From a virus (lineage: Duplodnaviria; Caudoviricetes): a DNA stretch of 37,773 bases. This document shows, piece by piece, positions 1-37,773 of this stretch (the stretch's first letter is position 1; each line of letters begins with the position of its first letter). The notes below the pieces were generated by a model that saw only the letters and a list, made by a program, of their open reading frames with translations, did not search any database and was not told where the DNA came from. The stretch is taken from the IMG/VR virus record IMGVR_UViG_3300048074_000106, positions 1 to 37,773 of that record; one strand, written 5' to 3'. Both the position numbers and the translations under genes were made by a program.

Positions 1-127
1 CGAACTCATCGAAGAGCCCGATGCCCACCTTCCTCGTCTTGTTCCCCTTGCGCCGCTCCTGGGTAAGACGCGTGCCAGCGTGGAACGCCTTGAGGCCCAT
101 GCCGGCGAAGGTGTACTCGCGAGAGAC
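1..127. repeat. Terminal direct repeat, left copy (circular assembly overlap)
   Basis: Bases 1-127 are identical to 37647-37773, and an ORF reads in frame across the join. 127 is a common assembler k-mer length. Confidence 0.97.
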
Positions 128-535
128 AGGTTCGGCCTTGGAGGGTCGAGCCCTGCCCGTAAGCGGGATCGCGACTGACTGCGCGCCCTGCCTGGGTTCC
201 TTGGTGCCACCGCGTTCGAAGATGGAAAGGAGTAGACGCCTCTGGCTCTTCTGGTCCGCTGCCTGAGCTACAAAGACTTCCGAGAACGGGCGCTGTTGCT
301 TGACAGAGGCGAACGGCTTGATCCTGGCCGCTACCCCGCCTGGGCGCTCGGGGGTGCCAAAGAAGAAGCGCGGGTTCCGAATAATGAACCGATCTCGCAT
401 GCTCGCGAACTCGGCCTGCTGAATGCGCTTGGCCGTGTTGTTGACCGCGTTGACGGTCGCATAGGCCAGGCGCTTCTCACCATTGCGCATGCGCAGGAGC
501 AGCTGGGTGTTGTCGATCGCGACATCGATCCTCAT
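1..535 (-). CDS. gpZ-like tail completion/neck protein, 5' part; continues across the join to 37363 (272 aa total)
   Basis: ATG at 535 overlaps the stop of the upstream HTH gene (ATGA). It reads MRIDVAIDNTQLLLRMRNGEKRLAYATVNAVNNTAKRIQQAEF...EYTFAG, then in frame into MGLKAFHAG of the 37363..37746 ORF. It is basic, with an 'A..AVN.TA' helix as in gpZ-like proteins. Confidence 0.7.
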   Translation of the reverse strand, partial: MRIDVAIDNTQLLLRMRNGEKRLAYATVNAVNNTAKRIQQAEFASMRDRFIIRNPRFFFGTPERPGGVAARIKPFASVKQQRPFSEVFVAQAADQKSQRRLLLSIFERGGTKEPRQGAQSVAIPLTGRARPSKAEPVSREYTFAGMGLKAFHAGTRLTQERRKGNKTRKVGIGLFDEF

Positions 536-804
536 GGGCGCCTCCCCTTGCGGGTAGCAATGGCCTGCATCTCGTCGCGGTGGGAGTAGATGGCATTCAT
601 GCTGAGCCGCCCTGAGGAGGCGGTGACGAGAGCCCGGGCGCGGTCCGGCCGTGGGGTTGTGCCGGCGAGCCAAGAGTAGACGGCTCCCGGCGTGACGGCC
701 GTGTTGGGGTCACGGCCGAGCTCCTCGACAATAGAGGCTACTGTCATCCGGCTCACCCAGCGTCCGAACCGGGTGCGCCACCGAAGTTGTTCCCGTCGAT
801 ACAC
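532..804 (-). CDS. Cro-like helix-turn-helix protein, 90 aa; candidate late regulator
   Basis: GTG at 804 follows an AGGAGG SD. VASIVEELG...VTPGAVYSWLAGTTPRPDRARAL is a Cro/XRE-type HTH pattern. Confidence 0.7.
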   Translation of the reverse strand: MYRREQLRWRTRFGRWVSRMTVASIVEELGRDPNTAVTPGAVYSWLAGTTPRPDRARALVTASSGRLSMNAIYSHRDEMQAIATRKGRRP

Positions 805-880
805 GCAAGCTGCCCTCCTGGACCTCGCATGATCGATGGGGGAAGTCTCAGCAGGCGCTCGATTCCCTGACGCCCACGCC
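805..880 (-). promoter_or_regulatory. Structured 5' leader with an SD-sequestering hairpin; target of the putative trans-acting RNA
   Basis: By hand, GC(G)CCU-G-CUG-A-GACUUC pairs with GAGGUC-CAG-G-AGGGC and buries AGGAGG. The minus-strand RNA over 835-863 is complementary to the minus-strand RNA over 30520-30539 and 30468-30477. Confidence 0.6.
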
Positions 881-884
881 ACGC

Positions 885-914
885 ATGGTACTCACAACTT
901 CAACACGTCGGCAA
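885..914 (-). promoter_or_regulatory. Sigma70-like promoter for the HTH-gpZ-terS-terL operon
   Basis: Minus strand reads TTGCCG-N18-TACCAT just after the tail gene stop at 919. Confidence 0.6.
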
Positions 915-918
915 GGGG

Positions 919-3357
919 TCAGACGCGGTCGGCTTCCCAGTCGTACTCAACGAGCGATGTGCGCCCGCCGCTGGCAACGGTCTGGATGGTGACTCTCAGG
1001 TGTGTGCTGAGTCGGCCGAGGCCGTTGTCGATCAGCTCCTGGACTTCGGTGTAGGCGAACGACGTTCCGGTGAGACCGGTCTCCGTGTGGATGAGGGTGC
1101 CCGTCTCGCCGTAGATCTTGAGGGTGTAGGTGGAGCCAGCCTCCATGTCCGAGGTGACGCCGGCGCTTGCGTAGCTCCAAGAGCCCAGTCGATTGCGGTG
1201 CGACCATGAGAGGGTGAGTGCGCCGGTAAACGTCGGAGGGAACACGTAGCTGTTCCACTTCACCGCGGTCGGCGCGTAGGGTCGCAGGGCGCGATTCGGG
1301 CTGGTGGACGTAACATCCACCTCAGGAGCGGACGCGAGCGCGATCTCATCCCGCTGGTTGTAGGCCTGGAACTTCACCCCGGTGACGCCAGCATTGAGAT
1401 TCACCAGGGAGCTGCCGTAGCTCAAGAACCAGACGCGCGCCCCGGCGGCGTGCTGGACCGCCTTGGTGTCGATGCAGCCGCGGATGCAGTCCATGAGCCT
1501 GATGCTGCCGGAGTTGCGGACCAGATCGCGGAAGGCGATGAACTCCTCGCCGTTTGGACCCGAGAGCCACAGGAGATTGCGGCCAGCTCCACAGTCGGCG
1601 TCGGTGCACGCCTGTATTACGTCGGTGTCCGGCCCGTCGAGGATCTCGATCTCGTCGTCAGTCTCAATGATCGAAGCTGAAAGAAGGCCAGAGGGCGTGA
1701 AGACCGGCTGGTCGTCGGACTCGCCGTAGGTGTGATCGAGCATCTCGACATAGGTTCGGAAGCCCATGGTGACGCCCCCACCATGCGCGGCCGCTACGAT
1801 GGCCCGCGGTGTCACGTCGGGGCCCGGTGACAGGCTCTGCACGTACGGCCAGGGCGCGCTGATGGCGATCTGGCCGACCAGCGCCGCGACGTCGCCGATG
1901 GGATCCTCCCATGCGCTGAGCGGCGGCGGACTGTAGGCCGTCCAGCCCACCCCGAAGATGTCTTGGGCGGCCTCGATGGCGATCTTCCCGGACTCCAGTC
2001 GGCCGGTTCCGATGCGCGCGACCCGGCAGATGAGGCCGCTGATGCCGAGCGGGGTCCAGTTCAGCTTGAATACCGTGCCCGGCCGGAAGGCCCATGCCAC
2101 GCGGTCGGCCTCGCCGGTGAGGACTCCCAGCGGATAAGCGAGCGAAGCAAAGGCACGCGCGACAGCAGCCTGGGCACTGGCAGCGTTGGAGAATCCTCGA
2201 TAGTTCAACTGTGCGATGGAGACTTCCCCGCCCTGTATGGCGATGGAGGCCAGGTCTTGGGCTTGAACCAAGCGTTCCTGGAAGTTCTCCGCGCGATCGA
2301 TGTAGGCGACGCGGACGGTGTTCCGGGTCTCACTCCATGCTGGCCGGGAGAACGACGTGAGGTTGAAGTTGGTCTCGTCGAGCACGGGCAACGTGGCAGG
2401 GTCGTAGTCGAGCCGGACCAGCTTGATCGTCAGGAGGCCCGTGAGCGGCTCGATGTAGGGTACGGCGTCCACGTGGCGCATGATCTCGATTAGGAGGTCC
2501 TGGGCGCTCGTGGCTTGATCCTGGAGCATGCTCAGGCCCATGCCCTCGGTTGCCAGCGTCTGACTTACAGCTATGAGGGCGGGCAGGTCGATTAGGCCGG
2601 CACTGATCCCGAGCCCATTGTTCGAGGGCGCGCTGGTGATCAGGTCATAGATCATGTTCGCGGGGTTGGCGTCCCCGCTGATGTTCTCGTCTCCGCCGGT
2701 GAGAGCGAGGCCATTCGGGGTGCGGCGCAGAACGAAGCTGATCGAGGGGATGGGCAGCGACTGCCCAAACTCGAATCCACCCGACATCGTGCCCTTGAAG
2801 ACGGCGTAGCAGACTCCACGATATGCGGGCACGGCTTCACCAACGACCGACTCGACGTAGGGCGATGGATCCTGGGTGGAGTTGCCCTTGAACACGGTCA
2901 CCGTGCCCTGGATGCCGCCACCCTTCTTCTTTCCTCCGTAGAAGTCCGGAAGGTAGAAGACGAAGTTGATGGCGTTGGCCGTGACGGTCTTCAGTGATGG
3001 GATGGCCTCGACGTCGTTGAACCGGATCGCAACAACGTCGTCGATGGTTCCGGAGCACAGCACCATCTCGAGCCCGAGCGTGTACCTGTAGGCCACAGTG
3101 GTGGTGTCGGATCCAACGCCGGCCTCTCTGGCGCTCACCGCTCTGATGCCGAGGTCGCCGTACCAGGTGACGATGCCTCCCTTCTGCTCGAAGGTTCCAC
3201 ACCCCCATGGAAGAGGGCGGCCCGCGCCGACCGAGGGAAAGTCGAGATCGCTCACGCCACCAGGGTCGAGCGATTGGCCCTTCGCCTTCGGGGCAAGCAG
3301 GTTGTATGCGATCTGGGCCGCGATCCACACGCCGACCTTAAGTATGAAGCCCCACAT
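919..3357 (-). CDS. Tail tip/baseplate hub protein (Phage-tail_3-like), 812 aa
   Basis: Motifs FPSVGAGRPLPWGCGT, WYGD, PAYRGVCY, DANPANMIYDL and LTLSWSHRNR are typical of D3112/YuA-type tail tip proteins. It is the last gene of the tail operon. Confidence 0.85.
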   Translation of the reverse strand: MWGFILKVGVWIAAQIAYNLLAPKAKGQSLDPGGVSDLDFPSVGAGRPLPWGCGTFEQKGGIVTWYGDLGIRAVSAREAGVGSDTTTVAYRYTLGLEMVLCSGTIDDVVAIRFNDVEAIPSLKTVTANAINFVFYLPDFYGGKKKGGGIQGTVTVFKGNSTQDPSPYVESVVGEAVPAYRGVCYAVFKGTMSGGFEFGQSLPIPSISFVLRRTPNGLALTGGDENISGDANPANMIYDLITSAPSNNGLGISAGLIDLPALIAVSQTLATEGMGLSMLQDQATSAQDLLIEIMRHVDAVPYIEPLTGLLTIKLVRLDYDPATLPVLDETNFNLTSFSRPAWSETRNTVRVAYIDRAENFQERLVQAQDLASIAIQGGEVSIAQLNYRGFSNAASAQAAVARAFASLAYPLGVLTGEADRVAWAFRPGTVFKLNWTPLGISGLICRVARIGTGRLESGKIAIEAAQDIFGVGWTAYSPPPLSAWEDPIGDVAALVGQIAISAPWPYVQSLSPGPDVTPRAIVAAAHGGGVTMGFRTYVEMLDHTYGESDDQPVFTPSGLLSASIIETDDEIEILDGPDTDVIQACTDADCGAGRNLLWLSGPNGEEFIAFRDLVRNSGSIRLMDCIRGCIDTKAVQHAAGARVWFLSYGSSLVNLNAGVTGVKFQAYNQRDEIALASAPEVDVTSTSPNRALRPYAPTAVKWNSYVFPPTFTGALTLSWSHRNRLGSWSYASAGVTSDMEAGSTYTLKIYGETGTLIHTETGLTGTSFAYTEVQELIDNGLGRLSTHLRVTIQTVASGGRTSLVEYDWEADRV

Positions 3358-4157
3358 CAGTCGATTCTCTTCACGAAGGGGTTTACGCCTGGAAGGCGCG
3401 ACCAGCCAAGGAAGTTGTCGAGGTTGGCGAACTTGAAGCTGCAGCTCTCTTCAAGGTGATCGCAACCCCAGTAGGCCCAGCACTGATCGAGGGACGCGAG
3501 GCCCGGCATCGGAGACATAAGCGTGACGGTGTTCCCGACGTGGCTGACGATCATGCGCGTCTCTCCGGCCGGAGATACTAGGCGCCCGGCGTCGAACCAG
3601 CCGTCAGCCCGCACTGCGAAGTCGTTGGAGACGACCGTCGCCCCGGTCACGGTCGTGATCAGGACGGAATCGCGACTCGTGGACGGGCTCACCCCGCAGC
3701 CGGTGGAATACAGGACATGGTTGCAGGGGCCCTGGACCATGATCGTGGGCACCTGGCGCTCTAGCTTCTTCAGCAAGCCAGTGCAGATCAGGGTCGCTTC
3801 GGACCCCTCGAATCGCGCCCTGGAGACTTCACCGGTGAAGATGAAGTTCGCATCCGTCAGCAGTTCTCTGTGGGCCCTGATAATCTGCACAACGACCTGG
3901 TTGGACGGGAGCTCACCGATGAAGAGGGCGGCGACGGGATTGATGCGTGGGACCCTGACCTCGATGGTCGCCGCAACGTCCTCCTGCGAGAAGTCCTGCT
4001 CGGTGCGGCTGATCGTCTCAGGCTCGAAGGTGCCCATCGGGATGACGACTTGGCGGTCGGCCGAGGTGTAGTACCAGGAGAGACCGCCAGAGACGAACCG
4101 GAAGCACTCGACCGGCTTGCCCTGGTATCTGCTTTCCTCGAGGTCCGCAAAGGTCAC
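3357..4157 (-). CDS. Phage BR0599/DUF2163-family tail assembly protein
   Basis: EESRYQGKPVECFRF, CNHVLYSTGCGV and GCDHLEESCSFKFANLDNFLGW..LPGVNPF show the conserved four-Cys pattern. Confidence 0.88.
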   Translation of the reverse strand: MTFADLEESRYQGKPVECFRFVSGGLSWYYTSADRQVVIPMGTFEPETISRTEQDFSQEDVAATIEVRVPRINPVAALFIGELPSNQVVVQIIRAHRELLTDANFIFTGEVSRARFEGSEATLICTGLLKKLERQVPTIMVQGPCNHVLYSTGCGVSPSTSRDSVLITTVTGATVVSNDFAVRADGWFDAGRLVSPAGETRMIVSHVGNTVTLMSPMPGLASLDQCWAYWGCDHLEESCSFKFANLDNFLGWSRLPGVNPFVKRID

Positions 4158-4774
4158 AGCGGCGCCTCCATCGGCAGCTCCCGCACCTGGATTGTCGCTT
4201 GCGCGATCCCATTGGCCGGGTAGGATGCCTCCACGTGGTCGCTATCAAGCCGGCAGAGCTTGAGGAAGCTGATGACGGTCTGGTCCTGGTCGTAGGCCCG
4301 CACGGCGCCCGGCGCGAGCGTGAGCGTCTCCGTGGCGAAGTTGCCGGGATCAGTCGCGTCCGCGATGCGATAGCAATCCAAGGTGCCGATGCCGAGGTTC
4401 CAGAGGGCGACATGCCGGCGGGCGCCCGTGGTGCCGAACATGAGCCCCCGGTACCGAACCCAGTTGATCGTTACGACCGTCTCGAGTATCTCCAGGTCCT
4501 CGGCCAACGAGAGGTCCCACTGGTAGCTTGGCAGCCAGAATGGAACCGCGCGGCCGACGCGCGCATCGAGGAAGTCGCGCATCGCTGCGATCTCTTCACG
4601 ACCGAAGGCGGTCCATGTGAACGGGCGCGCCGGAGCGGGAGCCGGCGAGTGCTGGTCGGGCGTGCGCTTTCCAAGCCCCGAGTCTAGAAGCACGAACTTT
4701 CGGTGGGAGGTCTCCTTGATGGGCCCAAGCCGGTTGTAGTTCAGGGCGAGCACGTCGTAACCGAGGTAGGTCAT
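4154..4774 (-). CDS. Distal tail-like virion structural protein, 206 aa
   Basis: ATG at 4774 overlaps the upstream stop (ATGA). Motifs FLDARVGRAVPFWLPS and ISFLKLCRLDSDHVE. Confidence 0.75.
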   Translation of the reverse strand: MTYLGYDVLALNYNRLGPIKETSHRKFVLLDSGLGKRTPDQHSPAPAPARPFTWTAFGREEIAAMRDFLDARVGRAVPFWLPSYQWDLSLAEDLEILETVVTINWVRYRGLMFGTTGARRHVALWNLGIGTLDCYRIADATDPGNFATETLTLAPGAVRAYDQDQTVISFLKLCRLDSDHVEASYPANGIAQATIQVRELPMEAPL

Positions 4775-5850
4775 GGCCTGAATCCATCCACGCTGAAGGT
4801 GAGGGCTTGGCTGGCGATGACGAGGCTCTCCCACGTGAGATCCTCGTCGGCGGATAGGCGCCCAATGACCAACGGCAGCACGGTCGTCGCCGGAGCGACC
4901 CAGGTGTTACGCAGCCCGAGGCTGAGGACGATGCGATCGGCCTGCACCTCAGCGATGCGCTGGGCCTCCCAGTGGTAGGGATCCGTCCAGAGCAGGACGA
5001 GGCCGTCTACCTCGAAGGGGAGGTTGGTGGTGTCGCAGAACACCTCGACCGCGTCAGCGAGAGCGTTTGCAACGAGCGGGGTCTGGAACTGCCACCGGCC
5101 GACGCCGAAGGCACGCGCCTGATTGCCGTGAAGGATTGCGTTGGCCATCTGAGCATCGCGCAGCTCGTTCAGGAGCACGGAGTAGGTGATGGACCCCACC
5201 GGTACGGCGCGCAGCTGGATGCGCTGCTCGTCGCCCCTAAACGCCTCGATGATGTCCGTCAGGTAGCCGAACCGCTCGACGACCGGGTCGGCCATGTTGG
5301 GAGGGAACGGGAATGGGATCAGTCGAAACCCGAGCAGGTGGAGGTTCGTGCCAGCCTCATCCACGCCGACGAAGACCCACGTGACCAGGTTGTCGATGAG
5401 CGGGTCACCTTCGGCGGAGACCTCGACCACGTAGACCTGGGAGTCGGAGGCGGGGAACCAGACCGGCTGCCCCAGGGTGTCGATCACAGAGACCCCGGGC
5501 GGGCCCTCCACAGTGATCTCCTGGAGCTGCTTCGCGCGCGACATGAAGGCGTTCCAGACCTCGACCTCGAGGGTCTGCTCAGAGACCACCGCGCCGAGGT
5601 CACTCCGGCGAGGGATGATGTGGATGCGGTCCAGGATCGCGAGGTCTGCCGCATGACTCCAGACGGCATTGAAATCGTAGGCGTCCGGACGCGGGTCGGC
5701 GAGGGCTGCTGAGAGCGCCGTAGAGGCATCCGGCGAGATCGCGAAGCTTTCGGCTGATGGCAGTGGCAGGACGGCGTTCGCGAGGTTGTCAGAAGCGTCC
5801 GGCCCGGTTGGGAGGGCAAGTGGCCCCGGAGCCAGGATTGCGATCGACAC
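4771..5850 (-). CDS. Virion structural (tail tip) protein, 359 aa
   Basis: DRIHIIP..DLGAVVSEQT..VEVWNAF and ERFGYLTDII...GDEQRIQLRAVP resemble D3112-type tail proteins. Confidence 0.78.
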   Translation of the reverse strand: MSIAILAPGPLALPTGPDASDNLANAVLPLPSAESFAISPDASTALSAALADPRPDAYDFNAVWSHAADLAILDRIHIIPRRSDLGAVVSEQTLEVEVWNAFMSRAKQLQEITVEGPPGVSVIDTLGQPVWFPASDSQVYVVEVSAEGDPLIDNLVTWVFVGVDEAGTNLHLLGFRLIPFPFPPNMADPVVERFGYLTDIIEAFRGDEQRIQLRAVPVGSITYSVLLNELRDAQMANAILHGNQARAFGVGRWQFQTPLVANALADAVEVFCDTTNLPFEVDGLVLLWTDPYHWEAQRIAEVQADRIVLSLGLRNTWVAPATTVLPLVIGRLSADEDLTWESLVIASQALTFSVDGFRP

Positions 5851-6849
5851 CTAAGCCGCCTTCCGCACCGCGAAGTAGGGAAACAGCATGTAGTCGAGCC
5901 CGCCGATCTGCTTGATCTCGCCGGCCGCGTACCCGCTCCCCACGGCCTCGCACCAGAATACGTTCGGCGGGTAACCGAGAGGGGCGTATCGGGCTCCAGG
6001 GTCGGTGAGTATGAAGGCGTGGAGCGGAAGAAGTAGGGCGTCAGCGAAGGCGGCTTGATTGGTACGACCGATCAGATAGTTGTAGTTCGGGTGGCCCTTG
6101 TCTACTGCCGCCATGCCAGCATAATTGAGCGGGTTCACCATGAACCGCCCGGTGTAGCCGAATGTCGAGGTGGATTCGTTGCCGTTTCCTACCCATCGCC
6201 CTGAGAACGTCGCGGCGTCCACCCGCACGAAGCCGGTGGCATTGACGTAGTAGTTTACGACGGTCCCATTCGTGAACGGCGCGTAGGAGGTCAAGTTGAT
6301 CCCGCGAGACGCGGTGGGATTGGGGTCTGTGTTCTGGTAGGCGGATGAGCTTGCAAAGAAGTACGGGAAATCTTCGGGCACCCCCATGTCCACGAGCCGA
6401 AGCCCCCACCCCATGTGGACGAAGATGCCGGGGGACCGCTCGACGACGATGATGATGTTGTCGAGGCCGTCGTCGAAGAAGTGATAGGCGGCGACGGATC
6501 CGCTGGGCAGGTTCATGCCGCAACCGGACGTGGATGTGTCGACGCGCGTCGGCCGGCCATCCTGAGTGTGCCAACCGCCGGCTCCGGCGAACCCGGTTCC
6601 TAGATACAACCCGATGCCATAGCCGGCCGCTTTGTCCCAGTAGCCAGACGTGGCTTTCGGCCAGAGGCTTTCGTTCATTGCGGCCCTGAAATTCACATAG
6701 ACGGCGCCCTTGTGGAGATGGGCCCTCCACCCGCTGCCCTCTGCTCCGCTGGCATCTTCGGTCCACCCCTGGGCCACTAGCCACGTCACGATGGCCTGGA
6801 GCAGGTTCGTAGGCGAGGAGCTGATGCCGGTCTGGTAGCTCGCGGGCAT
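5851..6849 (-). CDS. Virion structural (tail) protein, 332 aa
   Basis: YQTG.SSSPTNLLQAIVTWLVAQGWT and AYHFF...IIIVVERSPGIFVHMGWG; position in the tail-tip cluster. Confidence 0.75.
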   Translation of the reverse strand: MPASYQTGISSSPTNLLQAIVTWLVAQGWTEDASGAEGSGWRAHLHKGAVYVNFRAAMNESLWPKATSGYWDKAAGYGIGLYLGTGFAGAGGWHTQDGRPTRVDTSTSGCGMNLPSGSVAAYHFFDDGLDNIIIVVERSPGIFVHMGWGLRLVDMGVPEDFPYFFASSSAYQNTDPNPTASRGINLTSYAPFTNGTVVNYYVNATGFVRVDAATFSGRWVGNGNESTSTFGYTGRFMVNPLNYAGMAAVDKGHPNYNYLIGRTNQAAFADALLLPLHAFILTDPGARYAPLGYPPNVFWCEAVGSGYAAGEIKQIGGLDYMLFPYFAVRKAA

Positions 6850-6852
6850 GGT

Positions 6853-8445
6853 TCAGTCCAGGGCGACGGCTAGGAAGTCGTCGCGGTCGGTTCGGGTGAT
6901 GTTATGGAGCGCCATCCAATCGATAGCCCCCTTGCGCATGAGCGTCTCCGCAGTGAGCCCCTGACCGGACACGGCGGCAATCCCCCGGAGTTGGCCAATC
7001 GTGTTTGGAGCCGAGGCGTTCAACATGACAGGCCAGAGCGCGTAGGAACCGTCTAGGTTGACGTCGAGGAGGTTCATCCCGCAGACGTAGGGCCAAATCA
7101 GATTTGAATAGGCACCCGGTGCATTGATAGCGTCATTGCTTGTGGCCCGGAAGGGGATCCACGTTCCATCGAGGTTGCGTGCACGGAGTTGAGAGTCCTC
7201 CGGTTTGAGGTTCGGCGGTGTGTTGGACATAGTATCCGCATGGGTCGGCATCCGATGCTTGTCGCTTGTTTCGCTCCACCGATATAGCGTGCTCGACAAC
7301 GCGATGGGGGTCTCACCAAGGGCGAGCGTCCCACCCACCGCGAGCGGATAGGGCCATTGTTCGGGTGAGAAGTAGGGGTCCAGGAGGCCCAGGTAGGCCA
7401 TCTCGTATTGGGTGTTGATCTTGGCAATCACGATCACTCGCCGGCCGTCCGCGATGAACCAGTAGGGAATCGTAGCGTTCCATAGTGGAAGAAATAGTTG
7501 TCCTTGTGCCCCCGGCTGAAGCCTCAGATGGGAAGCAGCGACAAACCCGTCAAACCCGAACAGCTCCAAGTCGAAGTAGTCTGCGTCCGCTCGCTCGAAG
7601 GGGTGTGCCCCCACGAAGATTTCGCTGTCCCCGTCGTTACCCGGGGCCTTCCAGAGCATCTGCCCAGTGGCAACGTCCACGCCGTCGGCACGGCGCAGCC
7701 GGATGACTGAGAGGGACACGTCCGTGCCCTGCAGTGACGTAATGTGGAGTCGATAGCGCGTGGCCGCGACAGGCGACGCGATGGCGAATGAACTAACCAC
7801 GCCGGTGACCCCGGCGAAGTTGGTTCGGGTGTCGAGGGTGACCCACGCGGAACCGTTCCAATAGTCAAAGGTGAAGTTCTTCGGACTTAGCCAGTTGACA
7901 AACTCAGCAAGCTCATAAGCGACAATCGTTTCCTCTTGGTACAGAGTGATTTCGACGTCCTGAGGAAGAGTCGCGGTGGTGAACAGGCGCCAGTAGTCGG
8001 TCTCGACTCCATCGAGCTTGCCGTCGACAAGATTCTGAGCCGCGTAGGTGCCGGTGTTCTGCTGGGTCGCCAGCACCTTCGACCCCAGGGATCGCCGGAG
8101 CGTCGTCCACTTCGGAGCGGTCGAGAGCGTGAAGGCGTCCCCGGAGACGAATGCGGTCCCGCCGGCGGTCAACGTAAAGGCGAGCTTCGCGTGCGAGAAC
8201 GGCGTCCCGACCGTCGCCGGACCGATGCTCCCCGACACTGAACCGACGACGGTGAAGTTGGTGGCGGACGTCGCGGTGATCGTGAACGTCTCAGCGATCG
8301 AGTCCGCGCCGCCCTTGTAGGCGGTGAGGGTGCCGTCGCCGGTCCCTGCGTAGGCGAGGCCGTAGGCGCTGCCCGTGGCCGTCAGGAAGGTATCCAGGCG
8401 GTCCAGTAGGTCGACGAAGTTGGTGGCGGTACCGATCTCGAACAT
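6853..8445 (-). CDS. Virion structural tail protein with an inserted discoidin/F5-8-like domain, 530 aa
   Basis: FEIGTATNFVDLLDRLDTFLT N-terminus and IPYWFIADGRRVIVIAKI core. The insert reads YAAQNLVDG...W...PKNFTFDYWNGSAWVTLD...ATRYRLHIT. It lies directly after the tape measure. Confidence 0.78.
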   Translation of the reverse strand: MFEIGTATNFVDLLDRLDTFLTATGSAYGLAYAGTGDGTLTAYKGGADSIAETFTITATSATNFTVVGSVSGSIGPATVGTPFSHAKLAFTLTAGGTAFVSGDAFTLSTAPKWTTLRRSLGSKVLATQQNTGTYAAQNLVDGKLDGVETDYWRLFTTATLPQDVEITLYQEETIVAYELAEFVNWLSPKNFTFDYWNGSAWVTLDTRTNFAGVTGVVSSFAIASPVAATRYRLHITSLQGTDVSLSVIRLRRADGVDVATGQMLWKAPGNDGDSEIFVGAHPFERADADYFDLELFGFDGFVAASHLRLQPGAQGQLFLPLWNATIPYWFIADGRRVIVIAKINTQYEMAYLGLLDPYFSPEQWPYPLAVGGTLALGETPIALSSTLYRWSETSDKHRMPTHADTMSNTPPNLKPEDSQLRARNLDGTWIPFRATSNDAINAPGAYSNLIWPYVCGMNLLDVNLDGSYALWPVMLNASAPNTIGQLRGIAAVSGQGLTAETLMRKGAIDWMALHNITRTDRDDFLAVALD

Positions 8446-8447
8446 GG

Positions 8448-11003
8448 TCAGCGCCCCAAGGCCGCCTGGTAGGCGCGGCGGTTGTTACTGGCGTTCTTGA
8501 TCTGGATCCTCTGTCCGGCAGGCGACTCGAGGTAGCGAGCGATCAGGCCCTCGGCCAGCTCCACCGTGAGCGTTCCGTTGCTCGGCGCCGCAGCTGCTGC
8601 CGAGGCCCCGTCGACGAGTCCCCCGCCGGCGAAATGCGCGATCGGCGGTGACATGAGCGCGGGGGTATACATGAGCGCTCGCGATCCCCTGCGGTTGAGC
8701 TGCTCGAGGTGGCTCAGGACCCCCGGCTGGTGAACGGCGGCGGCACGGACGATGAACTCGCCCCGTGACACCAGGGCCAGGTTGGAGTCCGAGGTCCCGG
8801 TGCCCTGGCCGCCGAGAAGACCACCGTCAGCCTTCTTGGCGACCTTCACCTCTCCGCCGGCAGAGAATGAGCTGAGGATCGTCTTCATGACCTGAGCAGC
8901 GACGGCCTCGGATGCCATCCGGCGTAGGCTGGCGATGACCGAAGCTATCGCTGCGCGAACCCCGGCTTTCCAGTTCTTGGCACTCTGCAAGCCATTGTCG
9001 AAGAAGTCGGTGAGCGCCCCGTAGGAAGCATCGATCGCAGTGCTCTTGAGCCGCGACAGGAAGTCGGTCGCACCCTGGGCGGCAACTCCTATGTCGCTGA
9101 CGGCCGCGGCGAACGCCTTAGCCTGGGCAATCGCTTCGGGGTTACCCGCTGCTTGAGCAGCCGCGAGAAGGCGTGTGGCGAGATCCTGGAGCGTCTTCAG
9201 GCGGCCCGTCTCGAGGGCGAGGATCTGCTGCTCGGCCTCGAACTGGGAGATGAGCCCCGCGTCGGCCTGAACCTGGATGTCGGCGCGTTTGGCCGCCAGG
9301 TCATCAAGGGCTGCTTCCGCCGACGACCGCACGTCGTTGAAGTGAGCCATCGCGGTAAGGGAATCCCTCAGAGAATCAACCTTCGCCTTTCGCTGTGCAT
9401 CCGAAAGCCCTCCCATCGTGCGGTACAGCTTGTCGGCTGCGGCGACCTCTGCCTCGATACCGAGCAGGGCGGCCTCATAGGTGCGGCCCTGAGACTCCAG
9501 CATTCGCTGGTCCATGCTCAGCCGTTCCTTGGCCAATTCACGGACGGCCCGCGTCTCTTCGAGCGTCAGGCTTGCGAGCTGGTCCTGTTGCTCCAGCCGC
9601 AGCTTGGCGATCTCAGTGTCGATCTTGGCCGCCTCGCTCCCCTGCTTCTCGACGTCCGGCTCCGCGGAGAGCAGCGCGCGCTTCTTCAAGAGGAGCGCGA
9701 CTTCCTGGTCTGTCTCCTGGGCAGCGATCTCGCGCCGGCTACGGTAGTACTCGCGGACGCTGGTGAGCCCCTCCTCGAAGCTGCGCTTCTCGGCGTTGTT
9801 GCGGAGCTTGGACTGGAGCCGGACCATCGCTAGCTCGTTGTCGAGAACGGCCCGGGACGCCTCCGCGCGCCGGCGGACCAGCTCGGCTGGATCGGTCTCG
9901 TCGGCCGTGCCATCCTCGGTGTCCTTAGCTTTCGGTTTGGTCGGTGCGGAGATCACCAACTCGAAGCGGCCAGTGAGCCGATCCATCAGAGCGCTTCCCT
10001 CTTGGGCCATCGTTACCTGGGCTGCCCGGATGTAGCCCTTCGCCTCGTCGACGCGACCGCGCATCAGCGCCATCGATGCGCGCACACCGGCGTCGAGCTG
10101 GATGAACAGCGAGGCGATCGCGGACCCCACCAAGTCGAACGCTGAGGACACGATGCCGACGACGAACTTCAGAACGAGGCCCACGCCTTCCCCGAAGCCC
10201 TTCCACGCGTCGTTCGTCTGCGAGAGATCGCCGCTCATGATCTGGAGCGCCTGGCTAATCTGAGGCCCGACCCCCGTGGCAAACTGGATCCCGAGCCCCT
10301 GGGCCTGAAGCCTGAGTAGGTCGATGTCATCCCCGAGCTGATCCGCTGCCGCGGCCATGTCGGTGTCGATGAGGACGCCGAGTTCGCGGGCACGCTCGAT
10401 CAGGCGCCCAAGACCTTCCTCCGCGAGCTGGTCCATGAGCGGGATGAGGTCCGCCCCCGACCTGCCGAATAGATCCTGGGCGGTCTTCGACTTCTGGTAG
10501 CCCGCACCCATCTTCGACAGAGCCTGAGACACCAGTTCGAACCGCTCGGCCGCGTCCTTGCCCTTGAAGCTGTTGACGGACAGGCCCAGGTTCTTGAACG
10601 TAGCCGCGGCCTGAGGATTCCCTTCAGCTGCTTCCGCCACCCGCTTGTTCAGCAGCACCAGGCCTTGCGTCAGCTTCTGGTTCTCGACATCGTTCAGGCG
10701 GGCAGCGAGCGACAGTGCGGAGAGGTTCTCGGTGGAGGCCCCGACCTTCTGCGCGAGCTTGCCCGCCTGGTCCGCAGCCTCGGCCGAGCCCTTCACCCAG
10801 CTGGTGAAGGCGCCTACGGAGAGGGCGACTCCCATCCCGGCGAGCAGGTTCTTCGTGTTGCCGAGAACCCCATTCAGACCCAGGAATCCCTTGGACTGCT
10901 TGGCAGCAACCTTCGAGGACTCGGCCTGGATCTTCTGGAGGGCGCCCACGACCTCGGCGACACCTTCCGCCGAGAGCCGTACGCGGACATCAGGGGTCGT
11001 CAC
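8448..11003 (-). CDS. Tail tape measure protein, 851 aa
   Basis: Long Ala-rich helical protein with AQDLFGRSGADLIP and C-terminal GQGTGTSDS..A.VSRGEFIV..A and FAGGGLV. It follows the chaperone genes. Confidence 0.92.
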   Translation of the reverse strand: MTTPDVRVRLSAEGVAEVVGALQKIQAESSKVAAKQSKGFLGLNGVLGNTKNLLAGMGVALSVGAFTSWVKGSAEAADQAGKLAQKVGASTENLSALSLAARLNDVENQKLTQGLVLLNKRVAEAAEGNPQAAATFKNLGLSVNSFKGKDAAERFELVSQALSKMGAGYQKSKTAQDLFGRSGADLIPLMDQLAEEGLGRLIERARELGVLIDTDMAAAADQLGDDIDLLRLQAQGLGIQFATGVGPQISQALQIMSGDLSQTNDAWKGFGEGVGLVLKFVVGIVSSAFDLVGSAIASLFIQLDAGVRASMALMRGRVDEAKGYIRAAQVTMAQEGSALMDRLTGRFELVISAPTKPKAKDTEDGTADETDPAELVRRRAEASRAVLDNELAMVRLQSKLRNNAEKRSFEEGLTSVREYYRSRREIAAQETDQEVALLLKKRALLSAEPDVEKQGSEAAKIDTEIAKLRLEQQDQLASLTLEETRAVRELAKERLSMDQRMLESQGRTYEAALLGIEAEVAAADKLYRTMGGLSDAQRKAKVDSLRDSLTAMAHFNDVRSSAEAALDDLAAKRADIQVQADAGLISQFEAEQQILALETGRLKTLQDLATRLLAAAQAAGNPEAIAQAKAFAAAVSDIGVAAQGATDFLSRLKSTAIDASYGALTDFFDNGLQSAKNWKAGVRAAIASVIASLRRMASEAVAAQVMKTILSSFSAGGEVKVAKKADGGLLGGQGTGTSDSNLALVSRGEFIVRAAAVHQPGVLSHLEQLNRRGSRALMYTPALMSPPIAHFAGGGLVDGASAAAAAPSNGTLTVELAEGLIARYLESPAGQRIQIKNASNNRRAYQAALGR

Positions 11004-11334
11004 GGTCGAGCCCCTTCCTCAGGATGGCCGGGATAGACGGCGGTCGGGCGCGCTGGCTCTTGGCGGCATGCGGCGCCACGATCGTCCAGAGCAGGAGCTG
11101 GTGGCGGTAGTCTTCAAGAGCCATGGTCTGCATGCGTCTCCGATAGGCGTACAGTGCTTCGCGCAAGGGCCACCGGAGAACACGCTGCGCGCGATCGTGG
11201 TCTCCGCCGGCGAGCTCCGCGACTAGCTCGGTCCAGCCCCCATAGCGGCCGGGTCTGACGTCGTCGCGGGATGCCTCGTTGGATCGAAGGACGTCGCGGA
11301 AGTCCTCAAGGAGCGCATCCCGAAGGGAAAAAAA
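10990..11334 (-). CDS. gpT-like extension of the tail assembly chaperone, reached by -1 frameshift (G-T fusion ~235 aa)
   Basis: Slippery T TTT TTT at 11334-11328. The -1 frame is open to TGA at 10992-10990 and reads SLRDALLEDF...GGWTELVAELAGGDHDRAQRVLRWPLREALYAY...IPAILRKGLDRDDP. Confidence 0.8.
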   Translation of the reverse strand, partial: FFSLRDALLEDFRDVLRSNEASRDDVRPGRYGGWTELVAELAGGDHDRAQRVLRWPLREALYAYRRRMQTMALEDYRHQLLLWTIVAPHAAKSQRARPPSIPAILRKGLDRDDP

Positions 11335-11696
11335 GCGATGAGGAGGGAGAGGACGAGGCTCCGGACCTGAGCCTTGTCCTCCGGAGAACGCAAGGAGCCG
11401 AGGAAGTGGGCGGATTCCCGGGCGAGGTCCGGCGTCCAGGACTCCCCCGGCTCCTTGTCACCCGCGTCGACGGGTTCGGGAACGATCAGGCAGGAGAGCA
11501 GATGGAGCACCTGCTCTTTCTCCAGGACCTTCCGAAGGAGGCGGTCGGCGTAGGCTCCGGCTTCCTCCCCCTCCAGCATGTGAAAGTCGTTGAGCCCGGC
11601 CTGCTCGCAGAGAGCGTCGAAGCGGAAGTCGTGTTCGACCGTGCTTCCGCCGATGGGGACGAAAGCACGGCCGCCGAGAACGTATCTCTCGGCCAT
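11223..11696 (-). CDS. Tail assembly chaperone (gpG-like)
   Basis: Lies between the tail tube and tape measure genes and contains the slippery site at LIAFF. Confidence 0.8.
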   Translation of the reverse strand: MAERYVLGGRAFVPIGGSTVEHDFRFDALCEQAGLNDFHMLEGEEAGAYADRLLRKVLEKEQVLHLLSCLIVPEPVDAGDKEPGESWTPDLARESAHFLGSLRSPEDKAQVRSLVLSLLIAFFPFGMRSLRTSATSFDPTRHPATTSDPAAMGAGPS

Positions 11697-12469
11697 TACG
11701 CCTCCCGGTACACGGTCTCGCCGAAGGGCGCGCTCGCGTGATTGGCGGAGTCGTCCTCGACGTAGCCTTCGAGCGTGTACTCGGCGTACTGATCGGAGAT
11801 GAACCCGATCGCGCCGGACGAGCGCAGCGTGACACGCCAGAGCGTGTGTTCCATCTGGGGTCCGCGCGCGTTGTCCGGGATGAAGAGGATGCTTCCGCGC
11901 TTCACGCCCTCGGCCCCCAGGTTGACCTTGGGGTAGCTGGTGATCGCGGCGTAGGAGTAGTCGACGAGGAGGTCAGTGCCGTTGGCGATGGTGCCGCCAG
12001 GTACGATGTAGATCATCCCAGTCTCGGCGTCGACGGTGTAGTCGGTGGTGACGGTGTAGGTGGTGGGAGTGGCGTCGGTCACCACGACGCTGCTGACCTT
12101 CCGCTTCGCGAGGCGATAGGACCGGTCCTGCAGGACGTCGTTGACGGCCTCGTCCGCGACCGTGCTCGCCGACTGCGTGATCGCGGTGCCGGCCGTTCCG
12201 AAGAGCGCCAGACCGAGCAGCTCCTTGTTGAAGTGGTCGGCCGTGATCTTCAGCCCGATCTCGGACCGGAGCACGTCGGAGGCCATGAGCTTGGCAGCCG
12301 CCGTGGTGCTGCCGTACTTCTTGATCTCCTCCTGGGTCGGCGTCATCTCGAATGCCGGCGTGTTGCCCAGGAAGAGGTACCCCGTGGGGACGTTCAGAGC
12401 GGTCCACGGGTTGAAGTAGACCTTGCCCCGGCCGAGCAGTACTTTGGTTCCGTCAATCGCGTTGCCCAT
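11696..12469 (-). CDS. Major tail tube protein, 257 aa
   Basis: LLGRGKVYF, FLGNTPAFEMT, TDYTVDAETGMIYI and DNARGP; strong AGGAGG SD. Confidence 0.88.
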   Translation of the reverse strand: MGNAIDGTKVLLGRGKVYFNPWTALNVPTGYLFLGNTPAFEMTPTQEEIKKYGSTTAAAKLMASDVLRSEIGLKITADHFNKELLGLALFGTAGTAITQSASTVADEAVNDVLQDRSYRLAKRKVSSVVVTDATPTTYTVTTDYTVDAETGMIYIVPGGTIANGTDLLVDYSYAAITSYPKVNLGAEGVKRGSILFIPDNARGPQMEHTLWRVTLRSSGAIGFISDQYAEYTLEGYVEDDSANHASAPFGETVYREA

Positions 12470-12487
12470 CGTTTCCTCCTGATGGCC

Positions 12488-12958
12488 CTACGCGGCCACC
12501 TCCGGATCGCTGGTCCGGGACTGGTACTCGAACTGAAATGCCATCGTCGCGCGGCAGAAGGAGGTCTCCTTCCGCTCGTATTCGAACGTCGTGCCGAGCT
12601 CGTCGCCCGCCTGATTCGTCAGCCCGCTGAAGGTGCCCGCAGCCACCAGCGCCTTCGAGGCCCAGGCGAGGATCGGATCCGCGGCCTTGTCGGGCGTGGT
12701 CGTTGTCGCGGCCTTGGTGAGCGCCTCGATGTTGAGCAAGAGTCGGCGTCTCACCACGGCGCCCCGCTGGGCGGCCCGCTTCGATTCGTCGTGCTGCGGC
12801 TCCACCTTCTCGATCGCCTGGTAGACCGTGAACGCGGGGAGCTGGTCCTCGGTGGGCGAGTCGATGCGAGTGCGGACCGGCGCCGGCACTCCGCTCGGGC
12901 GCCCGGTCGTGAGCGCCGTGACAGCGGCCGCGACGATCTGCTCTCGAATCGTGCTCAT
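12488..12958 (-). CDS. Tail terminator (gpU-like)
   Basis: MSTIREQIVAA..., QLPAFTVY and F.FEYQSRTSDP; position before the tail tube gene. Confidence 0.75.
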   Translation of the reverse strand: MSTIREQIVAAAVTALTTGRPSGVPAPVRTRIDSPTEDQLPAFTVYQAIEKVEPQHDESKRAAQRGAVVRRRLLLNIEALTKAATTTTPDKAADPILAWASKALVAAGTFSGLTNQAGDELGTTFEYERKETSFCRATMAFQFEYQSRTSDPEVAA

Positions 12959-13260
12959 GGCTTCCTCAGAAGGACACGGGTCATCGCCCCATCTCCGTAG
13001 ACCAGAACCTCACGAACCACGTAGGCCGTTCCTCCGACCGTGATCGAGGCCCCGGACACGAGTCCTGAGAGCGTGCCGCTCTGCACATGCACGGACTCCT
13101 CAACCCCGACCGGCCCCGGCATGTCGCCACCCAGGATCTCGACGGCCTCGCGGTCGCGGAGCCCCGTCACCGTGGACGCTCCGATCGTCACGGTGACGGT
13201 GCCACCTGCTGCTGCGAGATCCGCAAGGATCGCTGCGATGTCGTCCGCGCCGAAGCTCAT
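12955..13260 (-). CDS. Head-tail joining protein (gpFII-like)
   Basis: Small beta protein ending GASITVGGTAYVVREVLVYGDGAMTRVLL. Confidence 0.75.
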   Translation of the reverse strand: MSFGADDIAAILADLAAAGGTVTVTIGASTVTGLRDREAVEILGGDMPGPVGVEESVHVQSGTLSGLVSGASITVGGTAYVVREVLVYGDGAMTRVLLRKP

Positions 13261-13266
13261 GACGGA

Positions 13267-13656
13267 TCAGGAGTACTTCTTGATGCCGATGAACGCGACG
13301 CCGTAGGGGAACGTCGGGGTGCTCGTTCCGCCCAGGGTGCCGATCACCTTGATGTACTTGTTCACCTTGTTGAGGTCGAGCACCAGCGTCTGGACCCCGG
13401 CGGTGTCGGTCACCTGGGTGAACGCGGCACCCGTGACGTCGGTGTAGGATCCGCCCGAGGTGGCGCAGTGCTGGATCTTGACGTCCAAGGTCGGACTCGA
13501 GCCGGCCGTGGCGGCGCCGGCGGAGAGGACCACTCGCGCGAGCCCCTCGTAGTCGGTGACGTCGAAGGCGGTCCCCGTCAGGGTGGAGGTGCGGGAAAGC
13601 ACCGCCTCGAGCTGAGTGGTAACCACCTTGGCGAGCGCGTTGATGAATGCGGTCAC
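13267..13656 (-). CDS. Capsid cement/decoration-like beta-sandwich protein
   Basis: TGTAFDVTDY, PTLDVKIQH...GSYTDVTGAAFTQVT and KYIKV; lies downstream of the capsid gene. Confidence 0.6.
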   Translation of the reverse strand: MTAFINALAKVVTTQLEAVLSRTSTLTGTAFDVTDYEGLARVVLSAGAATAGSSPTLDVKIQHCATSGGSYTDVTGAAFTQVTDTAGVQTLVLDLNKVNKYIKVIGTLGGTSTPTFPYGVAFIGIKKYS

Positions 13657-13720
13657 GGTCGATCCTCCTTCCGCTGTTACCCGCCGGTCTCTGGCCGGGA
13701 GTGCAGCAGCCGTTCTGAAA

Positions 13721-13954
13721 CTACTTGCCCTTGCCCTTCGACCCCTTGCCCTTCATCACCTCGGTCTCGTCGTCGGGAGCGGGAGATTCGGCCGAGGCCT
13801 CCTCAGTGACGGGCGCAACGAACCCCTGGGCGATCTTGACCCTGGCCTCGTAGGCCGTGATGTCCTGGCCGATGACCAGGACCGTGCCCACCTCGAGATC
13901 GATCCCGCCGCCCTTGCAGTAGGCCGAGATCACCTGGACCTTGCTCAACGTCAT
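13721..13954 (-). CDS. Small capsid-associated hypothetical protein, 77 aa
   Basis: ATG at 13954 follows GGAGGAG. A short folded N-terminus precedes an acidic then basic tail, typical of the gene after a capsid gene. Confidence 0.65.
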   Translation of the reverse strand: MTLSKVQVISAYCKGGGIDLEVGTVLVIGQDITAYEARVKIAQGFVAPVTEEASAESPAPDDETEVMKGKGSKGKGK

Positions 13955-13991
13955 CTCCGTCTCCTCCAGCAACCGCGATCCCCGGGGGGGC

Positions 13992-14021
13992 GGGAGGGAC
14001 CAGGTGCACCCGGCCCCTCCC
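13992..14021 (-). terminator. GC-rich hairpin after the capsid gene (attenuator or mRNA stabiliser; no U-tract)
   Basis: Minus strand GGGAGGGGCCGGGU-GC-ACCUGGUCCCUCCC pairs fully when G-U pairs are allowed. Confidence 0.5.
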
Positions 14022-14042
14022 TTCTCGGGGTGTTCGGGGTGC

Positions 14043-15953
14043 CTAGCTGATGGTGGCCCCGGTCGCCTTCACGAAGGACTCGCCGTGACGGAGCACGACG
14101 TCGCCCATCTGGAAGGAGGTGACCACGATGAGGCCCTTGCCGGCCTGGGTGTACGGGTCGACGACCAGCTCCATCGCGTCCCACAGGCCGATGAGCAGAT
14201 CGTTCCAGTCGCCGAAGATGAGCCCGTGCTTCGTGCTCGCCTCAAGCGTCTTCGAGACCTGGCTGGTGCTGACAGCCCGGTAGCCGGCCATGAAGCCGTC
14301 CGCGATGGGACCGGTCCAGATCATCTTCGAACCGGCCGCGCTCGCCTCGAGCGTGCACATCATGAGCGACGCCATGAGCGGCGTGGTCATGTAGCCGGGG
14401 CTGACGAGACGGACGTTCTTGTCCGCCGCGAGCCCCTGCATGCCCACGATCTTGGCGTGGGTGGGGACACCACCCATGGCCTGGGGCTGAACGTCGGGGG
14501 CGGTGTAAATGCCGGTCGGCTCGCCGTTGACCCCGCTGCCGTGCAGGCCAGCCAGGTCGATGGCCAGCGCGTGACCCATCGCCAGCTCATCCCGGACCAT
14601 CGCCTCGACGTCGATCGAGGACTGGGCCAGGAGCTGCCGCGAGTAGCTCGTCGCGCCCTGCATGGTCTTCGGGGTGAGGAAGACCTGGCCGGTGGCGACG
14701 TCGCTCTTGGTGACGTCGGCGGCCGGGTTCTCCCCGACCCAGTAGACCGTCATCCCGGCGGTCTTCTTCGGGAAGGTCAGCGGCCCGGTGAGACCGGTCA
14801 GGAGACGGGCGCCCATCTGGACGACCATGGCTCGCGCGCGCAGCAGATCGATCAGCTCGCCCGGCGAGTCCTGAACGAACTCGGCTCCGGCGCCGGCGGT
14901 CTTGGAGTCGAGCGCGCGGGTGCCGAGGCGCATGGGGACGAGGATCCCGCCTCGACTCTGGTAGTTCGCCGGCAGGCCGCGGGCGAGCTCCTTGTGCAGC
15001 TCGCCTTCGAGCCCGTCGAATCCGGAGCGCTCGCCCTTGGCGGCCTCGGTCGACATGCGCAGCGCGCGCGTGTAGGAGTACCTCGCCAGGTCCTTGTCCG
15101 GCATGCCGGTGCGCTCGGCCGCGGGCTGGCCGGTGCCCGCGGTCTTGCGGGCCTTCACGATCTCGTACCCCACCTGCTGCGGAGTCAGGCCCTGGCCGAT
15201 CCACTCGGAGGCGCGCTCGCTCAGGTTGTTGTTCTGGCAGATGGCCAAGATCTCCTGGACCTCGGCGTTGCGGTCGCGCTTGGGCTCGGGTGCGGAGGCC
15301 GGCGGGGGCTGGACCTCGACAGCGCTACGGGCGCCATTGGGCTGGGGGGTGGTTTCGGGCTCGGGCACCATGGTTCGCTCCTCCTGTGGGACGGCCTGGC
15401 CGTCCGATTCGATCTCGACTTCGAACTCCTCGCGGTTGTCTCCGCGCTCGAGGCCGACCGAGACATCGGCGGCCAGTGGCAAGATGTGGACTTCGACCGG
15501 CATCCATCGGGTGGCGTTCCAGGTGTCAGGCTTTCCGCCTTCTCCCTTCACGACCTTCGCCTTCATGACCCGGTAGCCGAGGGAGACCTGGGTGCGGATA
15601 CGATCCTGCACGTCCCCCTCAACCTCCTGGCCCTTGGCGCTGCGCGAGAACCGGACGTCGCCCTTGAGCTTCCCGCCCTCGATGCGACCGTTCTCGAAGA
15701 TCCCGACCTGGGTTCCCCAGTGGCCACCGATCTGATCGGCTGCCATGACGGAGAGCCCGCCCTTCAGGTAGCGCTTGTCGATCGCTCCTTCGTCGTGGCT
15801 CAGAACTTCCATTCCGAACCAGCGTTCGATGGCGACCTCGCTCGATACGCTGAAGGTGTACTTCCGCTGATCGCCTTCGGCCCTGCCTTCCGGCGGGAGC
15901 TCCGGGCCTTCGAAGGCTCGGTGCAGCATCGGCAGTTTGCGCGGATCGGGCAT
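14043..15953 (-). CDS. Fused HK97-type prohead protease / major capsid protein, 636 aa
   Basis: N-terminal SVSSEVAIERWFGMEVLSH...VRFSRS...VSLGYRV (protease); C-terminal WVGEN, SYSRQLLAQSSIDVE and LIFGDWNDLLIGLW...VDPY (capsid). Confidence 0.93.
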   Translation of the reverse strand: MPDPRKLPMLHRAFEGPELPPEGRAEGDQRKYTFSVSSEVAIERWFGMEVLSHDEGAIDKRYLKGGLSVMAADQIGGHWGTQVGIFENGRIEGGKLKGDVRFSRSAKGQEVEGDVQDRIRTQVSLGYRVMKAKVVKGEGGKPDTWNATRWMPVEVHILPLAADVSVGLERGDNREEFEVEIESDGQAVPQEERTMVPEPETTPQPNGARSAVEVQPPPASAPEPKRDRNAEVQEILAICQNNNLSERASEWIGQGLTPQQVGYEIVKARKTAGTGQPAAERTGMPDKDLARYSYTRALRMSTEAAKGERSGFDGLEGELHKELARGLPANYQSRGGILVPMRLGTRALDSKTAGAGAEFVQDSPGELIDLLRARAMVVQMGARLLTGLTGPLTFPKKTAGMTVYWVGENPAADVTKSDVATGQVFLTPKTMQGATSYSRQLLAQSSIDVEAMVRDELAMGHALAIDLAGLHGSGVNGEPTGIYTAPDVQPQAMGGVPTHAKIVGMQGLAADKNVRLVSPGYMTTPLMASLMMCTLEASAAGSKMIWTGPIADGFMAGYRAVSTSQVSKTLEASTKHGLIFGDWNDLLIGLWDAMELVVDPYTQAGKGLIVVTSFQMGDVVLRHGESFVKATGATIS

Positions 15954-15959
15954 CGCTGA

Positions 15960-16060
15960 GTTCTCCTTCGCGGTGATTCTTGCGGCTCACACCGAGGCCC
16001 GCTCAAGTCCAATCTAATTAGACTTGGAATCCCGCGTGGAGCGGTGCCACCGTGACGCGC
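15960..16060. promoter_or_regulatory. Divergent late promoter region with dyad symmetry
   Basis: CAAGTC-N11-GACTTG (16004-16026) overlaps the perfect palindrome TCTAATTAGA (16013-16022). It is an AT-rich island between divergent genes. Confidence 0.6.
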
Positions 16061-16606
16061 ATGAGCAACCTCGATCTCACCGCTCTGCCCGACTCTTTTC
16101 CCGCCGGCACGACCGTCATCTACACCAAGTCGTTCACGAACTTCTCGCCCACCGAATGGACGCTGAAGCTCTATTTGGCAGGACCGGACACGCTGAACGT
16201 GACTGCTGTCGCTTCCGGCGAGAGCTACGTGGTAACGATCCCGGCAACTTCAACGGCGGCTTCGCCGGCTGGTTCGTATCACTGGGTCGAGCGCGTCGAG
16301 AAGACGGGCGTTGTCTGTGATCTCGCCTCCGGACTCGTGATCCTCACCCCGAATCTGGCGACGGCCACCGACGGATCGCTCCAGGACTGGGCTGAGAAGG
16401 TGCTGCCCCTTGTCGAGGCGGCGATCGCGGGACGGATCCCGGCCGGGATGGAGAGCTATCAGATCGCTGGGCGGGCGGTGGCCAAGATCCCCATCCGCGA
16501 GCTCATGGCGCTGCGCGGCCAGCTCAAGAGCATGGTCGCCCAGGGCCAGAGCCGCACCCGCATCTCCCGTCCCATCCACATCAAGTTCCCCCAGACAGGG
16601 GCGTGA
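16061..16606 (+). CDS. Head-tail adaptor (gpW-like C-terminus with an N-terminal beta domain), 181 aa
   Basis: ESYQIAGRAVAKIPIRELMALR; lies directly before a lambda-type portal. Confidence 0.8.
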   Translation: MSNLDLTALPDSFPAGTTVIYTKSFTNFSPTEWTLKLYLAGPDTLNVTAVASGESYVVTIPATSTAASPAGSYHWVERVEKTGVVCDLASGLVILTPNLATATDGSLQDWAEKVLPLVEAAIAGRIPAGMESYQIAGRAVAKIPIRELMALRGQLKSMVAQGQSRTRISRPIHIKFPQTGA

Positions 16607-16609
16607 CCC

Positions 16610-18124
16610 ATGAAGCGACCGTTCCGGACCAGGATGACTCGCGCTTGGCGCGAGCTGCAGGGCAAGCGCTCCTCCGACTACAAGGGCGCCGAGATGAACC
16701 GCCTCCTTCTCGACTGGGTGGCGCAGTCGCTCACCCCCGACGAGGAGATCCGCGGATCGGTGCGCAAGCTGCGCGCCCGCGCGCGCGAGCTCTCCCGCAA
16801 CGAGGGCTACGCCAAGCAGTATCTCCGGCTCCTCACCACCAACGTGATCGGGCCCCATGGGTTCCGGATGCAGGCCCAGGTGATGAAGGGCGATGTCTTC
16901 GACCGGGAAACGAACACCGCGATCGAGCGCGCCTGGCTCCGCTGGTCTGAGGGACGGGTCACGGTGGACGGAACCCTCACGCTACGTCGGCTTCAGAAGG
17001 TGTTGCTGCGCTCGGTTGCCCGCGACGGCGAGGTCTTCGTCCGGCGCTGGCTCTCGTTCGACGGGAACCCCTTCGGCTATGCGCTCCAGGCGATCGACGC
17101 CGACATGCTCGATGAAAACCTCAACCGCGCCCGCGGCAATGGCGTGAACGAGATTCGGATGGGCGTCGAGGTGGACGGCGTCGGCCGGCCCCTCGGCTAC
17201 TGGTTCTTCAAGAACCCCGAGGATCGGGTGCTCAACACCGGGACCGCCGGCCGGATCTTCGTGACTGCCACTGAGGTCCTCCACCTCTACGATGCCGACC
17301 GCCCAAATCAGACCCGCGGCGTGACGTGGCTTCATCCGATCATGGTCCCGATGAAGATGCTCGGGGGGTACGAGGAGGCGGAGCTGGTCGCCGCCCGCAC
17401 CGCGGCGGCGAAGATGGGCTTCATCCAGTCCCCCGACGGAGTCGGCGACCCCGGCGACATGAACGAGCCGGCCGAGATGGAGGCGGCCCCCGGCACCATG
17501 GAGCGCCTGCAGGCCGGCGAGACGTTCCAGCCCTGGGACCCCCAGCACCCGACCACGGCCTTCCCCATCTTCGTAAAGTCCCTGCTTCGCAAGATCTCCG
17601 CCGGCCTGGGCGTCTCCTACAACGCCCTCGCTAACGATCTCGAGGGAGTCAACTACTCCTCGATGCGCTCCGGCCTTCTCATCGAGCGCGACCACTGGAA
17701 GGACGTTCAGGTCGACTGGATCGAGGACTTCCTGCAGCCCGTCTTCGAGGACTGGTTGAACATGGCGCTCCTCACCGGGGCGCTCGTCCTCGACTCGATG
17801 GATGCGACCCGATATGCCAACGAGGTGGTTTGGAAGCCCCGCGGCTGGCAGTGGGTGGATCCGGCGAAGGACATCGCTGCGATCGAGAAGAGCATCGAGC
17901 TCGGACTCACCTCGCGAACCAAGGCCTGCGCCGAGTCGGGCGACGACTACGAGGAGAACCTGCTCAACCTCGAGCGCGAGGAGCGCATGGCCAAGGAGAA
18001 GGGGATCTCGATCCAGGGCAAGCCTACCACCGCGCCCCTTCAACCGCCCCCCGGAGATCCGGAGGACGACGACGATTCCGAAGAGAGCCAGCGGACCCTG
18101 CTGGCTGGGAGGTTCCGCCAATGA
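16610..18124 (+). CDS. Portal protein, lambda family
   Basis: LRARARELSRN, RDGEVF, MGVEVDGVGRPLGYW, QTRGVTW, DLEGVNYSSMRSG and W.PRGWQWVDPAKD. Confidence 0.96.
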   Translation: MKRPFRTRMTRAWRELQGKRSSDYKGAEMNRLLLDWVAQSLTPDEEIRGSVRKLRARARELSRNEGYAKQYLRLLTTNVIGPHGFRMQAQVMKGDVFDRETNTAIERAWLRWSEGRVTVDGTLTLRRLQKVLLRSVARDGEVFVRRWLSFDGNPFGYALQAIDADMLDENLNRARGNGVNEIRMGVEVDGVGRPLGYWFFKNPEDRVLNTGTAGRIFVTATEVLHLYDADRPNQTRGVTWLHPIMVPMKMLGGYEEAELVAARTAAAKMGFIQSPDGVGDPGDMNEPAEMEAAPGTMERLQAGETFQPWDPQHPTTAFPIFVKSLLRKISAGLGVSYNALANDLEGVNYSSMRSGLLIERDHWKDVQVDWIEDFLQPVFEDWLNMALLTGALVLDSMDATRYANEVVWKPRGWQWVDPAKDIAAIEKSIELGLTSRTKACAESGDDYEENLLNLEREERMAKEKGISIQGKPTTAPLQPPPGDPEDDDDSEESQRTLLAGRFRQ

Positions 18125-18570
18125 TGAAGCTCAGCAGGATGCTCATGTTCCTTGCCCTCGTCGTGCTCGCAGTGCTCGCCATGGGGAACATCGATCCCAC
18201 GACCACGCGGTTCGACGACGCCCGCGAGGGCTCCTACGGCGTCACGGTCGACCTCGAGGCCGACGCCGACACTGTCCTCTGGATTGGCTTCAAGTGCTGG
18301 ACCGGGACGGTGACCCGCATGAACGTCGACGTCATCGTGGAGCCGCTCACGATCAGCACCCGCCAGATCGTGGACGGGCCCACCTGGCAGACCGGCCGAA
18401 GTGTGGCCAACCCGCGTTCCGGCTCATCGCTCTACGATTGGGGCCCCGACACGCTCACGACGACCAACCCCATCCACGAGTTCTGCTGCGACGGCCTCAT
18501 CGGATACCGGATCACCGCGATCGACACGACCGGCTACGTGAAGGTGTACGCGACGGGAGGGCGGCCGTAA
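18121..18570 (+). CDS. Exported hypothetical protein with signal peptide, 149 aa
   Basis: ATG overlaps the portal stop (ATGA). MMKLSRMLMFLALVVLAVLAMG looks like a signal peptide, and the mature part is beta-rich. Confidence 0.75.
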   Translation: MMKLSRMLMFLALVVLAVLAMGNIDPTTTRFDDAREGSYGVTVDLEADADTVLWIGFKCWTGTVTRMNVDVIVEPLTISTRQIVDGPTWQTGRSVANPRSGSSLYDWGPDTLTTTNPIHEFCCDGLIGYRITAIDTTGYVKVYATGGRP

Positions 18571-20741
18571 TGAGACGGCGCTGCCTCAGCCTCCTGCTCG
18601 CTCTGCTCTCCGCCTTCCTCGCCCTTCCAGCCAGCGCGGCCGAGTGGTACGACGGCGCGTGGACGCAGCGGGTCAAGATCACAGTGCAAGCGTCCAAGGT
18701 GCCGGGCCCGAGCAACCTCACCGACTTCCCCGTGTTCGTCGATCTTCGGCACGTCTGGGGGTATTCATCGTGGGCGGCACTCGGGATGCAGACGGATGGC
18801 GGCGACATCGTGGTAACCGATTCGACGGGGGCTACGGAGCTCTCCCGCGAGCTTGTGTCGTTCAACAGGGCGACGCCGAAGGGGGTCCTGTACTTCAAGG
18901 CCCCAGTCCTGAAACACGCCACGAACACTGAGTTCTACGTCTACTGGGGCAACGCAGCCTCGGACAAGAAAAACTCCGCGGCGGTGTGGTCGAGCAACTT
19001 CCAGATCATCGCGCACTGTGCGGGCGATTCCTCCTCAGTCAACGGGTACACAGCCACCCAGTCAAGCGTTGGGACGACGGACACGACTTCGAACGGTTCT
19101 CCGGCGTGGTCCTACGTGAAAGCCACCCCGAGCAAATCGGTGTGGAACAACAGCGCGATCAGCGGTAACACCTGGACGTTGACCGCGTGGCTCAAGTCGT
19201 CCGACACGACCGTGAACCTCATCCCCATCGGCCTGGCTACAACCTACAACGGACTGATTACAGCAGCTCCAGCCGGCGTCCAGACGCTCTCCCACTATGA
19301 CGGAACGGGCAGGCGAGTACTCGAGCCGCCGGTGCGTGACGGTAGCTGGCATCGCATCGCAGTTGTGGCGCGAGACGCTGCCGCTGACTCGACCTACGGG
19401 ATTGTGGATGGCGTGCGGACCACGACGAATCCAGTGTCCTGGACCCCCTACAGCATCGCGGCGAATATTCGGTTCGGCATCAACATCACCGACCAGTCGG
19501 GGCAAGCGTGGACCGGGGCACTGAGCGAGGTCCACATCGCCAACGTCGAGCGATCGCAAGCCTGGTTGGTGGCCGATGCGAACAACTTCACCTCACCCTC
19601 CACGTTCTATGCCGTCGGGGCGGAGGAGATCTGTGGGGCTGCCCCGGACATCGTCTTGCCCGCCACGATCTATGCCGTCGTCGGCCGAGCCATGAGCATC
19701 AGGTATAACCAGCTTCTGCCGCAGATACCCTGCAACGACCGCCTCGTCTACTCCTGCGCCAGCGATAGCGGAACGGTAGACGCGGCAGGGTTCCACTTCA
19801 CCCCGGCCGGCGTCGGCAACTCCACGGTCATCATCAGCGTGGCTGATGCGCTCAACGACACGACCGTCATCGACACAGTGACGGTAACCGCGGTCGCCCC
19901 GGATGGCGGGACGGGCACAAAAGGGGCGCTCTTTGTCGGCGACTCGGTGATGGCCAAGATCCCGGGCGCGCAGCCCGACAGCACCTACATCCCCAGCTAC
20001 AACAATCTCTACTTCACGGCGGACGGCGGTGCGAATCTCCGCTTCATCGGAAGCCAGGGCGAGACACCGATCTTCCACGAGGGCCGCGGTGGGTGGACCT
20101 GGGCCAGCTTCACAACGTCGCAAGTCCTGAATCCCTTCTGGATCGGTGGGCAAGTAGACTTTCAGAGCTACATTGCAGACTCGTCCCTGACCGGCCCCAT
20201 CGAATACTGCGTGGTTCACCTCGGCGGGAATGACATGTACGGCCAGACGGCCGTCGTGGATGCAACCTTCCTCGCCACGCTGACTGGACGCGTTGACGCC
20301 TTCTGCGATGCCATGCTCTCTCCGGTCACAGGCTACCCCGACTGCAAGATCGTGTTGGTCCTGCCGTCTCTGGGCAACGCAGACACCCTCGCGTGGCGCG
20401 ACAACTATCCCGACAATTACTACTGGGCAGAGCTGGAGCAAAACTACTCCATCTACGGCAAGACGCTGCGCGACCGCTACGATGGTGGCGCCTACCACGC
20501 GAACGTCTCCGTCTGCGCAGCTGGGGTCTTCGTGGATCGTGACGCTGATTATCCGCCCGACGACTACTTCCACCCGCTGCGGGCCGGGTACATCCATTTG
20601 GCGGACGCGATCTACGCGCACCTTCGCGCACTGATCAGCCTCGGCGCATCACCTGGATCTACTCAACCTTTTGGCATTCACGGATCGAAGCGCGGCCTCG
20701 GTCTTCGCTCAGCCGACGGACGGTTGGGTATCAGACACTGA
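18570..20741 (+). CDS. Exported multidomain protein: signal peptide + DUF2341-like + LamG-like + SGNH/GDSL hydrolase, 723 aa
   Basis: Start overlaps the upstream stop (TAATG); the 17802 start in the track is spurious. Signal peptide MRRRCLSLLLALLSAFLALPASA|AEW. DUF2341-like NLTDFPVFV, DGGDIVVT, FYVYWGN. LamG-like WTLTAWLK, DGSWHRIAV. SGNH blocks FVGDS, HEGRGGW, LGGND, DYFHP. Confidence 0.82.
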   Translation: MRRRCLSLLLALLSAFLALPASAAEWYDGAWTQRVKITVQASKVPGPSNLTDFPVFVDLRHVWGYSSWAALGMQTDGGDIVVTDSTGATELSRELVSFNRATPKGVLYFKAPVLKHATNTEFYVYWGNAASDKKNSAAVWSSNFQIIAHCAGDSSSVNGYTATQSSVGTTDTTSNGSPAWSYVKATPSKSVWNNSAISGNTWTLTAWLKSSDTTVNLIPIGLATTYNGLITAAPAGVQTLSHYDGTGRRVLEPPVRDGSWHRIAVVARDAAADSTYGIVDGVRTTTNPVSWTPYSIAANIRFGINITDQSGQAWTGALSEVHIANVERSQAWLVADANNFTSPSTFYAVGAEEICGAAPDIVLPATIYAVVGRAMSIRYNQLLPQIPCNDRLVYSCASDSGTVDAAGFHFTPAGVGNSTVIISVADALNDTTVIDTVTVTAVAPDGGTGTKGALFVGDSVMAKIPGAQPDSTYIPSYNNLYFTADGGANLRFIGSQGETPIFHEGRGGWTWASFTTSQVLNPFWIGGQVDFQSYIADSSLTGPIEYCVVHLGGNDMYGQTAVVDATFLATLTGRVDAFCDAMLSPVTGYPDCKIVLVLPSLGNADTLAWRDNYPDNYYWAELEQNYSIYGKTLRDRYDGGAYHANVSVCAAGVFVDRDADYPPDDYFHPLRAGYIHLADAIYAHLRALISLGASPGSTQPFGIHGSKRGLGLRSADGRLGIRH

Positions 20742-20756
20742 CGGAAGGGAACACGG

Positions 20757-20999
20757 ATGACCGCACCGAACGACGGAAGTGGTGAGAGGCCGATCGGCAA
20801 CGGCTGGACCTCTGCCCAGGAATGGGTGAAGCGCGAACTGGACACCCTGTCCGATGGGCAGACCGCACTCAACACGAAGATGGATCGCAGCCACGCGGAA
20901 CTCGGCGCCAAGATCGACCGGCTTATCTGGTGGATGCTATCGCAAACGGTCGTCGTCGTGCTGGCCGTGTTCGTCGAGCTGATGCGGAGACACATGTGA
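20757..20999 (+). CDS. Coiled-coil protein with C-terminal TM helix; holin/antiholin-like
   Basis: Ends LIWWMLSQTVVVVLAVFVELMRRHM and is coupled to the endolysin start (GTGA). Confidence 0.6.
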   Translation: MTAPNDGSGERPIGNGWTSAQEWVKRELDTLSDGQTALNTKMDRSHAELGAKIDRLIWWMLSQTVVVVLAVFVELMRRHM

Positions 21000-21508
21000 G
21001 CATCGAGCGCGTGACCGAGCGCGTACTGACGGGACTCATCGAAGAGGCACGGCAACCTGCTCTCATGCTCATCGCGTGCGCCGCAGACCAAGGCGCCGCG
21101 TTGCGAGTCACCCGCACCTTCGATACCTGGGCAACCCAGGCGGCCTACTACGCCCAGGGTCGTCAGCCTCTCGACCAGGTCAACGCGCTGCGCGCCGGCG
21201 TTGGGCTCCCCCCCATCACCGCGAAGCAGAACGACTACACGATTTCGGATGCGCGACCAGGTCGCAGCTGGCACAACTGGTGTCGCGCTCTCGACGTCGT
21301 CCCCGTCGACGAAGCCACGTCCCCCGACTTCCGGGATCCGGATAACCCACTCTGGAGCGCCCCCTACTGGGTGGCCATCGGCGAACTCGGAGAGGCACTG
21401 GGCTTCGAGTGGGGCGGTCGATGGGGCGACAACCCCCACTTTCAATGGACCCGCGGCGCAACCCTCGCTGGCTTGCTCGCGCAGTTTCCGCAGGGGATCC
21501 GCATATGA
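20996..21508 (+). CDS. Endolysin, M15 family peptidase (CwlK/Ply500-like), 170 aa
   Basis: YAQGR, SWHNWCRALD (SxHxxxxAxD) and EWGGRWGDNPHFQ. Confidence 0.88.
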   Translation: MSIERVTERVLTGLIEEARQPALMLIACAADQGAALRVTRTFDTWATQAAYYAQGRQPLDQVNALRAGVGLPPITAKQNDYTISDARPGRSWHNWCRALDVVPVDEATSPDFRDPDNPLWSAPYWVAIGELGEALGFEWGGRWGDNPHFQWTRGATLAGLLAQFPQGIRI

Positions 21509-22416
21509 GAACGCTGGTCGCAAGCGGTGGCGCGTTCAAGGGCGCCGTGCAGGTTGGGATGATCGATGGCCTCTGCGGGCTCGAGTGGCTCAAGCAGCGC
21601 AACGCGGCAGGCCCCATCCCCGGATCCTGGGTGCTTCCCTGGCAGCTCTACCTCGGCGTCTCGACCGGCAGCCTCCAGGCCTCTATTGCCGCGTGCGGCC
21701 GCTACTCCGATGTGGAGAAGCTCAAGGCTCGCTGGTCTGGCCTAAAGGGGATCGGCGACATCATGAAGATGCGTAGCTGGGGCTGGCTCCGCCTCGCTCC
21801 GATCGTGGCCGGCGGCTCCCTCTACACCTTCGAGCCTCTCCGCGAGATCCTCCAGAAAGACCTGAGTGACGAGGACATCGAGCGGATCCGTCGTTACGGC
21901 AATCGGTTCCTGTGCGGCTACACCGACATGCAGACGCTCACCTACAAGGTAGCTGACGACCGCAACCCGAACATCCGCACATGGATCGAGGCGAGCTGCT
22001 CGGTGCCCGGCTATCACGAGGGTGTGTTTGGCCGCTACTTCGACGGTGGGGTGCGCAACATCACCCCTCTCGCGGACGCGATCCACGCCGGCGCCACCGA
22101 GATCGACGTGCTCCTGGCTTCCCCGCTGAAGCCGACAACGAAGGCCGTTCCCAAGACCGTGTTTGGCCGCGTGGGGCGCGCGATCGACGGGCTCACCAAC
22201 GAGATCATGCGCGACGATCTGCGGGAGGTGGCGCGGCGCAATCTCTACCCGCGGCCAGGCGATCGCGAGATCAAGATCCGCGTTTACATGCCCAGCGAGC
22301 CGGTCAACGCCTCATGGTGCTTGAAGCCCGGCGACTATGCCCGGATGTTCCAGATCGGCTACGCGCTGGCGGCGCACCCGCTGACGGTGGCCCAGGCCCT
22401 TGGAGAGGAGATCTGA
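21505..22416 (+). CDS. Patatin-like phospholipase, 303 aa
   Basis: ATG overlaps the endolysin stop (ATGA). Gly-rich SGGAFKG, nucleophile GVSTG, ASCSVP and catalytic DGG are all intact. Confidence 0.92.
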   Translation: MRTLVASGGAFKGAVQVGMIDGLCGLEWLKQRNAAGPIPGSWVLPWQLYLGVSTGSLQASIAACGRYSDVEKLKARWSGLKGIGDIMKMRSWGWLRLAPIVAGGSLYTFEPLREILQKDLSDEDIERIRRYGNRFLCGYTDMQTLTYKVADDRNPNIRTWIEASCSVPGYHEGVFGRYFDGGVRNITPLADAIHAGATEIDVLLASPLKPTTKAVPKTVFGRVGRAIDGLTNEIMRDDLREVARRNLYPRPGDREIKIRVYMPSEPVNASWCLKPGDYARMFQIGYALAAHPLTVAQALGEEI

Positions 22417-22417
22417 C

Positions 22418-22696
22418 ATGCTGAAGAAGATCGGGAAGAAGCTCTGGACCGTGATCGGGAGCGCCGTGCTCCTCCCCGCGCTTTACGTGACGCTCACCAA
22501 GAAGTTCGGTCTGGACGAGACCGCGGCCCAGCACGTGATCGAGGTGGTGGGCAGCCTGGTCGGCCTGGGTCTGATCGGCCACACCGCGAGCGACATCGCC
22601 ATCACCCGCAAGGTGATCGAAGGCGAATCCGCCGAGCGCGTCGCGGAGATGTCCCCCCAGGGCACCGGTGACGTTAACGTCATCCACACCCGCTGA
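22418..22696 (+). CDS. Small two-TM membrane protein, holin-like, 92 aa
   Basis: GAGGAG SD, basic N-terminus, two hydrophobic segments and a charged C-terminal tail. Confidence 0.65.
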   Translation: MLKKIGKKLWTVIGSAVLLPALYVTLTKKFGLDETAAQHVIEVVGSLVGLGLIGHTASDIAITRKVIEGESAERVAEMSPQGTGDVNVIHTR

Positions 22697-22699
22697 TCT

Positions 22700-23143
22700 T
22701 CAGAGGATCCCGGTGGCCTGGTAGATCTTCTGGCCCCGCCCCCGACCAACCGCCGGTTGGCGGGCCCCAACGATCTTCAGTTCACCGGCCTTCAGCAGCG
22801 CGCGGAGATGCAAGCGAACACCTTCCTCGGTGACCTTCAGGTGCTTGCCTTCGGCCACGAGCATGAGGTCCTTCGTGGTGTGAGGCCCGCGGTTCTTGGA
22901 GAGGTACTCCCGGAGAAAGGGCTCCACCAGGCCACGCGACTCACCGTTCCCTTTCGACTGAGTCAGCCTCTTGGCAGGCTTCCGTGGCTTGGGAATCTTT
23001 GCGTCCCCCCGGGGAGTGGTAGGTCTCTTTGGTTCGGCCGGAGCCGGCATGTCGGCGAGTGCGCCGATGATCCTCCGCAGTTCCTCCTGCACCGTCTTCT
23101 TCACCAGCTCTTCAATCCACACCTCCATCACATTGCCGCTCAT
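22700..23143 (-). CDS. Putative DNA-binding protein with C-terminal winged helix
   Basis: HTTKDLM...VTEEGVRLHLRALLKAGELK...GRGQKIYQ; last gene of the early operon. Confidence 0.65.
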   Translation of the reverse strand: MSGNVMEVWIEELVKKTVQEELRRIIGALADMPAPAEPKRPTTPRGDAKIPKPRKPAKRLTQSKGNGESRGLVEPFLREYLSKNRGPHTTKDLMLVAEGKHLKVTEEGVRLHLRALLKAGELKIVGARQPAVGRGRGQKIYQATGIL

Positions 23144-23544
23144 CGTACGCCCTCTCTTTTCCCTTCTGGCCGCATGGCCCCGCCAACGACAACCTCAAGC
23201 CCATCGCGGTGGATCACCCACAGTTCGCAGGGCCCGTAGGCTTCCCACAGCTTCCGGATCCTCCGAAAGGCCGTGGTCTCCCATCCCTTCACGTCCTCGA
23301 CTCGCACGGCGCCATTGACCGGCACGACCTCAAAGTCCGGCCGGTACGTGTTCTCGGGCACCCCCAAGCGGAATAGCGGTTGCCCGATCCACCATGCGAC
23401 CTCGCCGACGCGGACGAGGACGTCGAGTTCGGCTGCGCGCTTCGCTTCCGCCTTGCTCGCGTAAAGCACCCCGCGGTAGACCCGCTCCTCCGAGGGCGCG
23501 ACGCGATACTTGCTCGGGCTCCAGGCGACAACGCGCCTCCTCAT
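23140..23544 (-). CDS. DUF1064-family PD-(D/E)xK nuclease-like protein
   Basis: SKY, YASKAEAKRAAEL, QPLFRL, TYRPDF and VEDVKG. Confidence 0.85.
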   Translation of the reverse strand: MRRRVVAWSPSKYRVAPSEERVYRGVLYASKAEAKRAAELDVLVRVGEVAWWIGQPLFRLGVPENTYRPDFEVVPVNGAVRVEDVKGWETTAFRRIRKLWEAYGPCELWVIHRDGLEVVVGGAMRPEGKREGVR

Positions 23545-24044
23545 ATCGCGTCACCGATGATGGGGGGCATCCTGTCGATCGCCGCCTGGATCACGGCGGG
23601 CGGCGCCGGCGGCAAGTAGGAGCGGCGCAACCCACCCACCGAGCAGGTACACCGGTAGATGACTTCCGTCTGTGGGTTCTCAGCGTGGGGCCCGTGCAGG
23701 ATCGGCGGGTCGGTCAGGATCGGCGCGAGGTAGGAGACCCCCGCATTGGGTTCTGATTCCCCGGCTCGGCAGAGCGATACGTACTCCCACCGCCCCTGCC
23801 ATGCGGCCCCGCACGCGAAACAGAACACGCTCACCGGCTGCTCGCCCGGCTCGAACCGGACCGACCAGTAGCGGAGCGCGTACCAGCGGCGCCCGCGGCG
23901 CAAGACCGCCGGCGGCTCAACGATCCGAGCTCCTCCGCAGCCGGGACCTTTGTGCCCCTCCAGAACGCCGACGCGTGGCCCGTCGCTCGGAATGATCACG
24001 AGCGAGGAGCCCTCGTCAGCCCGCGGCTTCTTCAGTAGTCCCAT
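23541..24044 (-). CDS. Cys-containing hypothetical protein
   Basis: Stop overlaps the downstream start (ATGA). It contains CFAC and CTC, and its start overlaps the replication gene. Confidence 0.45.
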   Translation of the reverse strand: MGLLKKPRADEGSSLVIIPSDGPRVGVLEGHKGPGCGGARIVEPPAVLRRGRRWYALRYWSVRFEPGEQPVSVFCFACGAAWQGRWEYVSLCRAGESEPNAGVSYLAPILTDPPILHGPHAENPQTEVIYRCTCSVGGLRRSYLPPAPPAVIQAAIDRMPPIIGDAI

Positions 24045-25152
24045 CGAACTTCACCCTCGCGTAGAGATCCCGGTAGTGATTCCATGCCTTGCAAAGCCCG
24101 CTCACGCGCGGCGGGCCCTTGCCCCGGTGGTTCTTCATGTAGAACTCCCAGACCTCGAGCACCTCGACGTGGAGCGCGTCGAGGTCGTCCCCCTGGTCGA
24201 GGTGTGGCGGGATCACCTCGCGGTACCAGGGCAGAAACTCCTGGAGGAACTCCCCCCGAGGCCCGAGACCGCCGGCGTAGACCGAGCCGTCGCGAGCGGC
24301 CGCGAACGCCCCTGCGAGCGCGGCCCAGAGTTCCCCCGGCCGCAGCGGGATGTCGCCGTGGTAGTACTCCCCCCGGTCGCGAGCTTCGGCCTCGCGCACG
24401 ACGGCGGGCAGCGGGCGGCGCGACCCGGCCGGCTCGGCCGAGAACCGCCCCGTGACCGCGGCGGTGCCGTTGCGGTGCCCGTTCCCGGCTCCGGCGGTGA
24501 TCCCCGATGCTGCGAATGCGTCTGGCGCTCCGGGTTCCCCCCGACCAGGATCCCGTTCGACGGCGGCGGCGACGGGCTCGCGCGCGCGCGCGGGCGTGCG
24601 AGGCACTTCAGGGTTAGCAATACCCGTCGTCGCTTCCGGTTCCTGCTCCTGCTCCTGCTCCTGCTCCTGATAAGGGCTACCCTTGTCCTTAGGCATGCGG
24701 CTAGCCTTGCCCGTAGGCTTGCCCGTAGCCTTACCCCATGCCTCAACCCATGCCTTGCCCTTAGCCTCCAAGTAACTGCCACACCGATTGATAAGGCCCG
24801 TCTTGGGGGGGCAGTCAGGGACCAATTCCAGGGCTTCCTTCCACCCCTTTGTCACCACGTTCGGGCTCTCGGGCTCGTTGTATTCGAGGAAGCCGACCAC
24901 CCCGATGTAGGAGGCTTCCTCGTACCCTTCCAGGTAGCCTTCCCGTATGGCTACGCCGATGGCTTCGCCCATGCGGTCGATGGTCCACCCCTTCTCCGCG
25001 GCCAGCCCGGCAACCGTGGCCCTCATCGCCCCCAGTGCGGTCATCGCAGGATGAGTGCTGACGAAGAAGTAGGCGAGCTGGGCGTCGTCGGACATCCCCA
25101 TGAAGCGCGCCTCGTTCCAGATCCGTGGGAGGATCTTCCGGTACTTCGCCAT
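24016..25152 (-). CDS. Replication initiator-like protein, 378 aa
   Basis: MAKYRKILPRIWNEARF.GMSDDAQLAYFFVSTHP...FLEYNEPESPNV N-terminal domain, an EQEQEQEQE linker and internal tandem repeats. Confidence 0.78.
   Translation of the reverse strand: MAKYRKILPRIWNEARFMGMSDDAQLAYFFVSTHPAMTALGAMRATVAGLAAEKGWTIDRMGEAIGVAIREGYLEGYEEASYIGVVGFLEYNEPESPNVVTKGWKEALELVPDCPPKTGLINRCGSYLEAKGKAWVEAWGKATGKPTGKASRMPKDKGSPYQEQEQEQEQEPEATTGIANPEVPRTPARAREPVAAAVERDPGRGEPGAPDAFAASGITAGAGNGHRNGTAAVTGRFSAEPAGSRRPLPAVVREAEARDRGEYYHGDIPLRPGELWAALAGAFAAARDGSVYAGGLGPRGEFLQEFLPWYREVIPPHLDQGDDLDALHVEVLEVWEFYMKNHRGKGPPRVSGLCKAWNHYRDLYARVKFDGTTEEAAG
24677..24772. repeat. Eight imperfect 12-bp tandem repeats; putative iterons/origin
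   Basis: ctacccttgtcc, ttaggcatgcgg, ctagccttgccc, gtaggcttgccc, gtagccttaccc, catgcctcaacc, catgccttgccc, ttagcctccaag, all inside the initiator gene. Confidence 0.65.
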
Positions 25153-25802
25153 CACCTCACCCCGTTCCTGAAGTGCGCCTCGAGGACGATGCGGGCCTCC
25201 TGCACCAGACGGAACTCCTCCGCCTTGCCCCCCTGGTCGGGGTGGGTACGACGCACAGCGACGCGCCAGGCGTCGATCATCCGGGGCTCCCCGACAAGGA
25301 CGTCGGCCGGACGCCTCTCGCTCAGCCTGGCGAGGATCTCGGCCGCCTCGCGGTAGGTCTTCACCTGGACCTCGTTCACCGGCCCCGGCAGTGCGCGCCA
25401 CCCGCGGTACTGTTCCCCCCGGCGGGCGGTGCCGTACCGGTCGATCCGTCGCAGATCGTGAAGCGTCAGAGCGATTGCGCGGACGTTGTCCTGCCAGCCC
25501 GAGAAGCGATCGCACGCGAGCTTGACCGGCCCGTGCATGGACTCGAAGGCGATGATGACCCCCGGATGCGACGGCCTCGCCGTGGCGCGCGGGCGAGATC
25601 CGTCCTGCAGGATCTCGTTCTCGCTCACCGCGAGCATGAGCACGATCTGCTTCGCGCGTAGCGCGTCCAGCTCGCGGCGAAGGATCCCCAGGGTGTTGGT
25701 CCAGCTCGCCCGGAAGATCGCCACCTTCCGCTTCTCCTGCGGCGTCTGAACCCCCGGCCAAAGGTCGATGGGACGACACGTGACGTTGAGGTTGCCGAAC
25801 AT
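25152..25802 (-). CDS. Phage DnaJ-like (C-terminal J-domain) protein, 216 aa
   Basis: HPGV, CDRF..WQDNVRAIALTL..LR.IDRYG....EQYRGWRALP and RRTHPDQGG..EEF. Confidence 0.85.
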   Translation of the reverse strand: MFGNLNVTCRPIDLWPGVQTPQEKRKVAIFRASWTNTLGILRRELDALRAKQIVLMLAVSENEILQDGSRPRATARPSHPGVIIAFESMHGPVKLACDRFSGWQDNVRAIALTLHDLRRIDRYGTARRGEQYRGWRALPGPVNEVQVKTYREAAEILARLSERRPADVLVGEPRMIDAWRVAVRRTHPDQGGKAEEFRLVQEARIVLEAHFRNGVR

Positions 25803-25812
25803 GCCCGCCCCC

Positions 25813-27507
25813 TCAGCGCTTCTTGCCGGCACGCTTGCGCGCAGGCTTCTTGGAGGTCTTCTTCGCGGCCGCGGCCTTCGGTGCCTGGGCGGAGGCCTTC
25901 CCCGCAACCGGCTTCTTGACCGCCTTCAGCGAAGCCCTCTCCTTCAGTTCGACCGTCACCCGCTTCGCGATCGCCGCGCGGTCGATGCCGAGCAGCTCGC
26001 AGAAGTCACCGGTCGAGGTGCCGTCGCGTTTGGCGCCGTGAGAGTCGTGCGAGACGTCCCGGTGGGCGAGCAGCTCGAGGACCAGGCCGAAGCACGCCGA
26101 CGCTGAGGCGTCAGCGAGCTCCTCCATGAGCACGTCCTCGGGGCGCCATCCCTTCCCCGTCTTCTTGAGACCCCGGCGCGCGGCGACGTCACGCGCGGAG
26201 TCGTGCCACGCGGATCGCACGGCCGCCCGGGCGAGCGCCTTCCAGAGAGTGACCTCGTCCAGGTCCTGGTTGACGAACCTGAGCCCGCCCTTTGCCGCGA
26301 TCGCGTCAAGGACCTCGCGCGCAACCGCTGCCTGGATCTTCGCCGTCTCACGTCGCTTCTTCTCGCCGGCGGAGGCCGTGGTGGATGAGCCGCGCCCGTT
26401 GCGGCGCTCGAACCAAGTGTGCCCACGTTCCTTCATCGCCGCGGCGAGCCCGGCCTTAGCGGCGAGCTCCACGATCTTCCCTTCCGGCGATCGAACGAGG
26501 GTCACCTTCACCGCGTCTCCGAGGAGCTTCCGCCAGGTGCGCCTCTTCGGGTCTTCCCAGGCTTGGTGGTCGAGTTCGACGAACGGCGCGCCCCTGACGA
26601 CTTGCTCCCCGTAGGGGAAGAGCTTCTTGACTTCAGCCTTCTTCTCGATGACCGTGCCGCCGGCGTTCTTCACCTCCACCTTCCGGATCTCCCAGACGGC
26701 GTCCACTTTCTTCCCCCAGCAGACCGGATCCGTGCATCGGTTGTCCTTGCCGTCCTCCCCGAAGAGGTCCGCGTTGTGTCCGGTCCGTTTCGGGCAGACG
26801 GTGCACGCGCCCGCGGCTGGGACGAGCTCAGCGTCGCTCGGCTTGAAGGGCGCCTCGGCGAGCCGGTGCAGCTGGAACTTCGCCCAGTGTCGGATGTCGT
26901 TGGCGGTGATGGGATCGTCAGCTTCCCCGTCGTGACGCCCATCGTTGTTCTTGAAGGCCTCGTCCTGGGTCGCCGGATCCGCGATGCGAGCCAGAAGGAC
27001 GGCGGCCCCAAGGGTGATCTTCCCGGCCTGGAGCGCCTTGACGTTCCCTGGTGTCAACCGGAGCAGCTGCAGCCGCTGGTAGACGTAGGGCTTCGAGCGG
27101 CCGATCTTGGCCGCGATCTCCTCCACCGGAAGCTGGTGCTCCTCGAGGAGAACCCGGTAGGCCTCGGCCTCATCCATCGGCGAAAGGTCCTCGCGCTGGC
27201 AGTTCTCGACGAGCTGGGCCTCGTGGGCCTCCTTGTCGGTCATCTCCTTGATCACCGCGGGGACCACCTCGAGGCCCGCCAGCTTGGCAGCCCGGAACCG
27301 CCGGTGGCCGGCGATGATCTCGAAGCGATTTCCCTTCGGGCGCACCAGGATCGGCTGCAGGACGCCCTTTTCCTTGATCGACTCGGTGAGTTCGGTGAGG
27401 TCGCCGAACCCCTTCCTCGGGTTGGTCGGTGACTCGTCGAGAGTCTCCAACAGAAGATCCGCCCCCGCCGCCGGCAGGCCGGCAGAGGTGATCGTGATCG
27501 AAGACAT
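25813..27507 (-). CDS. ParB/Srx-domain protein, 564 aa
   Basis: SPTNPRK, ELTESIKEKGVLQPILVRP, IIAGHRRFRAA, ENCQREDL.P.DEA, an HTH, CTVCPKRTG...CTDPVCW and a Lys/Ala-rich tail. Confidence 0.9.
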   Translation of the reverse strand: MSSITITSAGLPAAGADLLLETLDESPTNPRKGFGDLTELTESIKEKGVLQPILVRPKGNRFEIIAGHRRFRAAKLAGLEVVPAVIKEMTDKEAHEAQLVENCQREDLSPMDEAEAYRVLLEEHQLPVEEIAAKIGRSKPYVYQRLQLLRLTPGNVKALQAGKITLGAAVLLARIADPATQDEAFKNNDGRHDGEADDPITANDIRHWAKFQLHRLAEAPFKPSDAELVPAAGACTVCPKRTGHNADLFGEDGKDNRCTDPVCWGKKVDAVWEIRKVEVKNAGGTVIEKKAEVKKLFPYGEQVVRGAPFVELDHQAWEDPKRRTWRKLLGDAVKVTLVRSPEGKIVELAAKAGLAAAMKERGHTWFERRNGRGSSTTASAGEKKRRETAKIQAAVAREVLDAIAAKGGLRFVNQDLDEVTLWKALARAAVRSAWHDSARDVAARRGLKKTGKGWRPEDVLMEELADASASACFGLVLELLAHRDVSHDSHGAKRDGTSTGDFCELLGIDRAAIAKRVTVELKERASLKAVKKPVAGKASAQAPKAAAAKKTSKKPARKRAGKKR

Positions 27508-27557
27508 GCACACCCCCCTTTGTTCCTACCGCCGAGGCCTCGCGCCACGGCGCCTAC

Positions 27558-27932
27558 TCACACCCTCAACTGCAGCTGCTCGCCCGGCCGGACATCGGCC
27601 AGCTCGAGCTGGATCTCTCTCAGCAGCCGGCGGCGGAGTTCCCTCCGGATCGCTGACCGCGTTCTCAGGATGGCCAGGGCGCGGCTGCGCAGATGCGCCA
27701 ACACCGGCTGCATCTCCTCCTCGCCCATCGCAAAGAAATACCCGTCGTCCCCTGATCCGATCAGGAAGCCGCCCCGCCGCGCGCTCTCGACCGCCTCCCG
27801 GATCACCCTCTCCGAGACTCCGAAGTGGGCGCCGAGCTCAGACCCCTTCAGCGGCGGCCGCTCCTGGTGACGTCGCTCCTCGAGGAAATCGACGACCGAG
27901 AGCGCGAAGAGGTGGAGCCGCTCGCCCGTCAT
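27558..27932 (-). CDS. Winged-helix DNA-binding protein, 124 aa
   Basis: GSELGAHFGVSERVIREAVESARRGGFLIGS.DDGYF. Confidence 0.78.
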   Translation of the reverse strand: MTGERLHLFALSVVDFLEERRHQERPPLKGSELGAHFGVSERVIREAVESARRGGFLIGSGDDGYFFAMGEEEMQPVLAHLRSRALAILRTRSAIRRELRRRLLREIQLELADVRPGEQLQLRV

Positions 27933-27934
27933 GC

Positions 27935-28402
27935 CTATCGCCCTGGGATCCACACCTCGCCCGGCGACCAGCAGCCTCGACGGAGGCCTGACGTTCCGAG
28001 CGGGGGGAAGTAGTACTGATCGATCGGTGCACAGAGCCGCGTCGCGCGCCCGCTCCCGATGTTGATCGCCTCCACCCTGAACCTGTAGTCAGCGATCGAG
28101 TGCCAAGGCCGAACGCGCACCGCGTGGTAGAGCGAGTCCGCGGCCGTGCTGTCTGGGTTTGCCGTCTCCGCGAAGTCGACAAAGCCGGCCAGAACCTCGA
28201 AGATGTCCCCATCGGCACGGCCGTAGACCTCGAGGTAGGCGATCTGGTCGAGCCCGGCCCACGGCCTGCTCGTGTCGGGCAGGCAGGTGTTCGGGATGGC
28301 CAGGTACTTCGGCGCCCGCACTGCGATCGTGAACGAGCAGTCCTGAGCGGCCGCAACGCCGGCGATGGCCGTGAGAACGAGCGCACCGAGAAGCCCCCGC
28401 AC
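27935..28402 (-). CDS. Exported beta-sandwich (FN3-like) hypothetical protein
   Basis: Signal peptide MRGLLGALVLTAIAGVAAA|QD, motif YRFRVEAIN..G and four Cys. Confidence 0.65.
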   Translation of the reverse strand: MRGLLGALVLTAIAGVAAAQDCSFTIAVRAPKYLAIPNTCLPDTSRPWAGLDQIAYLEVYGRADGDIFEVLAGFVDFAETANPDSTAADSLYHAVRVRPWHSIADYRFRVEAINIGSGRATRLCAPIDQYYFPPLGTSGLRRGCWSPGEVWIPGR

Positions 28403-28404
28403 GA

Positions 28405-28839
28405 TCAGATCGCCAGGCCTTCGGGCGTGATCAGCGCGTGGATGAGATCGAGGCCCCGCTGAACGACCTCGAGTTCCGCATTCGCTTCATCGCGCCGGTA
28501 CTTTGCGCACACCTCCGGATAGTTCCCTTTGCAGTAGAAGGCGGCCATCTCCCGAGCGTTGCCAAGGTTGGCGGTCGCTACTCGGTAGAGCTGATACTTC
28601 TCCGTCCACTCCGGCGCGCCATCGACTACCCCCCTGTCCCCCGCGTCCAAGAGCCCCGCACCTCGCCAGCCTTCGATCACCCGGAAGGTCTCGTTCGCCA
28701 AGCTCCGGGTGGCGGCAGTCAGGTGCGCGCGGCGGGCAACGTGCCCGTCGAGCGCCGAGACCAGTGCCCCGGCCTCCAACTCCATCTGCGAGCGCTGGTG
28801 CACCGTCCGCTTGACTTGATCATCAAGGTCTTTGCTCAT
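28405..28839 (-). CDS. Hypothetical helical protein, 144 aa
   Basis: GGGGAG SD and tight packing in the early operon. Confidence 0.65.
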   Translation of the reverse strand: MSKDLDDQVKRTVHQRSQMELEAGALVSALDGHVARRAHLTAATRSLANETFRVIEGWRGAGLLDAGDRGVVDGAPEWTEKYQLYRVATANLGNAREMAAFYCKGNYPEVCAKYRRDEANAELEVVQRGLDLIHALITPEGLAI

Positions 28840-28854
28840 GGTCTCCCCCGGATT

Positions 28855-28892
28855 CCGCCGGGCCCGAGAGTGAGTCGTCCCGGGCCCGGCGG
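28855..28892 (-). terminator. Strong intergenic hairpin after the Ig-like gene (no U-tract)
   Basis: Perfect 12-bp arms CCGCCGGGCCCG (28855-28866) and CGGGCCCGGCGG (28881-28892). Confidence 0.5.
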
Positions 28893-28922
28893 TGATCCTT
28901 GTTCCGCTCTCTCTGCGCTCCG

Positions 28923-29249
28923 CTATTCGGGCCCCATCTGCGCCCTCTTGCGCGGCTCCCCGAAGCTGAGCGTCCCGCCGGCAGGCACACCGAGGCCGAT
29001 CGTCACGTCTCCGGTGTAGTCAGCGGTCGCCCCGTCGGGCGTGGTTACCCGGATCGCCAGCTGGGCGGAGCCCACGATCCCGGTCGCCCGCGCGATCCCC
29101 GTCCCCGGATTATCCGGGCTCTCGATGAACTCGCAGACCTCGGTGTTGCTCGACATGAACTCCACCGAGGCGATCTCGCACGGGTCCCCGTCGTCATCCA
29201 CGACGGGCGGCAGGGCGACATCCACCTCTTCGTCAATCTCGAACCTCAT
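28923..29249 (-). CDS. Acidic Ig-like (Big_2-like) protein without signal peptide, 108 aa
   Basis: AGGAG SD. VDDDGDP...VEFMSSNTEVCEF...ATGIVGSAQLAIRV...TGDVTI is an Ig-like strand pattern, followed by the tail GVPAGGTLSFGEPRKR. Confidence 0.72.
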   Translation of the reverse strand: MRFEIDEEVDVALPPVVDDDGDPCEIASVEFMSSNTEVCEFIESPDNPGTGIARATGIVGSAQLAIRVTTPDGATADYTGDVTIGLGVPAGGTLSFGEPRKRAQMGPE

Positions 29250-29253
29250 CCGC

Positions 29254-29397
29254 TCATCTCCTCTTTCGTGGCGCGCCGAAGATGAGCCTGCCCCCCGTGG
29301 GCTGCCCCGGCTTCGAGCGCATCCGTAGCACTCCGAATAGAAACCAACTGACCACGATCCCAATCGCGACACCCACGGCGATGAGCACGACGGTCAT
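29254..29397 (-). CDS. 47-aa single-TM peptide (not in the ORF track)
   Basis: ATG overlaps the upstream stop (ATGA). Sequence MTVVLIAVGVAIGIVVSWFLFGVLRMRSKPGQPTGGRLIFGAPRKRR fills the gap exactly and contains the SD of the next gene. Confidence 0.8.
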   Translation of the reverse strand: MTVVLIAVGVAIGIVVSWFLFGVLRMRSKPGQPTGGRLIFGAPRKRR

Positions 29398-29624
29398 GCC
29401 GGTCGCCCCACGAGAGCGAGCTCAGGTGTTGGCCCCGGTCCGCACTGAGAACCGAGTCCTGTGCGACGCTCCTGATTGGGGATCGGCGGCAGTCGCAGCC
29501 ATGCGTCGTGGATCATCTCGAGCGTGGTCCGCGTCCACCCGCACGCGGAGCAGGACCAGGTGCCGCGCTGCCCGGCGACCGGGGGCGTGAAGATGGTGAG
29601 CTCACCGCAGTCGGGGCACTTCAT
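29394..29624 (-). CDS. Zinc-ribbon protein, 76 aa
   Basis: MKCPDCG...WSCSACGW; ATGA overlaps on both sides. Confidence 0.7.
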   Translation of the reverse strand: MKCPDCGELTIFTPPVAGQRGTWSCSACGWTRTTLEMIHDAWLRLPPIPNQERRTGLGSQCGPGPTPELALVGRPA

Positions 29625-29806
29625 CGCGGCACCGACGATGCGAGGTGCTCGGCGCGCTTGATTGCGCCGTAGCGCTCGCGGTTCGCCCTCATGGCCAGAA
29701 AGACTGCATGGTCGACCCGGCCCTCCTTCGCGATCGCCGCCGCCTTCCGTGCGCGGTTCCGATTGCCGGGCTTTCTCTTGCGCCCCCGCTGGCGCCCGCG
29801 GCTCAC
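29621..29806 (-). CDS. Small basic hypothetical protein, 61 aa
   Basis: GTGA/ATGA overlaps with both neighbours. Confidence 0.6.
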   Translation of the reverse strand: MSRGRQRGRKRKPGNRNRARKAAAIAKEGRVDHAVFLAMRANRERYGAIKRAEHLASSVPR

Positions 29807-30402
29807 TCCCGGTCTCCCGCGGGCACGGCGAACTCGGCGCCGCCGGCGAAGGGGATCCGCTTCTGCAGCACCGCGGACTCGATCTTGCGGAGCGTGTCAT
29901 TCCAGGCGCCGTGACGGTTCAGGGCCTCCGGGTAGACCTCGCACGGGCTCACGTTCTCGAGCGCCCCGGAATCCAGCTTGCGGTGGAGGCGGCAGAGCTC
30001 GGTGTCGATGAGCGCGAGTCGGTCCTTCTGGTTGAGGTCCTTCCACACCATCCAGGCCACCTTGAGCGTGGCGTCGATGCCGGAGAGACATGCCATCTCC
30101 ACACTGAACTTGGAGACTCGCGCGGCGATGCTGCGGCCGCCCCGGTTCATGGCTTTCTGCACGAAGAGGCAGCGGATCTTCACGTTGACCAGGTCGCTGT
30201 GATACTCAAGCGCTCGCTTCACCACCGGCACGACCTCGGGCGCATCGATCAGCTTCTCCTCGACCCCCTGCTCGTTCACCGGCCAGAGAGCTAGCGAAGG
30301 CACGGCCTTTGGTTCCAGCTGCTCCCCGGCCGGCGGGTACTCCACCCGAGTCCGGCGGGCGCGCGCCGCGGGATCCAGCTTGGCCTCCGATCGCTTCACC
30401 AT
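29803..30402 (-). CDS. Putative phage metallopeptidase-like protein with degenerate zinc motif
   Basis: HSDL.NVKIRCLF, W.DLNQKDRLALIDTELCRL and E.LNRHGAW; GAGGAG SD. Confidence 0.65.
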   Translation of the reverse strand: MVKRSEAKLDPAARARRTRVEYPPAGEQLEPKAVPSLALWPVNEQGVEEKLIDAPEVVPVVKRALEYHSDLVNVKIRCLFVQKAMNRGGRSIAARVSKFSVEMACLSGIDATLKVAWMVWKDLNQKDRLALIDTELCRLHRKLDSGALENVSPCEVYPEALNRHGAWNDTLRKIESAVLQKRIPFAGGAEFAVPAGDRE

Positions 30403-30454
30403 CTCAACTCCTCGCCCGAGCCACCCCTGAGCCCAGGCACAGCGCCCGTCTTCG

Positions 30455-30571
30455 CCGCCGGTCGAAGATCGAGCGCCCCCCTTTGCATCCCCGGCGGTTC
30501 GCGGTCCTGGCTGAACTTGCTGCTGAGACTTCCCCCATCTCTAGCCCCGTCGTCCTACCATCGGACCGCGA
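30455..30571 (-). ncRNA. Putative two-hairpin trans-acting antisense/activator RNA
   Basis: Lies in a 175-bp intergenic gap. Stems UCGCGGUCC/GGACCGCGA and CCGCCGG/CCGGCGG each enclose a block complementary to the leader at 835-863. Confidence 0.6.
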
Positions 30572-30577
30572 GTACTC

Positions 30578-30802
30578 TCAACGAACAGGCGCTGCCAACT
30601 GGGGCAGCGCCTCCCCCAACCAGAGCAGGAAGAGCGCGAGGAACAGCACGAAGGCCACCTGAAAGCAGAAGCCCCAGCGGACCTCGATGCCCATCTCCCA
30701 TCGAAGCCAGCGCCCCGCGGCGCGCGCCGCGCGGGCGAGCAGCTCGTCCACCTTCACCTGACGATCAAGATCTCCAGGTTCCGTCCAGCTCTGCATGCTC
30801 AT
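30578..30802 (-). CDS. Small membrane protein, 74 aa
   Basis: C-terminal hydrophobic helix; start overlaps the upstream stop (ATGA). Confidence 0.6.
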   Translation of the reverse strand: MSMQSWTEPGDLDRQVKVDELLARAARAAGRWLRWEMGIEVRWGFCFQVAFVLFLALFLLWLGEALPQLAAPVR

Positions 30803-31047
30803 CTCCTTTGCGCCACCGACGGGGAAGCGGGCAAGGTGGGTAGCACCGGAACCCGCCCCCCCGCCGTGGACGCACGCTCGGCTTTCGCCCTGCGCTCCGT
30901 AGCGCGCCTCTCAAGCTCCGCCTTTGCGATCAGCCCGAGGGACGCGAATGCCTTCACCAAGGGATCCGGATCGTTGCCGCAGCGCTCCGCGATCCGCGCC
31001 CACGTCACCAGGGCGCTGTTTGGCTCGCGGGCGAGGGCGGGAGTCAC
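30799..31047 (-). CDS. Hypothetical protein, 82 aa
   Basis: Start overlaps the cro stop (GTGA) and follows a GGAG SD. Confidence 0.55.
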   Translation of the reverse strand: MTPALAREPNSALVTWARIAERCGNDPDPLVKAFASLGLIAKAELERRATERRAKAERASTAGGRVPVLPTLPASPSVAQRR

Positions 31048-31316
31048 GGTCTCTCCCGCCGCTCATCGAGGATGCTGGTGTCGAAGAGGGCGTCCGGCCG
31101 GATCCGAAACGCGTTCACCATCGCCTGGATGAAGCGGTAGGACGGCCCCCCACGGCCGGAGAGCCAGACCTTCACCGCGTTCTCCGAAGCCCCGATCGCG
31201 CCTGCAAACTGACCGGGCGTAAGGCCTGTGGCCTCCAAGTGCGCCTGGAGCTTGCGGCTGCAAAGAGTCTGCGAGGACTCAGTTTGTGCCAATCCGACCA
31301 CCTGATGCTTGCCCAT
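31044..31316 (-). CDS. Cro-like XRE HTH regulator, 90 aa
   Basis: ATG at 31316 follows GGAGG. GLTPGQFAGAIGASENAVKVWLSGRGGPS; divergent from the repressor. Confidence 0.85.
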   Translation of the reverse strand: MGKHQVVGLAQTESSQTLCSRKLQAHLEATGLTPGQFAGAIGASENAVKVWLSGRGGPSYRFIQAMVNAFRIRPDALFDTSILDERRERP

Positions 31317-31319
31317 GTC

Positions 31320-31420
31320 TAACCCTCCGCGCCTAAGATCGTCCTCATAAGACCAAAAATCAAGCCCCAAAATGGTAGGACGGGCTATTTATTTTGTGGG
31401 TCTGGTAAGATGTTGCGCGG
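31320..31420. promoter_or_regulatory. cI/cro genetic switch region
   Basis: AT-rich gap between divergent HTH genes with four TARGAY half-site-like words, the dyad GTCCT-CAT-AAGAC and an extended -10 TGGTAAGAT toward cI. Confidence 0.65.
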
Positions 31421-31433
31421 GGAGGCGTTGAGA

Positions 31434-32111
31434 GTGAAGGAAACCGGGGATAGGCTGTACCGATTCCGGACCCTTGCCCGGCTTAGCCGCGCGGCGCTCG
31501 CAGAGATGTCCGGCGTCTCAGCGACTTCCATTCAGCGAATCGAAGCCGGCCGAGACATGACGATCGACACGGCCCGCGCTCTCGCCAAGGCGCTCGGCGT
31601 TTCTCTCGCCGAACTGACCGGCGAGGAAGCCCCCACCGAGCCGCCTCCGCGCAGAGAACGGGCCGTCATGGCCCCCTCCCCAGTAGTCGGCTATGTGGCT
31701 GATCGCGCTCCCGCTGGTGGCAGACCCATCCCGGTGATCTCCTGGGTTTCCGCAGGCGACGGTCTCGAGTACACCGACCAGGGCTACCCACCCGGTGTGA
31801 GCGACGAGTGGGTCGACCGCCCTGCAAACGTCCGCGATCGCCGGGCCTACGCGGTGCGCGTGGTCGGTGATTCGATGAGCCCCGTGATTCTGGCCGGCGA
31901 CGTGGTCGTCCTCGTGCACGATCACGAGGCCTCAGCCAACGACCTGGTCCTCGTGAAGCTCAAGTCCGGGGAGGTCTTCCTGAAGCTCCTGAGTCGGCAC
32001 GATGGGCACTTCGTGCTAGTGTCCGCCAACCCCCTGTATCCCCCATTGGTGGTCGCGCTCGACGAGCTGATGTTCCCCCCTCGCAAGGTGGCTGCGATCC
32101 TGAAGAGGTGA
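31434..32111 (+). CDS. CI-like repressor (XRE HTH + S24 peptidase)
   Basis: N-terminal HTH, cleavage site IPVISWVSAG, VVGDSMSP (Ser) and VFLKLL (Lys). Start taken at the GTG after GGAGG; 31410 and 31428 are alternatives. Confidence 0.93.
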   Translation: MKETGDRLYRFRTLARLSRAALAEMSGVSATSIQRIEAGRDMTIDTARALAKALGVSLAELTGEEAPTEPPPRRERAVMAPSPVVGYVADRAPAGGRPIPVISWVSAGDGLEYTDQGYPPGVSDEWVDRPANVRDRRAYAVRVVGDSMSPVILAGDVVVLVHDHEASANDLVLVKLKSGEVFLKLLSRHDGHFVLVSANPLYPPLVVALDELMFPPRKVAAILKR

Positions 32112-32114
32112 ACC

Positions 32115-32579
32115 ATGCGTTGCCAGTTGGGTACCTGCCTCCTGATTGTCCTCATGCTCACCGGTTGTGCCTCTGCTCCTCGCCAGCATGACTACGACAA
32201 GATGTTCACTTATGCCGAGGACTACGAGTCGATCTGGAAAGCCGTGATCGCTACGTTCGCCGAACTCAATCTTCCCATTTCCAATCTAGAAAAGGACTCG
32301 GGTTTGGTCATGACCGACTGGATCGACGTCGGATCGACCGACTTTGAGGGCAGAGCCTGCGATTGCGGCAAAGCAGGGCTGGCGACCACGCTGGCGACTC
32401 GCATGAAGTTCAACGTCTTCGTACGAGACGACAGCGGCGAAGGCATATCGGTGACGGTCAATGTCACATCTCAGCAACTCCGCGAGTTATTGGACGAGCA
32501 GAAGTGGTTTCCCTGCACATCACTCGGAAGCCTGGAGTCCGCCATCAACGTGAAGATCTCCAGTCACCTCAGATCCTAG
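32115..32579 (+). CDS. Lipoprotein, BamC-like alpha/beta domain
   Basis: Lipobox LTG|C; YESIWKAVIATFAELNLPI.NLEKDSGLV.TDW. Confidence 0.75.
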   Translation: MRCQLGTCLLIVLMLTGCASAPRQHDYDKMFTYAEDYESIWKAVIATFAELNLPISNLEKDSGLVMTDWIDVGSTDFEGRACDCGKAGLATTLATRMKFNVFVRDDSGEGISVTVNVTSQQLRELLDEQKWFPCTSLGSLESAINVKISSHLRS

Positions 32580-32597
32580 CGCCACGGAGGCTATGCC

Positions 32598-33044
32598 ATG
32601 CGTGTGCTGGTCATCGCTCTATGCCTTGTCGTCACGGGCTGCGCGAGCACGACCCCAAGGGACACCTACTACTCAGAGATGAACGCTGCGACCTCCGCCG
32701 ACTCCTTGAACTCCACCACCTTGTCCAGCGCTGACTGCTACCTCATGGGCAAGGACTCCGCGAAGGAATGGGTCAACACGGGCTGGGACACGGCCAACGG
32801 ATTCGCGGGCGGCCTCTTGTTCGGCGTGATAGGTGCCGCAATCAGCTATGCCTTCGTGGACGAACCATCGCCTCCATCGGATCTGACCTCTGACCTGAAA
32901 GAGAAGGGGTGTCGAGCGGCCTTCCGCATCGGATACGGCGAGGCTGGGCAATCGAAGAAGAGGAGTGCCACGCTGACCGGGGGGATCATTGGCACCGCGA
33001 CTCTCATTGCCATCTACGTCTCCACCTATTCCGGCTCCTACTGA
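32598..33044 (+). CDS. Lipoprotein with two Gly-rich hydrophobic segments
   Basis: GGAGG SD, lipobox VTG|C, GFAGGLLFGVIGAAISYAF and GGIIGTATLIAIYV. Confidence 0.75.
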   Translation: MRVLVIALCLVVTGCASTTPRDTYYSEMNAATSADSLNSTTLSSADCYLMGKDSAKEWVNTGWDTANGFAGGLLFGVIGAAISYAFVDEPSPPSDLTSDLKEKGCRAAFRIGYGEAGQSKKRSATLTGGIIGTATLIAIYVSTYSGSY

Positions 33045-33058
33045 TTCGCGTCCACTTC

Positions 33059-34591
33059 ATGCGAGCAGCACTCTACGTCCGCGTCTCCTCCCAGAAGCAG
33101 GCCGAGAAGTGGTCACTTCCCTCGCAGCGGAAGCTCCTTGCGGCCCACGCCACCAAGCAGGGATGGAGCTCCACTCTCTACGATGAGGGTGCCGCCTCCG
33201 GGGAGACCATCGCCGATCGCCCCGTCATGCGCCGCCTCCTCGCCGACGTCGCCAGCGGCCGGGTGGACGTTGTCCTCGTCATCGAGTGGGAGCGCCTCTG
33301 CCGTGCCTCCGATCTGATCGACCTCGCCACCATCACCGGTGTCTGTCGCAAGGCCGGGGTCCTGATCGCCACGCCCGAGCGGGTCTACAACTTGGCCAAG
33401 GCCGAGGACGATTTCGAGTCCGATCTCCGCGGCATCCTCTCGAAACGGGAGAAGCGGAAGATCCTCGAGCGCTGCGCCCGCGGACGCGCCGAGGCCCAGG
33501 ACGCAGGGCGCTACCTCGGCGGGACGGTTCCACGCGGCTACCGCTACGACCGCAACATCCGCCGCCTGGTCCTCGACCCTGAGATGGCTCCAACCATCCT
33601 CGAGATCTTCACCCGGCCGGAGGGGTCGCTCGTTCTCTCCAAAGAACTCCAAAGGCGCGGGATCCCTGTATCCGATGATGGGGTCCGATACGTCCGCCGC
33701 AATCCGGTCTACACCGGTCGCACCAGAGACACGCGCGGCAAACTGATTCAGGGCGACTGGGAGCCGATCGTCCCGGTGGAGCTCTGGCAGCGGTGGCAGG
33801 GGAAGGGCAGGACTTCGGTCCCTGAGGCCCCCGGTCCCTACGCCGTCCGGTATCTCCTGACTGGGCTGGTCCGGTGTGCCGCCTGTGGCGGCCCCGTGAC
33901 CGGCTCCCCCAAGGGGGGCGAGAAGGGGCGGGTGCTTACCGGTGACCAGCACTCCTACGTCTGCCGACGTTACCAGCGAGGGTACGCCCGTCCCCCGCGG
34001 ACCTGTCTGAGCGGGTTCTACGTCCGAGGTTGGACCCTGGACCTTGCCGCGACCCACGCGCTCAGGGAGCACGTCTCCAACAGGAAGCGCCTGCGTGAGG
34101 GGTATGAAACTCTCAGGAGCGCGCTGGAGGCCCGTTCTCGTCTTGACCCAGGCGATGACACCCGGAAGGCCCTTCGCGCACAGCAGACGCGAAGGGCTCG
34201 TGTCCTGGCCGCCATTGAAGAGGGACTGCCGCTCCCGGAAGCGGGAAAACGGCTGACTGCCCTGACGTCGGAAATCGAGCGCCTTGAGAAGGAGCTGAGC
34301 CATGCCCAGAGCGAGGAGCTGCAGCTCCCCTCGTTCGCCTCGTTCACGCGGCTCGCGGCGGGGATCCGCGACGCGGCGGTGGCCTCCAGGAAGGCGATCC
34401 TGGCCGCCTTCCTCCGGGAAGGGGTGGTCGATCTCGAGACGCGCCGTCTGACACTGCGGTGGCTACTCGATGAGACGCCGGCGGTTTACCAGATCCCGAC
34501 TTCGCTGGAGCTTCAGAGAGAGACCCACCTGGCCGGGTCGAGGGCGGCCTACGCCGCGAACTTGGACGGGAGCGAGTGGCGGGTTGGGTAA
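33059..34591 (+). CDS. Large serine recombinase (integrase), 510 aa
   Basis: MRAALYVRVSS (catalytic Ser), SG....RP, ERLCR, GGTVPRGY, NPVYTG, EPIVPVELW, zinc ribbon YLLTGLVRCAACG...YVC...C and a coiled coil. Confidence 0.95.
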   Translation: MRAALYVRVSSQKQAEKWSLPSQRKLLAAHATKQGWSSTLYDEGAASGETIADRPVMRRLLADVASGRVDVVLVIEWERLCRASDLIDLATITGVCRKAGVLIATPERVYNLAKAEDDFESDLRGILSKREKRKILERCARGRAEAQDAGRYLGGTVPRGYRYDRNIRRLVLDPEMAPTILEIFTRPEGSLVLSKELQRRGIPVSDDGVRYVRRNPVYTGRTRDTRGKLIQGDWEPIVPVELWQRWQGKGRTSVPEAPGPYAVRYLLTGLVRCAACGGPVTGSPKGGEKGRVLTGDQHSYVCRRYQRGYARPPRTCLSGFYVRGWTLDLAATHALREHVSNRKRLREGYETLRSALEARSRLDPGDDTRKALRAQQTRRARVLAAIEEGLPLPEAGKRLTALTSEIERLEKELSHAQSEELQLPSFASFTRLAAGIRDAAVASRKAILAAFLREGVVDLETRRLTLRWLLDETPAVYQIPTSLELQRETHLAGSRAAYAANLDGSEWRVG

Positions 34592-34653
34592 CCTGGGCCC
34601 ACAGCCGCTGTCGATACATCATCGGCGGCTCGTGGGCCCATGTTACGGAACCC
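34581..34653. repeat. Long imperfect inverted repeat between the convergent int and terL genes; candidate attP
   Basis: GGGTTGGGTAACCTGGGCCCAC-AGCCGCTG matches the reverse complement of the right arm, GGGTTCCGTAACATGGGCCCACGAGCCGCCG, across a 12-nt spacer. Confidence 0.55.
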
Positions 34654-34684
34654 CCTGCCACTGAGGATCTTGGGACATCACACC

Positions 34685-36637
34685 CTACTTCCAACCGTCC
34701 ACCCAGCCGCCACGCTTCCGCGCGCGCGGCCGCGGCGCGCTCGCTACCGGCGCCTCGGGAAGCGGCTCCTCTGGAGAATCAACTTGGGAGGCGAGCCGCG
34801 CGGCGCGCTCCGGAAGGGAGCGAATCACCGGCTGCCCCAGGATGTGCAGCGCGGCCAGGCAGTAGACCTCGAGGTCGAGCGCTTCGTTGCGCTCCCGCAA
34901 CTTGATCCACTCCCGCACCCGGCCCCGGTTCTTCACCCACTTCCAGATCGCCTTCTCGGCCGTGAGCTGCTCGAGGTACTCGACGTCGACCCAGTCGGGG
35001 AGGTGGACGAACCCAGGCCCCTTCGACTTGATCCGCAGGCGGGAGAGGATGATGTCCTTGGCGGTGTCGACGCAGAGGGTGAAGAGCTTCGCGTGGTAGC
35101 GGTTGTGGGTGGTCGGCCGCTTGGGCACGACCGGCTTCCCCTTCTCGTTCCCGCCGCGGACTGCGAAGACCCGACGGTGGAGTCGGGCCCGGCAGAACTT
35201 GTAGACCTCCTCGGTGTGGTGACCGCCGGAGTCGACGGTGACGCAGGAGATCTTGATCTTGCGGCCGCTCTCGTGAACGAACTCCTGGGTGAGGAACTTG
35301 TCGAGCTCGAGCCAAGTGCTCTCGTGAACCGGATCCCCGTGCACCTGATGGAAGGCGATCAGCCACGACTCCTCGCCGGCGCCGTACCCCTTCACCTGAG
35401 CCTCGATGCGATCGCCTTGGACGTCGACCGCTGCGACGAGGATTCCCACGCCGGCGGGGACCTCGGCGACGTAGCTCTCGAGCCGGCCGACCAAGCTGTC
35501 GGCGTCGAGCGAGTCTCCGCGCTCCTCCCAGGTCTCCCCGAGGACGGTGTTCACCCAGGTCTGTAGGCGGAACGGATCCTCCTTCCCTTCAATGAACTCG
35601 GACACGCATTCAGCCCAGGATTTCCACCCGAGCGGAGAGTAGAGGGCGGAGAGGTGGAACCCGACCGTCCGCCCCGTGCTCTTCGCCGTGGGCCGCCACT
35701 CCCCACCGGCGAGCATCAGCGTCTTGTACCGTTCCTCAATGAGGCGCTCGCACGCCACGCAGGCCAGCTTCGCCGTCTCTGGGCGAGCCTCTTCCCACCG
35801 GATGTTCTCCCAGCGGATCCAGTCGAAGTGGCCACAGTGGGGGCAGGCCACGAAGTAGCGGCGCTGGTCCGAGGCCAGGAACTCCTTCTCGATGCGGGAG
35901 ACGCCCTTCATGGTGGGCGTCGACGTCATGAGGATCTTGCGACGAGGGAAGGTGGCGGTGCGTTTCTCGGCGAGGGAGACCGGATCCCCTTCGCTCTCCA
36001 CGTTTCCGGGATAAGCGTCTACCTCGTCCATGAAGAGAAATCTCGCCGGCATGCGACGGAGCCCCTTCGCTGAGTTCGCCCCCGTGATCGCCAGGATCCC
36101 ACCGGGGAACTCCTTCATGAGGGTCGTGTTCCCCGAGTCCCGCGATCGAGCCTCCTTCACCAGTGCGCGTAGCGCCGGCGTCTCCTCGATCATGGGAGAG
36201 AGGCGCTGCTTGCTCTCCGCCCGGGCAATGTCGACGGTCGGTTCCACGAACAGGACCGGACCCGGAACGTGGTGGATGATGTAGCCGATCGCGTTGTTTA
36301 TCGCTTCCGTCTTGCCCACCTGGCTCCCGGCCATGAAGACCACTCGCCGGGCACGGTTGTGAGCCGACATGCAGTCCATCGGCTCCCGGAGGTAGGGCGC
36401 CCTCGAAGTGCGCCAGGGCCCCGGCTCGCTCGAGGTCATCGAGCTCAGGACGCGGTGCTCATCCGCCCACTGGCTGACCGTGAGGACCGGGTCCGGCGCG
36501 AAGCCGCGGGCGGCGGCGTCGAAGACGATGAATCGGGCGCGCCGACGTTGGTCGTCTCCTTCCGGATCGTCTTCGACAAGGCCGAGCTCAGCTGGTTCAG
36601 AGCTCCCCGGATCGCGTCTTCGAGGATGTCGTGGCAC
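34685..36637 (-). CDS. Terminase large subunit, lambda GpA family
   Basis: VSQWADEHR, EPGPWRTSRAPYLREPMD, Walker A SQVGKT, Walker B FMDEVD, STPT, CPHC, VDVQ, DSGG and RNEALD. Confidence 0.97.
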   Translation of the reverse strand: MPRHPRRRDPGSSEPAELGLVEDDPEGDDQRRRARFIVFDAAARGFAPDPVLTVSQWADEHRVLSSMTSSEPGPWRTSRAPYLREPMDCMSAHNRARRVVFMAGSQVGKTEAINNAIGYIIHHVPGPVLFVEPTVDIARAESKQRLSPMIEETPALRALVKEARSRDSGNTTLMKEFPGGILAITGANSAKGLRRMPARFLFMDEVDAYPGNVESEGDPVSLAEKRTATFPRRKILMTSTPTMKGVSRIEKEFLASDQRRYFVACPHCGHFDWIRWENIRWEEARPETAKLACVACERLIEERYKTLMLAGGEWRPTAKSTGRTVGFHLSALYSPLGWKSWAECVSEFIEGKEDPFRLQTWVNTVLGETWEERGDSLDADSLVGRLESYVAEVPAGVGILVAAVDVQGDRIEAQVKGYGAGEESWLIAFHQVHGDPVHESTWLELDKFLTQEFVHESGRKIKISCVTVDSGGHHTEEVYKFCRARLHRRVFAVRGGNEKGKPVVPKRPTTHNRYHAKLFTLCVDTAKDIILSRLRIKSKGPGFVHLPDWVDVEYLEQLTAEKAIWKWVKNRGRVREWIKLRERNEALDLEVYCLAALHILGQPVIRSLPERAARLASQVDSPEEPLPEAPVASAPRPRARKRGGWVDGWK

Positions 36638-37155
36638 TGTGCCTCCTCAGTTGTCGCCGCCATGGCGGAAGCCAGACGTGCCGGCAGGGTGTTGAAGGCG
36701 TCGCGCGCCGCGCGGCAGGCCTCGTAGATGTCGCCGGCGAGCGTCTCTCCCCGGATAACCAGGCCGGCCTCGCGCTCGTAATTGAGGCGGGCCATCTTGG
36801 CCAGGAACTTCTCGCGTTCCCCGCGGGACTTCGCGTACGAGCTGAGGGGCTCCGGGTCGTGACCGTTGCCGGGTGCGGGCTCATCCCCCGCCGGCAGCGC
36901 TGCCGCCCGCCTCGGCCTGGTCGCCCCCATCGGCGTCGAAGGAGCGCCTGGTTTCCGGCGCAACTTGGGGTCCCCGGTGACGGAGTTCAGGGGCTTGGAG
37001 TGGTCCGTCCGCTCCGCCCACTGCTTGTCCGCCCGGGCGGAGTCGATCTTCCCGTCCTTCCGCCTGGTGATCCTGCCGTCCGCGATCGCCTTCTGCACCG
37101 CTGTGTGGGAGACACCCCGGTGCTTGGCATAGGCGCGTACTGACAGAAGAGGCAT
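36445..37155 (-). CDS. Terminase small subunit (Nu1-like), 236 aa
   Basis: HTH LSVRAYAKHRGVSHTAVQKAI..GRI; AKMARLNYEREAGLV...ARDAF..LPARLA. Confidence 0.88.
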   Translation of the reverse strand: MPLLSVRAYAKHRGVSHTAVQKAIADGRITRRKDGKIDSARADKQWAERTDHSKPLNSVTGDPKLRRKPGAPSTPMGATRPRRAAALPAGDEPAPGNGHDPEPLSSYAKSRGEREKFLAKMARLNYEREAGLVIRGETLAGDIYEACRAARDAFNTLPARLASAMAATTEEAQCHDILEDAIRGALNQLSSALSKTIRKETTNVGAPDSSSSTPPPAASRRTRSSRSASGRMSTAS

Positions 37156-37232
37156 CTCAGAGGGTGGCGGCAATCAGGGCGACGGCAACCCCTTGCGGAA
37201 ACTTGTCTTGCGTCACCGACGCTAGAGAAGGA

Positions 37233-37274
37233 CCGGGGTCGCCGTCACCCGTGGGGGTTGTTGTGGAAGGACCC
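37233..37274 (-). other. Lambda-like cos site (cosQ plus cosN-like)
   Basis: Minus strand GGGTCCT-TCCACAACAACCCCCACGGGTGA-CGGCGACC-CCGG. GGGTCCT equals lambda cosQ, and CGGCGACC matches the core of the lambda cohesive end GGGCGGCGACCT. It lies just upstream of terS. Confidence 0.7.
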
Positions 37275-37362
37275 AGGGCGCGTGGTAATAGGCGCTGGGG
37301 AGCGCTGTGGTAGCCGCCCTGGTCGAGATGGCGATAGGTCTTGATCGAGATGGCTGGCCTCC

Positions 37363-37646
37363 TCAAGCGGTCCTCCCCCGGTTGAACTCGATCGCCTTCA
37401 TGACTTCGCGCTCCATCTCCTCCTTGAACCACACCTTGGCGGTAGCCTCTGCGACGGGGACGAACTCGAGGCGGCTATCGATGGGCACGCTCTTACTGAA
37501 GCGCCACAACATCTCGATGTCACTTCGCTTGGGCCCCGTGCGCCTGAACACGCCGCCGAGCGGAGCCGCCTCAGTGCTGGTGAGAAGGAACGTGCGATTG
37601 CGCCCCTTCCACTGAATGGCGCCTTCGGTGGGCAGGCCGACGCGCC
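37363..37646 (-). CDS. gpZ-like protein, 3' part (joins 535..1)
   Basis: In-frame continuation across the circular join; GGVFRRTG...IEMLW.F.KSVPI..RLEF. Confidence 0.7.
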
Positions 37647-37773
37647 CGAACTCATCGAAGAGCCCGATGCCCACCTTCCTCGTCTTGTTCCCCTTGCGCC
37701 GCTCCTGGGTAAGACGCGTGCCAGCGTGGAACGCCTTGAGGCCCATGCCGGCGAAGGTGTACTCGCGAGAGAC
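37647..37773. repeat. Terminal direct repeat, right copy (circular assembly overlap)
   Basis: Identical to bases 1-127. Confidence 0.97.

Follow-up and report, generated by a model that had tools for sequence, protein, structure and literature searches.

A putative trans-activating antisense switch in a temperate phage: an early structured RNA complementary to the leader of a distant HTH gene

Descriptions of phage RNAs that activate a phage gene in trans are few, and IsrK of the Salmonella prophage Gifsy-1 was the only case that surfaced in the literature searched. This sRNA is reported to act in trans: it pairs with one of the two strands of an inhibitory helix, turns on translation and, via coupled genes, feeds the late-type regulator AntQ (PMC4825925). 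Natural toehold switches are called scarce in one review (PMC8601185). The phage RNAs C4 of P1/P7 (RF01695) and CI of P4 are structured RNAs within longer transcripts, with a long P1 stem and an antisense loop (PMC5320573, PMC2864571, PMC4825925). In the host, DsrA pairs with the upstream arm of the inhibitory stem in rpoS, and the activating duplex can also be a site for RNase III (PMC2831331).

Here we describe a locus at which, in folding models, an early structured RNA appears to open the leader of an HTH gene in trans. This would be a trans-activating antisense switch of toehold-like layout, a reading to which we give about an even chance. A guide and target that form a real and conserved pair, with an activating geometry that is plausible, is what two genomes and the folding models suggest when taken together. 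Within the literature searched, which left most subscription papers outside, neither this RNA nor the unlocking of a late HTH gene by a distant early RNA is reported. IsrK is the closest known system in its working; both would be prophage RNAs that act in trans on a phage mRNA by pairing with one side of a helix that inhibits it. IsrK, however, belongs to the transcript that it targets, forming its 5' part, and pairs imperfectly (PMC4825925), whereas the guide described here is encoded some 8 kb from its target on the circular map, within the early operon, and presents a perfect match of 16-20 nt from a hairpin loop. No sequence likeness between the element and IsrK was detected by Rfam.

The layout resembles that of a synthetic toehold switch, in which the Shine-Dalgarno sequence (SD) lies in a loop, the start codon lies in the 3' arm and the trigger is directed against the 5' arm and not the SD (PMC10132225, PMC8601185). 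Two of four toehold-switch features (SD in loop, start in 3' arm) are predicted here, while an unstructured toehold of about 12 nt and the release of both SD and start are not. Compared with the synthetic designs, the internal loop offers at most 2-3 nt in place of a free 12-nt toehold, the GUG is paired and not bulged, and 15 bp remain after the trigger has bound. Because there is no free toehold, entry by loop kissing or during transcription is likely. The element shares with C4 and P4 CI the general build outlined above; it differs from C4 in having no Rfam model match and one conserved antisense segment instead of a'/b', and in a target that is distant and not flanking, with predicted activation in place of repression or termination. 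The lack of a match to the RF01695 model rules it out as a C4 RNA. Bipartite pairing of the a'/b' type was not found, as the second 10-nt segment is buried, unfavourable and degraded in the relative. Pairing with the upstream arm of an inhibitory stem in a duplex that may be cut by RNase III is a trait in common with DsrA on rpoS; DsrA differs in being a host sRNA that is Hfq-dependent and pairs imperfectly (PMC2831331), whereas here a phage RNA would pair perfectly with another from the same phage. The hallmark of an anti-antisense activator, a complement to the inhibitory lower 5' arm, is present over 16-20 nt in two phages; a cis-repressed leader of the Isaacs type is not, the helix between 5' arm and SD having a probability of 0.000 once the first codons are included.

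The window, by which we mean the whole stretch of 37,773 nucleotides that was analysed, is the circular record of a temperate phage with 37,646 unique bases, a terminal repeat of 127 nt and a GC content of 65%. Annotation with PHROGs of 46 proteins picked from the ORF list gave matches to a large serine integrase/recombinase and to cI-like and cro-like genes, with the early operon on the minus strand and the portal (+) and capsid-tail (-) operons divergent. The HTH gene (804-532) forms a cassette with the gpZ-like gene, terS and terL, located after the last tail gene and across the circular junction (Table 1). The sole close relative found, G001, is complete and fully syntenic, with DNA identity of 72-85% in long blocks and identities of 93% for terL and 80% for HTH. 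The 3' end of terL is duplicated in G001 (37985-38061 and 39377-39453; 88% identical) around some 1.3 kb of extra DNA, which looks as if an element had been inserted at the terL end. The N-terminus of cI, cro and the intergenic region (window 31316-31410; G001 4884-4948) have strongly diverged between the two phages, and the C-terminus of cI and the downstream early genes are kept, a pattern like that of a swapped immunity module. In spite of this divergence, G001 retains both the leader and the guide.

Table 1. Positions in the window of the features discussed in the text.
Feature	Position	Strand	Remarks
-35-like hexamer TTGCCG	909..914	-	directly after last tail gene stop (919-921); identical in G001
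-10-like hexamer TACCAT	885..890	-	TACTAT in G001; 18-nt spacer to -35
5' hairpin of leader	853..875	-	holds bases that the sequence-only reading paired with the SD
Antisense target	835..854	-	20 nt; conserved core 835-850; lower 5' arm of leader rod
Upper 17-bp stem	796..836	-	SD AGGA (819-816) in tetraloop; GUG (804-802) in 3' arm
Lower-stem 3' arm (early codons)	781..794	-	imperfect guide look-alike; predicted to be displaced
HTH ORF	532..804	-	90 aa; TGA overlaps gpZ-like ATG (535)
gpZ-like minor tail gene, 5' part	1..535	-	phrog_1924; continues 37646-37363 over circular junction
cos-like site	37236..37274	-	between gpZ and terS; resembles lambda's joined ends; kept in G001
terS, terL	34685..37173	-	terS 37173-36445 (likely start ATG 37155), phrog_57; terL 36637-34685, phrog_15
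cro-like and cI-like pair	31044..32111	cro -, cI +	PHROGs
Structured early-operon element	30442..30571	-	130 nt, non-coding; after 74-aa early ORF
P1 of element	30571-30563/30507-30499	-
Guide hairpin of element	30545-30522	-
Guide	30520..30539	-	GGGGGAA loop and 3' arm of guide hairpin
Possible 7-bp pseudoknot	30497-30491/30461-30455	-	junction with P3 loop
P3 of element	30476-30442	-
9-5-9 palindrome	16004..16026		divergent capsid/portal promoter region (15953-16061)

The promoter hexamers, the SD (AGGAGG, 819-814) and the GTG start (804-802) were all confirmed where the sequence-only reading had placed them. Both hexamers and 10 of the 18 spacer bases are kept in G001, and the leader is predicted to start near 878 and to measure about 75 nt. 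Within 250 nt upstream, 5/12 loci of the HTH family have a TTG..TAnnnT pair, where 0.02 would be expected for that length of this genome; a stricter sigma-70 scan gave 0 sites in 1-3000. The motifs seen between cI and cro have no recognisable copy at the leader promoter, so that it may fire in the lysogen. Another phage, G014, carries a 16-nt motif seven times (at most 2 mismatches) at 7747, 20834 and 29247-33044; five copies lie among clustered small genes and another immediately precedes the -35 of its HTH gene, which suggests DNA-level control of the HTH promoter in that phage. The preference for GTG 804 over the downstream ATG (MTVAS) was upheld, because the motif R-W-x-T-x-F-G, invariant in the family, and most alignments start upstream of that Met: it falls near profile position 26, and 142 of the 150 best family matches align from profile position 17 or lower.

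The ATGA overlap between the HTH and gpZ-like genes is present in the window but absent in G001, where the stretch shared by the two ORFs measures about 25 nt and gpZ is provided with a separate SD. Relative to gpZ, terS lies beyond the cos-like site, to which the names cosQ and cosN would apply, and because of the cos-like stretch between gpZ and terS the two gene pairs, HTH-gpZ and terS-terL, are probably located at opposite ends of the virion DNA. The further proposal that the switch gates packaging can be kept in an indirect form only: terS and terL are downstream, but terS lies about 190 nt past gpZ and has its own start. The cos-like region (in G001 at about 35590-35630) is followed by repeats of the TTG(C/T)C type, and about six short repeats of this type are also found upstream of the HTH homologue in L098.

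The leader is predicted to fold as a rod in all 24 combinations of start and end (12 per phage; MFE). In the upper stem 15/17 pairs are invariant and the two that are broken in register are re-formed by a shift in G001; the lower stem UUCCC/GGGAA keeps 5/5 pairs, and the 5' hairpin 7/7, three of them via one-sided changes, and in the window this hairpin competes with a longer lower stem. Counted over 29 pairs of the rod, 24 are invariant, three have one-sided changes and still pair, and two are broken in register, with no two-sided pair changes between the window and G001. The z-score of the fold is -1.38 in the window, where 18 of 200 shuffles are as good, and -3.01 in G001. The AGGA is predicted to be unpaired (about 1.0) in both phages, the last GG of the SD to be paired, and the GUG to be paired in every fold. 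This geometry is not that of the sequence-only reading, in which the target was the anti-SD arm of a stem composed of GACUUC/GAGGUC, CUG/CAG and CCU/AGG. Such a stem reaches a probability of 0.23 only on RNA ending at 800; at ends 785 and 770 the value is 0.000, with the first codons the stem is some 9-10 kcal/mol worse, and 3/14 of its pairs are broken in G001, none of them compensated. Because the stem vanishes once the first codons are included, the target is not an anti-SD arm; it is predicted to pair with the early codons. The idea of a start locked in cis survives, being predicted in both phages, but with the SD in the loop and the GUG in the 3' arm.

The cost of opening positions -15 to +13 around the GUG was calculated in five window lengths and compared with that of 38 other starts, which were assigned by us and include the MTVAS start. 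The free HTH start costs 20.5-28.0 kcal/mol (median of the comparison 14.5-15.5), and only 0-3 of the starts compared are closed to the same degree. Blocking of the target brings the cost to 13.8-16.8 kcal/mol, which is about the genome median, and in G001 it goes from 23.1-25.5 to 14.5-15.0 kcal/mol; a lower cost was obtained in all windows tested in both phages. A blocked window closer to the SD than the real target leaves the start more open (10.5-16 kcal/mol). After binding, a 15-bp hairpin (-15.6/-14.0 kcal/mol) still covers the GG of the SD and the GUG, with an unpaired probability of at most 0.04. The earlier claim that the activator frees the SD is retained as regards direction, which is activating in the folding models of two phages, but by itself binding is not predicted to free the SD and the GUG, since the 15-bp hairpin remains. 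Swapping of the P1 3' strand onto the upper arm of the leader was rejected by eye for its large net loss. Opening of UUCCCCC costs at most 4.7 kcal/mol until +12 has been transcribed and 6.6-10.2 kcal/mol from then on; in the finished leader the 16-nt target is mostly paired and costs 11-16 kcal/mol to open.

The hairpin that stays shut speaks for an inhibitory role of the pairing, a rival that we think unlikely. As with C4 and CI, the early RNA would bring about cleavage and decay of the leader, block ribosome standby or promote Rho-dependent termination, and HTH-gpZ-terS-terL would be delayed until early transcription wanes. Precedent exists in C4 and P4 CI, phage antisense RNAs which are cut from longer transcripts and which repress or terminate (PMC5320573, PMC4825925), and a duplex of 16-20 bp could be a nuclease site, as described for DsrA on rpoS (PMC2831331). 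Against this, binding lowers the predicted opening cost in all windows tested of both phages, added repression looks redundant for a start that, in the free leader, is already one of the phage's most closed, and no terminator-like site is found in 1-3000.

The case for activation by an early RNA begins with the complementarity itself. Target and guide are exact complements over 20 nt, and the complementary partner of the sequence-only reading exists at the sequence level. The pair is the only non-terminal repeat of at least 16 nt in the genome, and just two of 376 windows of 120 nt match elsewhere over 16 nt or more, both belonging to this pair; in G001 a match of at least 16 nt is found for 8 of 412 windows, including its own copy of the pair and the terL duplication. 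The 16-nt core is identical (16/16) at both ends in G001 and occupies the same two places in the genome, and the flanks of the guide keep only 9/18 and 2/14 bases. Other runs are invariant as well, namely 38/38 bases of P1, pseudoknot and junction and 22/23 leader bases 3' of the target, and since these long runs lie outside the duplex, comparison of the two genomes indicates that each RNA is under constraints besides pairing. The core is free of changes and hence of covariation, both copies being the same in the two genomes; just outside the core the comparison shows one pair with a two-sided change, two pairs lost and one gained.

Among 7,522 windows the leader is the best non-self site of the guide (-43.1 kcal/mol, the next being -27.2), as it is among 8,252 windows in G001 (-36.2, the next being -30.5). 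After deduction of the cost of opening both RNAs, the core is predicted to bind with a net -5.6 to -11.6 kcal/mol, and loop kissing yields -1.8 to -4.6 kcal/mol. Other potential targets of the guide in the early region are no better than chance and lack conservation. A target of 29 nt, as formerly proposed, is not supported: the extra 10 nt (854-863 with 30468-30477) are about 42 nt away in the partner and buried in hairpins of both RNAs, their net binding energy is unfavourable (+1.8 to +8.6 kcal/mol), and G001 has them in degraded form (+6.1 to +8.8 kcal/mol).

Homologues were sought widely, and the guide-target pair was found in only two independent genomes, the window and G001. Viral pattern scans returned only G001 and one fragment (L022) that is identical over the leader; L004, which carries the 20-mer in an unrelated and apparently coding context, was dropped as chance. 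A scan for the pseudoknot pattern yielded one true homologue in 79 loci, the rest being chance-like by inspection, and a search via the protein upstream of the element gave no further homologue. In GTDB genomes none of 197 stretches was confirmed from the HTH alignment, and none of six pattern matches scored with the covariance model; among annotated phages nothing was found below E=2. The covariance model, a weak one built on two sequences, retrieved only these two from 43 sources (582,253 bases, some of them incomplete records), and this leader and its partner were not found at 10 other HTH-family loci, several from incomplete records.

It could be argued from the absent covariation and from the long invariant runs in both neighbourhoods that the two RNAs never meet. 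The match would then have arisen by chance or be left over from a short inverted duplication, with each copy kept by its own fold, the leader as a self-limiting locked start and the element as a separate structured RNA. Chance matches of 16-20 nt do occur in other GC-rich phages, and a 16-nt match lies in coding sequence upstream of the HTH gene of G005. We nevertheless hold this explanation to be rather improbable: a 7-nt unpaired loop belongs to the invariant guide although its sequence is unneeded by the fold, the match coincides with precisely the arm locking the start codon, and it is the only such match in the genome, recurring at the same two places in G001.

In the early-operon element P1 and P3 are predicted to be of 9 and 13 bp, and 37/37 pairs are kept in G001, four with two-sided changes, all in P3; this covariation comes from two sequences, and the same is reached by 30 of 500 shuffles. 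The pseudoknot is unsupported by covariation because its 7-bp complement is invariant. The z-score is -3.67 in the window and -2.13 in G001, with -1.22 for the plus strand, and the GGGGGAA loop has an unpaired probability of 0.99-1.0, also in a 400-nt context. Rfam gave three chance-level matches in the window, none of them at the element, and 0 matches at E<=5 for the G001 loci L078 and L082. The 38-nt invariant run that contains the pseudoknot complement is without a partner elsewhere in the genome and is perhaps a module for 3'-end protection or processing. A promoter for the element alone was not found by eye, for which reason the element is likely part of the cro-side transcript; terminator-like sites were not found on the minus strand between cro and the element, and the cro/cI pair is the likely source of an early transcript, of inferred extent, that carries the guide.

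Contigs were available from six RNA runs, counting repeats once (X4, X8, X10, X11, X12), and for the leader only from one DNA run (X9). Being unstranded contigs of depth 1-18 with possible DNA carry-over, they are not counted as evidence here. Of four RNA runs none covers 30521-30637; two end by the foot of P3, at 30438 and 30442, two stop at 31319 before cro and two at 801-805, and one RNA contig spans the whole leader. No joints or strand changes were seen in the RNA-run contigs. Run X4 (831-1126, 30720-30950) also holds contigs of a G001-like variant, with the same indels at 876 and 915, and both phage types are therefore present in it.

The direction of action might also be the reverse, with the late leader, or a fragment of it, serving as a sponge or feedback on an early element that is itself a cis-acting structure for processing or antitermination. 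The element is located inside the early operon, and a large conserved part of it (P1, pseudoknot, P3) is unpaired with the leader, as this reading would have it. We regard it as quite improbable, given that blocking of the guide leaves the next early start unchanged (10.1 vs 10.1 kcal/mol), that the gene after the element differs in G001 and that the locked start is on the leader side. Action of the copies as DNA, in the form of a shared protein-binding site or the ends of an invertible segment, is very improbable, for although they form an inverted repeat in a phage with a large serine recombinase, their orientation is the same in both complete genomes, inversion would separate the HTH gene and the early genes from their promoters, the dyad present in the early copy is disrupted in that of the leader, and the G-U pairs, together with the z-scores, favour RNAs of the coding strand.

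The HTH protein is all-helical (AF2 pLDDT 87.9) and of weak Cro/YdaS-like likeness (phrog_35, E=0.0014). It has no match in Pfam, only weak rows (YdaS, Cro, repressors) and no significant family in Foldseek, and Atlas matches below 0.9 that are leads only. It belongs to a large, unnamed phage family of 452 clusters at E<=0.001, and is a candidate late regulator. When 272 window ORFs were compared, the genes common to 10/10 relatives were those for HTH, gpZ, capsid, portal, the pre-portal protein and one head-tail protein, a count that is biased because six of the 10 relatives were fetched via an HTH query. Two copies of the family are found in G003, one (23042) after a tail gene and one (31323) directly after a cro-like gene; the latter is a CII-like position, which recurs in L100 and L104.

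The 9-5-9 palindrome just upstream of the pre-portal gene is the only such AT-rich one in this genome and a candidate operator, possibly for the HTH protein. A counterpart was found at the same place in 8/11 genomes and in none of G006, G014 and G015, with one extra site in G010. The palindromes are of two sequence types, which track overall relatedness and not the residues of the recognition helix, and the helix TPGAVY occurs with both; binding of the palindrome by the HTH protein is for this reason a lead only. The pre-portal gene looks leaderless by eye in several relatives, with a -10-like hexamer 6-8 nt before the start.

In the activating switch that we prefer, a host-type promoter behind the last tail gene would produce the leader of about 75 nt, and this is predicted to fold to the rod with the SD in the loop and the GUG and first codons paired. 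After induction or infection, the cro-side transcript would supply the element (30571-30442), and its GGGGGAA loop would meet UUCCCCC, most easily while the leader is being synthesised. The resulting duplex of 16-20 bp is predicted to displace the imperfect coding-strand arm and to free the early codons, and the remaining 15-bp hairpin would have to be overcome by the ribosome or by RNase III cleavage in the duplex. The HTH protein could then act on late genes, perhaps, as a speculation, at the capsid/portal palindrome. The HTH gene would in this manner be licensed only once early transcription runs.

A more ambitious version is that of a natural toehold-type switch, in which an uncatalogued pseudoknotted RNA, cut from a cro-controlled early transcript, unlocks a Cro-like late activator that binds the capsid/portal palindrome; we advance it tentatively and would sooner doubt than accept it. 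Were it true, RNA pairing would carry the early-to-late step, which would persist through exchanges of the immunity module, and the protein relays so replaced would be of the Q, Ogr or C type. If the preferred switch itself is right, it would constitute a compact pair of 75 nt and 130 nt with a structured RNA outside Rfam, it would link the late genes of a temperate phage to induction with no need for a repressor operator at their promoter, and it would provide a first handle on a large phage HTH family of 452 clusters that is still unnamed.

Follow-up and report, generated by a model that had tools for sequence, protein, structure and literature searches.

A phage Ig-domain cassette with a duplicated strand motif: a candidate membrane-tethered donor-strand chain in the host cytoplasm

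The stretch of DNA analysed here, referred to below as the window, is a whole virus record of 37,773 bases with direct terminal repeats, found in bioreactor metagenomes. Its terminase, portal, capsid, tail, repressor and serine integrase genes type the phage as a temperate lambda-like siphophage. On the minus strand, two adjacent small genes (the cassette) encode a 47-aa peptide with one predicted transmembrane (TM) helix and a 108-aa immunoglobulin (Ig)-like protein, and both products carry the same strand motif near their C-termini. The cassette and its features, in the order of transcription, are:

29254..29397, minus strand: gene of the putative anchor peptide, 47 aa; one TM helix, a basic linker and a donor-type strand, without an acceptor domain
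29341..29391, minus strand: predicted TM helix core, peptide residues 3-19, mean KD 2.73
29260..29307, minus strand: strand motif, peptide copy, residues 31-46, PSSM p 0.005
29258..29265, minus strand: Shine-Dalgarno (SD) site of the Ig gene, within the last codons of the peptide; -9.1 kcal/mol, beating all internal controls
28923..29249, minus strand: Ig subunit gene, 108 aa, acidic, without signal peptide
28995..29249, minus strand: Big_2-like beta-sandwich, residues 1-85, starting at strand A', with strand A absent
28944..28991, minus strand: strand motif, Ig tail copy, residues 87-102; unpaired in the monomer model, putative donor strand
28850..28898, minus strand: strong RNA hairpin 3' of the Ig gene, with no U tract on the coding strand

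The cassette is part of an operon that starts with a Cro-like gene (31044-31370) and extends to a ParB-like gene and a replication gene; this Cro-side early operon lies apart from the morphogenesis and lysis genes. Low-depth contigs from RNA runs cover parts of the cassette, but equally the remainder of the genome, and therefore speak neither for nor against expression. The hairpin downstream of the Ig gene, already remarked upon in the first-pass annotation of the window, reaches -44.4 kcal/mol for a 91-nt stretch (z -3.8, none of 200 shuffles being as strong) and is likely an mRNA stabiliser or terminator; downstream hairpins with z ≤ -2 were found in 21 of 41 family loci. Two genes downstream of the cassette lies a gene (27935-28402, minus strand) for a 155-aa protein that seems to have a cleavable signal peptide and that matched none of the families searched.

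The two motif copies are identical at 11 of 16 positions and give a local BLOSUM score of 57, which none of 20,000 shuffles of the peptide reached (maximum 50), so that the sharing of a motif by the TM peptide and the Ig protein, the starting point of the first-pass annotation, holds. The Ig protein was, however, quoted there as ending in PRKRA, while its actual C-terminus extends by five more residues, QMGPE. Among the called genes of the window no other match to the pattern L/I/V-x-F-G-x-P was found. Nucleotide identity within the motif is 14, 12 and 8 of 17 for the first, second and third codon positions, the third being the most diverged, which indicates that the match is maintained at the protein level; GC3 of the two cassette genes (0.77 and 0.89) is as in other genes of the window. 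The final codons of the peptide, AAG AGG AGA, also serve as the SD site of the Ig gene, so that the terminal KRR is under two constraints. The stop codon and the 4-nt gap between the genes read identically in the DNA run X4 (contig 28927-29558), and the split into two genes is thus not an assembly error. In the peptide, whose nearest counterpart is L053:868-1005, no basic residue precedes the TM helix and three follow within 15 residues, predicting an N-out/C-in topology.

The Ig protein, with a net charge of -14 and no signal peptide, is as acidic and unexported in appearance as first described. AF2 models it with pLDDT 89 as a seven-stranded sandwich in which the strands stop at residue 85 and the tail is left unpaired, and the tail is likewise unpaired, at pLDDT 85-89, in the model of a fused relative (P0043), where the upstream strand is also left undocked (pLDDT < 50). 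By VIA the window fold aligns with Z 8.4-9.5 to SbsC, 7quz, LigA and gpV-C, and Big_2-type domains overall gave Z 8-10.6 with an rmsd of about 2-3 Å over 70-85 residues. The window protein has no Pfam match, and Foldseek against the PDB returned no match at E ≤ 0.001; Big_2 (PF02368) scores above the curated cut-off in 9 of 16 wide-family members, which were chosen partly for known matches. The start of the Ig protein aligns about 12-14 residues into the lone Big_2 domains 2n7s, 2mog and 2l04 (Z 6.7-8.4), and residue 6 of P0121 corresponds to Big_2 Pfam position 19, from which the Ig start extrapolates to position 14; strand A is therefore missing. In four Atlas rows (5, 6, 8 and 10) the alignment to larger proteins with Big_2 domains takes in the entire chain up to and including the tail, which is what a tail equivalent to strand A of a following repeat would produce. 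In an Ig fold of this kind the end of strand G and the start of strand A are at opposite poles, and the linker between strand G and the tail strand, at five residues, is too short for the tail to return to its own domain.

Relatives of the cassette are numerous. A full HMMER search gave 13 relatives plus one near-identical copy, 5 of the 13 being single ORFs in which an N-terminal region and the motif are followed by the Ig domain and the motif again. A profile search yielded 215 wide-family proteins, 120 of them listed, and the window subfamily is homologous to the wide family over 101 columns (hhalign P 98.8, E 1e-16). An N-terminal extension of at least 15 residues is present in 81 of 135 proteins analysed, and where it reaches at least 20 residues a Met lies within three residues of the Ig start in 75 of 80 cases (expected 4.5%). 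In a set of 41 loci, from which duplicates and partial matches were dropped (L006, L007, L027, L028, L040, L042, L044, L045, L046, L049), 26 have an in-frame extension, with the strand in these fused loci judged by eye, 9 have a separate upstream peptide and 6 have neither, one of these six being cut by the contig end and one degraded. The first-pass annotation had named two findings that would speak against its proposal, a tail folded back into its own domain and homologues without an upstream partner; the tail is not folded back in either AF2 model, and an upstream strand-bearing element is found in 35 of the 41 loci. An SD site stands before the Ig start in 18 of the 26 fused loci and in 8 of the 9 split ones. 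Phylogenetically the two arrangements are intermingled, with eight changes on the best tree and at least two forced by supported branches. The same design seems to be realised in some members by two separate genes and in others by a single ORF with a second, internal start. A programmed frameshift joining the split genes was rejected, since the gaps (4, 4, 7, 5, 12, 22, 30, 9 and 5 nt) fall into all three frames, and a longer, 149-aa start of the window Ig protein was rejected because the relatives begin at an SD-backed Met.

The closest layout is that of locus L053, which is the same as in the window and in which peptide and tail match each other. A word-index search with the window Ig protein found only itself, a scan of viral contigs with the subfamily pattern found nothing, and a scan of metagenomes with the same pattern, covering 12 of 64 parts, found one locus; the subfamily loci accordingly rest on the window and L053. 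Two further candidates, L002 and L003, were discarded as chance matches inside an unrelated 466-aa ORF. Cultivated members of the wide family are found in the Nocardia phages NBR1, NOC3 and KYD2, in the Streptomyces phage Satis (gp30) and its cluster, and in the Ralstonia phage RP13 (ORF216), and the cassette occurs in Acidobacteriota and Dependentiae assemblies too; no plasmid match to it was found. No model in Pfam, PHROGs or NCBIfam represents the family as such. Of the 30 nearest Atlas clusters with at least 50 members, 29 are labelled hypothetical (the listed clusters being 93-100% viral), and no published description was found in the open-access literature searched. The family is large, widespread among phages and without a name. 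Among its members, RP13 ORF216 (L054:5932-6342) has an unannotated in-frame extension of 21 codons with its own strong SD site and a strand-like sequence. Satis gp30 (L008:6737-7558), which is extended at the N-terminus and has an internal GTG preceded by an SD site, carries an additional PKD-like domain at the C-terminus and is possibly a decorated subunit. In two loci with no upstream anchor (L047:1182-1511 and L048:5316-5639) the Ig gene is immediately followed by a conserved gene for a 110-aa beta-rich protein, which has no Pfam match and is a possible alternative partner.

The upstream strand resembles the tail to a degree that depends on the part of the family considered. In the window subfamily all eight upstream motifs match the tail profile at p ≤ 0.05, and they score better on the subfamily tail profile than on that of the wide family. 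In the wide family the likeness is weak: at p ≤ 0.05 the tail profile is matched by 22 of 74 long forms and by 2 of the 7 split peptides, and with a strand-only profile the counts are 6 of 38 and 4 of 36. Across 51 rows the terminal charge of the upstream strand tracks that of the tail (rho 0.57), so that the co-variation which the first-pass annotation suggested looking for in homologous gene pairs is seen alongside the co-occurrence in 35 of 41 loci. Furthermore, upstream residue 105 and residue 20 of the loop vary together (7 of 10 against 0 of 39 after removal of two motif-less rows), though supported branches provide only one independent pair for this link. One alignment, A6, was dropped since its upstream strands were misaligned.

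Coevolution between the tail and the Ig domain was analysed by mean-field DCA on 154 wide-family sequences (effective number 125; P0090 numbering). As a positive control, 13 of 33 top core pairs fell on expected strand registers, against a background of 6%. The tail running antiparallel to strand B, at register i+j=111, has a mean Z of 1.65 versus 0.49 ± 0.19, a value that was not reached in any of 65 tree-based null simulations. It derives from two or three strong pairs, between which the values are close to zero. The antiparallel pairs of tail and strand B are I16-V95, S7-E104 and K9-E103. I16-V95, S7-E104, K77-E91, N22-G57, A55-Q105 and K20-Q105 were among the 35 top-ranked pairs in 86-89 of 89 subsamples, and the coupled pairs, G90-E104 included, were stable in 83-89 of 89, with the exception of K9-E103 (69). 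These couplings would place the tail in the position of the missing strand, beside strand B. Two of the stable pairs, K77-E91 and N22-G57, link opposite poles of the domain, as judged from the predicted strand order without coordinates, and K77-E91 occurs with reversed charge (R/K-E 28, E-K 6); they may point to head-to-tail contacts, although no enrichment is seen for opposite-pole pairs taken together (3 versus 2.55). From A55-Q105, G90-E104 and K20-Q105 it would follow that the end of the tail meets one acceptor pole together with the other pole of a further subunit. The charge pattern differs between the groups, the window subfamily having an acidic loop and basic strand ends and the wide family a basic loop and acidic strand ends.

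A parallel register (j-i=85) also exceeds the null, with a mean of 1.17 that none of the 65 simulations reached. Together with the couplings K19-E104, K20-Q105 and S7-G90 it would fit a monomer whose tail lies parallel to its own strand B, the peptide then competing for this site as a switch or acting as a 1:1 membrane tether. The parallel signal comes from terminal pairs, however; the mid-strand pairs 9-94 and 10-95 recur in only 17 and 21 of the 89 subsamples, respectively, and neither AF2 model folds the tail back. I16-V95, S7-E104, A55-Q105, G90-E104, K77-E91 and N22-G57 do not fit such an arrangement either, which makes it decidedly improbable. That the two tails are instead linear motifs for one host partner, which the proteins tune or bridge while the Ig domain is complete enough alone, was the alternative offered by the first-pass annotation, and the near-identity of the motifs in the window subfamily is indeed reminiscent of shared docking motifs. 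Yet the co-variation of the tail is with positions in the Ig domain, which lacks exactly such a strand. The cassette moreover occurs in Streptomyces, Nocardia and Ralstonia phages and in assemblies of Acidobacteriota and Dependentiae, a range that makes one common host partner unlikely, and we give this explanation very little credence. Taken with the geometry of the fold, the coevolution leads us to infer that the tail occupies the strand-A groove in trans, and strand donation between subunits in some form is quite probable.

Whether such donation produces an open or a closed assembly is a separate matter. Swapped Ig dimers are well known, and a reciprocal, tail-swapped antiparallel dimer satisfies all stable couplings, fitting them as well as a chain does, and the five-residue linker after strand G could turn; in a closed dimer or small ring the peptide would only recruit one or a few subunits to the membrane or open the dimer. 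Against this, an anchor that only donates leaves a free tail able to recruit more subunits, and the last residue of the upstream strand tracks loop residue 20, which in the antiparallel register would require a second subunit, albeit through a link that is not phylogenetically independent. We consider a closed exchange rather unlikely. The open chain is instead suggested by the division of labour in the cassette, in which the anchor would donate only, the subunit would both accept and donate, and the separate strong start of the Ig gene would give an excess of subunit.

The location of the proposed chain is predicted from the anchors. In all eight TM-type anchors basic residues are more numerous behind the helix than ahead of it, which predicts a C-in topology, in agreement with the cytoplasmic orientation that the positive-inside rule had suggested for the window peptide, and none of 53 short forms has a hydrophobic N-terminus or the look of an exported protein. 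The positive-inside rule and the lack of signal peptides together suggest a cytoplasmic chain. Most relatives lack the TM helix: of 81 anchors scored, 4 were TM, 20 amphipathic (by a loose test), 53 other and 4 too short. Membrane tethering is accordingly likely for the window, and with 4 of 81 anchors scored as TM it is not extended to the family. To judge from these sequences, the anchor is interchangeable, being a TM helix, an amphipathic helix, a coiled coil or a short basic strand. In L019:4775-4975, P0041, P0066 and P0094, Cys-/His-rich or polybasic stretches lie just before the strand and would be compatible with possible metal or lipid binding.

The genes around the cassette were surveyed in 38 loci with 315 heuristically called neighbours, 199 of which were scanned. 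Packaging, head, tail or lysis genes lie within 5 kb in 22 of the 38 loci, with terminase, portal or capsid genes near 15 and tail, connector or endolysin-like genes near 7. This proximity would suit a virion fibre or decoration that is attached to head, neck or tail through its anchor and is lengthened by the Ig units for adhesion, a function known from other phage Ig domains. The same holds for the position of Satis gp30, with its added PKD-like domain, directly after the major capsid gene, for that of NBR1 gp26 among minor tail genes, and for the structural Ig proteins that 8 of 36 members match weakly in PHROGs. A TM helix as anchor, found here and in seven relatives, is difficult to reconcile with a tailed virion, which has no membrane; moreover, the window cassette belongs to a Cro-side early operon, that of RP13 lies among tRNA genes, and there is no fixed partner gene, the cassette standing beside sheath-bearing and non-sheath modules alike. 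The Satis genome paper contains no virion proteomics (PMC6687918), and none was found published for NBR1 or RP13. A role in the virion is improbable. Both flanking genes are on the other strand in four loci, and no third gene recurs among the 315 neighbours of the 38 loci; the cassette thus behaves as a mobile, self-contained unit.

The reading that we prefer, with a probability of roughly 0.55, is a membrane-tethered open chain of Ig subunits with a dedicated anchor. Translation would yield little anchor and much subunit; the strand of the anchor would fill the groove of the first subunit, and the tail of each subunit would insert into the next, head-to-tail, in the cytoplasm, so that the 47-aa peptide would supply both the first strand and the tether to the inner face of the host membrane. 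The first-pass annotation had proposed such a filament, and its case is in part supported, if indirectly, by the missing strand A, the unpaired tail, the coevolution, the paired upstream strand and the predicted C-in topology of the TM anchors, while it is weakened by the equal fit of a closed dimer, the undocked upstream strand of P0043, the small number of TM anchors and the six of 41 loci without an upstream element. The most likely role of the chain would be that of a membrane-tethered scaffold made during lytic growth. More tentatively, and at somewhat less than even odds, the family as a whole may form widespread cytoplasmic phage filaments of a circularly permuted Ig domain, which would polymerise on their own by C-terminal strand donation without chaperone, usher, protease or export, from a swappable nucleator that serves as inner-membrane anchor, with the ratio of anchor to shaft set by the two starts or by the split.

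Donor-strand filaments are known as exported surface structures of bacteria and archaea. In chaperone-usher pili the donor is N-terminal and the missing strand is the last, while TasA of Bacillus, a secreted and larger protein of unrelated fold with an N-terminal donor, has an accessory anchor or nucleator, TapA. The phage Ig protein shares with chaperone-usher pili (Fim, Pap, CupE) an incomplete Ig fold, which in the pili is completed by the terminal strand of the neighbour (PMC7616799 and PMC13655056), as proposed here for the cassette. Unlike these pili, it has its extra strand at the C-terminus and no signal peptide; the pili need chaperone, usher and export, whereas no such genes recur beside the cassette, and no chaperone or usher genes were found within the window. 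TasA fibres, which are donor-strand exchange filaments without an usher (PMC9674648), would resemble the cassette in being usher-free. The closest parallel is offered by type V pili (Porphyromonas Fim and Mfa), in which a C-terminal donor strand enters the groove of the neighbour and a membrane anchor subunit bears a donor (PMC13655056), corresponding to the putative C-terminal donor and the donor-bearing anchor of the cassette. Type V pilins, however, are two-domain transthyretin-like lipoproteins with Sec/Lol export and gingipain cleavage as the trigger, whereas the cassette has one 85-residue Big_2-like domain and an anchor that consists of a helix and a strand and is predicted to be cytoplasmic. 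No signal or lipobox is present in its sequence, none of the 53 short forms has the hydrophobic N-terminus that export would call for, the short form has no removable N-terminal strand, and no protease recurs as a neighbour in the 38 loci. By analogy, the cassette likely works like type V pili but is not one. Tandem Big_2 or phage Ig domains (LigA/B, SbsC, lambda gpV-C, the SU10 tail and GP4 fibre I) have the same fold and are complete and covalently chained, whereas in the cassette the repeat is cut after strand A and the anchor separately carries the first strand, so that the phage chain would be non-covalent. The feature is real and would be a variant of a known assembly principle, donor-strand exchange.

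If the proposed chain is correct, an unexported phage version made of one 100-residue domain and an anchor strand would be a new intracellular phage structure, and it would provide a mechanism for a large family now labelled hypothetical. Such an intracellular, pilus-like phage scaffold would represent a minimal self-assembling and programmable fibre with an exchangeable anchor.

Elsewhere in the window, the segment 16052-22696, with the lambda-type portal (16610-18124) and the lysis genes, is on the plus strand, opposite to the capsid, tail and large terminase blocks (14043-15953 and 34685-36637, both minus), and the terminase is distant from the portal; this strand switch is either a real inversion or a matter of assembly. 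Within the lysis cassette, a patatin-like phospholipase gene (21421-22416, plus strand; PF01734, E 8e-19) is flanked by an M15-type endolysin gene (20822-21508) and a holin-like gene (22418-22696). Between repressor and integrase lie two lipoprotein-like genes on the plus strand (32115-32579 and 32598-33044), the product of the first having a weak NlpB/DapX-like match, and both are candidates for superinfection exclusion.

Follow-up and report, generated by a model that had tools for sequence, protein, structure and literature searches.

A predicted structured RNA in a phage early operon with a conserved complement in the leader of a distant, putative helix-turn-helix gene

The minus-strand early operon of a temperate phage contains a real, uncatalogued structured RNA that has a conserved complement in a distant leader. 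The DNA analyzed, termed here the window, is a 37,773-nucleotide stretch (IMG/VR record IMGVR_UViG_3300048074_000106, Caudoviricetes), a genome of 65% G+C with a 127-nt terminal repeat. Nucleotides 30520-30539 and 30468-30477 are exact reverse complements of 835-854 and 854-863, respectively. The two blocks are 42 nt apart in the early RNA and both use target base 854, so the target is contiguous and 29 nt long. All of these relationships had been noted in a preliminary description of the sequence, and all were confirmed. Comparison with a related phage makes it probable that the early RNA pairs in trans with the leader of a small helix-turn-helix (HTH) gene. That such pairing activates translation of this gene, as the folding models suggest, has in our judgment slightly less than an even chance. 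The full proposal, in which a two-step, self-locking RNA key took the role that a sigma factor probably plays at the late regulator of sister phages and makes the early-to-late step RNA-only, is more doubtful.

The early operon includes ParB-like, replication and resolvase genes, and the genome also has a serine integrase. There are two divergent virion operons, and the tail operon extends through a small gene and a minor tail gene to terS and terL. This gene order is unusual, in that portal and capsid genes diverge (14043-18124) and the terminase genes come after the tail operon (34685-37173). Because the same order occurs in G001, G002, G011, G012, G013 and G016, it is not an assembly error. 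A patatin-like phospholipase gene (21409-22416, plus strand; Pfam E 7.8e-19) adjoins the endolysin gene. The features discussed below are collected in Table 1.

Table 1. Positions of features in the window and of the two-part motif in sister phages
Feature	Position	Strand	Remarks
Minor tail protein gene, phrog_1924	1-535	-	extends across the terminal repeat to 37363
Target gene, 90-aa Cro/XRE-like HTH protein	532-804	-	unannotated; stop overlaps start of next gene
Long leader hairpin (predicted)	760-873	-	buries Shine-Dalgarno (814-819) and GTG start (802-804)
Target	835-863	-	block-1 site 835-854 and block-2 site b 854-863; 5' arm of outer leader helix
Site a	869-881	-	at inferred transcript start; weak block 2 partner here, strong in G001
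Sigma-70-like promoter (inferred)	885-914	-	-35 at 909-914, 18 nt, -10 at 885-890; read by eye
Palindrome	16004-16026		between divergent head/tail (-) and portal (+) operons
Helix 3 (state B)	30442-30476	-	30476-30463 paired with 30454-30442, 13 bp
Block 2	30468-30477	-	10 nt complementary to 854-863
Linker	30477-30490	-	invariant 14 nt, within 38-nt identical run from 30507
Stem 2, 5' arm (state A)	30491-30497	-	invariant; 7/7 pairs in both phages
Hairpin 1	30499-30571	-	9-bp basal stem, variable middle, apical stem-loop
Block 1	30520-30539	-	complement of 835-854, 20 nt; G001 keeps its first 16 nt (30524-30539)
Upstream hairpin	30587-30612	-	last codons of upstream 74-aa gene
cro-like gene and cI-like repressor gene	31063-32111	- and +	switch that would control the RNA-bearing early operon
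Terminase small and large subunit genes	34685-37173	-	downstream of target gene
Two-part motif, G011	39670-39707; 25223-25262		after sigma-70-like gene; before HTH gene
Two-part motif, G022	near 5412 and 19556		after sigma-70-like gene; before HTH gene

The minimum-energy fold of 30450-30578 (minus strand, z -2.35) contains stem 1, an apical hairpin and stem 2. Stem 1 joins 30571-30563 with 30507-30499, and stem 2, one base away, joins 30497-30491 with 30461-30455. The apical hairpin exposes a 7-nt purine loop (30536-30530) that belongs to block 1, as the preliminary description had proposed for a G-rich loop. Its further proposal that each block is enclosed by its own stem holds for stem 1; stem 2 prevails in the fold only if the RNA stops near 30454, and for the long RNA forms of both the window phage and its relative G001 the best fold is a competing helix, helix 3. 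Helix 3 moves the 3' limit of the element from the 30455 given earlier to 30442. Stem 2 and helix 3 cannot both form fully, because the 3' arm of stem 2 (30461-30455) is enclosed as the loop of helix 3. Geometry rules out a full pseudoknot that would join stem 2 to the whole 13-bp helix 3, as there are no linker bases, whereas a partial pseudoknot is possible.

All 13 pairs of helix 3 are kept in both phages, with four double-sided changes and one that is one-sided. Controls in which the helix was slid gave 0-2 double-sided changes, and a shuffle control, which draws on two sequences only, gave 30/500. RNAalifold predicts helix 3 unaided. Judged by these substitutions, helix 3 is the best evidence for selection on a minus-strand RNA structure. 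From the modeled folds we infer a conserved two-state switch that would hide block 2 until docking or trimming. The linker has no conserved base-pairing partner that could be found in the window phage or in G001, and it may serve for protein binding or tertiary contacts. A search with the linker pattern gave 16 viral matches, one of which is the G001 RNA; the rest, and a single genome match, are unrelated.

Upstream of the element, the hairpin at 30587-30612 has a z of -3.26 in the window, and a similar stem in G001 (z 0.86) is not above shuffles. This hairpin is a possible processing or pause signal. A U-rich stretch comes right after it in the window and is absent in G001. Rfam gave no match at the gathering score across the window; with E up to 10 over four loci there were three matches, none of them on the element, so the comparison with C4 models proposed in the preliminary description had no hit there.

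G001 is the only relative found to have both sites. It is colinear with the window at 72-85% identity (about 77%), and both sites are at homologous places, whereas divergence is seen in the middle of hairpin 1 and in the downstream flank. The basal and apical pairs of hairpin 1 are identical in the two phages. In block 1, 16 nt are identical at both the RNA and the leader, and of the four extra pairs two survive. The expectation that complementarity is kept in relatives is thus borne out in G001, although the invariant core shows no compensatory change. Block 2 of G001 no longer fits site b and instead pairs over 14 bp, two of them G-U, with the first bases of the leader. When all same-strand ungapped partners of the G001 leader are ranked, block 1 is first and block 2 third. 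In ungapped runs, block 2 pairs with its own leader at -18.3 versus -14.4 kcal/mol with the other leader, and at -29.6 versus -15.3 kcal/mol, and shuffled loops equal the native pairing in 2/500 and 0/500 cases. Gapped duplexes on the window leader give no own-loop preference (-24.6 for the G001 loop versus -24.3 for the native loop).

The conservation of both sites in G001, and the fact that block 2 keeps a partner through G-U pairs, support trans pairing and with it the earlier idea of a trans-acting RNA that links early transcription to the packaging side, an idea that had missed both the competing helix and the Cro/XRE-like gene. Block 2 is weaker as independent proof, because helix 3 in cis also explains its variable part, and some of its fit to the leader may be incidental.

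No third member was found by DNA patterns, neighbor proteins or a covariance model. The model (R1) gave two strong matches among 76 sources, a single copy each in the window and in G001, and none in 40 further records, most of which are fragments. Genes neighboring the element have 0-1 relatives each. G002 and G003 have a target copy only, and a scan with nine other leaders gave no RNA counterpart. The RNA predicted from the L020 leader was sought at about 230 loci, of which 120 were read, and no counterpart was present among the 25 most GC-rich loci inspected. Several candidates were rejected. The 20-nt match of L002 and L016 is a chance match in an unrelated record, and the best antisense match in G013 falls in a coding region. 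A third match of the RNA, between 30551-30561 and the cro-cI region (31372-31382), is not kept in G001, and 27513-27522, a G-rich repeat, serves as ribosome site for the ParB-like gene. G001 also carries, at 39379-39468, a partial second copy (90 nt) of the terminal part of the terminase large subunit gene.

Both loci had been described as intergenic and the target as the leader of the packaging operon. They are indeed non-coding, but the target belongs to the 5' leader of an overlooked gene, and the operon begins with this 90-aa HTH gene, followed by the tail gene, terS and terL, rather than with terminase directly. The target lies 31-59 nt upstream of the GTG start at 804. Leader and first codons form one long predicted hairpin (z -2.41; -2.24 in G001), with the target in the outer 5' arm and the ribosome site inside. 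The leader consensus with G001 keeps the inner hairpin, with one-sided changes only. A promoter scan found none at 885-914, where the promoter read by eye falls below the scan threshold; the same spacing occurs in G001, and L020 and L192 have promoter-like boxes there. A 25-codon frame (753-830, minus strand) begins inside the leader hairpin and overlaps the HTH gene; it is open in G001 and is without its own ribosome site.

The HTH product has nine database matches, the window's own included, in which the motif columns are invariant, and in many related viral loci a homolog immediately precedes the same tail gene. One record, G016, has two copies of the gene (23039 and 31311). The protein was not found in GTDB genomes, has no match in Pfam, PHROG or NCBIfam and none by Foldseek at E 0.001, and its atlas scores are under 0.9. 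Its structure model (pLDDT 87.9) best matches a prophage Cro (Z 6.7, rmsd 2.2, 60 aligned), and most top rows are XRE/Cro proteins. The product is likely DNA-binding, with a weak resemblance to Cro/XRE. A Q-like protein, reported before as missing, was not found among the open reading frames scanned, and the HTH gene behind the target is likely the protein link to late genes. The palindrome at 16004-16026 is common to the window, G001, G013, G016 and G002, and is a candidate late-regulator site for the HTH protein. At the matching place, G011 and G020 have a different, longer palindrome.

In the phages that carry the RNA, the computed cost of opening the ribosome site is 28.8 and 26.5 kcal/mol. 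Among 12 relatives in which the RNA was not found, the corresponding gene gives 6.4-18.5 kcal/mol, and 20 other starts of this genome give 7.9-19.7 kcal/mol. The promoters and starts of these relatives were chosen by eye, and most of the relatives are fragments. If the target sites are blocked, the cost drops to 17.8-17.9 kcal/mol, a gain that depends on the folded length (2.9 to 11 kcal/mol here and 4.6 to 9.3 in G001), and the inner leader hairpin stays closed after predicted RNA binding. Activation is favored, because the leader is predicted to bury the ribosome site and blocking the target sites restores ordinary levels. Seed binding is computed to be far stronger on the nascent leader (-10.2 versus -4.6, and -9.9 versus -1.5 in G001).

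The sister phages G011 and G022 have a sigma-70-like gene (0.97 atlas score to a cluster with Sigma70_r4_2 in 22%; Pfam E 0.021), and right behind it lies a two-part motif of fixed spacing, which recurs before the HTH gene. Of 36 distinct regions upstream of the HTH gene, 14 contain this motif, which is probably a phage-sigma promoter. Neither the motif nor the sigma-70-like gene was found in the window or in G001. The presence of both in sisters and their absence here suggest that the HTH gene needs an early activator. A likeness of the sister motif to the linker complement was considered and dropped, the motif being a sense-oriented DNA repeat.

The same pairing might carry the opposite sign, with the early RNA repressing the leader by duplex cleavage or termination and so delaying packaging or removing a late-gene repressor. 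Cro/XRE proteins are mostly repressors, and the HTH fold resembles them. A duplex of 16-29 bp could conceivably serve as a nuclease substrate, and the C4 and P4 CI RNAs are described as repressing (PMC5320573, PMC4825925). However, the sites are 30 or more nt upstream of the start, the ribosome site is predicted to be closed already without the RNA, and repression would also lower the coupled terminase genes. We regard repression as fairly unlikely.

If the RNA instead activates the HTH gene, events might proceed as follows. The active species would be a structured RNA of ~130 nt, likely cut from the cI-controlled early transcript and reaching from 30571 to about 30442. In the lysogen, a housekeeping-type promoter would make the leader, whose hairpin covers the Shine-Dalgarno sequence and start, and the gene would be off. 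After induction, the purine loop of hairpin 1 would dock on the pyrimidine run of the leader, best on a leader still being made, and pairing would extend to 16-20 bp. Block 2 would then be drawn out of helix 3, with stem 2 forming instead, and the freed block would lock onto site b in the window phage or site a in G001. The outer half of the leader hairpin would be stripped, permitting translation of the HTH gene and of the coupled tail and terminase genes. Finally, the HTH protein would likely act at the palindrome between the divergent virion operons. If this is true, the early-to-late transition would gain an RNA-only route, in which an early RNA activates a distant regulator. The contrast with sigma-driven sisters would show one regulatory slot filled by either protein or RNA, and the RNA-leader pair would be a natural toehold-like translation switch.

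The hairpins could also act only in cis, as an antiterminator or as a processing or stability element, with the leader match a relic or by-product. The put RNA of phage HK022 is about 70 nt long, occurs twice per genome behind two early promoters and binds RNA polymerase, at the β' zinc-binding domain, to suppress termination (PMC9378689). The element resembles put in having two adjacent stem-loops, separated by a single base, within an early operon, although this applies to state A and state B differs. Moreover, all double-sided covariation found is intramolecular, and the invariant 14-nt linker is without a partner. On the other hand, a role in cis alone leaves unexplained the 16 invariant nt at both places and the second pairing in both phages. 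Unlike put, the element is present in a single copy per genome and measures about 130 nt, and put is without a distant complement. A purely cis-acting element is, in our estimate, unlikely.

Direction is a separate matter, since a short leader RNA from the 885-914 promoter might flip the switch between states A and B in the early transcript and confer immunity like that of P4 CI. The proposed two-state switch, which is conserved, does reside in the early transcript upstream of replication genes, and short late-leader RNAs can act in trans, as reported for StxS (PMC7547250). Yet no terminator was found in 400-1200 or behind helix 3, the two phages have different genes downstream of the element, and it is the leader that has the buried ribosome site. 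This reversal seems distinctly unlikely.

It is very improbable that the repeat is a DNA site present twice, such as an operator or recombination site. The sister phages do repeat a DNA motif before the HTH gene and in the early region, but here the core is non-palindromic and, unlike the sister motif, has its two copies oriented oppositely relative to transcription, and colinearity of G001 with the window leaves no inversion between the sites. Because block 2 of G001 pairs with the leader through G-U pairs, that pairing works only as RNA on the minus strand and block 2 is no DNA repeat, which agrees with the earlier preference for RNA.

No inverted repeat in the genome is longer than the 20-mer, and the next in length is 15 nt. 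Among 200 dinucleotide shuffles, inverted repeats with arms at least 50 nt apart reach 20 nt in two cases and 16 nt or more in 81, and in a leader-only test that was post hoc, none of 200 gives a match longer than 14 nt. Although the former frequencies allow for a chance match within two independently conserved hairpins, both copies are non-coding (a loop and a leader), a second block follows and everything recurs in G001, which makes coincidence the least probable account of all.

Seven RNA runs, available as assembled contigs, include early genes on either side of the element, and in five of the seven there are contigs ending at 31314-31319, near the cro start. The listed contigs leave 30443-30652 uncovered, and a DNA run breaks there too, so this gap is uninformative; assembled contigs can show neither the presence of a small RNA nor its strand and level. 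Two of the RNA contigs stop at the base of helix 3, at 30438 and 30442, and one of these has an adapter at its end. This is at most a weak hint.

Bipartite guide RNAs such as the IS110 bridge RNA and TIGR RNAs carry guide segments that read opposite strands, with a cognate enzyme encoded nearby. In contrast, both blocks here match the same strand, and no bridge-RNA or TIGR enzyme family was present among the open reading frames scanned (48, 24 and 14 in three scans, part of the total).

As far as the sources cover them, phage RNAs that regulate their own genes mostly repress, and do so at the same locus or operon. The lambda aQ and P22 sar antisense RNAs repress, and aQ is proposed to act in cis (PMC12197685). 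Like these, the early RNA would place a regulator of the lytic cascade under the control of a phage RNA, but its predicted sign differs. P4 CI RNA has complementary sites, seqA and seqC, in its own transcript and terminates its own operon (PMC4825925). Similarly, block 2 has a cis partner directly downstream, but the main complement of the element is in a distant leader. The parts of the open literature covered here, including the phage sRNA review (PMC12197685) and the StxS report (PMC7547250), contain no case of the kind proposed.

The C4 antisense RNA of phages P1 and P7 is cut from a longer transcript, with processing by RNase P, and two separated segments read one target (PMC5320573). In build the early RNA is somewhat like it, as it would use two separated segments for one target region and presumably is processed from a longer transcript. 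Both phages have the two blocks, yet only state A leaves block 2 unpaired. Whereas C4 has three stem-loops (P1-P3) under one closing stem in about 77 nt, the element has two consecutive hairpins in 117-130 nt and no Rfam covariance-model match. One C4 loop lies on the ribosome-binding site, whereas here the sites end at 835 and the Shine-Dalgarno sequence is at 814-819. Also unlike C4, the target is in another operon and activation, not repression, is predicted.

IsrK of the Gifsy-1 prophage binds a translationally closed leader in trans, opens it and starts a regulator cascade (PMC4825925). IsrK has its own promoter and acts on its own read-through transcript. The RNA described here is inside the early operon, and its best partner, 835-863, is about 8 kb away on the circle. 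The computed opening cost falls by about 3-11 kcal/mol, with the inner hairpin remaining. Nevertheless, in the proposed mechanism a closed leader would be opened in trans in this phage as well, and IsrK is the nearest system in proposed mode of action.
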